Part shown: one piece after another, positions 1-32,000 of the stretch
Position numbering within the stretch: position 1 is the first letter of the stretch
Layout of the letters: every line of letters starts with the position of its first letter
Assembly: GCF_000020385.1 (NCBI RefSeq)
Contig: NC_010814.1
Location: 2,190,001 to 2,222,000, forward strand
Length of the DNA: 32,000 bases
Source: Trichlorobacter lovleyi SZ
GTDB lineage: Bacteria > Desulfobacterota > Desulfuromonadia > Geobacterales > Pseudopelobacteraceae
Reading direction: 5' to 3'
Translations under genes and position numbers: made by a program
Notes under the pieces: model-generated
Told to the model about the DNA's origin: nothing
The model's input: the letters and a program-made list of their open reading frames with translations, nothing else
Databases searched by the model: none

Positions 1-294
1 TGCCCTGCCGGCTGCCCCCATAAACGGAAAATACTCCCGCCAGCCGGCATAACAGTTGCCCCGGAAGGTCCAGATCATCCGGGTGATGACGCTGACAGCA
101 AAGGCATAGGCAAAGACAAAGTGGATGAAACGGATCCAGCCCATCAGATACGCCTCTGGAGAGCTGCCGATAAAGACCGGATTGCCGATCAGGACACCGG
201 TCCCCGCCAGCACCACAATCGAGAGCACATTGACCCAGTGGCACCAGCGGACCGGCAGTTCCCAGATATACTGTTTAAACTTCTTCTCACTCAT
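1..294 (-). CDS. hyaC: Ni/Fe-hydrogenase b-type cytochrome subunit, N-terminal ~98 codons (3' end beyond window start)
   Basis: ATG at 294-292 (minus), 15 nt after the large-subunit stop. My translation is MSEKKFKQYIWELPVRWCHWVNVLSIVVLAGTG..., the typical R-x-x-H-W start and TM helices of the hydrogenase cytochrome b family. Gene order is small-large-cyt b. Confidence 0.8.
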   Translation of the reverse strand, partial: MSEKKFKQYIWELPVRWCHWVNVLSIVVLAGTGVLIGNPVFIGSSPEAYLMGWIRFIHFVFAYAFAVSVITRMIWTFRGNCYAGWREYFPFMGAAGRA

Positions 295-308
295 GGCAGC
301 CCCCTTTC

Positions 309-2009
309 CTAGGAGACCTTGACCCGCACCAGCTCATTGCCGGTGGCATCAGTAACATGCACGGCACAAGCCAGGCAGGGGTCAAAGGAGTGAATGGTGC
401 GCAGGATCTCCAGCGGCTGGTCAGGCTTAGCAACCGGTGTCCCCACCAGGGCGGCTTCATAAGGGCCGCGCTGCCCCTTGGCATCACGGGGTGAGGCGTT
501 CCAGGTGGAAGGCACCACAGCCTGATAGTTGTAGATTTTTTGATCCTTGATCTTGATCCAGTGTCCCAGGGCACCACGGGGGGCCTCATGCCAACCGTAG
601 CCGGACGCCTCGGCAGGCCAGGTCTTGGGATCCCACATCTCATTGGCATGGATACGATAGTCCCCCTTGCCGATATTGGCAATCAGGGCATCCAGCCAGA
701 CCGGTGTCTGACGGGCGATCAGCAGGGCATCAATCCCGCGGGCTGCGGTGCGTCCCAGGGTAGAGAACAGTGCTGCAGGTCCGACCCCAAGCTTGCCCAG
801 CACCATATCAACCGCTGCCTTGCTTTCTTTGTGGCCAGCCACATAGGCAACCAGGATCCGGGCCAGGGGGCCAACCTCCATGGCTGCTTCATCATAACGG
901 GGTGCCTTGACCCAGGAGTACTTTTTATCCGTATCCAGGAATTCATAGGGTGGCTTGGGGCCGGTGTACTTGGCCTCTGACTCACCTTTCCAGGGATGCA
1001 ATCCTTTGCCTTTTGCATCCTGATACTCATACCAGGAGTGATCAACGTACTCGGTCACCTTCTGTTGATCCAGGGGCAGCACCTTGGAAATATCCTTGTT
1101 CATGATTGCCCCAGGCGGGAACCAGAGGTTACCATTGATCGGGTCCGGGAACTCGCCATAGGAAAGAAAATTGCCCACCCCGCCACCAATGGCGGCCCAA
1201 TCCTTATAGAACGAGGCGATGGCCAGCAGGTCCGGGATATACACCTTTTCAACAAAATCCTGGGCCTTGGCCAAAAGGCGCTTGATGGTGATCAACCTGT
1301 CGGCATTCAGGGCGTTCTGGGAATCAGGATCCACCGGGATCGACATCCCACCCACCAGGAAGGTCTGGGGATGGGGATTCTTGCTACCCAGGATGGCGTG
1401 AATCTTGATGACCTCTTTCTGCCATTCCAGAGCTTCAAGATAGTGGGCCGTTGCCATCAGGTTTGCCTCAGGCGGCAGTTTGTAGGCAGGATGCCCCCAG
1501 TAGGCATTGGCAAATGGGCCAAGCCGACCGGTTCCCACAAAGGCATTCAGCTTTTCCTGTACTGCCTTGAAGTGAGTGGCCGAATTGTTGGGCCAGTCAG
1601 AGATGGAGGCAGCCAGACTGGCGGTCTTGACCGGATCAGCCTTGAGGGCCGAGGTGATATCCACCCAGTCCAGTGCATGCAGATGGTAGAAATGGATCAC
1701 ATGATCCTGCACCCCCTGGATGCCGATGATGATGTTACGAATCAGCTGGGCATTGGGAGGAATCTTGATCTTGAGAGCATCCTCAACCGCCCGGATCGAG
1801 GCGATGGAGTGAACCGTGGTGCAAACCCCGCAGAAACGCTGGGTCCAGTACCAGGCATCACGGGGATCACGGCCTTTCAGGATTTTCTCGATGCCGCGAA
1901 ACATGGTACTGGAGCTCCAGGCATCCTTGATCTTGCCATCCTCAATCTCGGCCTCGATGCGCAGATGCCCTTCTATTCTGGTAATTGGATCAACGACTAT
2001 CTTGGCCAT
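309..2009 (-). CDS. hyaB: [NiFe] hydrogenase large subunit (Cys-type, not Sec)
   Basis: 566 aa. N-terminal RIEGH and RxCGVC motifs, C-terminal DPCLACAVH nickel-binding motif. Sits directly after the small subunit. Confidence 0.95.
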   Translation of the reverse strand: MAKIVVDPITRIEGHLRIEAEIEDGKIKDAWSSSTMFRGIEKILKGRDPRDAWYWTQRFCGVCTTVHSIASIRAVEDALKIKIPPNAQLIRNIIIGIQGVQDHVIHFYHLHALDWVDITSALKADPVKTASLAASISDWPNNSATHFKAVQEKLNAFVGTGRLGPFANAYWGHPAYKLPPEANLMATAHYLEALEWQKEVIKIHAILGSKNPHPQTFLVGGMSIPVDPDSQNALNADRLITIKRLLAKAQDFVEKVYIPDLLAIASFYKDWAAIGGGVGNFLSYGEFPDPINGNLWFPPGAIMNKDISKVLPLDQQKVTEYVDHSWYEYQDAKGKGLHPWKGESEAKYTGPKPPYEFLDTDKKYSWVKAPRYDEAAMEVGPLARILVAYVAGHKESKAAVDMVLGKLGVGPAALFSTLGRTAARGIDALLIARQTPVWLDALIANIGKGDYRIHANEMWDPKTWPAEASGYGWHEAPRGALGHWIKIKDQKIYNYQAVVPSTWNASPRDAKGQRGPYEAALVGTPVAKPDQPLEILRTIHSFDPCLACAVHVTDATGNELVRVKVS

Positions 2010-2012
2010 AGT

Positions 2013-3134
2013 CTATTCCTCCCCGTCTTTTGTGTTCTCGTCAGCCGTATCTTTATCCTTGCGCAGGGCATTCATGGCACCATGGATAGCAAAGGCACCA
2101 CCCACACCGGCAGTAAAGGCAAGCCCGATCTTGTCGGCACTCTGCTCAATACCAAAGCCAGGCACGTTGGGCAGACGGCGATAGAGTGGCGAAGTATCCC
2201 AGAACTGGGGTTCGGAACAGCCGACACAGCCATGACCGGCAGCAACCGGCCAGCTGATTCTCTCGTTAAAACGCTGGGTGGGACAGTTATGGAAGGTTGC
2301 CGGACCCTTACAGCCCATCTTGTAGAGGCAGTGCCCCTTGCGGTGGGCATCATCCCCCCAATGCTCAACATACTGACCGGCATCAAAGTGGGGACGACGT
2401 TCACAGTTGTCATGAATCCGCTTGCCGTAGGCAAACAGGGGACGGCCATGGCTGTCAAGACTGGGAAGTTTACCAAAGGTAAGGAAGTGAACCACTACAG
2501 CGGTCAGGTTATCGGCATTGCAGGGGCAGCCGGGCAGGTTGATCACCGTAGCACCGGGCACCGCCTCTTTGACCCCAACTGCGCCGGTGGGATTGGGAGC
2601 AGCAGCGGGAATACCGCCGAAACTGGCACAGGTGCCCACAGCAATGGTGGCTGCTGCAGATCCACAGACCTGTTTGGCCCGGGCCAGATGGGACTTGCCG
2701 CCAACACAGCCATAGGCTCCTCCTTCCTTCATCGGGATGGAACCCTCAACCACGCAGAGGTATTTGCCCTGGAACTCTTTGATGGTCTTTTCGAGGTTGG
2801 CCTCAGCCTGATGACCGGCAGCAGCCATGATGGTTTCATGGTAATCAACCGAGAGGATATCCAGTACCAGCTCTCCCACGGTGGGGTTGGCTGAACGTAA
2901 CAGAGCCTCCGTGTCGCCGCAGCAATCCTGAAACTCCAGCCAGACCAGCGGAGGACGCTGCACCTTGTCCAGGGCTTGAGCCACCTTGGGTGCCATGGTG
3001 GCAGGTAACGCCATGGCAGCGGTGACAGTAGAACAGAATTTCAGGAAATCACGCCGCGAGACTCCCCGTTCTTCAAGCATCCTGGCAACCGAGAAACCTT
3101 CCTGTTTCTTTCCAGCACATTCATCTCTGTCCAT
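2013..3134 (-). CDS. hyaA: [NiFe] hydrogenase small subunit, Tat-exported, with C-terminal membrane anchor
   Basis: Twin-arginine signal SRRDFLKF, Fe-S cysteine clusters and a C-terminal hydrophobic helix. I chose the start at MDRDE (ATG 3134) because GAGGAGG precedes it. The track ORF extends to 3203. Confidence 0.92.
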   Translation of the reverse strand: MDRDECAGKKQEGFSVARMLEERGVSRRDFLKFCSTVTAAMALPATMAPKVAQALDKVQRPPLVWLEFQDCCGDTEALLRSANPTVGELVLDILSVDYHETIMAAAGHQAEANLEKTIKEFQGKYLCVVEGSIPMKEGGAYGCVGGKSHLARAKQVCGSAAATIAVGTCASFGGIPAAAPNPTGAVGVKEAVPGATVINLPGCPCNADNLTAVVVHFLTFGKLPSLDSHGRPLFAYGKRIHDNCERRPHFDAGQYVEHWGDDAHRKGHCLYKMGCKGPATFHNCPTQRFNERISWPVAAGHGCVGCSEPQFWDTSPLYRRLPNVPGFGIEQSADKIGLAFTAGVGGAFAIHGAMNALRKDKDTADENTKDGEE

Positions 3135-3377
3135 AGGCACCTCCTCTGGCGGTAGCTGCACAAAAAACCCCTGTTCTTCTATACCCCTCACTTGCCGCGT
3201 CAACGGTTAATACAAACGATGTTATTATAACGCTGAAATTGTTTTTAGCAAGCATCCAGGGATTATTTAGTCCAAACGCAGCAAACCACAACAAACGCGC
3301 CATAGCATTCAAATATACAAATATCTATTTTTCTGCATAAAATTGACCTTTACTAAAGGCCGTTGTATACAGAGCCC

Positions 3378-3710
3378 ATGGTTTTTCTGAGACAGCATAT
3401 TTTTCTTGCCGTGCTTGTTACTGCAGTACTGTTTTTCAGTATGTCAGCCAGCCATTGCACCTGGATACTTCAGGTAATGGATGACACCCCTTCATCATCC
3501 CTGCATTTGAATTACAACGAACTTGGTGAAGACAGCCAGGAAGACCGATACAGTCCGGCCTGTTTGCTCCTCCACCCGGATGTTCTGACTCCACACCCTG
3601 TTGCCTCCCATCCCGGGCAGTTGTCAATGCAACTGACACCAGACGACCAGTCCTTGCACCTGCCCCAGATCTACTTCGACATCTTTATCCCACCTCAAAT
3701 ACTCAGCTGA
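3378..3710 (+). CDS. hypothetical small protein with N-terminal hydrophobic segment (weak call)
   Basis: Open frame with ATG at 3378 and a hydrophobic N-terminus FLAVLVTAVLFF. No clear RBS and no recognisable domain. Confidence 0.25.
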   Translation: MVFLRQHIFLAVLVTAVLFFSMSASHCTWILQVMDDTPSSSLHLNYNELGEDSQEDRYSPACLLLHPDVLTPHPVASHPGQLSMQLTPDDQSLHLPQIYFDIFIPPQILS

Positions 3711-3801
3711 ATGCAGTACGCAGCATAGCCGCAGAAATGGTATTTCCCTGATTATTCCTCGCTGTTTCAGGCAGCAGGACACTACCGAAAGGAGTTATTC
3801 C

Positions 3802-4968
3802 ATGAGTATCCGCACCAGACTTGCAGCCAGTTTTGTCACACTCTTTGCTGTTGCCCTGCTGGCCGGTTGTGAAACCGGACCAGAGGTCAAAAGTGAAGCA
3901 CCAACACCGCAGACAGTGGCAACTGCCGCGCCTAAGGAGGGAGCAAAGAAGACAGGCCCTGTGCTGCCTAAAGGCGTCACTGTAATCTCTACGGATGAGC
4001 TTAAGGCTTTGATTGCAAAAGGTCCTGAAGCCGGAAACTACCTGCTTTTTGACAGCCGCCCCGCCTCACGTTTCCATGCTGCAACCATCCCGACCTCGAT
4101 AATGTTGCCAGACACGGAAATGGTAAAGCTGGACAAAGAAGGCAAGGCCCATCCCCTGCTTGGCCAGGACAAGAATAAACTTCACATCTTCTGGTGCGGA
4201 GGCCCTACCTGACCGTTCTCAATCAAGGCTGCCGGTCTGGCAGTCAAGTATGGCTACACCAACGTAAAGGTATTCTCCGGTGGCGACCCTGCTTGGGCAA
4301 AAGCAGAGCAACCTTTTATTTCATCACCCAAGCATGTCAAAGAAGCAAATATTCTGCTGCTTGACTTGCGTTCAGCTGACAAATTTGCTGCCGGTCATAT
4401 TCCTCGCGCTCTGAACTTGCCAGCAGCCAATCTGGACAAATACCAAGAAAACAACTGGCCCTCCTTTAAAGGTGCCGCAATTGTCTTCTACAGCGACAAT
4501 CAGGCCGATATTGATAAGGCTCTCGAGTTGATGCGCGATTACGGCATGTCCAAGGCGACCTACTTCCCCGGTGGCCTGGCAAACTGGCAAAAACTAGGAA
4601 ACCCGGTTGAGACAGGTCCCAAGCCTGCCCCAGCCAACCTTGTCTTTGTACGTGTATTGGGACCACAAGACATAACCATACCTGATTTCATTAAAGCACT
4701 GGACAACCCAAATGTTGTCATTCTGGATGTCCGCAACCCAACTGAAAGGGCAACCGGCCAGTTCAAAGGCTCCATACACATCCCGTCTGAGGAAATCGGA
4801 ACACGTTACAGCGAAATCCCCAAAGACAAGCTTGTAATTGTCCACTGTTCCACTGGCATTCGTGCCGGGATTGCCTATGAGACGCTGAAGGCCAAAGGCT
4901 TTACAAATCTTAAGGCGTTGAATGCAAACGTTAAATTTGAAAACGGAAAATACAAAATCACCGAATAA
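3802..4968 (+). CDS. Triple-rhodanese-domain lipoprotein read through one in-frame UGA (4210-4212), a putative selenocysteine at residue 137
   Basis: AAGGAG RBS and lipobox LLAGC. ORFs 3802-4212 and 4366-4968 share a frame and no other stop lies between them. The TGA splits a rhodanese domain (HIFWCGGPT-[TGA]-PFSIKAAGLAVKYGYTNVKVFSGGDPAW). Domain 2 lacks an active Cys (FYSDNQAD). Domain 3 has the classical HCSTGIRAG loop. Confidence 0.7.
4227..4245 (+). promoter_or_regulatory. SECIS-like hairpin: GGCUGCC / GGUCU loop / GGCAGUC
   Basis: 7-bp stem (one G-U pair) starting 14 nt after the UGA. The 5-nt GGUCU loop starts 21 nt after the UGA, a position and loop type like bacterial SelB-binding elements. 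Confidence 0.55.
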
Positions 4969-4994
4969 TTTCAGTTTCCGGGCTGCTTAATACA

Positions 4995-5026
4995 AAAGGG
5001 ACGGAGCAATCCGTCCCTTTTGTTTC
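4995..5026 (+). terminator. Rho-independent terminator after the rhodanese gene
   Basis: GGGACGG-agcaat-CCGTCCC followed by TTTTGTTT. Confidence 0.8.
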
Positions 5027-5272
5027 AACCTCACACGCAACAGTCCGCAATTCCCGTTAAAGCTATCCAACCAGCCGCTCCCCGACAACTGCAGAAAGAG
5101 CACAACATCACAAAAAACAGCATCAGCATCTAGTAGCATCATACCATCCCTGCAACAGCCACTCAGCTGCAGAGCACACTCCAGCTCCTCTGCATTATCA
5201 AAACAAGCACAATAATTACATACATTTGAACATCACCTTGGACCAGCACAGGCCAAAACACAGCACAAATTC

Positions 5273-5296
5273 ATGTTGCAAACACAAATGCAACAT
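5273..5296. repeat. Inverted repeat ATGTTGCA-N8-TGCAACAT
   Basis: Perfect 8-bp arms read directly from the sequence. Lies about 190 bp upstream of the candidate sigma-54 promoter. Confidence 0.6.
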
Positions 5297-5364
5297 CAGC
5301 CAGTCTGTGCAACACACAAATATTTATGTATTTCAAGCATGTTATCTCCACCACCAGACAACCA

Positions 5365-5382
5365 ATGTTGCACATGCAACAT
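5365..5382. repeat. Inverted repeat ATGTTGCA-N2-TGCAACAT
   Basis: Perfect 8-bp arms. Centre is about 115 bp upstream of the TGGCAC at 5484. Confidence 0.6.
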
Positions 5383-5483
5383 CGCGTATACAACTTCTAC
5401 CCTCCTAAAACACCAACCAATAATCATTATTTTTTAAATAATTGCGAATATTTGCATAGCAACCTCAACGCACACACGGGTCT

Positions 5484-5499
5484 TGGCACAATACTTGGA
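5484..5499 (+). promoter_or_regulatory. Candidate sigma-54 (-24/-12) promoter TGGCAC-aatac-TTGGA
   Basis: Good -24 element and correct spacing, but the -12 element reads GG instead of the consensus GC. Lies 54 nt upstream of the ATG at 5553. Confidence 0.35.
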
Positions 5500-5509
5500 A
5501 TACAACAAA

Positions 5510-5529
5510 TGCAACAGACGCTTGTTGCA
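5510..5529. repeat. Inverted repeat TGCAACA-N6-TGTTGCA in the leader of the 5553 operon
   Basis: 7-bp arms in the opposite arm order to the upstream copies. Lies between the candidate promoter and the RBS. Confidence 0.5.
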
Positions 5530-5552
5530 CAGAGAATGAAACGAGGCAGACC

Positions 5553-5870
5553 ATGACCACCGGCAAGATCGCCATCCCCTATTATGGAACCTTAAGCCAC
5601 CCCAACAGTGGATTTGAACGGGTTTTCTTTATTCTTGAACATGACGAACAGAATCAAGGCAAACAGCATCAGGTCAGCATGGGGATCTGGGATGCAACCC
5701 AAACTCCCCTGCTGCCAGCCTGGTTGCACCAAAACGGCATTAAACAAATCGTCTGCAGTTCTGCACCTGACCGGTCGTTGATGGAAACCATGTTGAAAGC
5801 CGGTATCAGGGTGTTTGGTGAAAGCAGTGAAAAGGCCCGTAAAATTCTTAAAAGTCTTTGCCTGATTTAA
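5553..5870 (+). CDS. NifX/NifB-C-terminal-like (dinitrogenase FeMo-cofactor-binding fold) small protein
   Basis: 105 aa. KIAIP start, central variable loop, then GIKQIVCS...LKAGIRV pattern typical of the family. Recognised by eye only. Confidence 0.45.
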   Translation: MTTGKIAIPYYGTLSHPNSGFERVFFILEHDEQNQGKQHQVSMGIWDATQTPLLPAWLHQNGIKQIVCSSAPDRSLMETMLKAGIRVFGESSEKARKILKSLCLI

Positions 5871-5921
5871 GGCTGGTACCAACATAAATCCTGTCTGTTG
5901 CTTGTGTGAAAGGAGACAGCC

Positions 5922-6074
5922 ATGAAAGCAAAAAGCAATTTTTCAACTCTGGTGGCAGAAACAACCGCAAAAGGAAGCTTGGCATTATTTGCAGGCATCG
6001 GTGTATTCCTAGCGGGATTCATTACATGGTCAGCAGCTGGTGCTGTCAGCGCAATTATTGATTTATTCAGCTGA
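5922..6074 (+). CDS. 50-aa single-TM micro-protein (MKAKSNFS...), absent from the ORF track
   Basis: AAAGGAGA RBS 6 nt upstream of the ATG. My translation is MKAKSNFSTLVAETTAKGSLALFAGIGVFLAGFITWSAAGAVSAIIDLFS. A paralogue follows immediately. Confidence 0.55.
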   Translation: MKAKSNFSTLVAETTAKGSLALFAGIGVFLAGFITWSAAGAVSAIIDLFS

Positions 6075-6107
6075 TTATTAAATACCACCCCCATAAGGAG
6101 GAAGCCC

Positions 6108-6254
6108 ATGAAGGCAAAACAGAATTTTTCAGATTTAGATGACCGCAAGTATATCGGCCGCGTACTGGCAGTTGCAGGTGTATTTTTCACCGGTGCCGCT
6201 ACCGCTGTCGCCTGGCCAGGCCTGAGCCATATTGCTCACAAACTGATTGGCTAG
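6108..6254 (+). CDS. 48-aa single-TM micro-protein (MKAKQNFS...), absent from the ORF track
   Basis: AAGGAGG RBS. My translation is MKAKQNFSDLDDRKYIGRVLAVAGVFFTGAATAVAWPGLSHIAHKLIG. A strong terminator follows. Confidence 0.55.
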   Translation: MKAKQNFSDLDDRKYIGRVLAVAGVFFTGAATAVAWPGLSHIAHKLIG

Positions 6255-6265
6255 CTATTTATACC

Positions 6266-6298
6266 GGGCAGGAGTTGCTCCTGCCCTTTTTTGTGTTT
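6266..6298 (+). terminator. Rho-independent terminator
   Basis: GGGCAGGAG-ttg-CTCCTGCCC followed by TTTTTTGTGTTTT. Confidence 0.85.
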
Positions 6299-6331
6299 TG
6301 ATGCCAACTACCCCATGCAGGTGAACCAATT

Positions 6332-7060
6332 TTGCAACATGTCGTAATCCATACAACTCTGGAGTGCCCGACCTGCGCAACAACACGCCTGTACCGTTTG
6401 GCAGACGGACGCTTCAAATGTTCACTTTGCAGAAAGGTATTCAGCGCTGGCGACAATCGTCATAGCAGACTTTCACCGTTGATACGTGAAGAGCTGGCAA
6501 AGGCATTCTGGAAGATGGATGGAACTGCAGATACAGCAGAAGCACTCAAACTGAATATCAAAACAGTTCAAAAATATTTCAGTTTGCTGCGGGATAATCT
6601 GGCAAAACATGCTCGCTTGAATCTGATTCAACAACTGGGGAGCGACACACTGCCAACAAACTGGTTCGAATCGTTTCCCCGACGCAGCAGCTGCGGGCAC
6701 CATGCTCAACCGCTTGCGGCAGTAGCCAAAGCAGGTGACAACCTCAACTTCCTGCTGGCAAGCCCGGATGCAGCACAACCGGTATTTCCCGAATCAGCGC
6801 TGCTGGGCTGGCTGTATGCACAGGATGACGAGAGCAAGCAACGCATCAATCTGGACCGGATACATTGCCAATCACGGGACAGCGACAGCATTACCCTTGC
6901 AATACCATTCTGGAGATTTGTCAAACAAGGACTGATCCGTTACCAGGGTGGCTTCAGGCATCATTTTTATCAGTATTTGCGAGAAATGGAGTTCCGTTAC
7001 AACGACCGTCAGAAACAGCGTGGACCAGATATCTGCCTGCATTTTCTAGCTTCCGAGTAA
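6332..7060 (+). CDS. IS1595/ISXO2-like transposase-derived protein (zinc ribbon plus truncated C-terminal transposase domain)
   Basis: N-terminal CPTC...CSLC zinc ribbon. C-terminal FWRFVKQGL..YQG..HHFYQYLREMEFRYNDR resembles the conserved IS1595 C-terminus. At 242 aa it is short, and I saw no flanking terminal inverted repeats. The start (TTG 6332) is uncertain. Confidence 0.55.
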   Translation: MQHVVIHTTLECPTCATTRLYRLADGRFKCSLCRKVFSAGDNRHSRLSPLIREELAKAFWKMDGTADTAEALKLNIKTVQKYFSLLRDNLAKHARLNLIQQLGSDTLPTNWFESFPRRSSCGHHAQPLAAVAKAGDNLNFLLASPDAAQPVFPESALLGWLYAQDDESKQRINLDRIHCQSRDSDSITLAIPFWRFVKQGLIRYQGGFRHHFYQYLREMEFRYNDRQKQRGPDICLHFLASE

Positions 7061-7087
7061 CACATTTTATTTTCAGGAGAGAGCACC

Positions 7088-8935
7088 ATGCGCCGAACAC
7101 CAGTAGCACTCGTTGTACTCGTTTTTTCAATGTTGTTCATGCTGCCAGGCATACTCCACGCTACAGTGGACAAAATGGCCTACGACCCGGAAAACTGCCT
7201 TGGTTGCCACAGCAGCAAAATCAGCCTTGACAACTTTGCCGCCTCCCCCCATGGCAAAAACGGCTGTACCAGTTGTCACCTCCAGAGTGCCGACCTGAAG
7301 AAGCACATGACCGGCAATACCAAACTGGACAAGGTCAACTGTTCCCGTTGCCATGGCAATGAGACCAAGGAGTTTGAAAAGAGCGTTCATGCCAAGAGCG
7401 GACTGACCTGCGTATCCTGTCACTCGGACATCCATGCCTTCAGCTCCAAAAAAAGCGACAAGAAAGCTGCAACACTGGCCTGTATCAAGTGCCACGACAA
7501 GCAGAAGGTACACCTGAACTCAGTTCATGGTGTATCTCTGATGAAAGGCAATCCCGATGCACCCGGCTGTGCGGATTGTCATGGGCTGCACGGCATTAAG
7601 AAAGTACAACCGGCCAGCACCATTGAAGGTCGAATGTTCCATGTTGATGCCTGCATCAAGTGCCACAGTGACGAAAAAATGATGCACCGCAATCATGTCA
7701 ACGGCCATGCTGTTGAAACCTACCTGGATAGCTACCACGGCAAAGGCTATCGCCTGGGCATGCTGCAGAAGGCTGCCGGCTGTTCTGACTGCCACACTGC
7801 ACATAATGTACTTAAAAAAGACAACCCGGCCTCCTCAGTACATCCCAATAATGCCGCTAAGTCCTGCGCTCAGTGCCATACCAAGGCTACTGCACTGTTT
7901 GCCAAATTCTACTCACACGGTAGTCACCACGACCGTGAAAACTACCCCCTGATGTACTGGACCTTCAAGGCCATGGTAGGCCTGCTGGTAGGTACCTTCG
8001 CTGTATTCTGGGTTCACACTCTGCTCTGGATGTTCCGAGGTTTTGTTGAAAACCGTGAAAAACAGAAGGCCTTGATTGAAGGCCATGTACACCATGTTGA
8101 TGAACCGCACAAACTGTACTACCGTTTCAAAAAACGCCATATCTTCCTGCACTTTACGGTAATTGTCAGCTTCCTGGGTCTCTCCCTGACCGGACTGCCG
8201 CTTAAGTTCAGTGACCAGGCCTGGGCCCAGACCATGATGTCCTTCTTTGGCGGCGTTGAATATGCCGGCCTGATTCACCGTGGCTGCGCTGTACTGACCT
8301 TCTATTATTTCATGGGCGCACTCTGGATGAGTATTGACTTCCTGCTGCTGCGTAAGGATGTAAAAGGCAATGTCCTGCAGCGGATGTTCGGACCAGACTC
8401 CCTGATGCCGAACTTCCGTGACATCAAGGATGTGATCGGCATGGTCAAATGGTTCCTGTTTAAAGGGCCCAAACCGACCTTTGAACGCTGGACTTACTGG
8501 GAAAAATTCGACTTCATCGCCGTCTTCTGGGGTATGTTTGCCATCGGCGGTTCAGGTCTGATGCTCTGGTTCCCCGAATTCTTCGGTCAGTTCCTGCCCG
8601 GCTGGGCATTTAACCTGGCAACTATCGTCCACTCTGACGAGGCACTGCTGGCAACCGGCTTCATCTTCACGGTTCACTTCTTCAACACCCATGGCCGTCC
8701 TGAGAAGTTCCCGATGGACTTCGTTATCTTCAACGGTCAGATGAACAAGGAAGAGTTCATTGAAGAGCGTGGTGACCAGTGGAAGCGTTACGAAGAGCAG
8801 GGAATACTGGAGTACTTTGAAGTTGAGAAGCCCAGTGGTGTAGTCTACGACTTTATCTTCAAGACCTTCGGCTTTATTGCCGTATTCACCGGCCTTGCCC
8901 TTGTGGTGGCCATGTTGTGGGCCTTCCTGGCCTGA
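7088..8935 (+). CDS. cbcL: CbcL-like inner-membrane cytochrome: nine-haem c-type periplasmic domain fused to a multi-TM b-type cytochrome (HydC/FdnI-like) domain
   Basis: Signal peptide and nine CXXCH motifs (CLGCH, CTSCH, CSRCH, CVSCH, CIKCH, CADCH, CIKCH, CSDCH, CAQCH). These are followed by about 6 hydrophobic helices with conserved His (RHIFLHF, HSDEA, HFFNTH). GGAGAG RBS. Confidence 0.8.
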   Translation: MRRTPVALVVLVFSMLFMLPGILHATVDKMAYDPENCLGCHSSKISLDNFAASPHGKNGCTSCHLQSADLKKHMTGNTKLDKVNCSRCHGNETKEFEKSVHAKSGLTCVSCHSDIHAFSSKKSDKKAATLACIKCHDKQKVHLNSVHGVSLMKGNPDAPGCADCHGLHGIKKVQPASTIEGRMFHVDACIKCHSDEKMMHRNHVNGHAVETYLDSYHGKGYRLGMLQKAAGCSDCHTAHNVLKKDNPASSVHPNNAAKSCAQCHTKATALFAKFYSHGSHHDRENYPLMYWTFKAMVGLLVGTFAVFWVHTLLWMFRGFVENREKQKALIEGHVHHVDEPHKLYYRFKKRHIFLHFTVIVSFLGLSLTGLPLKFSDQAWAQTMMSFFGGVEYAGLIHRGCAVLTFYYFMGALWMSIDFLLLRKDVKGNVLQRMFGPDSLMPNFRDIKDVIGMVKWFLFKGPKPTFERWTYWEKFDFIAVFWGMFAIGGSGLMLWFPEFFGQFLPGWAFNLATIVHSDEALLATGFIFTVHFFNTHGRPEKFPMDFVIFNGQMNKEEFIEERGDQWKRYEEQGILEYFEVEKPSGVVYDFIFKTFGFIAVFTGLALVVAMLWAFLA

Positions 8936-8944
8936 TAACCAAGA

Positions 8945-8974
8945 TCAGGGGGCGGCAATGCTGCTGCCCCCTGA
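8945..8974 (+). other. GC-rich stem-loop between the cytochrome gene and the next ORF
   Basis: TCAGGGGGC...GCCCCCTGA 9-bp stem with no T-tract. Possible partial terminator or mRNA stabiliser. Confidence 0.3.
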
Positions 8975-8998
8975 CTCTTTAAGAGGAGTTTAAATCGT

Positions 8999-9253
8999 AT
9001 GAATAAGGATCTGTCTCTGATACTTTCCATACTGGCCTTTATCCTGTATATCGTTGGTGGACTTGGAATTTTCAGCGGTCTCTTTATGGTATTGGTACTG
9101 AAAACAAAAGAGCTGTTCGGTCTGGGTACCGCAGAAACTCTGGGCTATCTGTTCCTCTGTGTCGGTGCCTGCCTCTCTGTGGCCGGCGTACTAACCCTTC
9201 GTATTATCCGTAACCGTACCAATCAGAAACTGTACCAGGCAGCTACCTGCTGA
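8999..9253 (+). CDS. small two-TM membrane protein, unknown function
   Basis: AGAGGAG RBS 9 nt upstream. Two hydrophobic helices. Confidence 0.6.
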   Translation: MNKDLSLILSILAFILYIVGGLGIFSGLFMVLVLKTKELFGLGTAETLGYLFLCVGACLSVAGVLTLRIIRNRTNQKLYQAATC

Positions 9254-9289
9254 ATGTAAGATTTGTTCCCGGAGGGAACCGTCACTACC

Positions 9290-10963
9290 ATGGCTGACAA
9301 CGACAATTGCGAACAACTGAAATATTTCAGTCATATTATGGACTCCGTGGCAGATGGTGTCTTCACCGTAGACCGTGATATGCATGTCATTGCCTTTAAC
9401 CGCGCTGCAGAGCTGATGACCGGCATTAAGAGAGCAGATGCGGTTGGGCGCCCCTGTCACGAGATTTTCCGCACCTCGGTCTGTGACAATGGTTGTCCGG
9501 TACGGGAAGCAATGAAGAAGGGCAAACCGGTTACCAACCGTGAAGTAACCATTAAAAATGCAGAAGATAAGTTGATTCCGGTTTCAGTCAGCGCCTCCAT
9601 TCTCTATGACGATGAAGGCAACCCGATTGGCGGGGTTGAGACTCTGCGCAGCATGAAGCGTATCTACGCGATTATGGACAGCGTTGCCGATGGCCTCTTT
9701 ACGGTTGACGAAGGGATGCACATCACTCACTTTAACAAGGCTGCCGAAGAAATTACCGGGGTTTCCGCTCAGGAAGCGATCGGCAGGCCCTGCTATGAAA
9801 TCTTTAAATCCGAAGCCTGCACCGGTGCCTGCCCGATGGTTGAAGCCATTGCCACCGGCCAATCCATCCAACGGGAAGTGGAAATCAGTGATCGCAAAGG
9901 GCGTAAGAAGCTGATCTCAGTCAGCGCATCTACCCTCTATGATGCAGCCGGCAATGTCATGGGCGGAGTGGAAACCGTCCGCGACCTGACACCGATTACT
10001 GCAATTAAAGAAGAAATTCGTGAAAAATACTCGTTCCGCAGCCTGGTGAGCCGTAACCCTGCCATGCGGCGCCTGTTTGACGTCATGGAAGATATCGCTG
10101 CCAGCAATGCAACCGTCTTCCTGAACGGTGAAAGCGGCACCGGGAAAGAGCTATTTGCCAGGGCTATCCACGATTTAAGCCCCCGCCGCGAAGGTCCGAT
10201 GGTAATCGTCAACTGTGGCGCCTTGCCGGAAACCCTGCTTGAGTCAGAGATCTTCGGTGTCCGCAAAGGAGCCTTTACCGGTGCAACAGAAAACCGCCCC
10301 GGGCGGCTTGAACTGTGTAACGGCGGCACATTCTTCCTGGATGAAATCGGTGACCTGCCATTGCCGCTGCAGGTAAAACTGCTGCGTGTCCTGGAAAACC
10401 ATGAGTTCCAGCCACTTGGCGCCCGTTCTCCCATCAAGGCCGATGTCCGCTTCATCACCGCAACCCACCGTAATCTTGAAGAGATGGTGGCGGAAGGCAC
10501 CTTCCGTCAGGATCTCTACTTCAGAATCAATATTGTTACCCTCAACATCCCTCCCCTGCGTGACCGTCGCGAGGATATCCCCCTGCTTGTTGATATGGCT
10601 CTGCAACGTTTCAACCTCACCTACAATAAAAAAGTCCGCTCTGTTTCACCTGAAGTCTTGAAGCTGTTGCTTACCCACTCCTTTCCCGGCAACGTCAGAG
10701 AACTCTTGAATCTGATCGAACAGTCAGTCATACTCTGCCGCGGAACAGAGATCACTCTGGATCACCTGCCAACTAACTTTCTGGGGCAATCCCACGAGCA
10801 GGCGCAGAACACGCGTCGTTCCGGCAAGATTCCGACCGCCGCAGATCTGAATGCCCTGTTAAGCCGCTATAGCGGCAATCGGGCCGAAGTTGCACGGGAG
10901 CTGAATATCGACCGTACAACCCTTTGGCGTTGGATGAAAAGGCTTGGTGTGAAGGAGTTTTAA
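9290..10963 (+). CDS. Sigma-54-dependent transcriptional activator: PAS-PAS, AAA+ and Fis-type HTH
   Basis: Walker A GESGTGKE, GAFTGA loop and C-terminal HTH (NRAEVARELNIDRTTLWRWMKR). Two PAS domains each carry C-x9-C-x3-CP. Start taken at ATG 9290 (MADNDN) after GGAGGGA. Confidence 0.9.
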   Translation: MADNDNCEQLKYFSHIMDSVADGVFTVDRDMHVIAFNRAAELMTGIKRADAVGRPCHEIFRTSVCDNGCPVREAMKKGKPVTNREVTIKNAEDKLIPVSVSASILYDDEGNPIGGVETLRSMKRIYAIMDSVADGLFTVDEGMHITHFNKAAEEITGVSAQEAIGRPCYEIFKSEACTGACPMVEAIATGQSIQREVEISDRKGRKKLISVSASTLYDAAGNVMGGVETVRDLTPITAIKEEIREKYSFRSLVSRNPAMRRLFDVMEDIAASNATVFLNGESGTGKELFARAIHDLSPRREGPMVIVNCGALPETLLESEIFGVRKGAFTGATENRPGRLELCNGGTFFLDEIGDLPLPLQVKLLRVLENHEFQPLGARSPIKADVRFITATHRNLEEMVAEGTFRQDLYFRINIVTLNIPPLRDRREDIPLLVDMALQRFNLTYNKKVRSVSPEVLKLLLTHSFPGNVRELLNLIEQSVILCRGTEITLDHLPTNFLGQSHEQAQNTRRSGKIPTAADLNALLSRYSGNRAEVARELNIDRTTLWRWMKRLGVKEF

Positions 10964-10979
10964 GAAGGGGGTACGCTGA

Positions 10980-11753
10980 TTGACACGCGCAGACCTGCAG
11001 CAAAAAGCACATGCCATTGACACCCTGTTTGACCTTGGCCGGATTGATGAAGGAAAGGCCGCGATTTTGGAAGCCCTGGAAGCTGCCAAGGATGATCCGG
11101 CCTATCACTTTTATTTTCAGGCTGAGGCAGCCGGCTATCTTGACCACAACAGCAAAGAGCAGGGACGCCTGTTCACTGAAGCCCTCGATCTGGCACCTGA
11201 CGACCTGTTCCTGATGCGGGTGGTCGGGGTCTGGCAGCTGATGAACGGCAAGGTATGGTCAGCCGTGCGCACCTTTGACCGCGTGCTGGCACTTGAACCG
11301 AATGATGGCGATACCCTGCGCTGCATGGGAATTGCCCATTCACGGCTTGACCGGGATCGCAAGGCCATTAAATTTTATGAACAGGCCTTGTCAGTTAATG
11401 CTGCAGACAGTGATGCAATGCGTCAGATCGGTGTTTCCCTTTCAAAACTGGGTGAGGACAGGGAGTCACTGGACTGGTTCCGCAAGGCACTGGCACTGAA
11501 TGAACAGGATTACGACTCCATGCGGCAGTTGGGGATCTCGCTGGCCATGCTGTCAGATTACGAAGGGGCCCTGCAGTGGTTACGCCTTGCCCAGACCGTG
11601 AATCCGCAGGATTACGAGACACGGCTGAACATGGCACTGGTACTGAAGAAGATGCGTGGGGAAGAAACCTGGCTTGAGCGGGTTTCAATCAAGCTGGGAC
11701 GCTGGATGAGCCGTATCTGGGGCAAGTTACTGGATCGGTTTAATCTACGCTAA
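10980..11753 (+). CDS. TPR-repeat protein
   Basis: Repeated A-x-x-x-[FY]-x-x-A-L-x-x-[DN]P 34-residue units (RVLALEPND, QALSVNAAD, KALALNEQD, LAQTVNPQD). TTG start after GAAGGGGG. Confidence 0.75.
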   Translation: MTRADLQQKAHAIDTLFDLGRIDEGKAAILEALEAAKDDPAYHFYFQAEAAGYLDHNSKEQGRLFTEALDLAPDDLFLMRVVGVWQLMNGKVWSAVRTFDRVLALEPNDGDTLRCMGIAHSRLDRDRKAIKFYEQALSVNAADSDAMRQIGVSLSKLGEDRESLDWFRKALALNEQDYDSMRQLGISLAMLSDYEGALQWLRLAQTVNPQDYETRLNMALVLKKMRGEETWLERVSIKLGRWMSRIWGKLLDRFNLR

Positions 11754-11758
11754 CTGTT

Positions 11759-12028
11759 TCAGGCGGTCTCGCAGCCGATTGACAAAGCCTCATCCGCAGC
11801 TTCATCTTGCTTGGCTCCGGTTCCATGCACCGCATCAAGACGTTGCAAAGCTATTTTCAGTGCTTCTTTCATGGCAATCCGCGCATCCTGTTCCTGACCG
11901 GCGTCAAAAAGGGCATCAGACTGCTTAAGCAGGGCACCGCCACCGGCAAACGACACCACATTGGCAACATCGGTATGGCCAATGGAAACGATTCCGGTGA
12001 TTGCACTGTAATTTGTTTTTGCTTTCAT
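11759..12028 (-). CDS. 89-aa hypothetical protein with the MKAKTNYS N-terminus (paralogous 5' end to the micro-ORFs at 5922 and 6108)
   Basis: GGAGG RBS 5 nt before ATG 12028. A sigma-54 promoter lies about 40 nt upstream. The first ~24 nt of coding sequence are near-identical to the two micro-ORFs. Confidence 0.55.
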   Translation of the reverse strand: MKAKTNYSAITGIVSIGHTDVANVVSFAGGGALLKQSDALFDAGQEQDARIAMKEALKIALQRLDAVHGTGAKQDEAADEALSIGCETA

Positions 12029-12068
12029 ACATGCCTCCTGCAACAAAGCAGATTGTTTACAAAAGACA

Positions 12069-12084
12069 AAGCACAAAGCATGCC
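12069..12084 (-). promoter_or_regulatory. Sigma-54 promoter TGGCAT-gcttt-GTGCT
   Basis: The minus-strand reading has GG and GC at the canonical -24/-12 spacing. The -12 element lies about 40 nt upstream of ATG 12028. Confidence 0.6.
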
Positions 12085-12130
12085 ACACTATTTATTTGTT
12101 TAATTTCATCACGTTACATCAAAAACAACA

Positions 12131-12148
12131 TGCATCACAATTGATGCA
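12131..12148. repeat. Inverted repeat TGCATCA-N4-TGATGCA, followed by GTTGCAACAC
   Basis: Read directly from the sequence. Lies about 60 bp upstream of the sigma-54 promoter on the minus strand. Confidence 0.5.
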
Positions 12149-12197
12149 GTTGCAACACAAAATCACTCCTGAGATAAATAACAATAACAATATCAAT

Positions 12198-12233
12198 AAA
12201 TCAGGTGTTGCACAAACATGCAACACCTGATTT
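12198..12233. repeat. Perfect 15-bp inverted repeat AAATCAGGTGTTGCA-N6-TGCAACACCTGATTT
   Basis: Lies 24 nt downstream of the ppk stop and about 140 bp upstream of the sigma-54 promoter. It could be the ppk terminator (a U-rich tail follows on the minus strand), an activator UAS, or both. Confidence 0.6.
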
Positions 12234-12256
12234 AGTTAACGCAACTACGTAAGCAA

Positions 12257-14488
12257 TCAATTACTTAATAGTTTGGTTACACGCCGCTTTAAACGCTGTG
12301 CCTCCCGCGCCGATTGATTGGCCTGAGCAATCAGGAGTTGATGCAGCCCGCTCTGTTCCTGACCACTGGCCGGTTGTCGCTGCAGATAACTGCCATCCGG
12401 TTGCATCTCCCAGGCATAGCGCTGGTCAGCAACATGGGCATCCAGCAGCTCCCGTAACTGTTGCTGTAACGCTAACGACTCAACCGGGACCAGAATCTCA
12501 ACCCGCGATTCAAGGTTCCGTTTCATGGCATCAGCAGAACCAATGAAATATTCTTCCTGACCGCCATTTCTAAAATAATACAGACGACTGTGTTCCAGAA
12601 AGCGCCCGACAATACTGACCACTTTAGCCGTATCAGAAAGTCCCGGCACCCCCGGCCTGAACCGGCACGAATCCCGCACATAGAGATCTACCCGCACTCC
12701 GGCCTGACAGGCCCGATACAGGCTTTTCACAATGTCGCCATCATCAAGGGCATTCATTTTGAACTGAATCAGCCCTCCGCCCTTTTCTTGATGTAGCGTG
12801 ATCTCCCGCTCAATCTTTTCAAGCAGGGACCGTTTTAACAACTTGGGGGCCGGCAGCAGTTTTTTATAGGTCCGCTTTGGAGAGAGACCAGTGGTCAGAT
12901 AATTAAACAGTTCGGTCAGGTCCTGACCAATGGCATCATCGCTCGTGAACAGACCAAGGTCACTGTAGAGACGGGCCGTGTCAGTATGATAGTTGCCGGT
13001 ACCGATATGCACATAACGCCGGATACCGTTGTAATCACGCCGCACCACCAGAATCACCTTGCAGTGGGTTTTAAGGCCCACCACGCCGTAGGTAACATGG
13101 ATACCGGCCTCCTCCATCCGCTCGGCAATCCTCAGGTTGGCCGCCTCATCAAAACGGGCCTTCAACTCCACCACCACCGCCACCTGCTTACCATTTTCTG
13201 CTGCCCGCACCAACGACTCAATTAACCGCCCCTCCTTTGAGGTACGATAGAGGGTCATCTTGATGGCACAGACCTTGGGATCATCGGCTGCCTCATTCAG
13301 AAAACGCTCAACTGAACTGGCAAACGACTGATACGGATGTTTGACCAGAAAATCACCGCTGTTACGGATGATATGAAAGATGTTGCGGGACGACATCAAC
13401 TGGGGATGATCTTCCGGATGGTGGGGCGGATCATGCAGTTTCGGATGGTTCAGACAGGCAATCTCAAACAGGTCACGCATCCCCAGCATCTCTGATACTT
13501 CAAACACATCACTGGCCTCATCAAGATCCAGTTCTGCGGCCAGGCGACCTTTATGGACCGGATCCATGCCGGGCACCACCTCAAGCCGTACAATCGGAGC
13601 AAAGCGGCGTTCCTGCAGCTCTGACTCAATCATTGCCACCAGATCATCAGCCTTTTCTTCATCCTTCTCTGTGTTGGCATTGCGGGTTACCCGGAAAAGT
13701 TCACAGGAAACCACCTTCATACCCGGAAACAGCATATCAAGATTTGCAGCCATCACCTCTTCCAGCGGTACAAAACGTTCCCCTTTGCCGACCCGCATAA
13801 AACGGGCCACACCGGAGCCAAGCGGCACCTTGACCCGCGCCATTGAAACATCTTTTTCACGGGGATAGCGGACCGTTACCAGCAGGTTCAGCGAAAGGTT
13901 GGAGACAAAGGGAAAGGGATGGGCCGGGTCAATTGACTGGGGGGTCAGGAGCGGATAGATGTCTCGTGCATACAGCTCGCGTAACGCCTTTTGCTCACGG
14001 CTGGTAAGATCTTTCCACCCCACCACCTCAATGCCCTTCTCATCAAGCAAGTGCACCAGCTGCCTGTACAAGACAGCTTTGTCAGTGACCAGCGTACGGA
14101 CCTGAACATGACATTCCTGCAACTGCTGGCGGGGAGTACGCCCGTCAATGGTCAGTTCCTGCACACCTGCTGCCAGTTGCTGTTTCAAACCGCCAATCCG
14201 CTTCATAAAAAACTCATCCAGATTGGCACCGACTATGGCCAGAAACTTGACCCGCTCCAGCAGGGGAGTTCGCGGGTCTGATGCCTCACTCATCACCCGC
14301 CGGTTAAAGGCCAGCCAGGTCAGTTCACGGTTCAGATACCATTGGCTGTCATCAAGGTCAAAGACTTGAATGTCAGGCAGCTCGTTTAGCTCCTTATCAA
14401 CTTGCGGTACCGCTTTAACGGCCCGACGTCGTGGCTGAGCCGTTTTCTTAACAGGAGCGGCTTCACCCCCCTGGTGCACCTGATCCAT
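12257..14488 (-). CDS. ppk: Polyphosphate kinase 1
   Basis: Long PPK1-type sequence (NRELTWLAFNRRV, two PLD-like HxK-type regions, GTGNYH). Start taken at MDQVHQ (ATG 14488) after AAGGGGAAG. The track ORF continues to 14659 and would overlap the helicase start. Confidence 0.92.
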   Translation of the reverse strand: MDQVHQGGEAAPVKKTAQPRRRAVKAVPQVDKELNELPDIQVFDLDDSQWYLNRELTWLAFNRRVMSEASDPRTPLLERVKFLAIVGANLDEFFMKRIGGLKQQLAAGVQELTIDGRTPRQQLQECHVQVRTLVTDKAVLYRQLVHLLDEKGIEVVGWKDLTSREQKALRELYARDIYPLLTPQSIDPAHPFPFVSNLSLNLLVTVRYPREKDVSMARVKVPLGSGVARFMRVGKGERFVPLEEVMAANLDMLFPGMKVVSCELFRVTRNANTEKDEEKADDLVAMIESELQERRFAPIVRLEVVPGMDPVHKGRLAAELDLDEASDVFEVSEMLGMRDLFEIACLNHPKLHDPPHHPEDHPQLMSSRNIFHIIRNSGDFLVKHPYQSFASSVERFLNEAADDPKVCAIKMTLYRTSKEGRLIESLVRAAENGKQVAVVVELKARFDEAANLRIAERMEEAGIHVTYGVVGLKTHCKVILVVRRDYNGIRRYVHIGTGNYHTDTARLYSDLGLFTSDDAIGQDLTELFNYLTTGLSPKRTYKKLLPAPKLLKRSLLEKIEREITLHQEKGGGLIQFKMNALDDGDIVKSLYRACQAGVRVDLYVRDSCRFRPGVPGLSDTAKVVSIVGRFLEHSRLYYFRNGGQEEYFIGSADAMKRNLESRVEILVPVESLALQQQLRELLDAHVADQRYAWEMQPDGSYLQRQPASGQEQSGLHQLLIAQANQSAREAQRLKRRVTKLLSN

Positions 14489-14652
14489 CTTCTTCCCCTT
14501 ATGTTTACCAAGCTTGCGAGCAGCAGTCACATGCCACCTCCGGACAGTTATACTCTGATTTGATTCTACACCACTGTTACAATCATGCAACAAACAGCGG
14601 TTGTTTTGAAGCGGTTGATCAGGCCGGTCATCTGTGGTACACCACCTATCCC

Positions 14653-16650
14653 ATGTCACAACTCAATCCTGAACAATTCATCGCTGTCCACCATACCGAA
14701 GGCCCTCTACTGGTGCTGGCAGGTGCCGGATCAGGCAAGACTCAGGTCATCACCAGCCGGATCGTGCATCTGCTTGGCACCCTCAAAGTCCCGGCAGACC
14801 AGATCCTTGCGGTTACCTTTACCAACAAGGCTGCCAAAGAGATGCAGGAACGGGTCAAGCGGGCGGCAGGTGCCAAGTCGGAAGGGATGCTGATCAGCAC
14901 CTTTCACTCACTGGGGGTCCGCATCCTGCGCCGCGATATCCGCAGACTGGGCTACAAACCCAACTTCACCATCTACAGTGATAGTGATCAGTCTGGCGTG
15001 GTGCGTCAGGCCCTTTCAGACCTGAATATCGACACCAAACAGTTTCAACCGGATATGGTGCGTTGGCAGATTTCCATGGCCAAGAACCGACTGATTGCTC
15101 CTGATCAGTATCCCAAGTTGTCAACCAATCCGCTTGAGCAGGTTACCGCAGCGGTCTATCCCCGCTACCAACATCTGCTGCGGGCCTACAATGCCATCGA
15201 TTTTGACGACATCATCATGCTGACGGTACGGATGCTGGAGGAACTGCCTGAGGTTCGTCAGCACTGGCAGGACCGCTTCCGCTATATCATGGTGGATGAA
15301 TACCAGGATACCAATGCCGGCCAGTACAAGCTGATTTCATTGCTGGCACAGGGGCATGGCAACCTCTGCGTGGTGGGTGACGATGACCAGGCCATCTATG
15401 GCTGGCGCGGTGCAGATATTGCGAATATCCTCAACTTTTCTGCTGAACGCAGCAGCTGCAAGGTAGTTAAACTGGAGCAGAACTATCGCTCCACCGGCAC
15501 CATCCTGAATGCGGCAAACACCGTGATCCGCAACAACAGCAAACGCAGTGACAAGGCACTCTGGACCGCCTCAGGCACTGGCGAGCTGATCAGCCTGCTG
15601 GTGGCGGATACCGATGACGAAGAAGCCCGCCAGGTGGTGGAGCAGCTCCAACTGGCGCAATATCGTGACAAGCGTCCCTGGCGTGACTTTGCCATTCTGT
15701 ACCGTTCCAATGCCCAGAGCCGCGCCTTTGAAGAAGCGCTACGGATGGAAGAAGTACCGTACGTACTGGTGGGCGGCCAGAAGTTCTTTGAGCGTAAGGA
15801 AGTGAAAGACTCCCTCTCCTACCTGGCAGTACTGGCCAACCCGCGGGACGAGGCTGCCCTGGTCAGAACCATCAACTTCCCAAGACGGGGCATCGGCGGC
15901 ACCAGCCTGCTACGCCTGCAGCAGTGGTCCCTGGAACACAATCTGTCGCTGTACGACACCCTGGGCATGGCCGACCAGATCGAAGGGCTCAGTGAGGCAA
16001 CCCGTAAGGCAGTGAACGGCTTTCATACCATGATTAGACAGGAACTGGCTGACTTTACCAGCAATAACATGGCTTCCCAGGCAACCGCCCTGTTCAAGCG
16101 GCTGGGAATCAATCAGGAGCTGTATCGCACCATTGACAACCCGCTGCAGGCCCGCAAGCGGATTGAAAATATCGAACAGGTGATCAATGCCCTGGCCGGT
16201 TTTGAGGAACGAAACCCGACTGCAGGGCTGGCAGATTTTCTGGAGCGGATCGCCCTGTTGGAAGATAACCGGCGGGAAACTGACAATGACCAGCCCCAGG
16301 ATGCTGTTACGTTAATGTCGCTACACGCCAGCAAAGGTCTGGAATTTCCACAGGTCTTTCTGGTTGGTCTGGAGGAAGGACTGCTGCCCCACCACCGCTC
16401 CATTGATGAAGACCCTGAGGTGGCTGAGGAGCGGCGGCTCTGCTATGTGGGGATCACCCGCGCCAGGGAACGCCTGACCATCTCACGTTGCCTGAAACGC
16501 CGTAAATACGGAACCTGGGAGGAACGCCAGCCCAGCAGGTTTCTGGCTGAAATCCCACCGGAGCTGTTTGAAGGTGGAGATACGGAACACAAAGAAGCAG
16601 AACCGGTTGATATGGGGATGGATTTTTTTGCCCGAATGCAGAATATGTAG
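14653..16650 (+). CDS. UvrD/Rep/PcrA-family ATP-dependent DNA helicase
   Basis: MSQLNPEQ..., Walker A AGAGSGKT, TFTNKAAKEM, DEYQDTN, QNYRS, and VTLMSLHASKGLEF...YVGITRAR motifs. Confidence 0.92.
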   Translation: MSQLNPEQFIAVHHTEGPLLVLAGAGSGKTQVITSRIVHLLGTLKVPADQILAVTFTNKAAKEMQERVKRAAGAKSEGMLISTFHSLGVRILRRDIRRLGYKPNFTIYSDSDQSGVVRQALSDLNIDTKQFQPDMVRWQISMAKNRLIAPDQYPKLSTNPLEQVTAAVYPRYQHLLRAYNAIDFDDIIMLTVRMLEELPEVRQHWQDRFRYIMVDEYQDTNAGQYKLISLLAQGHGNLCVVGDDDQAIYGWRGADIANILNFSAERSSCKVVKLEQNYRSTGTILNAANTVIRNNSKRSDKALWTASGTGELISLLVADTDDEEARQVVEQLQLAQYRDKRPWRDFAILYRSNAQSRAFEEALRMEEVPYVLVGGQKFFERKEVKDSLSYLAVLANPRDEAALVRTINFPRRGIGGTSLLRLQQWSLEHNLSLYDTLGMADQIEGLSEATRKAVNGFHTMIRQELADFTSNNMASQATALFKRLGINQELYRTIDNPLQARKRIENIEQVINALAGFEERNPTAGLADFLERIALLEDNRRETDNDQPQDAVTLMSLHASKGLEFPQVFLVGLEEGLLPHHRSIDEDPEVAEERRLCYVGITRARERLTISRCLKRRKYGTWEERQPSRFLAEIPPELFEGGDTEHKEAEPVDMGMDFFARMQNM

Positions 16651-16749
16651 TAAACAACAACGCCCCTTCTCCAGTTTGACGTTATCACACTTCTATGATA
16701 CGCTCTCCACTTAATAGTATGGCATCTGAGCAATCTGAGGAGGTACACC

Positions 16750-16956
16750 ATGCCCCAAGCCATAACCGCCGTCTATGAAAACGGAGTTTTTATTCCTCAA
16801 ACTCCTGTCAATTTACCCCAACATACAGCCGTCATCATCTCTCTTCCTGCTGTCTCTCATTCAAAGTCCGGCAAACGTTTCTCAGCTTTGTTGCAAGAAC
16901 CGCTCATAGCTGAGCATATTGTAATACCTCCACGAGACGAGCTTCATGAACGTTAA
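16750..16956 (+). CDS. DUF104/AF2212-like antitoxin (VapB-type partner)
   Basis: N-terminus AITAVYENGVFIP...LP...V is characteristic of the family. GAGGAGG RBS. Overlaps the PIN gene by 11 nt. Confidence 0.7.
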   Translation: MPQAITAVYENGVFIPQTPVNLPQHTAVIISLPAVSHSKSGKRFSALLQEPLIAEHIVIPPRDELHER

Positions 16957-17356
16957 GGCATTCATTGACACCAACATTTTTGTGTACGCAGCAATCCAGG
17001 CAGCAGATTCACTTGCAAAACGGGAGTCTGCCGTTGCTCTTTTAAACAGCCCCACCCGGTATGTAGTCAGCACACAGGTACTTAACGAATTTGCCGCCGT
17101 TCTGTTAAAGAAAAAATTTAGCGACAAACTTATCAGAACCAGAGTTGAATCCATTGCAAACGAATGCAGCATCGCTGTTGTTGATATGAAGACCATCCGG
17201 CTGGGTTGGGATCTGCGCCAGCGTTACAACCTCTCCTTATGGGATAGCCTGATAGCTGCTTCAGCCCTGATCGCAAAGTGTACTATTCTCTACACTGAAG
17301 ACATGCAAAACGGACTGCTTATTGATAACAGTCTCCACGTTGTGAACCCGTTTTAG
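16946..17356 (+). CDS. vapC: PIN-domain toxin
   Basis: FIDTNIFVYA N-terminal acidic motif, about 136 aa, with later conserved D/E positions (WDSLI, TED). Confidence 0.85.
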   Translation: MNVKAFIDTNIFVYAAIQAADSLAKRESAVALLNSPTRYVVSTQVLNEFAAVLLKKKFSDKLIRTRVESIANECSIAVVDMKTIRLGWDLRQRYNLSLWDSLIAASALIAKCTILYTEDMQNGLLIDNSLHVVNPF

Positions 17357-17431
17357 CTGCATAGCGCCATCAAACACCACTGCATCACCCGCTGAATTTC
17401 CTTCCCAGACCATAAAGCCTGCAATACATAC

Positions 17432-17467
17432 AAAAAAAACCGGGAAGACCATAACAGCCTCCCCGGT
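17432..17467 (-). terminator. Candidate rho-independent terminator closing the DGR operon
   Basis: Minus strand reads ACCGGG...CCCGGT (with extra inner pairs) followed by T8. Confidence 0.45.
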
Positions 17468-17490
17468 GGGTACTTCAACCAATCACCAAA

Positions 17491-17507
17491 CCCGGCTTTT
17501 GGCCGGG
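17491..17507 (-). other. GC hairpin CCCGGC-5 nt-GCCGGG, 4 nt downstream of VR1/IMH
   Basis: 6-bp all-G/C stem with a 5-nt loop. It is flanked on both sides by the octamer CCAATCAC (17479-17486 and 17508-17515). Confidence 0.5.
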
Positions 17508-17511
17508 CCAA

Positions 17512-18012
17512 TCACTGACCGGCACGCACTAACCGCACATAGACGGAATAGCCACGGTTGCTGTAGTCAACGAGCCCATGGTCGAAACTGACGTACCAGG
17601 CGCCGTAACTATTGCCTGCATAGGGAGAAGCAGACCAGGTGTAGCCTGCCGGTGTGGCTGGAAAGGCGGTGGTATCAATGGCCGGGTTGCTGCGGGTTCT
17701 ATCCACAATGCTGCCCAGTTCTTTAATGTTGGGCAGCTTCCAGCCGGTCTGGGTCTTGGCATAGGCCAGGGCTGCCTGATGGGTATAGGTGGCGGCAGTA
17801 CCTGTGCAGGTGGTTCCGCTCCAGCTCATACCAGCCACACAGCGCTGCCAGGTAAGCCCGGTTGTGCTGTCAATCACCTGGCTGCCATCGGTAGAGTAAC
17901 TATAACGATCTGCCCATGCCGATGCGCTCATCAGCAACAGCCCCAGCAAGAACAGGGCAGCCAACAGTGCTGGTTTCGTTGTCATCATCTGTCTGTTTGT
18001 ACGTGCTTTCAT
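17512..18012 (-). CDS. DGR target protein 1: secreted DUF1566 (C-type-lectin-fold) protein with C-terminal variable region
   Basis: Signal peptide, then GLTWQR...WKLPNIKEL...YWSASP...YVRLVRAGQ. The last ~40 codons are VR1. AAAGGAGA RBS. Confidence 0.9.
   Translation of the reverse strand: MKARTNRQMMTTKPALLAALFLLGLLLMSASAWADRYSYSTDGSQVIDSTTGLTWQRCVAGMSWSGTTCTGTAATYTHQAALAYAKTQTGWKLPNIKELGSIVDRTRSNPAIDTTAFPATPAGYTWSASPYAGNSYGAWYVSFDHGLVDYSNRGYSVYVRLVRAGQ
17516..17637 (-). repeat. DGR variable repeat VR1 (122 bp)
   Basis: Aligns without gaps to TR 19272-19393. There are 19 mismatches. 18 are at TR adenines (coding strand) and 1 is a synonymous GGC/GGG change. Confidence 0.92.
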
Positions 18013-18026
18013 CTTCTGTTTCTCCT

Positions 18027-19271
18027 TTAGGTGTAAACTATCTTCATTGCGTTACGGCGGCGTGCAAGCTTGTGACGCGCCGGTTGTTTTACAACAAGGC
18101 CAGCATCAGCATGTAACTGAAAAAAATTGTGCAGCCAGTTAAATCGCTTAAACAGTGCATGGCGAAGACGCACACTATTGGCATGGCAGAAATGCCCCCA
18201 ATAGCTGCCCAGCAGCGCTTGCAATTTGCTGAAAGACTCTGTGCTGACCATCTGGGCAGCTTGGCCATACTGTTGCCACCAACCTGAAAGCTTCTTGCAG
18301 CAGTGCTTTACTACCCTGGGGCGCACAAGGCGATGGCCGCAGTAGACCCGATACCCCAGAAAATCCACCCCATGATGTAACGGCGCCAGCACCACGGCAT
18401 CTTTCAGGCGCAGCTGCAGTCTGGTTTCAAGAAAAGCAGCTATCTCTGCCTGCCATGTACGCAACTGCTCTTTACTGTCTGCCAACAGCACAAAATCATC
18501 CACATAGCGCAGATAATTCCGCACCTTTAGTTGATGCTTGATGAATTGATCCAGCTCATTCAGATAGACATTGGCAAAAAACTGGCTGGTAAGATTACCC
18601 ACCGGCAAACCGCACTGGGGTCGGGCGTTACGAAGCCGTTTGTGGGGCGGCACAGAAGATGGCGCAGCCCCAGGCCGTTCAATTTCTCGGCTTTTACGGG
18701 CAAGTAACTTATGACACAGGCTGCGTAACGCCAGTCTCTGGCTATCTGCCAGCTTTCCTTTCTGCAAGGCCAGATCAAGACGGCGGCACAGCAGGGCATA
18801 TAAGGTAGGGCGATGGATGCTGTTAAAATAGTTATGGATATCCAGTTGCAGATACCAGCCCTGTCCGTTTCTGCGGCGGATCATCTGCTGCAGACGATCA
18901 ACCGCTGCGTGGCTACCCTTAGCAGTGCGGTTAGCATAGCTATCGTATACAAATACCGGTTCATACAGGCGCTGAAGCCGATCCACCAGCAGGTGGTGGA
19001 CAATCCGGTCGGCAAACGCCGGCGCATGTATCTCACGGGTCTTGGGGTGAGTTACGGTAAAACAAACAGTGGGGGCTGGCTGCCAGCAGCCAGCACGCAG
19101 GCTGCTGTACAACTGGTGCAGGTTATCCAGCCAACGTGCCTCAAACAAAAGTTGATTGGCGCTGGGCTTTTTGCCGCGCCTGGCCTGTAGCCAGGCAGCA
19201 TGGCAGGCAGAAAACCGGACAGACACCGGCAGATTGGGAGAATAGACTGCTTTCACCGTGCTTAGCTCCAT
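18027..19271 (-). CDS. DGR reverse transcriptase
   Basis: RT motifs include YVDD (RYVDDFVLL) and the DGR-typical LPVGNLTSQ ([ILV]GxxxSQ). No maturase or endonuclease domain. Flanked by TR and a VR-bearing gene. Confidence 0.93.
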   Translation of the reverse strand: MELSTVKAVYSPNLPVSVRFSACHAAWLQARRGKKPSANQLLFEARWLDNLHQLYSSLRAGCWQPAPTVCFTVTHPKTREIHAPAFADRIVHHLLVDRLQRLYEPVFVYDSYANRTAKGSHAAVDRLQQMIRRRNGQGWYLQLDIHNYFNSIHRPTLYALLCRRLDLALQKGKLADSQRLALRSLCHKLLARKSREIERPGAAPSSVPPHKRLRNARPQCGLPVGNLTSQFFANVYLNELDQFIKHQLKVRNYLRYVDDFVLLADSKEQLRTWQAEIAAFLETRLQLRLKDAVVLAPLHHGVDFLGYRVYCGHRLVRPRVVKHCCKKLSGWWQQYGQAAQMVSTESFSKLQALLGSYWGHFCHANSVRLRHALFKRFNWLHNFFQLHADAGLVVKQPARHKLARRRNAMKIVYT

Positions 19272-19393
19272 TGACCGGCACGCACTAACCGCACATAGTT
19301 GGTATTGTTACGGTTGTTGTTGTTAACGTTGCCATTGTTGAAATTGACGTTCCAGGCGTTGTTACTATTGCCTGCATAGGGAGAAGCAGACCA
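19272..19393 (-). repeat. DGR template repeat (TR), 122 nt, 15 AAY codons in the virtual frame
   Basis: The virtual translation is ...AGNSNNAWNVNFNNGNVNNNNRNNTNYVRLVRAGQ. It is the invariant adenine-rich copy of VR1 and VR2. It lies between the avd-like gene and the RT. Confidence 0.92.
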
Positions 19394-19452
19394 CAACGCC
19401 AACCCGCCCACTTGCGACGCAGCAGCACAGCTTAAAAGGTAGCGCTGCCTTA

Positions 19453-19998
19453 TCATGGTGTAGCCTCGTTTGAGGCGGAACGGGTACTCAGTGAAGCGGG
19501 ACGATCCTGCGCCCTGCCAGTGGCAGGCGCAGACTGTTGCCCGGTGAAGGCCGCTATTGCACGGCCATCGCACGATTCTGGTGATACATCCGATCTGGCG
19601 CTGCACGGTTTATTTTGTGCAGAGCGCCACCAGCCACCACACTGTTTGCCTACTGCTGCGGCAAGATGCGCCGCAGTTTCAAAATGAGAGAACGGTACCC
19701 CGGCTGTCGGCTGTTTCCGTTTAGCCGGGCTTGCCTGATTGAAAACCCCCAGCTCCATGCCAAGCTGCAGACTGAGCTTATAGTCATCCACCAGCCAGAT
19801 CAGGCTGTTCAGGTGCTCTTTCTGCTGGGCCTTGTCAAACACCAGCCTATGCACGGTACGCATGATTGCCATGGCCTGTTGCCTCAGATCCGTTCCCAAG
19901 GTGTACTTATGGTAACGGCTGAAGCAACGCACCATCTCTTCAGTATGCACCAGCAGCCTGCGGCAATCACGGTATATGGGTGGTAATGATGTATGCAT
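19453..19998 (-). CDS. avd: Avd-like accessory variability determinant (four-helix-bundle family) with an unusually long C-terminal tail
   Basis: Sits between target and TR. Helical, basic sequence (YRDCRRLLVHTEEMV...YHKYTLGTDLRQQAM...LIWLVDDYK...VGKQCGGWWRS) resembles Bordetella bAvd in layout. ATG 19998 is preferred over TTG 20019. Confidence 0.7.
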   Translation of the reverse strand: MHTSLPPIYRDCRRLLVHTEEMVRCFSRYHKYTLGTDLRQQAMAIMRTVHRLVFDKAQQKEHLNSLIWLVDDYKLSLQLGMELGVFNQASPAKRKQPTAGVPFSHFETAAHLAAAVGKQCGGWWRSAQNKPCSARSDVSPESCDGRAIAAFTGQQSAPATGRAQDRPASLSTRSASNEATP

Positions 19999-20019
19999 GG
20001 CAGATGGCCAAGTATCCAA

Positions 20020-20973
20020 TCACTGACCGGCACGCACTAACCGCACATAGACGGCATTGCCACGGCCGCCGCCGTTAACGCCGCCAAAGCTGAAATGGAC
20101 GACCCAGGCGTAGTCACTATAGCCTGCATAGGGAGAAGCAGACCAGTAGGCGCTGCCCACGGTGTTTGGAAACCAGGTGCTATTAATGGTTGGGGCGGGG
20201 TAAGCAATGCTGTAGTCCACAATCATCTGCAGTTCATCAGCCGTGGGCAGGCGCCAGTCTGTATACCCGCAGAGGCTGGTTGCATTCACTGCTGTTACAT
20301 AGGCAGAGGCATCACCGGCTCTGCTGTCACCGTAGTTGGTATAGGTGTTGTCTTTATCCCGCAGGCCGCCATCATCGGTCTTGCCTTCCCAGATCAGGCC
20401 AGTTTTGTTGTCCTGTACGCAGGAAGTAAGCGGGTAAGCCCCCACAGCGCTGTAGCTCATACCGCTTGTACCGGGGGTAATCATACCGTCCTGCTGGTCA
20501 TTCAAGGCAATGGCACCGGCACTGCTGCAGCTTATCAGCGTATCGCTTCCGGCCTGATAACATTGCTGATCAGTTATGCCGGTGTCAGGCAGACTGGCGA
20601 CAAATGCTGCTGCCACAGTTATTGTCTGGCTGGCATCGATCACCGTACCACCACTGGCAGTCAGCACGGTTATGGTCTTTGTCCCGGCGCTACCACCAGG
20701 TGTGCAGCTTTGCGTTATGGTAGTGGCACTATTTACTGTTGGGCTGTCGCAGGTGCCGTCTTGCAAGGTAAAGACCGCGGTTAACGGCAGGTTGGCACCG
20801 GTTACAGTAATACTTACGGCCGTGCCGATGGTTGCGGTGCTGGCAGGGGTTACGGCACTGACCGTGGAGGTTGTGGTGGTCGTGGTTGCACTGCTACTGC
20901 CGCCGCATGCGGCCAGCAGCAGGGTTGCTGCCACGCATAGGCCATGTACAAAATACTGTTGTTTTTTCTTCAT
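20020..20973 (-). CDS. DGR target protein 2: lipoprotein with Thr/Ser linker, Ig-like segment and C-terminal DUF1566 (CLec-fold) domain ending in VR2
   Basis: Lipobox LLLAAC. GLIWEGK...WRLPTADEL...YWSASP...YVRLVRAGQ. GGAGG RBS. Confidence 0.9.
   Translation of the reverse strand: MKKKQQYFVHGLCVAATLLLAACGGSSSATTTTTTSTVSAVTPASTATIGTAVSITVTGANLPLTAVFTLQDGTCDSPTVNSATTITQSCTPGGSAGTKTITVLTASGGTVIDASQTITVAAAFVASLPDTGITDQQCYQAGSDTLISCSSAGAIALNDQQDGMITPGTSGMSYSAVGAYPLTSCVQDNKTGLIWEGKTDDGGLRDKDNTYTNYGDSRAGDASAYVTAVNATSLCGYTDWRLPTADELQMIVDYSIAYPAPTINSTWFPNTVGSAYWSASPYAGYSDYAWVVHFSFGGVNGGGRGNAVYVRLVRAGQ
20024..20145 (-). repeat. DGR variable repeat VR2 (122 bp)
   Basis: Aligns without gaps to the TR. 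There are 22 mismatches, all at TR adenines. Confidence 0.92.
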
Positions 20974-21003
20974 CTTGTTACCTCCTTTGGGGTTTAATTA
21001 CGC

Positions 21004-21035
21004 AAAAAAACCGCCCCCCAATAGCCGGGAAGCGG
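21004..21035 (-). terminator. Intrinsic-terminator-like hairpin in the leader, about 30 nt upstream of the DGR target-2 start
   Basis: Minus strand reads CCGCUUCCC-ggcuauu-GGGGGGCGG (9 bp, 2 G-U pairs) followed by U7. Confidence 0.5.
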
Positions 21036-21078
21036 TTGTGTGCACTACGTTATGTAAAAAACAGGGGATTACGCCATT

Positions 21079-21143
21079 TGTGCTGTGCTGTGCTGTGCTG
21101 TGCTGTGCTGTGCTGTGCTGTGCTGTGCTGTGCTGTGCTGTGC
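21079..21143. repeat. Pentanucleotide microsatellite (TGCTG)12 plus partial units
   Basis: Twelve perfect tandem TGCTG units at 21081-21140, with partial units on both flanks. Intergenic, 105-170 bp upstream of DGR target 2. Confidence 0.97.
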
Positions 21144-21187
21144 ATCGGGCAGGCTCGTTTGGCAGGAGTGGCTTTCTAGGTCAATAA

Positions 21188-21227
21188 TTTGTATACACTA
21201 ACAAAAGTCGTGTCAAGAGATTTGACA
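21188..21227 (-). promoter_or_regulatory. Candidate sigma-70 promoter (TTGACA-17 nt-TACAAA, minus strand) with palindrome TGTCAA-N5-TTGACA over the -35
   Basis: -35 is the complement of 21211-21216 and -10 is the complement of 21188-21193. Direct repeats CTTACAAA x2 lie just upstream (21234-21252). Confidence 0.3.
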
Positions 21228-21302
21228 GCGTTTTCTTACAAACTCTTACAAAAGTGCGATGTTACCTACAAAGAAAAAACAAAACGGACCACAGTAACAA
21301 CA

Positions 21303-21333
21303 ACGCCCCTGCGAGATTGACTCACAGGGGCGT
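21303..21333 (-). terminator. Stem-loop terminator after the DUF1858 gene
   Basis: ACGCCCCTG...CAGGGGCGT 9-bp stem with T/U-rich flanks on both strands. Confidence 0.5.
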
Positions 21334-21360
21334 TTTCAGTTTTCTTCTGGTTGAGAAAAG

Positions 21361-21570
21361 CTATTTTACCGCAGCATTCAGGTCAGCCAACAGCTGCTCC
21401 GGGTCAAGACCGTGGTTGATGGCCCCCAGGTCAATCGGCTCACTCTGGGCTCCCATACAGCCGGCACAGGCCAGGTTGTACTTCTTCAGAACCTTGGCTG
21501 TTTCAGGATAGGTCCGCAACATCTCAAGAAACGTCATATCTTTGGTGATTTTAGCTGTTGCCTGTGCCAT
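21361..21570 (-). CDS. DUF1858 / hybrid-cluster-protein-associated redox disulfide protein
   Basis: 69 aa. TFLEMLRTYPETAKVLKKYNLACAGCMG...L motif typical of the family. Confidence 0.8.
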   Translation of the reverse strand: MAQATAKITKDMTFLEMLRTYPETAKVLKKYNLACAGCMGAQSEPIDLGAINHGLDPEQLLADLNAAVK

Positions 21571-21582
21571 ACCCTACCCCCC

Positions 21583-22059
21583 CTACTCGTATTTTATCTC
21601 AATGATTTCATATTCTTTAGTGCCAGCCGGCACCTTCACCTTGACTGAATCATCCAGCTTGTGTCCAATCAGCGCCTTGCCGACCGGTGAGGTGCAGGAG
21701 ATCTTGCCCAACTTGATGTCAGCCTCGTCTTCACCAACGATCTTGTAGGTGATCTCTTCTTCTGAGGCCGTATCATACAGGGTAACCGTGGCTCCAAAGA
21801 CCACCTTATCCGGCTTGAGTCCGGTCAGGTCAACCACATGGGCACGTGCCAGCTTGCCCTGCAGCTCCTGAATCCTGCCCTCAATAAACCCCTGACGGTT
21901 TTTGGCAGCATCGTATTCAGCATTCTCAGAAAGGTCACCATGACTACGTGCCTCAGCAATATCCTGAATCACCTTGGGACGTTCTTCACGAATCAAACGC
22001 TTCAGCTCTTCCTGAAGTGCCTCATAGCTCTCTTTGGTAAGTGGTATGTTGTTTGACAT
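21583..22059 (-). CDS. greA: Transcription elongation factor GreA
   Basis: 158 aa. LT..SYE.L..EL..L...ERP......A.A...GDLSENAEYDAAK is canonical GreA. Confidence 0.95.
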   Translation of the reverse strand: MSNNIPLTKESYEALQEELKRLIREERPKVIQDIAEARSHGDLSENAEYDAAKNRQGFIEGRIQELQGKLARAHVVDLTGLKPDKVVFGATVTLYDTASEEEITYKIVGEDEADIKLGKISCTSPVGKALIGHKLDDSVKVKVPAGTKEYEIIEIKYE

Positions 22060-22062
22060 CGG

Positions 22063-25000
22063 TTACTTCAGCTCCTGACAAAGATAGTCCTGCAGCGGCT
22101 TAACCCGTAGTTCCTGCCCCTTCAGGGCAATAATGGCATCGACAGCGGCATTGGCACCGGTGGCAGTGGTGTAATAGGCAACGCTGTGCATCAAGGCTTC
22201 ACGACGGATTGAGAATGAGTCAGCCACGGCCTGGGCTCCCTGGGTGGTGTTGATCACCAGTTGCACCTCGCCGTTTTTCAAGGCATCAACAATATGAGGG
22301 CGGCCTTCCATGACCTTGTTGATCCGACGCACCGGAATACCTTTTTCTTCAAGGAATGACGCCGTACCACCGGTTGCAAGGATGCCGAATCCGGCTTTAT
22401 ACAGTTTTTCAGCAGCAGTGACAACATGTTTCTTATCCCCATCCCGTACGCTGATAAAGGCGTTACCGGAAAGCGGCATCTTGACGTTGGCGCCCAGCTG
22501 CGATTTGGCAAAGGCCTCGGCAAAGCTGTCACCGATTCCCATTACCTCACCGGTAGACTTCATCTCAGGCCCCAGGATGGTATCCACACCTGGAAACTTG
22601 ACAAACGGGAAGACCGCTTCCTTGACTGAAAAGTAATCCGGTACAATGTCACCGGAGACACCCAGTTCTGCCAGGGTTTTGCCAGCCATGATCCGGGCAG
22701 CGATCTTTGCCAGCGGACGACCGGTGGCCTTGGAGACAAACGGAGCGGTACGGGACGCACGGGGGTTAACCTCAAGGATATAGATGGTACCATCCTTGAC
22801 CGCGTACTGGACGTTCATAAGACCGATAACATTCAGCTCAAGGGCCATGATCTCGGTCTGGCGGCGTACCTCGGCAATCAGTTCCTGGGACAATGAGTAA
22901 GGTGGCAGGGAACAGGCGGAATCACCGGAATGGATACCAGCCTCTTCAATATGCTCCATGATCCCGCCGATCACCACCTGCTTGCCATCGCAAAGGGCGT
23001 CCACATCGATCTCAATGGCAGCATCCAGAAATTTATCCACAAGAATCGGATGTTCAGGCGAGGCCTGGACCGCAGTGGTCATATAGCGCCGCAGGTTCTC
23101 CACATCGTAGACAATCTCCATGGCCCGTCCACCCAGTACATAGGAAGGACGTACCACCACCGGATAGCCGATCCGGTTGGCCACCTCTTCAGCCTCTTCA
23201 AAGGAACGGGCCGTACCATTGGCAGGTTGCAGCAGGTCCAGCTTGTGCAGCATTTCCTGGAAACGCTCACGATCCTCAGCCCGGTCAATGGCATCCGGGC
23301 TGGTACCGATGATAGGCACACCGGCCTTTTCAAGGGCCACTGACAACTTGAGCGGCGTCTGGCCGCCAAACTGCACGATCACCCCCACCGGATTTTCCTT
23401 GGCCACGATCTCCAGCACATCCTCCTGGGTCAGCGGCTCAAAGTAGAGACGGTCAGAGGTGTCATAATCAGTGGAAACTGTTTCCGGGTTGCAGTTGACC
23501 ATGATGGTCTCGTAGCCATCCTCTGCCAGGGCAAAGACGCCATGCACGCAGCAGTAGTCAAACTCGATCCCCTGGCCGATCCGGTTGGGTCCCCCCCCCA
23601 GGATGATGATCTTCTTACGGTCGGTTACCTCTGCCTCGCACTCTTCCTCATAGGTTGAATAGAGATAGGGGGTATAGGCCACAAACTCGGCTGCACAGGT
23701 ATCCACCCGTTTGTAAACCGGACGCACCTTCAGGCTCCAGCGCAGTTCACGCACCTGGTCTTCGCTGACCTTCCAGAGCTTTGCCAGCATCTTGTCAGAG
23801 AAACCGTACTGCTTGGCTTCATACAGCTGGTCACGGGTAACAGCAGTTGGATGCAGCCCTTTCAGCTCTTCTTCCTTTTCAATAATCTGGCGCATGTTGT
23901 TCACAAACCAGGGATCAAAGGCGGTATGCTTGTACACCTCATCAACCGTCATGCCGCTGCGCAGGGCATCCCCCAGGTACCAGAGCCGGTCTGCATTGGG
24001 GACACTCAACTTCTCAAGCAGCAGTTGCTGCTCATGGTCAGTCAGGGAACGGCGGGTCTCACTGCCAAGATCAAACAGCTTGGAATCAAAACCGCAGACA
24101 CCGATCTCAAGGGAACGGAGCGCCTTCTGGAACGATTCCTTGAAGGTCCGGCCAATGGCCATCACCTCCCCCACCGACTTCATCTGGGTAGTCAGTGTGG
24201 CGTCGGCAGCCGGGAATTTTTCAAAGGTAAAGCGCGGAATCTTGGTGACCACATAATCGATGGTCGGCTCAAAGCAGGCCGGTGTCTCTCGGGTAATGTC
24301 ATTGCGGATCTCATCCAGAGTATAGCCAACAGCCAGCTTGGCAGCGATCTTGGCAATCGGGAAGCCGGTCGCCTTGGAAGCCAGGGCAGATGAACGGGAG
24401 ACCCGCGGGTTCATTTCGATTACCACCAGACGGCCATCACGGGGATTGATACCGAACTGGATGTTGGAACCTCCGGTATCAACACCGATCTCGCGGATGA
24501 TCTTCAACGAGGCATCCCGCAGGATCTGGTATTCCTTGTCGGTCAGGGTCTGGGCCGGGGCAACGGTGATGGAGTCACCGGTGTGAACCCCCATGGGATC
24601 AAAGTTCTCAATGGAGCAGATGATCACCACGTTGTCAGCCGTGTCCCGCATCACCTCCAGTTCATACTCTTTCCAGCCGATTACCGACTCTTCCACCAGA
24701 ATCTCGTCGGTTGGTGAGGCATCAATCCCCACCATGGCCATCCGCTCGTACTCTTCCATATTGTAGGCGATGCCGCCGCCGGTACCGCCCAGGGTAAAGG
24801 AGGGACGGATAATGGCCGGAAAGCCAACCTGTTTGATCACCTCCATCACCTCTGTACGGTTATGGGCCAGGCCTGATTTAGGTACGGACAGACCGATCTT
24901 CTCCATGGCCTGCTTGAACAGGGTACGATCTTCAGCCTTTTTAATGGCAGGCAGTTTGGCACCGATCAGCTCAACCCCAAACTTGTCCAGAATCCCCATC

Positions 25001-25311
25001 TCTGCCACACTGACTGCCGTGTTCAGGGCGGTCTGCCCCCCCAGGGTGGGCAGTACAGCGTCTGGACGTTCTTTCTCAATGATCTTGGCCAGAATCTCAG
25101 GGGTGACCGGCTCGACATAGGTACGATCAGCAAAATCCGGGTCGGTCATGATGGTGGCCGGGTTACTGTTCAGCAATACCACCTCGTAGCCTTCCTCTTT
25201 CAGCGCCTTGCAGGCCTGGGTACCGGAATAGTCAAACTCGCAGGCCTGGCCGATCACGATCGGCCCTGCTCCGATAATCAGAATCTTTTTGATATCTGTT
25301 CTTTTAGGCAT
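22063..25311 (-). CDS. carB: Carbamoyl-phosphate synthase large subunit
   Basis: About 1080 aa with duplicated ATP-grasp halves ([30 protein letters not shown]... and [22 protein letters not shown]) and a C-terminal MGS-like domain. ATG 25311 follows AAGGAG. Confidence 0.97.
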
Positions 25312-25333
25312 GTACAACTCCTTGCAAAATTAG

Positions 25334-25392
25334 GAAATGCGATTTTTTCGTCAAGATCAAGGACCATCGAGATTGACAAAAGAACGCATTTC
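25334..25392 (-). terminator. Long imperfect hairpin (GAAATGCG...GTCAA...TTGAC...CGCATTTC) between the DMT gene stop and the carB RBS
   Basis: 8-bp outer and 5-bp inner inverted repeats, followed on the minus strand by CUAAUUUUG. Possible terminator or attenuator. Confidence 0.35.
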
Positions 25393-25722
25393 TCAGCGAA
25401 ATATAAAGTAAACTGCCCCGGCCAGACAACATCCGGCCCAGAGGTAATCAAGTTTTAACGGAACCCCCATATACAGCACTGCAAACGGGACAAACACCGC
25501 CAGGGTAATCACTTCCTGAGTGATCTTCAACTGCGCCAGACTGAAGGTGCCATGATACCCGATCCGGTTGGCCGGCACCTGCACCAGGTACTCAAAAAAC
25601 GCGATCCCCCACGAGACCAGCACAGCAATAAACCAATGCCGGTTGTTCAGATTCTTTAAGTGGGCATACCAGGCAAAGGTCATGAAAATATTTGAGATAA
25701 ACAGCAGGACAACGGTTCTCAT
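25393..25722 (-). CDS. DMT-superfamily small membrane protein (DUF486-like)
   Basis: 109 aa, 4 TM, FMTFAWYAHLK motif. 4-nt ATGA overlap with the upstream gene. Confidence 0.75.
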   Translation of the reverse strand: MRTVVLLFISNIFMTFAWYAHLKNLNNRHWFIAVLVSWGIAFFEYLVQVPANRIGYHGTFSLAQLKITQEVITLAVFVPFAVLYMGVPLKLDYLWAGCCLAGAVYFIFR

Positions 25723-26183
25723 GCCGGTTCGGTTATTTCACCTGTAGCAAGATACTTTTGCAATGCTGCCACATGTTCATGGTCGGCTGCCATCATGGCC
25801 TTGAAAAGCCGGTTGATCGAATGGTCATCAAAACAGAGCACTGCCTTAAGGTGTGTTTCAACCAGCTGTTCTTCCAGACTGATTGACAGTTTCAGCGCCT
25901 GTTCCGGGCTTGGCGGTGCCTGCAAAACCTTGTCGTGCACCCCGCGAACAGCATCAAGAATCTTATGCAATCGCTCAACACTGACTGAAGCATCAGGTGT
26001 CAGTTGTGACGAATAGAGCCGGCTGGCCATCAGGAACTGCTGTTCATGGTTCAGCTCTTCCCGGGCTGTCTTCTGCCAGAGCTCTGAAAGTTGCGGAGCT
26101 TCAGCATAAAGTTGCCCGAACTGAAAGTAGAGATCGCTGACCGCTCTTTCAATTTTTGCACAGGTATTGAGTAGTTCTTTCAT
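25719..26183 (-). CDS. Ferritin-like / rubrerythrin-like di-iron four-helix-bundle protein
   Basis: E-x-x-H type pairs (REELNHEQ, AADHEHV) spaced as in ferritin-like proteins. AAGAGG RBS. Confidence 0.55.
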   Translation of the reverse strand: MKELLNTCAKIERAVSDLYFQFGQLYAEAPQLSELWQKTAREELNHEQQFLMASRLYSSQLTPDASVSVERLHKILDAVRGVHDKVLQAPPSPEQALKLSISLEEQLVETHLKAVLCFDDHSINRLFKAMMAADHEHVAALQKYLATGEITEPA

Positions 26184-26204
26184 GCCAACCTCTTGCCGGG
26201 CAAG

Positions 26205-27131
26205 TCAAATACGGTCACGCTCCTGATCCAGCTCCTGCACCCAACCGTTTTCAAGACCAGCTTCTTCAAGCACCGCAACTGCTGCGTCATACTCATCGTG
26301 GCTCAGCGCACGATTAATCCCATCTGTGCGGGTGGCTTTCCAGGCTGGAAAATACTGGCTCATCAAGGCAATATGGGTTTCGGGCCCCAGCTGCCTGGCT
26401 ATCCAGGGTAATGTCTCGGCTGAACCAGCCCTGGCCTGCGGCAACACCAGGTGGCGAATGATCAGCCCCTGCACCGCAATCCCGTTTTCATCAACCTGCA
26501 GCTGTCCCACCTGACGCAGCATCTCTGTCACAGCACGCCGGTTAGTGGCCGCATAGCCCGGTGCATTGGACAAGACAATGGCCTGAGCATCATCGGCATA
26601 CTTCATGTCCGGTAAATAGACACTGACCACACCGTCCAACAGCTGCAACGCCTCAACGGTCTCATAGCCGCTGGAGTTCCAGACTATCGGCAGTTGAAAC
26701 CCCTGTGGAATAGCCAGCCAGAGCGCTGCCAGAAACTGAGGCAACCAATGGGTAGGGGTCACCAGATTCAGGTTGTGGGCTCCCCGCTTCTGCAGCCCCA
26801 GCATCCGTTTTGCCAGCTCTGCGGTGCTGATGCTCTCGCCATTATTCTGCTGACTGATCGGATAGTTTTGGCAGAAAAGACAGCTTAGGGTGCAGCCTGA
26901 AAAAAAGATCGTGCCGGAGCCTCTGCTGCCGCTGATCGGTGGTTCTTCTCCCCGGTGCAGGTTGGCTGATGCTATCCGCGGCATGAGTCCGCTTTTGCAC
27001 CTACCCTGCTCACCCTTGATCCGGTTTACTCCGCAATGATGCGGACAGAGGTCACAGCTGGCCAACCTTTGATATGCCGTACGAACCCGCTGCAGCAGTT
27101 CACCTGATTGATAAAGAGCGTGGTATTGCAT
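26205..27131 (-). CDS. Radical SAM protein (PflX-like putative activase family)
   Basis: CTLSCLFCQN (CX3CX2C) plus an N-terminal Cys cluster CDLCPHHC...C. Confidence 0.8.
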   Translation of the reverse strand: MQYHALYQSGELLQRVRTAYQRLASCDLCPHHCGVNRIKGEQGRCKSGLMPRIASANLHRGEEPPISGSRGSGTIFFSGCTLSCLFCQNYPISQQNNGESISTAELAKRMLGLQKRGAHNLNLVTPTHWLPQFLAALWLAIPQGFQLPIVWNSSGYETVEALQLLDGVVSVYLPDMKYADDAQAIVLSNAPGYAATNRRAVTEMLRQVGQLQVDENGIAVQGLIIRHLVLPQARAGSAETLPWIARQLGPETHIALMSQYFPAWKATRTDGINRALSHDEYDAAVAVLEEAGLENGWVQELDQERDRI

Positions 27132-27152
27132 AAATACTTAACTGAGGCCTGC

Positions 27153-28274
27153 CTAACGATGCTGCTCCATCATTTCAACAAACCGCCCAAACAGATACTG
27201 CGAATCATGGGGGCCTGGTGATGCCTCTGGGTGATGCTGTACCGAGAACACCGGCAGAGTGCAATGCCGGATACCTTCAACGGTCTGATCATTCAGGTTT
27301 TCATGCCCCAGACAGGCCACATCACCCAGTGACGCGAGATCTACGGCAAAGCCATGGTTCTGGGACGTTATCTCCACAACGCGGGTAGACATATCCATGA
27401 CCGGCAGGTTTGAGCCATGATTACCGAACGGCAGTTTGACGGTCCTGCCCCCCAGAGCCAGACCCAGCAGCTGATGCCCCAGACAGATACCGAAAACCGG
27501 CTTTTTACCGATAAATTTACGGATCTCCTGCTGCACAGCCACCAGCGGTTCAGGGTCGCCAGGGCCGTTACTCAGGAAGATACCATCAGGATTCATGGCC
27601 AGGGCCTCTTCAGCCGGGAAGGTAGCGGGAACCACGGTCACATCACAGCCGGCATCCACCAGACAGCGCAGGATATTGTATTTGATGCCAAAGTCATAGG
27701 CCACTACTTTGTATTTCAGGGTGGCAGGATCAATCTGGGGATAGCCCTCTCCCAGTTTCCAGGCCCCTTCAGTCCAGTGGTACGGCTTGTCACAGGAAAC
27801 ACCTGAAGCCAGATCAAGACCTGCCATGCTGGGTATGGCCCTGGCCTTGGCCACCAGCGAGGCATGGTCAAAATCCACAGTGGAGATGATCCCGTTCTGT
27901 GCCCCCTTATCCCGCAGGTGGCGGGTCAGGGCACGGGTATCCAGTCCATGGATACCAACCACACCATTCTCTTTCAGATAGGCATCCAGAGACATGGTGG
28001 AACGGAAGTTGGAAGGAAAGTCCAGATACTCCCGCACAATAAAACCTGACAGAAACAGTCCACGGCTCTCGATATCCTCAGGGTTGATGCCGGTGTTGCC
28101 AATCTGGGTGTAGGTCATGGTGACCATCTGTCCCTTGTAAGAGGGATCAGTCAGCACCTCCTGATAACCGGTCATGGCAGTGTTGAATACCACCTCACCG
28201 GAGGCTTCACCACCGGCTCCAAATGATTTGCCTTCAAAGATGCGCCCATCAGCCAGCGCAAGGATTGCTTTCAT
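27153..28274 (-). CDS. carA: Carbamoyl-phosphate synthase small (glutamine amidotransferase) subunit
   Basis: [13 protein letters not shown]...[24 protein letters not shown] catalytic Cys, HHPE. Confidence 0.95.
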
Positions 28275-28298
28275 GCGTTAGTACTCCTGAATTCTTGA

Positions 28299-29576
28299 TT
28301 ATCTACCTGAAAATACGATCTTACCACCAACAACGGTACATGCTGCCGCACCGGCCATGGTTGCCCCCAGCCAGGGTGAGTTCTTGGATTTGCTGGCAAG
28401 GGCCGACTCTGTCACAGTCCACTGCTTGGCCGGATCAATCACGGTAATGTCAGCCACGTTGCCCGCCTTAAGAGATCCACGACCAAGGCCCAATAATTCT
28501 GACGGCTTGCAACTCATCTTTTCAATCAATTGCGAAAGGTTCAGCACCCCTTCATCCACCAGCTTGAGCGAGAGCGGTAATGAGGTTTCCAACCCCACAA
28601 TACCGTTCATGGCCTCGTTAAATTCTACATCCTTCTCATCCAGGTGATGGGGGGCATGGTCAGTTGCAATGCAGTCAATGGTGCCATCCTTCAGGCCAGC
28701 CTTGATCGCTGCCAGATCGTCAGCCTCACGTAGAGGCGGATTCATCTTGGCATTGGTATTATACCCCCGCACCGCGTCGTCCGTAAGCGTGAAGTAGTGC
28801 GGTGCCGTCTCGCAGGTTACCTTAACGCCGCGGCCCTTTGCCTCCCGTATAATCCGTACGGCACCTTTGGTGGATACATGGGCAATATGGATCGGCGCCC
28901 CAACATACTCAGCCAGCATGATCTCACGGGCAGTGGCAATATCCTCCGCCACCCTGGGGATTCCCTTTAGCCCTAATTCGGTTGAGGTAAATCCCTCGTT
29001 CATCACCCCTTCACCCACCAGCTCCAACTCTTCTGCATGGGAGATGACCATAATGCCGATACCGGCAGCATACTGCAAGGCGCGCCGCATCAACTCACTG
29101 TTTTTGACCGGCTTGCCGTCATCAGACACCGCCACACAGCCAGACTCTTTTAGCTCGCCCATCTCAGCCAGACGGTCACCGTGCATCCCCTGGGTGATGG
29201 TCCCAACTGGAAAGACATTGCATGCCCCTTCAGTCTTGGCCTTATTAATGATGTAGGAAGCAATCGCCTTGTTATCAATGGCAGGCTTGGTGTTGGGCAT
29301 GCAGCAGACCGAGGTAAAACCACCAGCCACCGCAGCCCTGGTACCGGAGATAATATCTTCTTTATACTCCAGGCCTGGGTCACGCAGATGCACATGCATG
29401 TCGATCAGACCCGGCACCACGTACTTACCGCTTGCATCGATGGTCTCTGCACCAGCCGAGGTTGCCAGTCCTTTGCCAATCTCTTTAACCAGACCGTTTT
29501 CCACCACAACATCAAGGGTATCATCAATCCCCTGGCTGGGATCAATCACTCTGCCGCCTTTGATCAGAAGATTCAT
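28299..29576 (-). CDS. pyrC: Dihydroorotase
   Basis: [10 protein letters not shown] metal-binding motif, about 425 aa, between pyrB and carA. Confidence 0.94.
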
Positions 29577-29618
29577 ATGGTCACCTCATAAGAGTTAAAT
29601 TAACAAACGTCCATACTG

Positions 29619-29736
29619 ATGCAGTCATTTTTTCGCAAGGTCAAGGCATGCAAGGAATTGCGGCGGAGGCGTACCTTGCAGTACGTCAAGCACGCAATTA
29701 CGCAGCATAACGCCGAGATTGCGGAAAAAGGGCTGC
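29619..29736. repeat. ~118-bp highly self-complementary element in the pyrB-pyrC spacer
   Basis: Terminal inverted repeats TGATGCAG / CTGCATCA. Nested complementary pairs TTTTTTCGCAA / TTGCGGAAAAA and GAATTGCG / CGCAATT(A). Confidence 0.4.
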
Positions 29737-29737
29737 A

Positions 29738-30670
29738 TCATTCAACATTGCCGCCACCACAGACGTGATACAACATCGCCATCCGTACAGCCACGCCATT
29801 TTCCACCTGTTTCAGGATATGAGACTGATTGCCATCCACCACATAGGAGGACATCTCAACCCCGCGGTTGATCGGGCCCGGATGCATCACCATGGCATCC
29901 GGCTTGGCCCACTTAACATTCTCCGGGTTTAACCCAAAATAGCGGGAATATTCACGGGTATTGGGCATCAGGGTCTTGCCCTGACGTTCCTGCTGGATTC
30001 GCAGCATGATCACCACGTCTGCGTCCTGGATCGCCTCTTTCATGGTGCCGCAAACAGTGACATTACCCAACTGCTCCACGCCAGGTGGCATCATGGTAGG
30101 GGGGCCAGCCAGAAAGATGGAAGAGCCCATCTTGGTCAGTCCCTGAATGTTAGAGCGGGCCACCCGACTGTGGGTAATATCGCCTACCATGGCCACCTTA
30201 AGGCCATCCAACCTGCCAAACTTATCCTTGATAGTCAACATATCCAGCAGTCCCTGGGAGGGATGCTCGTGGGCACCGTCACCGGCATTGATAATGGAGC
30301 AACCGACCTTCTTGGATAAGAAGTAATGGGAACCGGAGACCGCATGACGCATCACAATGATGTCCGGCTTCATGGCCAGCAGGTTCAGAGCCGTATCAGC
30401 CAGGGTTTCACCCTTGGTGGCAGAGCTGTTGGAGGGGGCAATATTGACCGTATCAGCTGAAAGCCGCTTACCTGCAATCTCAAATGAGGTACGGGTACGG
30501 GTGGATGATTCGTAGAACAGGTTGATGATGGTCTTGCCCCGCAGGGTGGGCACCTTCTTGATATCCCGGCTGTTCACCTCTCGCATGTTTTCAGCAGTGG
30601 AGATCAACAACTCAATCTCTTCCTTGCTCAGGTCACGCAGTGCAATAATATCCTTATGCTTGAATTCCAT
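29738..30670 (-). CDS. pyrB: Aspartate carbamoyltransferase catalytic subunit
   Basis: STRTR, HPSQ-type and PGP motifs. 310 aa. Confidence 0.96.
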
Positions 30671-30682
30671 GGCCCCTCCCCT

Positions 30683-31315
<633 letters not shown>

Positions 31316-31390
31316 TTAACCTCACGGGGTTAGATTAAAAGGCAGATATGAAAAGAAGTGAGCTACTCTACCACTCTCCAGCGAAAACGG

Positions 31391-32000
31391 TCAAGGAGAA
31401 GTTTTGACCGAAGCCATATGAATCGCCCTGATAAAGGTAGCCTCGGTTGCCTGCTTGATCTCCTCGATCACCGCCTGGGAAACAGCGGAATCAATCGAGA
31501 GGATGACCATTGCCTCACCTTTTTTCTCACTGCGCCCCAGGTTCATGGAACCGATATTGATCTCATGCTTGCCCATGATGGTGCCAATCTTGCCGATCAT
31601 ACCGGGACGGTCAGCATAATGCAGCAACAGCATATGCTCTTCCGGGGTAAAGTCCATGGCATAGTCACGCAACCGGACAATGCGTGGTGCTCCTTCAAAG
31701 AGCGCACCGGCAATGGTGCGACGCTTGCCGTCACCTTCAGCAATCAGGGTAATCAGGTTGGAAAAGGCATCAGCCGAAGTAGTCTTGGTCTCTTCCACCA
31801 CAATCCCCATCTGCTCGGCGATCAGGGAGGCGTTCACCATGTTGACATCCTGGTCAACCACCCGTCCCAGCAGTGCTGCCAGACCACACACCGTCAGCGG
31901 TGAACAGTCATAGTGGGCAATGGCACCGGCATAACTGAAGGTGATCTTCTCTGGATGACCATCCAGCAACTGGATACCAAAATCAGCCATTACATTAACC
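31391..32000 (-). CDS. serA: D-3-phosphoglycerate dehydrogenase, C-terminal ASB plus ACT domains (5' part beyond window end)
   Basis: The frame stays open to the window edge. The ACT-domain segment HMLLLHYADRPGMIGKIGTIMGKHEINIGSMNLGR is typical of long-form SerA. Confidence 0.85.
   Translation of the reverse strand, partial: VNVMADFGIQLLDGHPEKITFSYAGAIAHYDCSPLTVCGLAALLGRVVDQDVNMVNASLIAEQMGIVVEETKTTSADAFSNLITLIAEGDGKRRTIAGALFEGAPRIVRLRDYAMDFTPEEHMLLLHYADRPGMIGKIGTIMGKHEINIGSMNLGRSEKKGEAMVILSIDSAVSQAVIEEIKQATEATFIRAIHMASVKTSP

Follow-up and report, generated by a model that had tools for sequence, protein, structure and literature searches.

We identified, on the forward strand of a 32,000-nt stretch of the Trichlorobacter lovleyi SZ genome (the window), a single reading frame at positions 3802–4968 that translates into 388 residues with one internal stop, the TGA at 4210–4212. 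The two open reading frames previously noted here (3802–4212 and 4366–4968) share this frame, as the original prediction had stated, and the TGA is preceded by HIFWCGGPT and followed by PFSIKAAGLAVKYGYTNVKVFSGGDPAWAKAEQPF. A ribosome-binding site (AGGAG, 3790–3794, +) is directly visible 7 nt 5′ of the ATG. The putative full selenoprotein CDS (3802–4968, +; 388 residues including Sec137) ends with a TAA at 4966–4968 and is supported by homologues, of which the full-length ones have 383–388 aa, are 66–81% identical and all carry Cys in the TGA column. Thirty nucleotides past the stop codon, an intrinsic-terminator-like hairpin, GGGACGGA-GCAA-TCCGTCCC followed by TTTTGTTT, can be seen in the sequence at 4998–5025 (+). 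The list of the consensus scan does not contain this hairpin.

The N-terminus is a predicted lipoprotein signal peptide (3802–3870, +) with the lipobox L-L-A-G-C23 (Cys codon 3868–3870), as judged from the sequence and its conservation in homologues. The residues MSIRTRLAASFVTLFAVALLAG-C23 agree with the lipobox pattern [LVI][ASTVI][GAS]C by eye, without use of a predictor, G22 and C23 are almost invariant in close homologues, and the N-terminal fragments are labelled 'uncharacterized lipoprotein' by JGI. The Pfam profile Rhodanese (PF00581) matches three stretches of the protein with 134.7 bits (gathering cutoff 22.2), the best being residues 295–373 in domain 3. Rhodanese domain 1 (3964–4326, +; approximately residues 55–175), delimited by Pfam, HMMER, structure model and profile alignment, has the loop C132-G-G-P-T-U137-P-F-S140. 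Domain 2 (4327–4647, +; approximately residues 176–282), recognized by Pfam, by alignment with domain 3 and in the model, has Ser231 where the catalytic Cys would be and is presumably non-catalytic. Domain 3 (4648–4965, +; approximately residues 283–388) contains the canonical loop C349-S-T-G-I-R-A (Cys codon 4846–4848), in which C349, G352 and R354 are invariant among homologues. The expected 388-aa lipoprotein with three rhodanese domains, the middle one without Cys, is thereby recovered; the accompanying proposal that domain 1 is Sec-active by replacement of its Cys is not. A fold search gave nothing more specific than multi-domain rhodaneses in general, at low TM-scores.

Gene callers split the locus, as had been anticipated, into a product of 136 aa and one of 200 or 248 aa, with the labels 'hypothetical' or 'uncharacterized lipoprotein'. 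In a public collection, 72 blocks contain this same N-terminal fragment in identical form, and truncated N-terminal fragments of this family make up 54 clusters, next to many truncated C-terminal ones.

A hairpin, GGCUGCC-GGUCU-GGCAGUC, starts 14 nt past the TGA (4227–4245, +; stem 4227–4233/4239–4245, loop 4234–4238) and is the minimum free energy (MFE) structure of its region; the 7-bp stem and its GGUCU cap are present as originally described. The segment also encodes the peptide K-A-A-G-L-A-V. Published criteria for bSECIS elements are an apical loop of 3–9 nt on an upper stem of 4–16 bp, a G in either of the first two positions of the loop (N-G-[G/U]-N-N), a distance of 16–37 nt from the UGA to the apical loop and a free energy of -7.5 kcal/mol or lower. 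The window hairpin lies within all four of these ranges, with a 7-bp stem, a 5-nt GGUCU loop, a spacing of 21 nt and -10.7 kcal/mol. It resembles the fdhF SECIS of Escherichia coli, whose sequence we verified in E. coli, in that both hairpins lie just 3′ of the UGA within the CDS, start the loop with G-G-U and share the apex GGUCUG, a likeness that had been pointed out in the original prediction. The UGA–loop spacing is 18 nt in fdhF and 21 nt in the window, and the stem sequences are unrelated. A bulged U interrupts the stem of the fdhF SECIS, whereas the 7 bp of the window stem form an unbroken helix. None of 4227 Rfam families matched the hairpin, either at gathering thresholds across the whole window or at E values up to 10 within 4150–4320.

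All of the 60 distinct TGA forms among the homologues have such a hairpin, with 4–8 contiguous bp, a loop of 3–5 nt that has G among its first two positions, and a UGA–loop spacing of 21–22 nt. The loops are mostly GGUCU, the others being GGUCA, GGUCG, GGC, GUC, AGUAA, AGGAA and AGA. Counting strictly contiguous stems, -7.5 kcal/mol is reached by 34 of the 60 TGA forms versus two of 26 Cys forms; the other 26 TGA forms have only 4–5 bp and miss this value. Across 57 distinct TGA-form rows the stem is paired in 83.8% of cells, and the covariation score of 0.326 (0.133 in shuffles) was reached by none of 500 shuffles. Stem pair 21:33 (window 4230/4242) joins the wobble positions of two Ala codons; among the TGA forms it is C-G in 36, U-A in 20 and U-G in one, and it is never unpaired. 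Of the 26 Cys forms, 15 lack this pair and 18 lack pair 24:30. One locus (L020) retains the peptide AAGLA with codons that disrupt the stem. The expectation that the hairpin would be kept only together with the TGA is borne out by this loss of structure in the Cys forms. The folding energy of the 61-nt segment is not in excess of chance (z = -0.22), and the MFE of the whole segment differs little between TGA forms (-11.5 kcal/mol) and synonymous recodings (-9.3 kcal/mol). The significance of the hairpin therefore comes from the comparative data only, since its stability alone does not exceed chance: position-specific criteria and covariation discriminate, and generic folding statistics do not. 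A covariance model of the hairpin found a single strong match in the window.

Among 101 homologous loci, drawn from genomes as well as metagenomes, the TGA column holds TGA in 73 and TGC or TGT in 28, which is the alternation foreseen for a Sec/Cys position and the evidence for the UGA codon of Sec137 (4210–4212, +). The TGA form is present in a cultured isolate, T. thiogenes ATCC BAA-34 (NZ_FUWR01), and the gene of the window recurs unchanged in MAG GCA_050171295.1. The T. thiogenes genome contains a Sec and a Cys paralogue (L009/L013), and so do MAGs (loci L010/L014 and L026/L012); the Cys paralogues are probably selenium-independent backups. The 251 codons 3′ of the TGA are under strong purifying selection (dN/dS 0.055–0.083). 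A midpoint-rooted neighbour-joining tree with Fitch reconstruction has Sec at the root and at least ten Sec/Cys switches within the family, so Sec is probably the ancestral state as far as the sequences tell. No in-frame TGA of the window other than 4210–4212 combines long open flanks with a properly spaced bSECIS-type hairpin, and a search for in-frame TGAs with open flanks found no further credible selenoprotein gene in the window. At site 27804 there is a weaker hairpin, attributable to chance, but the frame is non-coding. Within the 32-kb window, no tRNA or Rfam match and no selA, selB, selC or selD were found; for Geobacter species, use of Sec is documented, with about eight selenoproteins in each.

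The comparative data strongly support decoding of UGA 4210–4212 as selenocysteine, as proposed originally together with the SECIS-like hairpin. A pseudogene, in which a nonsense mutation from TGC or TGT to TGA killed a Cys rhodanese gene, would explain why gene callers report two fragments, and Cys forms one base apart do exist. Such a decayed gene is nevertheless extremely improbable, given that the same TGA recurs in 73 of 101 loci over deep branches of the family with Sec at the reconstructed root, that the downstream codons have stayed open at the low dN/dS given above, and that the TGA, and it alone, is accompanied by a structured element whose stem changes are compensatory and synonymous. 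Bacterial Sec insertion competes with RF2 termination, and the UGA could mainly terminate, to yield a 136-residue lipoprotein fragment with or without a separately started C-terminal protein and with Sec insertion as a minor event. Candidate starts for the latter exist downstream (TTG 4366; the 248-aa call in L008). No ribosome-binding site or conserved start was found past the TGA, however, the starts chosen by the callers vary by locus, and the stretch from the TGA to the first downstream start shows conservation at the protein level. Termination would moreover, according to the model, separate the active-site loop of domain 1 from the next helix and leave neither part foldable as a domain, and we regard it as very unlikely to be the main outcome.

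The UGA might also be read through by a standard amino acid, be it Trp or Cys through a near-cognate tRNA or a local reassignment, with the hairpin acting without SelB; in other systems, read-through can be promoted by a hairpin that follows the stop codon. Here the column consists strictly of TGA or Cys codons, the signature of Sec/Cys exchange, and the distance, loop size and G-[G/U] of the hairpin fit a SelB-dependent bSECIS with the same GGUCUG apex as in fdhF. Other genes in the window use TGA as an ordinary stop: it ends five of the 15 checked and is internal to none of them (0/15), which argues against codon reassignment. With the documented use of Sec in Geobacter species also against it, we give read-through by a standard amino acid next to no credence. 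The reading as one intact gene for an exported triple-rhodanese protein, in which the UGA specifies Sec by means of a bSECIS and Sec acts in a pair with Cys, has in our estimate a probability of about 85%.

The position of Sec within domain 1 differs from the one first proposed, which had placed the UGA at the catalytic Cys of a C-x4-[KR]-[AS] loop. Three tests, HMMER alignments to solved rhodaneses, an AlphaFold2 model and a profile–profile alignment of domain 1 with domain 3, identify Cys132, the C of 'FWC', as the canonical catalytic Cys (codon 4195–4197, +). HMMER pairs it with the catalytic Cys of both TSTD1 and 6mxv, and the profile–profile alignment pairs it with C349 of domain 3. In the model, which is that of a Cys homologue with 81% identity (P0001) standing in for the window protein, Cys132 is the first residue past the central strand; the catalytic Cys takes this place after the central beta-strand in domains 1 (C132) and 3 (C349), and a Ser takes it in domain 2. 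The Cys132 codon is never recoded, being TGC or TGT in 101 of 101 loci. Sec137 lies five residues past Cys132 and aligns with Gly352 of C-S-T-G-I-R-A across a 2-residue insertion. Replacement of the catalytic Cys by Sec was rejected on these grounds, the UGA column being at +5 from the canonical Cys and matching the loop Gly352. Neither C132 nor the Sec/Cys column varies among the 65 full-length homologues, and S140 of U137-P-F-S140 is at least 90% conserved. Judged by alignments and model, domain 1 is a rhodanese domain with a conserved Cys-x4-Sec/Cys pair in which Sec does not substitute for the catalytic Cys.

Among catalogued selenoproteins, rhodanese-like 'form 1' (PF00581, motif UxxS, representative WP_010941598.1) has been attributed to a prediction made with bSECISearch in Geobacter by Zhang & Gladyshev 2005 (PMC9312934, PMC13188914). 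The window protein likewise has a PF00581 domain, a single Sec and the motif U-x-x-S (U137-P-F-S140). WP_010941598.1, which from its accession range we take to be from Geobacter sulfurreducens, would also come from the same family as the closest relatives of the window protein (Trichlorobacter/Geobacter). By motif and taxon, the window protein appears to belong to the already catalogued form 1, although the catalogue gives UxxS without mention of a conserved Cys five residues upstream. What is new here would be a further member of a predicted selenoprotein family and, from the alignments, the putative partnership of Sec with the catalytic Cys, C-x4-U.

TsoB (curated NCBIfam model NF045694; sequence WP_332113227.1), the rhodanese/DsbD fusion-like selenoprotein termed 'rhodanese form 5', has two Sec residues in the motif UxxxxU and is the best NCBIfam match of the window protein (E 3e-20, residues 58–181 against profile positions 42–165). 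Both have a rhodanese domain and two chalcogen residues spaced as in C132-x4-U137, and from this spacing and the matched region UxxxxU would correspond to the column pair C132/U137. The window protein differs in having no DsbD-like membrane domain, one Sec, and Cys at the first position in 101 of 101 loci. Membership in TsoB was rejected, with 71.7 bits far under the cutoff of 805, only Rhodanese domains and a single Sec; our literature search on TsoB found nothing beyond one review. Rhodanese forms 2 and 4 (UxxG) and form 3 (NF041203 'LYCAU', CxU) share the rhodanese fold with Sec in the active-site loop. UxxG would put Sec at the canonical catalytic position of the C-x-x-G-x-R loop, whereas domain 1 of the window protein keeps the canonical Cys and its Sec aligns with the loop Gly. 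NF041203 matches domain 3 only (58.7 bits, cutoff 115). The solved structure nearest to domain 1 by sequence is the BH2092 protein (PDB 3o3w, 3nhv; E 1e-4), whose two-Cys loop C-W-G-P-A-C aligns with C-G-G-P-T-U; it has Cys in place of Sec and is a single domain. A literature search found no paper on BH2092.

The rhodanese-like lipoprotein ExtH (GSU2940, 49 kDa) is encoded in the extHIJKL cluster, together with the polysulfide-reducing selenoenzyme MccSep (PMC5877670, PMC13510729). It resembles the window protein as a rhodanese-like lipoprotein of Geobacteraceae, and its reported size of 49 kDa fits homologues of approximately 455 aa that are 62–64% identical to the window protein. The window protein has 388 aa and no N-terminal beta-domain, and its gene is not beside a porin or MccSep-type gene. 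Orthology with ExtH was not supported: neither the extI porin nor extKL (MccSep) adjoins the window gene, and the one 455-aa homologue that was examined also lies outside any ext cluster. Around the window gene lie small ORFs, a multihaem cytochrome of 615 aa, a sigma-54 activator and, in divergent orientation, a NiFe hydrogenase of the HydABC type; no porin or split cytochrome gene is among them. This neighbourhood is conserved only among close relatives; recurrence was seen only for the PAS/sigma-54 activator, in 24 loci, and for the NiFe hydrogenase, in 12–13 close loci. The output of the neighbour-conservation analysis consisted mostly of antisense ORF artefacts.

The proposed working of the protein would start with the reading of UGA 4210–4212 as selenocysteine, the hairpin 4227–4245 presumably being the SECIS bound by SelB. 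Sec137 sits at the end of a loop two residues longer than usual, directly before the N-terminus of a helix. In the most likely mechanism, Cys132 would carry the persulfide, as in other rhodaneses, with the selenolate of Sec137 as a nearby attacking or resolving nucleophile that may either accept the sulfane sulfur itself or make a selenenylsulfide (Cys-S-Se-Sec) and set sulfide free. Domain 1 could in this way be a fast redox-active site for the handling of sulfane sulfur (or selenium) in the periplasm, next to an ordinary Cys-x4-Arg sulfurtransferase site in domain 3 and a putative non-catalytic module in domain 2. Periplasmic sulfane-sulfur handling by Cys132/Sec137 is suggested by the position of the two residues in the loop. 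A wider and speculative proposal, which we think has the odds against it, is that Cys-x4-Sec in a lengthened loop constitutes a distinct catalytic type of rhodanese, in which the selenolate resolves the persulfide through a selenenylsulfide or Se-S-S, and that the protein acts as a periplasmic sulfane-sulfur/polysulfide reductase or relay feeding H2-dependent sulfur (or selenium) respiration in Geobacteraceae. The link to H2-dependent sulfur respiration is drawn from two features, the divergent NiFe hydrogenase of the HydABC type and the relatedness to ExtH, which is encoded in the MccSep cluster.

For specialists the surprise is modest, since the selenoprotein family was apparently predicted already in 2005. 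The comparative set of 73 TGA and 28 Cys loci, with the covariance model of the SECIS, makes correct annotation of the split relatives possible. In the same group of bacteria, a polysulfide reductase that depends on selenium was described only recently. Because Sec seems to partner Cys, is probably ancestral and has been exchanged repeatedly with Cys, the family lends itself well, as a natural system, to the question of what persulfide chemistry gains from selenium.

The rhodanese gene at 3802–4968 (+) is a single frame of 389 codons in which TGA 4210–4212 is the sole internal stop (context HIFWCGGPT-*-PFSIKAAGLAVKYGYTNVKVFSGGDPAWAKAEQPF). Translation and the ORF list, which holds two pieces in one frame (3802–4212 and 4366–4968), bear out the original prediction of a frame split by one in-frame TGA. 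AGGAG is located 7 nt 5' of the ATG, the N-terminus reads as a lipoprotein signal peptide ending in L-L-A-G-C23, and three stretches match Pfam Rhodanese (134.7 bits vs a cutoff of 22.2). On comparative evidence, the product is an exported rhodanese of three domains. A perfect 8-bp GC-rich, terminator-like hairpin followed by TTTTGTTT was seen by eye 30 nt past the TAA stop (4998–5025, +); it is absent from the output of the terminator scan, which gave minus-strand sites only.

We recovered 296 relatives from a collection of 5.8 billion proteins. All full-length relatives, ranging in identity from 81% (a Trichlorobacter lovleyi protein) down to about 30%, have Cys at the TGA column within a conserved C-G-G-x-T-C-x-x-S motif, both Cys of which are invariant (n = 65 sequences). 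Many matches of ~250 aa start 2–3 residues past this column, and the DNA fetched for each has an in-frame TGA at exactly that column just upstream. Loci from the protein search were pooled with those from scans of species-representative genomes and of metagenomes, giving 101 with the motif. As expected from the original prediction, the second motif position is either TGA (n = 73) or TGC/TGT (n = 28); the first Cys is recoded in none of the 101. Carriers of the TGA form include Trichlorobacter thiogenes ATCC BAA-34, an isolate in culture, which, together with two MAGs, also encodes a Cys paralogue (locus pairs L009/L013, L010/L014, and L026/L012). Four distant homologues of about 457–462 aa (P0062, P0089, P0093, and P0118) have an N-terminal CxxCH haem-binding motif (VCTNCH, ICATCH, ICTTCH), followed by an extra beta-rich domain and then the rhodanese domains, and would be cytochrome c–rhodanese fusions.

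The hairpin GGCUGCC-GGUCU-GGCAGUC (4227–4245), 14 nt 3' of the TGA, is the minimum-free-energy structure. Its own stability does not exceed that of shuffled sequence (z = −0.22), and its significance must therefore rest on comparison. The published bacterial SECIS model has an apical loop of 3–9 nt on a stem of 4–16 bp, a G within the first two loop positions, a UGA-to-loop distance of 16–37 nt, and a free energy of ≤ −7.5 kcal/mol. We scripted these four criteria and applied them to TGA and Cys forms. The window element (7-bp stem, GGUCU as its loop, UGA-to-loop distance 21 nt, −10.7 kcal/mol) falls within all of them, and a qualifying hairpin is present at 21–22 nt in 60 of 60 distinct TGA forms, with varying stem sequences (GCUGCC/GGCAGC, GCCGCC/GGCGGU, AUCGCC/GGCGAU, UCUGCCC/GGGCAGA, CUCCGCCA/UGGCGGAG, and others). 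When only uninterrupted stems were counted, the energy criterion was passed by 34/60 TGA forms vs 2/26 Cys forms.

Alignment A4 covers 54 nt in 57 distinct TGA-form rows without gaps. Of its cells, 83.8% are paired, compared to 21–44% in slid registers, and the covariation score is 0.326 vs 0.133 in shuffled alignments (0/500 shuffles as high). Column pair 21:33 links two Ala codons at their wobble bases and is C-G in 36 rows, U-A in 20 and U-G in one, and is never unpaired; pair 24:30 joins the wobble bases of an Ala and a Leu codon and is C-G in 54, A-U in two and U-G in one. Among 26 Cys forms, these pairs are broken in 15 and 18, respectively, in agreement with the expectation that only TGA-containing homologues conserve the hairpin. 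The Cys form L020 retains the AAGLA peptide with codons that disrupt the stem. Another Cys form, L019 (Trichlorobacter sp. MAG BF1_19, 3397–3450), has TGT at the Sec column and an intact hairpin, GCUGCC-GGUCU-GGCAGC, which suggests a recent Sec-to-Cys change with a relic SECIS. A covariance model trained on A4 gave one strong match in the 32-kb window (4210–4263, 60.6 bits), a high score being expected as the window sequence was in the training set; Cys forms scored 13–41 bits and L019 53.8 bits. No Rfam family matches the hairpin. The proposed resemblance to the E. coli fdhF SECIS holds in the shared apex GGUCUG; the fdhF element compared has matches of 100% identity, with fdhF annotation, in more than 5,400 E. 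coli genomes. Comparative evidence shows that the UGA has the features of a Sec codon and the hairpin those of its SECIS, as originally predicted. At columns 19–33 of alignments A4 and A5, TGA forms nearly always encode A-G-L-A or A-R-R-A in the post-loop helix, and Cys forms vary (G-E-L-A, A-A-M-A, A-N-M-A); the SECIS constrains the protein sequence of this helix, leaving Cys forms free to vary.

Other origins of the TGA were considered. The exact 136-residue N-terminal fragment of the window gene occurs in 72 blocks of a public collection, including MAG GCA_050171295.1, and a domain 1 query retrieved 54 clusters of 130–137-residue fragments ending at the TGA, annotated as 'hypothetical protein' or 'uncharacterized lipoprotein'. 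This recurrence excludes an assembly error or private mutation, and the gene is indeed split by gene callers, as had been foreseen. A pseudogene is contradicted by purifying selection downstream of the TGA, where dN/dS is 0.055–0.083 (251 codons, dS 1.7–2.6, window gene vs other TGA forms). Codon reassignment is likewise contradicted, as TGA is the ordinary stop of five of 15 other checked window genes and is in-frame in none. Window-wide, no second TGA with long open flanks and a comparable hairpin was found in a coding frame. When 87 distinct sequences (61 Sec, 26 Cys) were placed on a midpoint-rooted neighbour-joining tree, Cys clades sit inside Sec clades; parsimony gave at least ten Sec/Cys switches and reconstructed Sec at the root.

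Three analyses contradict the assignment of the UGA to the catalytic Cys position in a C-x4-[KR]-[AS] loop. Aligned with HMMER to rhodaneses of solved structure, domain 1 has C132 where TSTD1 (6bev) and 6mxv have their catalytic Cys, and a 2-residue gap is needed ahead of the next helix. AlphaFold2 was applied to the Cys homologue with 81% identity; in the resulting model (pLDDT 89.1), C130 (window C132) directly follows strand 125–129, parallel to canonical C347 of domain 3 after strand 342–346, and the Sec column is the penultimate residue of a 7-residue loop preceding helix 137–147. Profile–profile alignment of domains 1 and 3 (probability 98.9%) pairs C132 with C349, with two residues inserted and Sec137 opposite G352 of C-S-T-G-I-R-A. 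The two-Cys loop of domain 1 recurs, as C-W-G-P-A-C, in BH2092 (3o3w/3nhv), the nearest relative with a solved structure. In domain 2 the catalytic Cys is replaced by Ser, and the architecture is therefore Cys-x4-Sec, inactive, Cys-x4-Arg. The predicted inactive second and Cys-active third domains thus stand; in domain 1, comparative evidence shows that Sec137 partners, and does not replace, catalytic Cys132.

Five rhodanese-type forms are listed in a 2026 review on the selenoproteins of prokaryotes: form 1 (PF00581, UxxS, a single Sec, representative WP_010941598.1, attributed to the bSECISearch paper of 2005), forms 2 and 4 (UxxG), form 3 (CxU, NF041203), and form 5 (TsoB, NF045694, UxxxxU). 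Since the window protein carries U-P-F-S and has Geobacteraceae as relatives, form 1 is its most probable assignment. TsoB is its top NCBIfam match (E 3e-20 across domain 1), yet far under the model cutoff, and the DsbD-like part of TsoB is not present. The UxxxxU spacing of TsoB equals that of C132-x4-U137, which suggests that both loop positions are chalcogen-active. The ~455-aa homologues resemble in size and description ExtH of G. sulfurreducens, a 49-kDa rhodanese-like lipoprotein whose gene adjoins those of porin ExtI and MccSep, a selenoenzyme and polysulfide reductase (PMC5877670, PMC13510729); neither the window gene nor the one 455-aa homologue inspected lies in an ext-type cluster. 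The gene is almost certainly a genuine selenoprotein gene, of a family that appears to be catalogued already.

A HydABC-type periplasmic NiFe hydrogenase operon (1–3203, −) is found upstream of the rhodanese gene in divergent orientation, with large (309–2009, −) and small (2013–3203, −) subunits; cytochrome b and a HycI-type maturation protease follow further along the operon in the fetched locus L005. This synteny recurs in 12–13 close relatives, nearly all TGA forms. The downstream flank comprises small ORFs, a 615-aa multihaem c-type cytochrome (7088–8935, +), a PAS/sigma-54 activator (9263–10963, +), a TPR protein, and polyphosphate kinase. The activator is a candidate regulator because a homologue is located near the rhodanese gene in 24 fetched loci. 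Neither a sel gene nor tRNA-Sec, nor any further RNA family, was found in the 32-kb window. A 242-aa ORF between the rhodanese and cytochrome genes (6332–7060, +) has weak IS1595-type transposase matches (zinc ribbon, DDE), both under Pfam cutoffs, and is therefore only possibly a decayed insertion sequence. A 414-aa ORF with a reverse-transcriptase domain (18027–19271, −; RVT_1, E 5e-17) is probably a group II intron or retron-type element.

We propose that Sec would be inserted at UGA 4210–4212 in a SelB-dependent manner and that Cys132 would hold a persulfide. The Sec137 selenolate, at the helix N-terminus, would attack this persulfide and relay or reduce sulfane sulfur via a Se–S intermediate. 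The protein may function in periplasmic sulfur or selenium handling, possibly tied to hydrogen oxidation, and the Cys paralogues would be backups that do not need selenium.

Follow-up and report, generated by a model that had tools for sequence, protein, structure and literature searches.

We analyzed a window of 32,000 nucleotides of Trichlorobacter lovleyi SZ (GCF_000020385.1 NC_010814.1:2190001-2222000), and all positions given here are counted within this stretch. It contains a cassette whose parts all lie on the minus strand and which is almost certainly a chromosomal diversity-generating retroelement (DGR) with the layout target1-avd-TR-RT-target2. Its features, with their basis in parentheses, are the following.

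20020 to 20973, minus strand: target gene 1, encoding a 317-aa lipoprotein (lipobox LLAAC, read from the sequence) with a C-terminal Lcl_C/DUF1566 domain (ORF; Pfam)
20024 to 20145, minus strand: VR-up, the upstream variable repeat, departing from the TR at 22 sites, each of them a TR adenine (repeat alignment)
20016 to 20023, minus strand: VR-specific flank GTGATTGG after VR-up, IMH-like and absent from the TR (alignment)
19453 to 19998, minus strand: Avd-like accessory gene, 181 aa, predicted four-helix bundle plus disordered tail (profile, AF2, Foldseek)
19490 to 19497, minus strand: putative 5' strand of an enclosing duplex, GCUUCACU, which encloses the RNA domain plus the TR
19389 to 19496, minus strand: predicted structured RNA domain of ~108 nt 5' of the TR, with an invariant ACUGAGU, long-range helix P1, hairpin P2 and extended helix P3 (RNAalifold)
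19272 to 19393, minus strand: TR, the template repeat, with 37 A and 15 AAY codons (repeat alignment)
19265 to 19272, minus strand: putative 3' strand of the enclosing duplex, AAUGGAGC, at the TR 3' terminus, TR-specific and IMH*-like (pairing analysis)
18027 to 19256, minus strand: DGR reverse transcriptase (RT), 409 aa from GTG 19256 (414 aa from ATG 19271) (RVT_1, motifs)
17512 to 18012, minus strand: target gene 2, encoding a 166-aa Sec-secreted Lcl_C/DUF1566 protein (ORF; PF07603, E = 2e-30; ACD95788)
17516 to 17637, minus strand: VR-down, the actively diversified variable repeat (repeat alignment; three alleles in independent samples)
17490 to 17515, minus strand: elements after VR-down, namely GTGATTGG and then a 7-bp GC-rich hairpin, GCCCGGC-CAAAA-GCCGGGU (compare PMC3240598)
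17439 to 17467, minus strand: intrinsic terminator closing the cassette (terminator prediction)

ORF and repeat checks recovered all the coordinates and features that an earlier note on this DNA had given for the cassette, and all of its ORFs are intact. The note had also held that the ORFs appear only as hypothetical proteins; RefSeq instead names three kinds of product, an Lcl C-terminal domain protein, a four helix bundle protein and an RNA-directed DNA polymerase.

The RT reading frame stands as first described, with a different start. The GTG at 19256 is more likely to be used than the ATG at 19271 proposed before, as it yields the 409-aa RefSeq protein WP_012470128 and is preceded 9 nt upstream by GGAG, and the ATG overlaps the end of the TR. 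The motifs previously reported are present, with VGNLTSQ at residue 224 and YVDD at residue 256. The best match in the PDB is 8ub7_A, the RT of the BPP-1 DGR (E = 6.4e-40), compared with 1e-15 for LtrA and 1e-15 or weaker for group II and retron RTs. With bRT as its closest solved relative and the DGR motif present, the protein is placed by sequence in the DGR clade. Moreover, adenine-biased repeat pairs were detected near 62 of 80 relatives of the RT, and 55 of these 62 could be classified as a TR plus VR arrangement.

The accessory ORF belongs, as predicted from its fold and family, to the Avd-type four-helix bundles (23S-IVS/bAvd family). Taken as a single sequence it stays below the curated Pfam and NCBIfam cut-offs (PF22296, E = 5.5e-3; NF033474, E = 2e-4), with bit scores of 17.6 against 40 and 21.4 against 80, and the earlier assignment holds at the level of fold and family but not at that of the single sequence. 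PF22296 is matched by 39 of 40 homologues. A profile of these homologues searched against PDB sequences returned no Avd match, and we therefore turned to fold comparison. The AF2 model (pLDDT 80 overall) has four helices with a core above 90; it predicts a helical bundle at residues 7 to 129 and disorder over the last ~50 residues. Its top Foldseek matches are 2gsc, 4dwl (Avd) and 8ube_D/8ub7_D, with a TM score of ~0.8.

Both targets are DUF1566 (PF07603) proteins and end in YVRLVRAGQ, as had been proposed, and the VRs form the last ~40 codons of their respective ORFs, VR-up in target 1 and VR-down in target 2. Target 1 (PF07603 at residues 185 to 314, E = 1.6e-33) is identical to ACD95792/WP_012470131. 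The C-type-lectin fold proposed for the targets in the earlier note is putative: for target 2, the AF2 model is unreliable (pLDDT 48, from a 32-sequence alignment), and the only PDB profile match is 8q4e (E = 1e-3). Lcl_C/DUF1566 is a recognized class of DGR targets, typified by the Legionella lipoprotein LdtA and treated as CLec2 (PMC5758913). Upstream of target 1 lies a (GCACA)n tract, the unit number of which varies between assemblies (13, 6, 7 or 9); an ATG adjoins it, and one frame reads through a terminator-like hairpin. A role of the tract as leader peptide or attenuator is not supported, because a convincing ribosome-binding site is lacking and only the two short frames result from the four repeat numbers observed. 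Hypervariable as it is, the tract in the target 1 leader may add expression switching on top of the sequence variation generated by the DGR.

Exact alignment on the minus strand yielded the three gap-free 122-nt copies expected, TR, VR-up and VR-down, and extended the homology 3 nt beyond the end noted before (TCA-A-TG in the TR, TCA-G-TG in the VRs). Read in the target frame, the TR is AAY-rich as claimed (15 AAY codons), and of its 37 adenines 35 occupy codon position 1 or 2. A bias of the mismatches to TR adenines had been named beforehand as a test of the DGR reading. All 22 mismatches between TR and VR-up fall at TR adenines, as do 18 of the 19 between TR and VR-down; the exception, C63>G (GGC>GGG), is synonymous. 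The hypergeometric probability of the all-adenine pattern is ~1e-14 for the 22 mismatches of VR-up, and the value of ~2e-12 for 19 mismatches is an approximation for VR-down, since one of its mismatches is non-adenine.

Is the element still active? Compared with the window, one independent assembly (L001) has 24 differences in 7,966 ungapped bases, all of them inside VR-down and 21 at sites where the TR has an adenine; no difference falls in TR, VR-up, RT, avd or the flanks. SRR25435824 holds a third VR-down allele, and the three alleles occur across independent assemblies with identical TR and RT. The TR itself shows no variation across the 10 independent assemblies in which it is present. 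Because all 24 differences lie inside VR-down, its retrohoming is directly evidenced, and the assemblies indicate at least two rewritings of VR-down among natural populations that are otherwise identical. The earlier note had proposed to look for polymorphism confined to TR-adenine positions; the comparison of assemblies shows polymorphism that is confined to VR-down and falls mostly at such positions. Point mutation with diversifying selection, or gene conversion between the two targets, which are paralogous and have a common repeat, could produce VR differences without reverse transcription, and the few non-adenine differences (positions 24, 42 and 63) would fit such a process. However, we consider this explanation extremely improbable. 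The differences are confined to 122 of the 7,966 bases, the probability of the adenine bias arising by chance is ~1e-12 to 1e-14, and conversion from VR-up would copy VR-up bases, which is not seen. Each VR-down allele but one has 1 to 2 non-adenine differences from the TR, and the remaining one, allele C, has none.

VR-up has a different history, as it is identical in five other assemblies (six including the window). The sister strain L099 (96% identical) has a deletion of the avd 3' end, TR and RT, its VRs are frozen, and loss of the system thus occurs in the lineage. Both facts would suit a fossil DGR, the repeats of which record past activity without retrohoming now. This is very unlikely for strain SZ given three VR-down alleles on ~8-kb backgrounds that are 100% identical, with RT, Avd and TR intact and identical and no ORF interrupted. 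Relative to SZ, the VRs of L099 differ at 26 positions in VR-up and 24 in VR-down, nearly all at TR adenines. On a longer timescale VR-up, too, has been rewritten; no recent change is seen in close samples, and a present-day activity of VR-up is putative. When JGI metagenomes were scanned with the 31-nt VR end, the 18 contigs recovered all came from DGRs of other organisms; T. lovleyi was not among them, and no VR alleles were added. Breaks of Logan contigs at VR edges, considered as a sign of heterogeneity, are explained by k=31 repeats and were set aside. Overall, the reading as a DGR is supported by the presence of every component tested and by the rewriting of one variable region in natural populations.

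Past the extended homology, both VRs continue with GTGATTGG and the TR with GGAGCT, and this IMH versus IMH*-type distinction is kept in relatives. The hairpin after VR-down has a 7-bp stem and a 5-nt loop; L099 retains this stem with a different loop. The hairpin search gave no significant or convincing hairpin downstream of VR-up. As a cause of the turnover of VR-down and the stasis of VR-up the hairpin is a weak lead: no perfect hairpin follows most VRs of the RT relatives, and at least 2 events at VR-down versus 0 at VR-up correspond to a P value of ~0.25 under equal rates.

The RNA domain 5' of the TR contains the Avd stop codon and is overlapped by the coding sequence of the Avd tail. 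Its predicted pairs are 96% paired, 12 of them with compensatory change, and 0 of 500 shuffles reach the observed value. In a 34-sequence alignment, 22 of 25 pairs covary, and the single-sequence MFE gives the same helices. CM R1 scores 92.5 bits at the T. lovleyi domain and in 886 kb matches only TR-adjacent sites. The enclosing duplex would link the 5' edge of this domain to the TR 3' end. Searches of the cassette against Rfam at gathering and E<=1 thresholds returned nothing relevant, and neither domain nor duplex is in Rfam or described in the literature searched. The domain is apparently an undescribed structured leader of the T. lovleyi DGR lineage.

In BPP-1, a structured spacer of ~140 nt 3' of the TR provides the primer adenosine, Avd-binding stem-loops and a strand for pairing with the last ~11 nt of avd (bioRxiv 10.1101/2023.10.23.563531). 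T. lovleyi has no such spacer between TR and RT; its conserved structure is found on the 5' side of the TR, as is the strand with which the TR 3' end pairs. The TR ends 9 to 15 nt before the RT start codon, with 39 nt from its end to conserved RT residues, and because it abuts the RT start in this lineage a 3' spacer could hardly fit. We tentatively suggest, as a possibility raised by the position and covariation of the domain, that the template-positioning RNA elements have moved upstream of the TR in a lineage comprising Trichlorobacter, Xanthomonadales, Methylococcales, Nitrospirota and Thermodesulfobacteriota.

Alternatively, the domain could lie outside the RT template RNP, either as a cis-regulatory leader that sequesters GGAG or couples Avd and RT or as a product of protein constraint on the Avd tail. 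In T. lovleyi, the GGAG in the 3' strand of the duplex probably serves the RT as Shine-Dalgarno sequence, the Avd stop codon falls within the domain, and the essential RNA elements of BPP-1 are mostly downstream of the TR (bioRxiv 10.1101/2023.10.23.563531). Protein constraint is excluded because conservation survives frame-shifting indels and the pairs covary; likewise, a protein motif in the tail ('ASLSxR…EATP') was rejected, its conservation being at the nucleotide level and explained by base pairing. In the Xanthomonadales group the 3' strand reads UCAG(G) rather than a Shine-Dalgarno sequence, but the two strands still pair, and one position shows all four Watson-Crick types. An RT Shine-Dalgarno plus GTG start is thus insufficient to account for the TR 3' flank. 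The partner in the duplex is, moreover, the TR's own 3' terminus, resembling the TR:Sp template-primer duplex of BPP-1. We regard a placement outside the RNP as rather unlikely.

We hypothesize, from homology to BPP-1, that an RT-Avd complex would bind an RNA running from the avd 3' end through the TR into the RT 5' end and that the TR would be reverse-transcribed with misincorporation opposite adenines. The cDNA would then take the place of the homologous 122-nt VR in the 3'-terminal part of a target gene, and ~15 to 20 codons for a DUF1566 binding domain, secreted or lipid-anchored, would be randomized anew. The TR would never be overwritten, presumably because GGAGC... follows it on the 3' side in place of the VR flank GTGATTGG. 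Under the proposed upstream positioning, the three-helix domain and the duplex would act as scaffold, stop signal and possibly primer, taking over from the BPP-1 spacer or complementing it. The upstream strand (…N-ACU, then the invariant GAGU) would pair with the TR 3' terminus (AGU-N'…), and this ACU:AGU pairing would be arranged like the BPP-1 template:primer duplex, except that the partner strand comes from the opposite side of the TR. If the RNA reading holds, cis-priming and termination would proceed from the upstream leader instead of a downstream spacer, and in T. lovleyi RNP formation would also occlude the ribosome-binding site of the RT.

The element resembles that of BPP-1 in the order target-avd-TR-RT, the adenine-specific transfer, an RT homologous to bRT, the Avd-type bundle, the VR at the target 3' end, the IMH versus IMH* distinction and the GC-rich hairpin after a VR, here VR-down. 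It differs in being chromosomal rather than phage-borne, in its second target downstream of the RT, in targets of the DUF1566/Lcl_C type instead of Mtd, in a 5-nt hairpin loop (CAAAA) instead of a GRNA tetraloop, in a VR-up that lacks a hairpin, in the ~50-residue tail of Avd and in the structured RNA and TR-3'-pairing strand upstream of the TR. The Legionella pneumophila DGR is likewise bacterial, chromosomal or ICE-borne, and diversifies a DUF1566-class surface lipoprotein, LdtA, comparable to target 1 by class. The Legionella element (category 'd'/CLec2 of Wu et al., PMC5758913) has an extra accessory gene, MSL, none of which is seen in the T. lovleyi cassette, and the latter, unlike it, has two targets.

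Of all DGRs, ~13% have two targets (PMC5758913), but in this lineage the layout bracketed by targets, which the earlier note had called less common, is not unusual. Among 44 RT relatives with enough flank, the bracketed layout is the commonest (18), and 35 have two or more targets; one relative with this layout is Thiorhodospira sibirica (L044). Table 2 of DiGReF (2012) lists T. sibirica and Sideroxydans lithotrophicus ES-1 among its two-VR DGRs, together with the T. lovleyi RT (GI 189425132, as Geobacter lovleyi SZ, 2 VRs; PMC3521204). The T. lovleyi DGR is therefore not a new find; as a DGR it belongs to a well-studied class, is already catalogued and is nothing new in kind. The catalogue carries no activity evidence and no RNA structure, and nothing else essential differs. 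New here are the VR-down alleles, the constancy of VR-up in these samples, the deletion strain L099, the upstream RNA domain with its duplex and the length variation of (GCACA)n.

In summary, T. lovleyi offers a tractable case. The host is cultured, sequenced, and organohalide- and metal-respiring, public assemblies show one of the two targets turning over in nature and the other fixed, and L099, without the RT core, is a natural knock-out. With a cultured host, these assemblies and L099 at hand, it becomes possible to test how targets are chosen and which ecological role the DUF1566 surface proteins have. If the upstream RNA is functional, the phage scaffold seen by cryo-EM would not be the only solution, and the domain would provide a searchable RNA signature for a DGR lineage.

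Our analysis supports the reading of this locus as a diversity-generating retroelement (DGR). All the parts that the earlier note had placed in 17512-20973 were confirmed on the minus strand, as four ORFs and three 122-nt copies of a repeat, namely the template repeat (TR) and the variable repeats of target 1 (VR-up) and target 2 (VR-down).

20973-20020, minus strand: target 1, 317 aa (ORF call)
20145-20024, minus strand: VR-up, 122 nt, gap-free copy
19998-19453, minus strand: Avd-like ORF, 181 aa (ORF call)
19393-19272, minus strand: TR, 122 nt, gap-free copy
19271-18027, minus strand: reverse transcriptase (RT), 414 aa as ORF (ORF call)
18012-17512, minus strand: target 2, 166 aa (ORF call)
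17637-17516, minus strand: VR-down, 122 nt, gap-free copy

The exact alignment that the note proposed places all 22 mismatches between TR and VR-up at TR adenines, together with 18 of the 19 between TR and VR-down, the remaining one being a synonymous C63>G change; an all-adenine pattern would arise by chance with a probability of ~1e-14 for 22 mismatches and 2e-12 for 19. Read in the frame of the targets, the TR contains the 15 AAY codons previously counted, and 35 of its 37 adenines occupy codon positions 1 or 2. Homology extends 3 nt beyond the 122 nt, with one further A>G difference, past which the sequence is GTGATTGG in both VRs and GGAGCT in the TR.

The proposed protein identities largely stood. 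Both targets match PF07603 (Lcl_C/DUF1566) in a domain search (E=1.6e-33 for target 1 and 2e-30 for target 2), and a lipobox, LLAAC, in target 1 and a Sec signal in target 2 were read off the sequence. DUF1566-type VRs are a recognised class that includes the Legionella lipoprotein LdtA (Wu et al., PMC5758913). The RT contains YVDD and, as VGNLTSQ, the claimed [ILV]GxxxSQ signature. Its closest solved structure is 8ub7 chain A (E=6.4e-40), labelled as the RT of a DGR ribonucleoprotein by the fold library, compared with 1e-15 for LtrA and about 1e-12 to 1e-13 for retron and group II RTs. Because of a GGAG 9 nt upstream and the agreement with the 409-aa RefSeq protein, GTG 19256 is the more probable RT start than ATG 19271. 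The Avd assignment holds for the fold and the family, 39 of 40 homologues matching PF22296, but the ORF itself scores below the cut-offs of PF22296 (17.6 against 40 bits) and NF033474 (21.4 bits against 80). In its AlphaFold model, residues 7-129 form a four-helix bundle with good confidence and the tail is disordered, and the top structural matches (TM ~0.8, normalised to target) are 2gsc of the IVS family, the BPP-1 (Bordetella phage DGR) Avd 4dwl and the Avd chains of a DGR ribonucleoprotein. Many RT homologues (relatives L016-L028) are annotated at 470-600 aa; in the one relative read by hand for frame read-through, L018 (Marinobacter sp.), the TR frame continues into the RT, with GAG in the TR versus CAG-TGA in the VR. 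Gene callers may thus join the N-rich TR ORF and the RT into one gene, probably an annotation artefact.

The cassette has the same composition as its surroundings and lies among housekeeping or toxin-antitoxin genes (uvrD/rep, a vapBC-like pair, DUF1858, greA and carB); the element is a resident of the chromosome and not a prophage. The vapBC-like pair (AF2212-like antitoxin and PIN toxin; 16750-17356) lies directly downstream on the opposite strand and is also kept in an RT-less strain described below. The four cassette proteins are 100% identical to T. lovleyi SZ entries ACD95788-ACD95792, and DiGReF Table 2 lists the RT (GI 189425132, Geobacter lovleyi SZ) with 2 VRs and targets that are 52.1% identical (PMC3521204). 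Hence, the element is already catalogued and of a well-known kind, which makes the finding as first written ordinary. Two-target DGRs account for ~13% of DGRs (Wu et al., PMC5758913). The earlier note had considered a cassette bracketed by its targets less common, which our survey contradicts. A custom adenine-bias repeat detector was run on 80 RT relatives from species-representative genomes, of which 44 loci had enough flank; an RT with one VR on each side was the commonest arrangement in the lineage (18/44) and is therefore no oddity, followed by two upstream VRs (13/44), a single upstream VR (9/44), three upstream VRs (3/44) and a downstream VR only (1/44).

Do the repeats change in nature? 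An independent metagenome contig, ERZ27315029, carries the same locus as SZ, and the two differ at 24 of 7,966 ungapped bases, all within the 122 nt of VR-down and 21 of them at TR-adenine positions; no difference falls in TR, VR-up, avd, RT, uvrD or the remainder. This pattern is evidence that the element is active. Across further contigs encoding the identical RT, VR-down occurs as allele A (SZ, SRR9436582, SRR21915715 and GCA_047291845.1), allele B (ERZ27315029 and SRR5324000) and allele C (SRR25435824). Wherever the TR is present (10/10 assemblies), its sequence is identical. The exact target-1 protein is present in ERZ27315029 and SRR25435824, among others, so these samples have the same VR-up. 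In these samples, VR-up was fixed while VR-down changed at least two times. This asymmetry is merely suggestive, with two inferred events and P ~0.25 under equal targeting. Two contigs (SRR13429078 and ERR7764176) end exactly 30 nt into VR-down, the behaviour of a k=31 graph if position 31 is still A, unlike in alleles A to C; judged from the contigs, these ends could reflect a fourth allele or within-sample heterogeneity. In ERZ27315029, positions 1-2816 (window 23933-21114, the carB/greA side) are 96.7% identical to SZ, and positions 2787-10752 (window 21108-13143, the DGR/uvrD side) are 100% identical except for VR-down. The switch is located at the GCACA pentanucleotide tract of the target-1 leader and is due to either recombination mosaicism or chimeric assembly.

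A 96%-identical strain, ERZ724086, provides a second comparison. Its VR-up differs from that of SZ at 26 positions, at TR adenines, which on this comparison marks VR-up as a genuine target. Both of its VRs share T69>C, which, judging from the repeats, must have been derived from the strain's own TR. That TR is gone, along with the RT and the 3' half of avd: an unrelated stretch of ~200 nt stands in their place (8963-9447 of the strain's locus versus window ~19748-18030), and both target genes and both VRs are retained. The strain is a natural RT-less derivative.

The two targets also differ 3' of their repeats. VR-down is followed, starting 7 nt past the repeat, by a GC-rich hairpin of 7 bp with a 5-nt loop, distinct from a canonical terminator 40 nt further on; a search of the VR-up 3' flank found no significant hairpin. 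Phage VRs have GC-rich 7-10-bp stems 4-34 bp past the VR, which increase retrohoming efficiency and carry GRNA tetraloops in contrast to the 5-nt loop here (Guo et al., PMC3240598). Because a perfect hairpin is absent after most VRs of the surveyed RT relatives, the hairpin is at most a local explanation of the asymmetry between VR-down and VR-up. The hairpin is bracketed by a GTGATTGG direct repeat (17490-17515 and 17480-17489; …CAGTGATTGG-hairpin-TTTGGTGATTGG…), and relatives carry either GTGATTGG-TT-TTTGG or GTGATTGG-hairpin-TTTGG; on these grounds, it resembles a module that was inserted. An identical copy of the 31-nt VR end plus GTGATTGG occurs in 18 JGI contigs of other organisms, in which TRs read …GGUGAGUG followed by GAGCG and VRs read …GGUCAGUG followed by AUUGG, by its sequence a distinction of the IMH (VR-side) and IMH* (TR-side) type.

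An oddly conserved motif within the disordered Avd tail points to RNA. The ~110 nt preceding the TR are conserved at the nucleotide level in relatives of several phyla, through frame-shifting indels. RNAalifold (19 sequences) predicted a long-range helix P1, a hairpin P2 and an extended helix P3, to which the T. lovleyi sequence alone also refolds. Paired cells reached 96.2%, versus 84% in shuffles and ~40% with partners slid, compensatory changes occurred at 12 pairs, and 0/500 shuffles scored as high as the real alignment on all five measures. This alignment served to build a covariance model, which was searched against both strands of 886 kb and gave 34 matches, some of them at loci outside the seed (Thiodictyon, Nitrospirae, Thermodesulfobacteriota and Methylococcales); all ended 3' at the TR start of their own locus, except two secondary ones in insertion-bearing loci. 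Covariation is seen at 22/25 pairs in an alignment of 34 sequences, itself fitted to the model.

19389-19496, minus strand: RNA domain (covariance model, 92.5 bits in the window)

When the whole RNA is folded, GCUUCA, which lies directly 5' of an invariant ACUGAGU, additionally pairs with UGGAGC, directly 3' of the TR. In 25 anchored sequences the six core pairs of this enclosing duplex are unbroken save for a C·A in the T. lovleyi and L015 duplexes, all four of CG, AU, UA and GC occur at one position, and the covariation score is 0.40 versus 0.12 in shuffles (0/500); two stricter measures were not significant, the helix being so short. In BPP-1, the essential RNA is mainly downstream of the TR, in a spacer that provides the primer adenosine and base-pairs both with the 3' end of the TR and with the final ~11 nt of avd; that study's survey of other DGRs took just 40 nt upstream of the TR (bioRxiv 10.1101/2023.10.23.563531). 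T. lovleyi has 9-15 nt between TR end and RT start, and the partner strand of its TR 3' end sits ~110 nt upstream of the TR, whereas that of BPP-1 lies in the downstream spacer. Four close relatives (L109, L110, L112 and L114) have a two-tier hairpin (CGGGC…GCCCG, covarying inner stem) ~25-70 nt past the TR end, within the initial ~20 RT codons, which are poorly conserved; this hairpin is absent from T. lovleyi, whose RT N-terminus is shorter. A search of Rfam and the literature (incomplete library) returned no account of the upstream domain or the enclosing duplex. We infer that the domain would act as scaffold, stop or primer.

The leader of target 1 holds the sole tandem repeat found in the 32-kb window.

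21188-21216, minus strand: promoter-like TTGACA-17-TACAAA, upstream of the GCACA tract, read off the sequence
21079-21143, minus strand: perfect (GCACA)13 tract, 106-170 nt upstream of the target-1 ATG
21009-21037, minus strand: terminator-like hairpin and T-run, between the tract and the target-1 ribosome-binding site

With identical flanks, the units number 13 in SZ, 6 in ERZ27315029, 7 in SRR25435821 and 9 in ERZ724086, and the tract looks like a contingency (phase-variation-type) tract in a DGR target leader; our literature search found no paper connecting simple-sequence repeats with DGR targets. Given the placement of the terminator-like hairpin and the promoter-like site, target 1 may be expressed by read-through of the leader terminator. 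In this leader, the sole Rfam match was to a ctRNA, below threshold.

In summary, our work adds four results: one VR turns over in nature, a sister strain has lost its RT core, the RNA leader is specific to the lineage, and the repeat upstream of target 1 is hypervariable. Together they give the element moderate follow-up value.

Follow-up and report, generated by a model that had tools for sequence, protein, structure and literature searches.

The 32,000-nt stretch of DNA analysed here (the window) holds what is very probably a canonical diversity-generating retroelement (DGR) in the chromosome of Trichlorobacter (Geobacter) lovleyi SZ, with one template repeat (TR) and two targets. Comparison with sister strains shows at least two rewrites of one of its two VRs, VR1, over a span in which 7.8 kb of flanking sequence acquired no point mutation. 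The organism was recognized by exact look-up of three proteins (ACD95788, ACD95789 and ACD95792). Neither the element nor the type of system is new, a DGR with two VRs being already entered for G. lovleyi SZ in the DiGReF catalogue of 2012 (PMC3521204); what accompanies it here is clear natural evidence of activity.

By the established DGR mechanism, the TR would be transcribed, and the reverse transcriptase (RT) together with an Avd-like protein would make a cDNA, misincorporating opposite about half of the template adenines. This cDNA would then be substituted for the VR to which it is homologous, at the 3' end of a target gene. A single TR would in this way serve two targets, both of the Lcl_C/DUF1566 class, with 20 variable codons recoded.

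Layout and parts of the locus

The only three-copy repeat family that a repeat finder returned in the window lies at 17508-17686, 19264-19442 and 20016-20194, with all three copies on the minus strand and a homologous core of 125 nt in each. Read along that strand, the order of the locus is target2, avd-like gene, TR, RT, target1. The TR (19269..19393, minus strand; 125 nt, 38 adenines; sequence WSASPYAGNSNNAWNVNFNNGNVNNNNRNNTNYVRLVRAGQ) overlaps the start of the RT gene, whose ATG start codon is the last 3 nt of the repeat. VR1 (17513..17637, minus strand) and VR2 (20021..20145, minus strand), each likewise 125 nt, form the last 41 codons of target1 and target2, respectively. The stretch TATGTGCGGTTAGTGCGTGCCGGTCA is common to the TR and both VRs, after which the VRs continue with GTGATTGG (17508..17515 for VR1 and 20016..20023 for VR2, minus strand) and the TR with ATGGAGCT. 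The GC-rich GTGCGTGCCGGTCA, shared by the TR and the VRs, lies next to this split, an arrangement that to judge from the sequence would be of the IMH/IMH* type. The direction of transfer would accordingly be expected to be set by the 3' end, with GTGCGTGCCGGTCA present in both TR and VR and GTGATTGG in the VRs only.

Both targets end in an Lcl_C/DUF1566 domain, and both VRs occupy the C-terminus of this C-type-lectin-like domain, which is where variable sequence is found in DGR targets. Target1 (17512..18012, minus strand; 166 aa, ACD95788) carries an N-terminal signal peptide and matches Pfam Lcl_C with E 2e-30, and target2 (20020..20973, minus strand; 317 aa, ACD95792) carries the lipoprotein-type signal LLLAAC and a Thr/Ser-rich N-terminal half and matches the same family with E 1.6e-33. 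Both are thus predicted to be secreted C-type-lectin-like (Lcl_C/DUF1566) proteins, and target2 is predicted to be a lipoprotein. An AlphaFold2 model of target1 (pLDDT 86.5) found as its top Foldseek hit the Legionella Lcl C-terminal domain (8q4e), followed by C-type lectins, at scores that are weak throughout (E 2.5e-3 or worse, TM 0.43-0.60). A PDB sequence search with target2 gave zero matches.

The RT (18027..19271, minus strand; 414 aa, called at 409 aa by NCBI as ACD95789) matches Pfam RVT_1 with E 4.9e-17 in profile libraries that include no DGR-specific RT model, and its translation contains the motifs GNLTSQ and YVDD, in agreement with the DGR-type combination of I/LGxxxSQ and YxDD. 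Its best sequence match in the PDB is 8ub7_A, entitled 'Reverse transcriptase' (E 6.4e-40), which we take to be bRT, the RT of Bordetella phage BPP-1; group II intron and retron RTs scored far below it in the same search. The Avd-like gene (19453..19998, minus strand; 181 aa, counted from an ATG 21 nt after the listed TTG) is a putative avd. Residues 15-130 of its product match the model NF033474 DivGenRetAVD (E 2.6e-4, 21 bits, under the cut-off of 80), and a match to bAvd is also below threshold (E 0.006, 17.5 bits, under the cut-off of 40); full-length homologues with 52-54% identity occupy the equivalent position in related DGRs, and it is this conserved position, together with the sub-threshold HMM matches, that points to an Avd. 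A PDB sequence search with the Avd-like protein gave zero matches. An open frame at 19262-19606 (minus strand) encloses the TR, ends just past the RT start and has a Pfam Lcl_C match. It is annotated at 64 aa in other assemblies and resembles a shortened duplicate of the C-terminal part of a target.

The cassette ends in a strong intrinsic-terminator-like stem with a T-run (17439..17467, minus strand), which is separate from the hairpin that follows VR1. The neighbours are housekeeping genes, carB, greA, uvrD and ppk, and the base composition of the DGR island is indistinguishable from that of its flanks. A promoter scan gave matches no more numerous than in shuffled controls, a search of 16000-22000 against Rfam with an E limit of 0.1 gave zero RNA families, and comparison of the RT with phage and plasmid collections returned nothing above ~40% identity, identifying no mobile-element source. 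Upstream of target2, perfect tandem copies of a pentanucleotide, (TGTGC)13 on the plus strand at 21079-21143, lie 105-170 nt from the start codon; short-read assemblies break this repeat, (CAGCA)n on the other strand, or collapse it to about k-mer length.

Adenine-specific variation and the alleles of VR1

When the TR, VR1 and VR2 were compared ungapped on the minus strand over the full 125 nt, VR1 differed from the TR at 20 positions, 19 of them TR adenines and one a C>G change, and VR2 differed at 23 positions, all 23 of them TR adenines. Against the 38 adenines in the 125-nt TR, this enrichment has hypergeometric probabilities of 4.3e-11 for VR1 and 2.0e-15 for VR2. The single non-adenine change, at 19331, turns GGC into GGG and is synonymous. 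Both VRs also have an A>G change at 19271, by which CAA becomes CAG in the final codon ahead of the stop. A preliminary description of this DNA, made by eye over 19272-19393, had counted 19 differences between the TR and VR1 (18 at adenines and the GGC>GGG change) and 22 between the TR and VR2, all at adenines. The recount agrees exactly with both figures and reproduces exactly the TR, VR1 and VR2 peptide strings quoted there, and the per-position check against TR base identity that it had proposed leaves a small non-adenine fraction (1/20 for VR1, 0/23 for VR2).

The same description had held that the two VRs diversified separately from one TR, and the comparison bears this out: 22 of the 23 positions at which VR1 and VR2 differ from each other are TR-adenine positions, and the fraction of shared bases fits independent draws. 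At sites substituted in both members of a pair, the same base was found in 26 of 66 cases over all allele pairs, where 0.45 is expected for independent draws under the observed A>G/T/C spectrum. Pooled over alleles, this spectrum comprises 40 A>G, 29 A>T and 5 A>C substitutions, and in further alleles 17/17 and 19/21 mismatches fall at TR adenines. There are 20 variable codons, giving a theoretical repertoire of ~1e20 peptides; 16 of them are AAY codons, from which no stop codon can be reached.

Sister strains were found by an exact look-up of the RT protein, which led to nine short contigs from other samples, and by a look-up of a target1 variant, which led to a 10.7-kb contig, L010. The preliminary description had proposed a comparison of this kind, asking whether the VRs differ while the TR and flanks are identical, and for VR1 they do. 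Contig L010 aligns without gaps over 7,966 nt (window positions 21108..13143), and each of its 24 mismatches falls within VR1, at 17540-17621; in a second contig, L002, the aligned part spans 2,309 nt and the 25 mismatches are likewise all within VR1. In seven other RT contigs the aligned stretches match the window at 100% identity, with the exception of L005, which is cut within VR1 and differs from the window only there. The TR is identical in every sister contig that covers it, and RT and avd are intact and invariant. Contig breaks of the Logan assemblies at TR/VR edges, which arise because the repeats share a 30-mer, were not counted as heterogeneity within a sample.

VR1 thus occurs as three alleles in strains that are otherwise identical over the compared flanks and the TR. 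Allele a is present in SZ, SRR9436582 and SRR21915715, allele b in SRR25435824, and allele c in ERZ27315029, SRR5324000 and the MAG UBA6802. The alleles differ from one another at 19-25 positions, against zero substitutions in 2.3-7.8 kb of flank, and in each, 16-22 of the variable span's 35 adenines are substituted. Because about half of the adenines are substituted and the same-base fraction fits independent draws, the alleles are independent rewrites of the whole VR and not stepwise derivatives of one another. Among the VR1 alleles compared, none is a mosaic of the others.

That the adenine pattern is instead a fossil, left by ancient homing of an element now inactive on both targets, we regard as highly improbable. 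Such a reading could draw on the identity of VR2 in every sample, and on a sister lineage, described below, that has lost RT and TR and in which the VRs are frozen, so that decay of the element does occur. For VR1, however, a fossil is contradicted by three alleles that differ at up to 25 positions while the flank is unsubstituted, and RT, avd and TR have remained intact and invariant.

To the left of the pentanucleotide repeat, contig L010 is 96.7% identical to window 21114-23933 (carB-greA), while to the right of it (13143-21108) identity is 100% outside VR1 for 7.8 kb. This suggests either that the identical ~8 kb, with the DGR segment, was recently brought in by recombination or that the contig is chimeric; whichever applies, the confinement of mismatches to VR1 is unaltered. 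In the contig from UBA6802, a 540-nt tract in the uvrD 5' region (window 14658-15198) differs mostly at every third base and the remainder is identical, so that the tract looks like one of recombination. The same contig has a small cluster of indels in the 3' tail of avd (window 19517-19524).

In the RT-bearing lineage three changes stand at positions other than adenines, and their placement makes drift unlikely. Allele c has two of them, C24>T and G42>T (L010:6281 and 6299), and the third is the change at 19331; each of the three has a substituted adenine as its direct 3' neighbour. Such positions make up 26% of the non-adenine positions in the variable span, which gives a chance of ~0.02 for three out of three. 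Because the 7.8-kb stretch is without substitution, at least one of alleles a and c must postdate its common ancestor, and at least one non-adenine change was therefore made together with homing. The earlier suggestion that the single non-adenine change in VR1 is ordinary drift is thus probably wrong, and error during mutagenic homing is the more likely source of these changes. The RT would copy its template 3'>5', so that the base 5' of a misincorporated adenine would be the next to be copied, from a mismatched primer end. In a small sample of nine TR/VR pairs from related DGRs, zero non-adenine changes were found; in the survey of Wu et al., they occur in 23% of DGRs, and their origin was left open (PMC5758913).

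A lineage without reverse transcriptase

Genomes of related Trichlorobacter, traced through the neighbouring DUF1858 protein, show the locus in two other states. In some (contigs L012-L015, L019 and L020), the DUF1858 gene adjoins uvrD directly, at an uninterrupted site with one copy of a repeat. This empty site in relatives defines the DGR, together with a PIN/AF2212-like toxin-antitoxin pair, as a 4.6-kb island (about 16653..21310), flanked in the window by a 15-nt direct repeat, AGGGGCGTTGTTGTT, at 16653-16667 and 21296-21310. At its left copy the repeat overlaps with the DUF1858 gene's terminator stem, and no integrase was found within the 4.6 kb. The toxin-antitoxin genes (16750-17356, plus strand) form a VapBC-type pair, with an AF2212-like antitoxin of 68 aa and a PIN-domain toxin of 136 aa. 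The pair lies inside the island beside target1 and is retained with the targets in the second locus state.

In this second state, that of a lineage ~95% identical to the window, positions 19748..17968, which hold the 3' half of avd, the TR and RT, have been replaced by ~257 nt. The replacement (L011:4812-5068, also present in L016, L017 and L018) has 30-nt imperfect inverted repeats and is MITE-like. What remains is a truncated avd and both VRs, which keep the adenine-specific pattern: 19/20 and 20/22 of their differences fall at A positions. Both of these VRs share a T>C change at TR position 69, which probably reflects the lineage's own, lost TR. Two members of the lineage, L011 and L017, are identical in both VRs and differ by 15 SNPs elsewhere. 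The counts of mismatches in VR and flank are thus opposite in the two lineages: with the RT present, 24 fall in VR1 and 0 in the flank, and with the RT deleted, 0 fall in the VRs and 15 in the flank.

This contrast weighs against a reading without reverse transcription, in which diversifying selection, or gene conversion between paralogous Lcl_C genes, would have produced the variation. The targets are indeed paralogous, with VRs identical at their 5' and 3' ends, and a target1 variant encoded by a 1,688-nt ENA contig, the protein P0126, joins an SZ-type N-terminus to the other lineage's VR, which implies recombination or chimerism at the locus. In P0126 the N-terminal 122 aa are those of SZ, and the RT-less lineage is matched by the final 44 aa, two of which lie upstream of the VR; the protein derives either from recombination or from a metagenome contig that is chimeric. 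Selection or gene conversion would nevertheless have to account for substitutions confined to TR-adenine positions, for zero mosaic alleles, for a TR that never varies, and for VRs that stop changing where RT and TR are deleted. We consider it barely credible as an explanation, and the DGR remains the reading adopted here.

Two targets, one template and related elements

Recent activity is shown for VR1 only, because VR2 is identical in all samples that carry the element. The exact target2 protein was found in 5 further samples (ERZ27315029, SRR25435824, SRR25435821, ERR7764176 and ERR7764179), and the five contigs that encode it match the window at 100% nucleotide identity. Two of these samples, ERZ27315029 with VR1 allele c and SRR25435824 with allele b, thus carry an unchanged VR2 beside a rewritten VR1. 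Among 5.8 billion clustered proteins, no other VR2 allele was found at >=90% identity. The preliminary view that the element is, or recently was, active therefore stands for VR1, with its three alleles against a constant TR and flanks, and does not extend to VR2, which may have diverged from the TR long ago and on which the element may not act at present. The asymmetry between VR1 and VR2 is suggestive, given that only two or more events were observed. Some of the public samples may be resequencings of one culture, and only ~three independent populations underlie the contrast.

The two VRs also differ in what follows them. A candidate DGR target hairpin or cruciform (17490..17508, minus strand), with a 7-bp stem and a 5-nt loop (GCCCGGC / CAAAA / GCCGGGT), starts 4 nt after the VR1 stop codon, while 3' of VR2 there is no structure beyond that of shuffled controls (z +0.88). 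On both sides of the VR1 hairpin stands GTGATTGG, the whole (17478-17515, minus strand) reading CAGTGATTGG-hairpin-TTTGGTGATTGG, and in the predicted fold CCGGTCA of the VR end pairs with the second copy of GTGATTGG. Efficient homing in BPP-1 depends on a hairpin or cruciform directly 3' of the VR (PMC3240598). By analogy, the hairpin would fit VR1 as the more active target. As the cause of greater activity at VR1 than at VR2, it is weakened by a related DGR that varies at an upstream VR lacking a hairpin.

Taken jointly, these observations might be read as a hairpin-followed VR1 that outpaces point mutation, a hairpin-less lipoprotein VR2 that is frozen, and non-adenine changes that are a by-product of mismatched-primer extension, a combination that we put forward tentatively and hold to be rather doubtful as a whole. 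The two VRs may instead home at similar rates, the constancy of VR2 being due to the small number of populations sampled or to selection for one allele, and this has a substantial chance of being correct, if somewhat short of even. Two or more VR1 events only are in evidence, and at equal rates the chance that all would fall in VR1 is ~0.25; the related DGR's upstream VR, hairpin-less as VR2 is, does vary between samples. Equal rates sit less easily with an exact VR2 protein that recurs in those 5 further samples alongside at least two other VR1 alleles, and with the zero count of other VR2 alleles in the clustered proteins.

The DUF1566/CLec2 class of targets ('category d') has as its exemplar the DGR of Legionella pneumophila, with target LdtA (Wu et al. 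2018, PMC5758913). Like that of T. lovleyi, the Legionella element is chromosomal and not phage-borne, has adjacent avd (putative in T. lovleyi) and RT, and acts on a surface or secreted target (target2 being the lipoprotein here) with a C-terminal DUF1566/Lcl_C domain and an AAY-rich VR. Unlike it, the T. lovleyi element has two adjacent targets flanking avd-TR-RT, and a twin-arginine signal is not evident in either of them. With BPP-1 (mtd-avd-TR-brt) the element shares the order target-avd-TR-RT, adenine mutagenesis with ~50% substitution per adenine, an IMH-type difference at the 3' end and, as a candidate, a hairpin directly after a VR. It differs from BPP-1 in lying on a chromosome and not in a phage, in having targets of the Lcl_C class and not Mtd, in a second target downstream of RT, in a hairpin loop of CAAAA and not of 4 nt, and in a TR that overlaps the RT start codon, so that any spacer RNA would lie inside the RT coding region.

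Related DGRs (L021-L043) were found by scanning for the 31-nt VR 3' end GTGCGGTTAGTGCGTGCCGGTCAGTGATTGG, and come from MAGs and metagenome contigs of Betaproteobacteria (Hydrogenophilales, Nitrosomonadales, Georgfuchsia) and Gammaproteobacteria. The betaproteobacterial DGRs share with T. lovleyi the five-part layout, Lcl_C targets and a hairpin after the downstream VR only, which in the relatives is GCCGC-GCA-GCGGC. The 31-nt VR 3' end, with GTGATTGG in it, is the same in them as in T. lovleyi, a conservation that is partly built in by the exact-match selection. Their RT and Avd proteins are 55-66% and 52-54% identical, respectively, to those of T. lovleyi, and the 3' distinction between TR and VR is GGTGAGTGGAGCG in the relatives as compared to GGTCAATGGAGCT in T. 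lovleyi. Between the TR and the conserved RT core the relatives have a longer, hairpin-rich spacer, with an extra segment that T. lovleyi is without, and a search for a spacer RNA conserved 3' of the TR yielded no alignable structure common to T. lovleyi and the relatives. In one betaproteobacterial DGR of equivalent layout, both VRs vary between samples. The relatives' upstream VR codons use different synonymous bases despite the identical 31-nt end, which indicates, at the level of sequence comparison, that the homing site may be under nucleotide-level constraint. Transfer between Betaproteobacteria and Trichlorobacter is probable on the same comparison.

T. lovleyi is a cultivable and environmentally relevant dechlorinating bacterium. 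The value of its element is that of a natural demonstration, in which strain differences are confined to one VR where RT and TR are present and there are none in the VRs after their deletion. Two leads follow from it, namely a possibly unequal use of two targets by one DGR, and substitutions at non-adenine positions that the RT may make next to misincorporated adenines.
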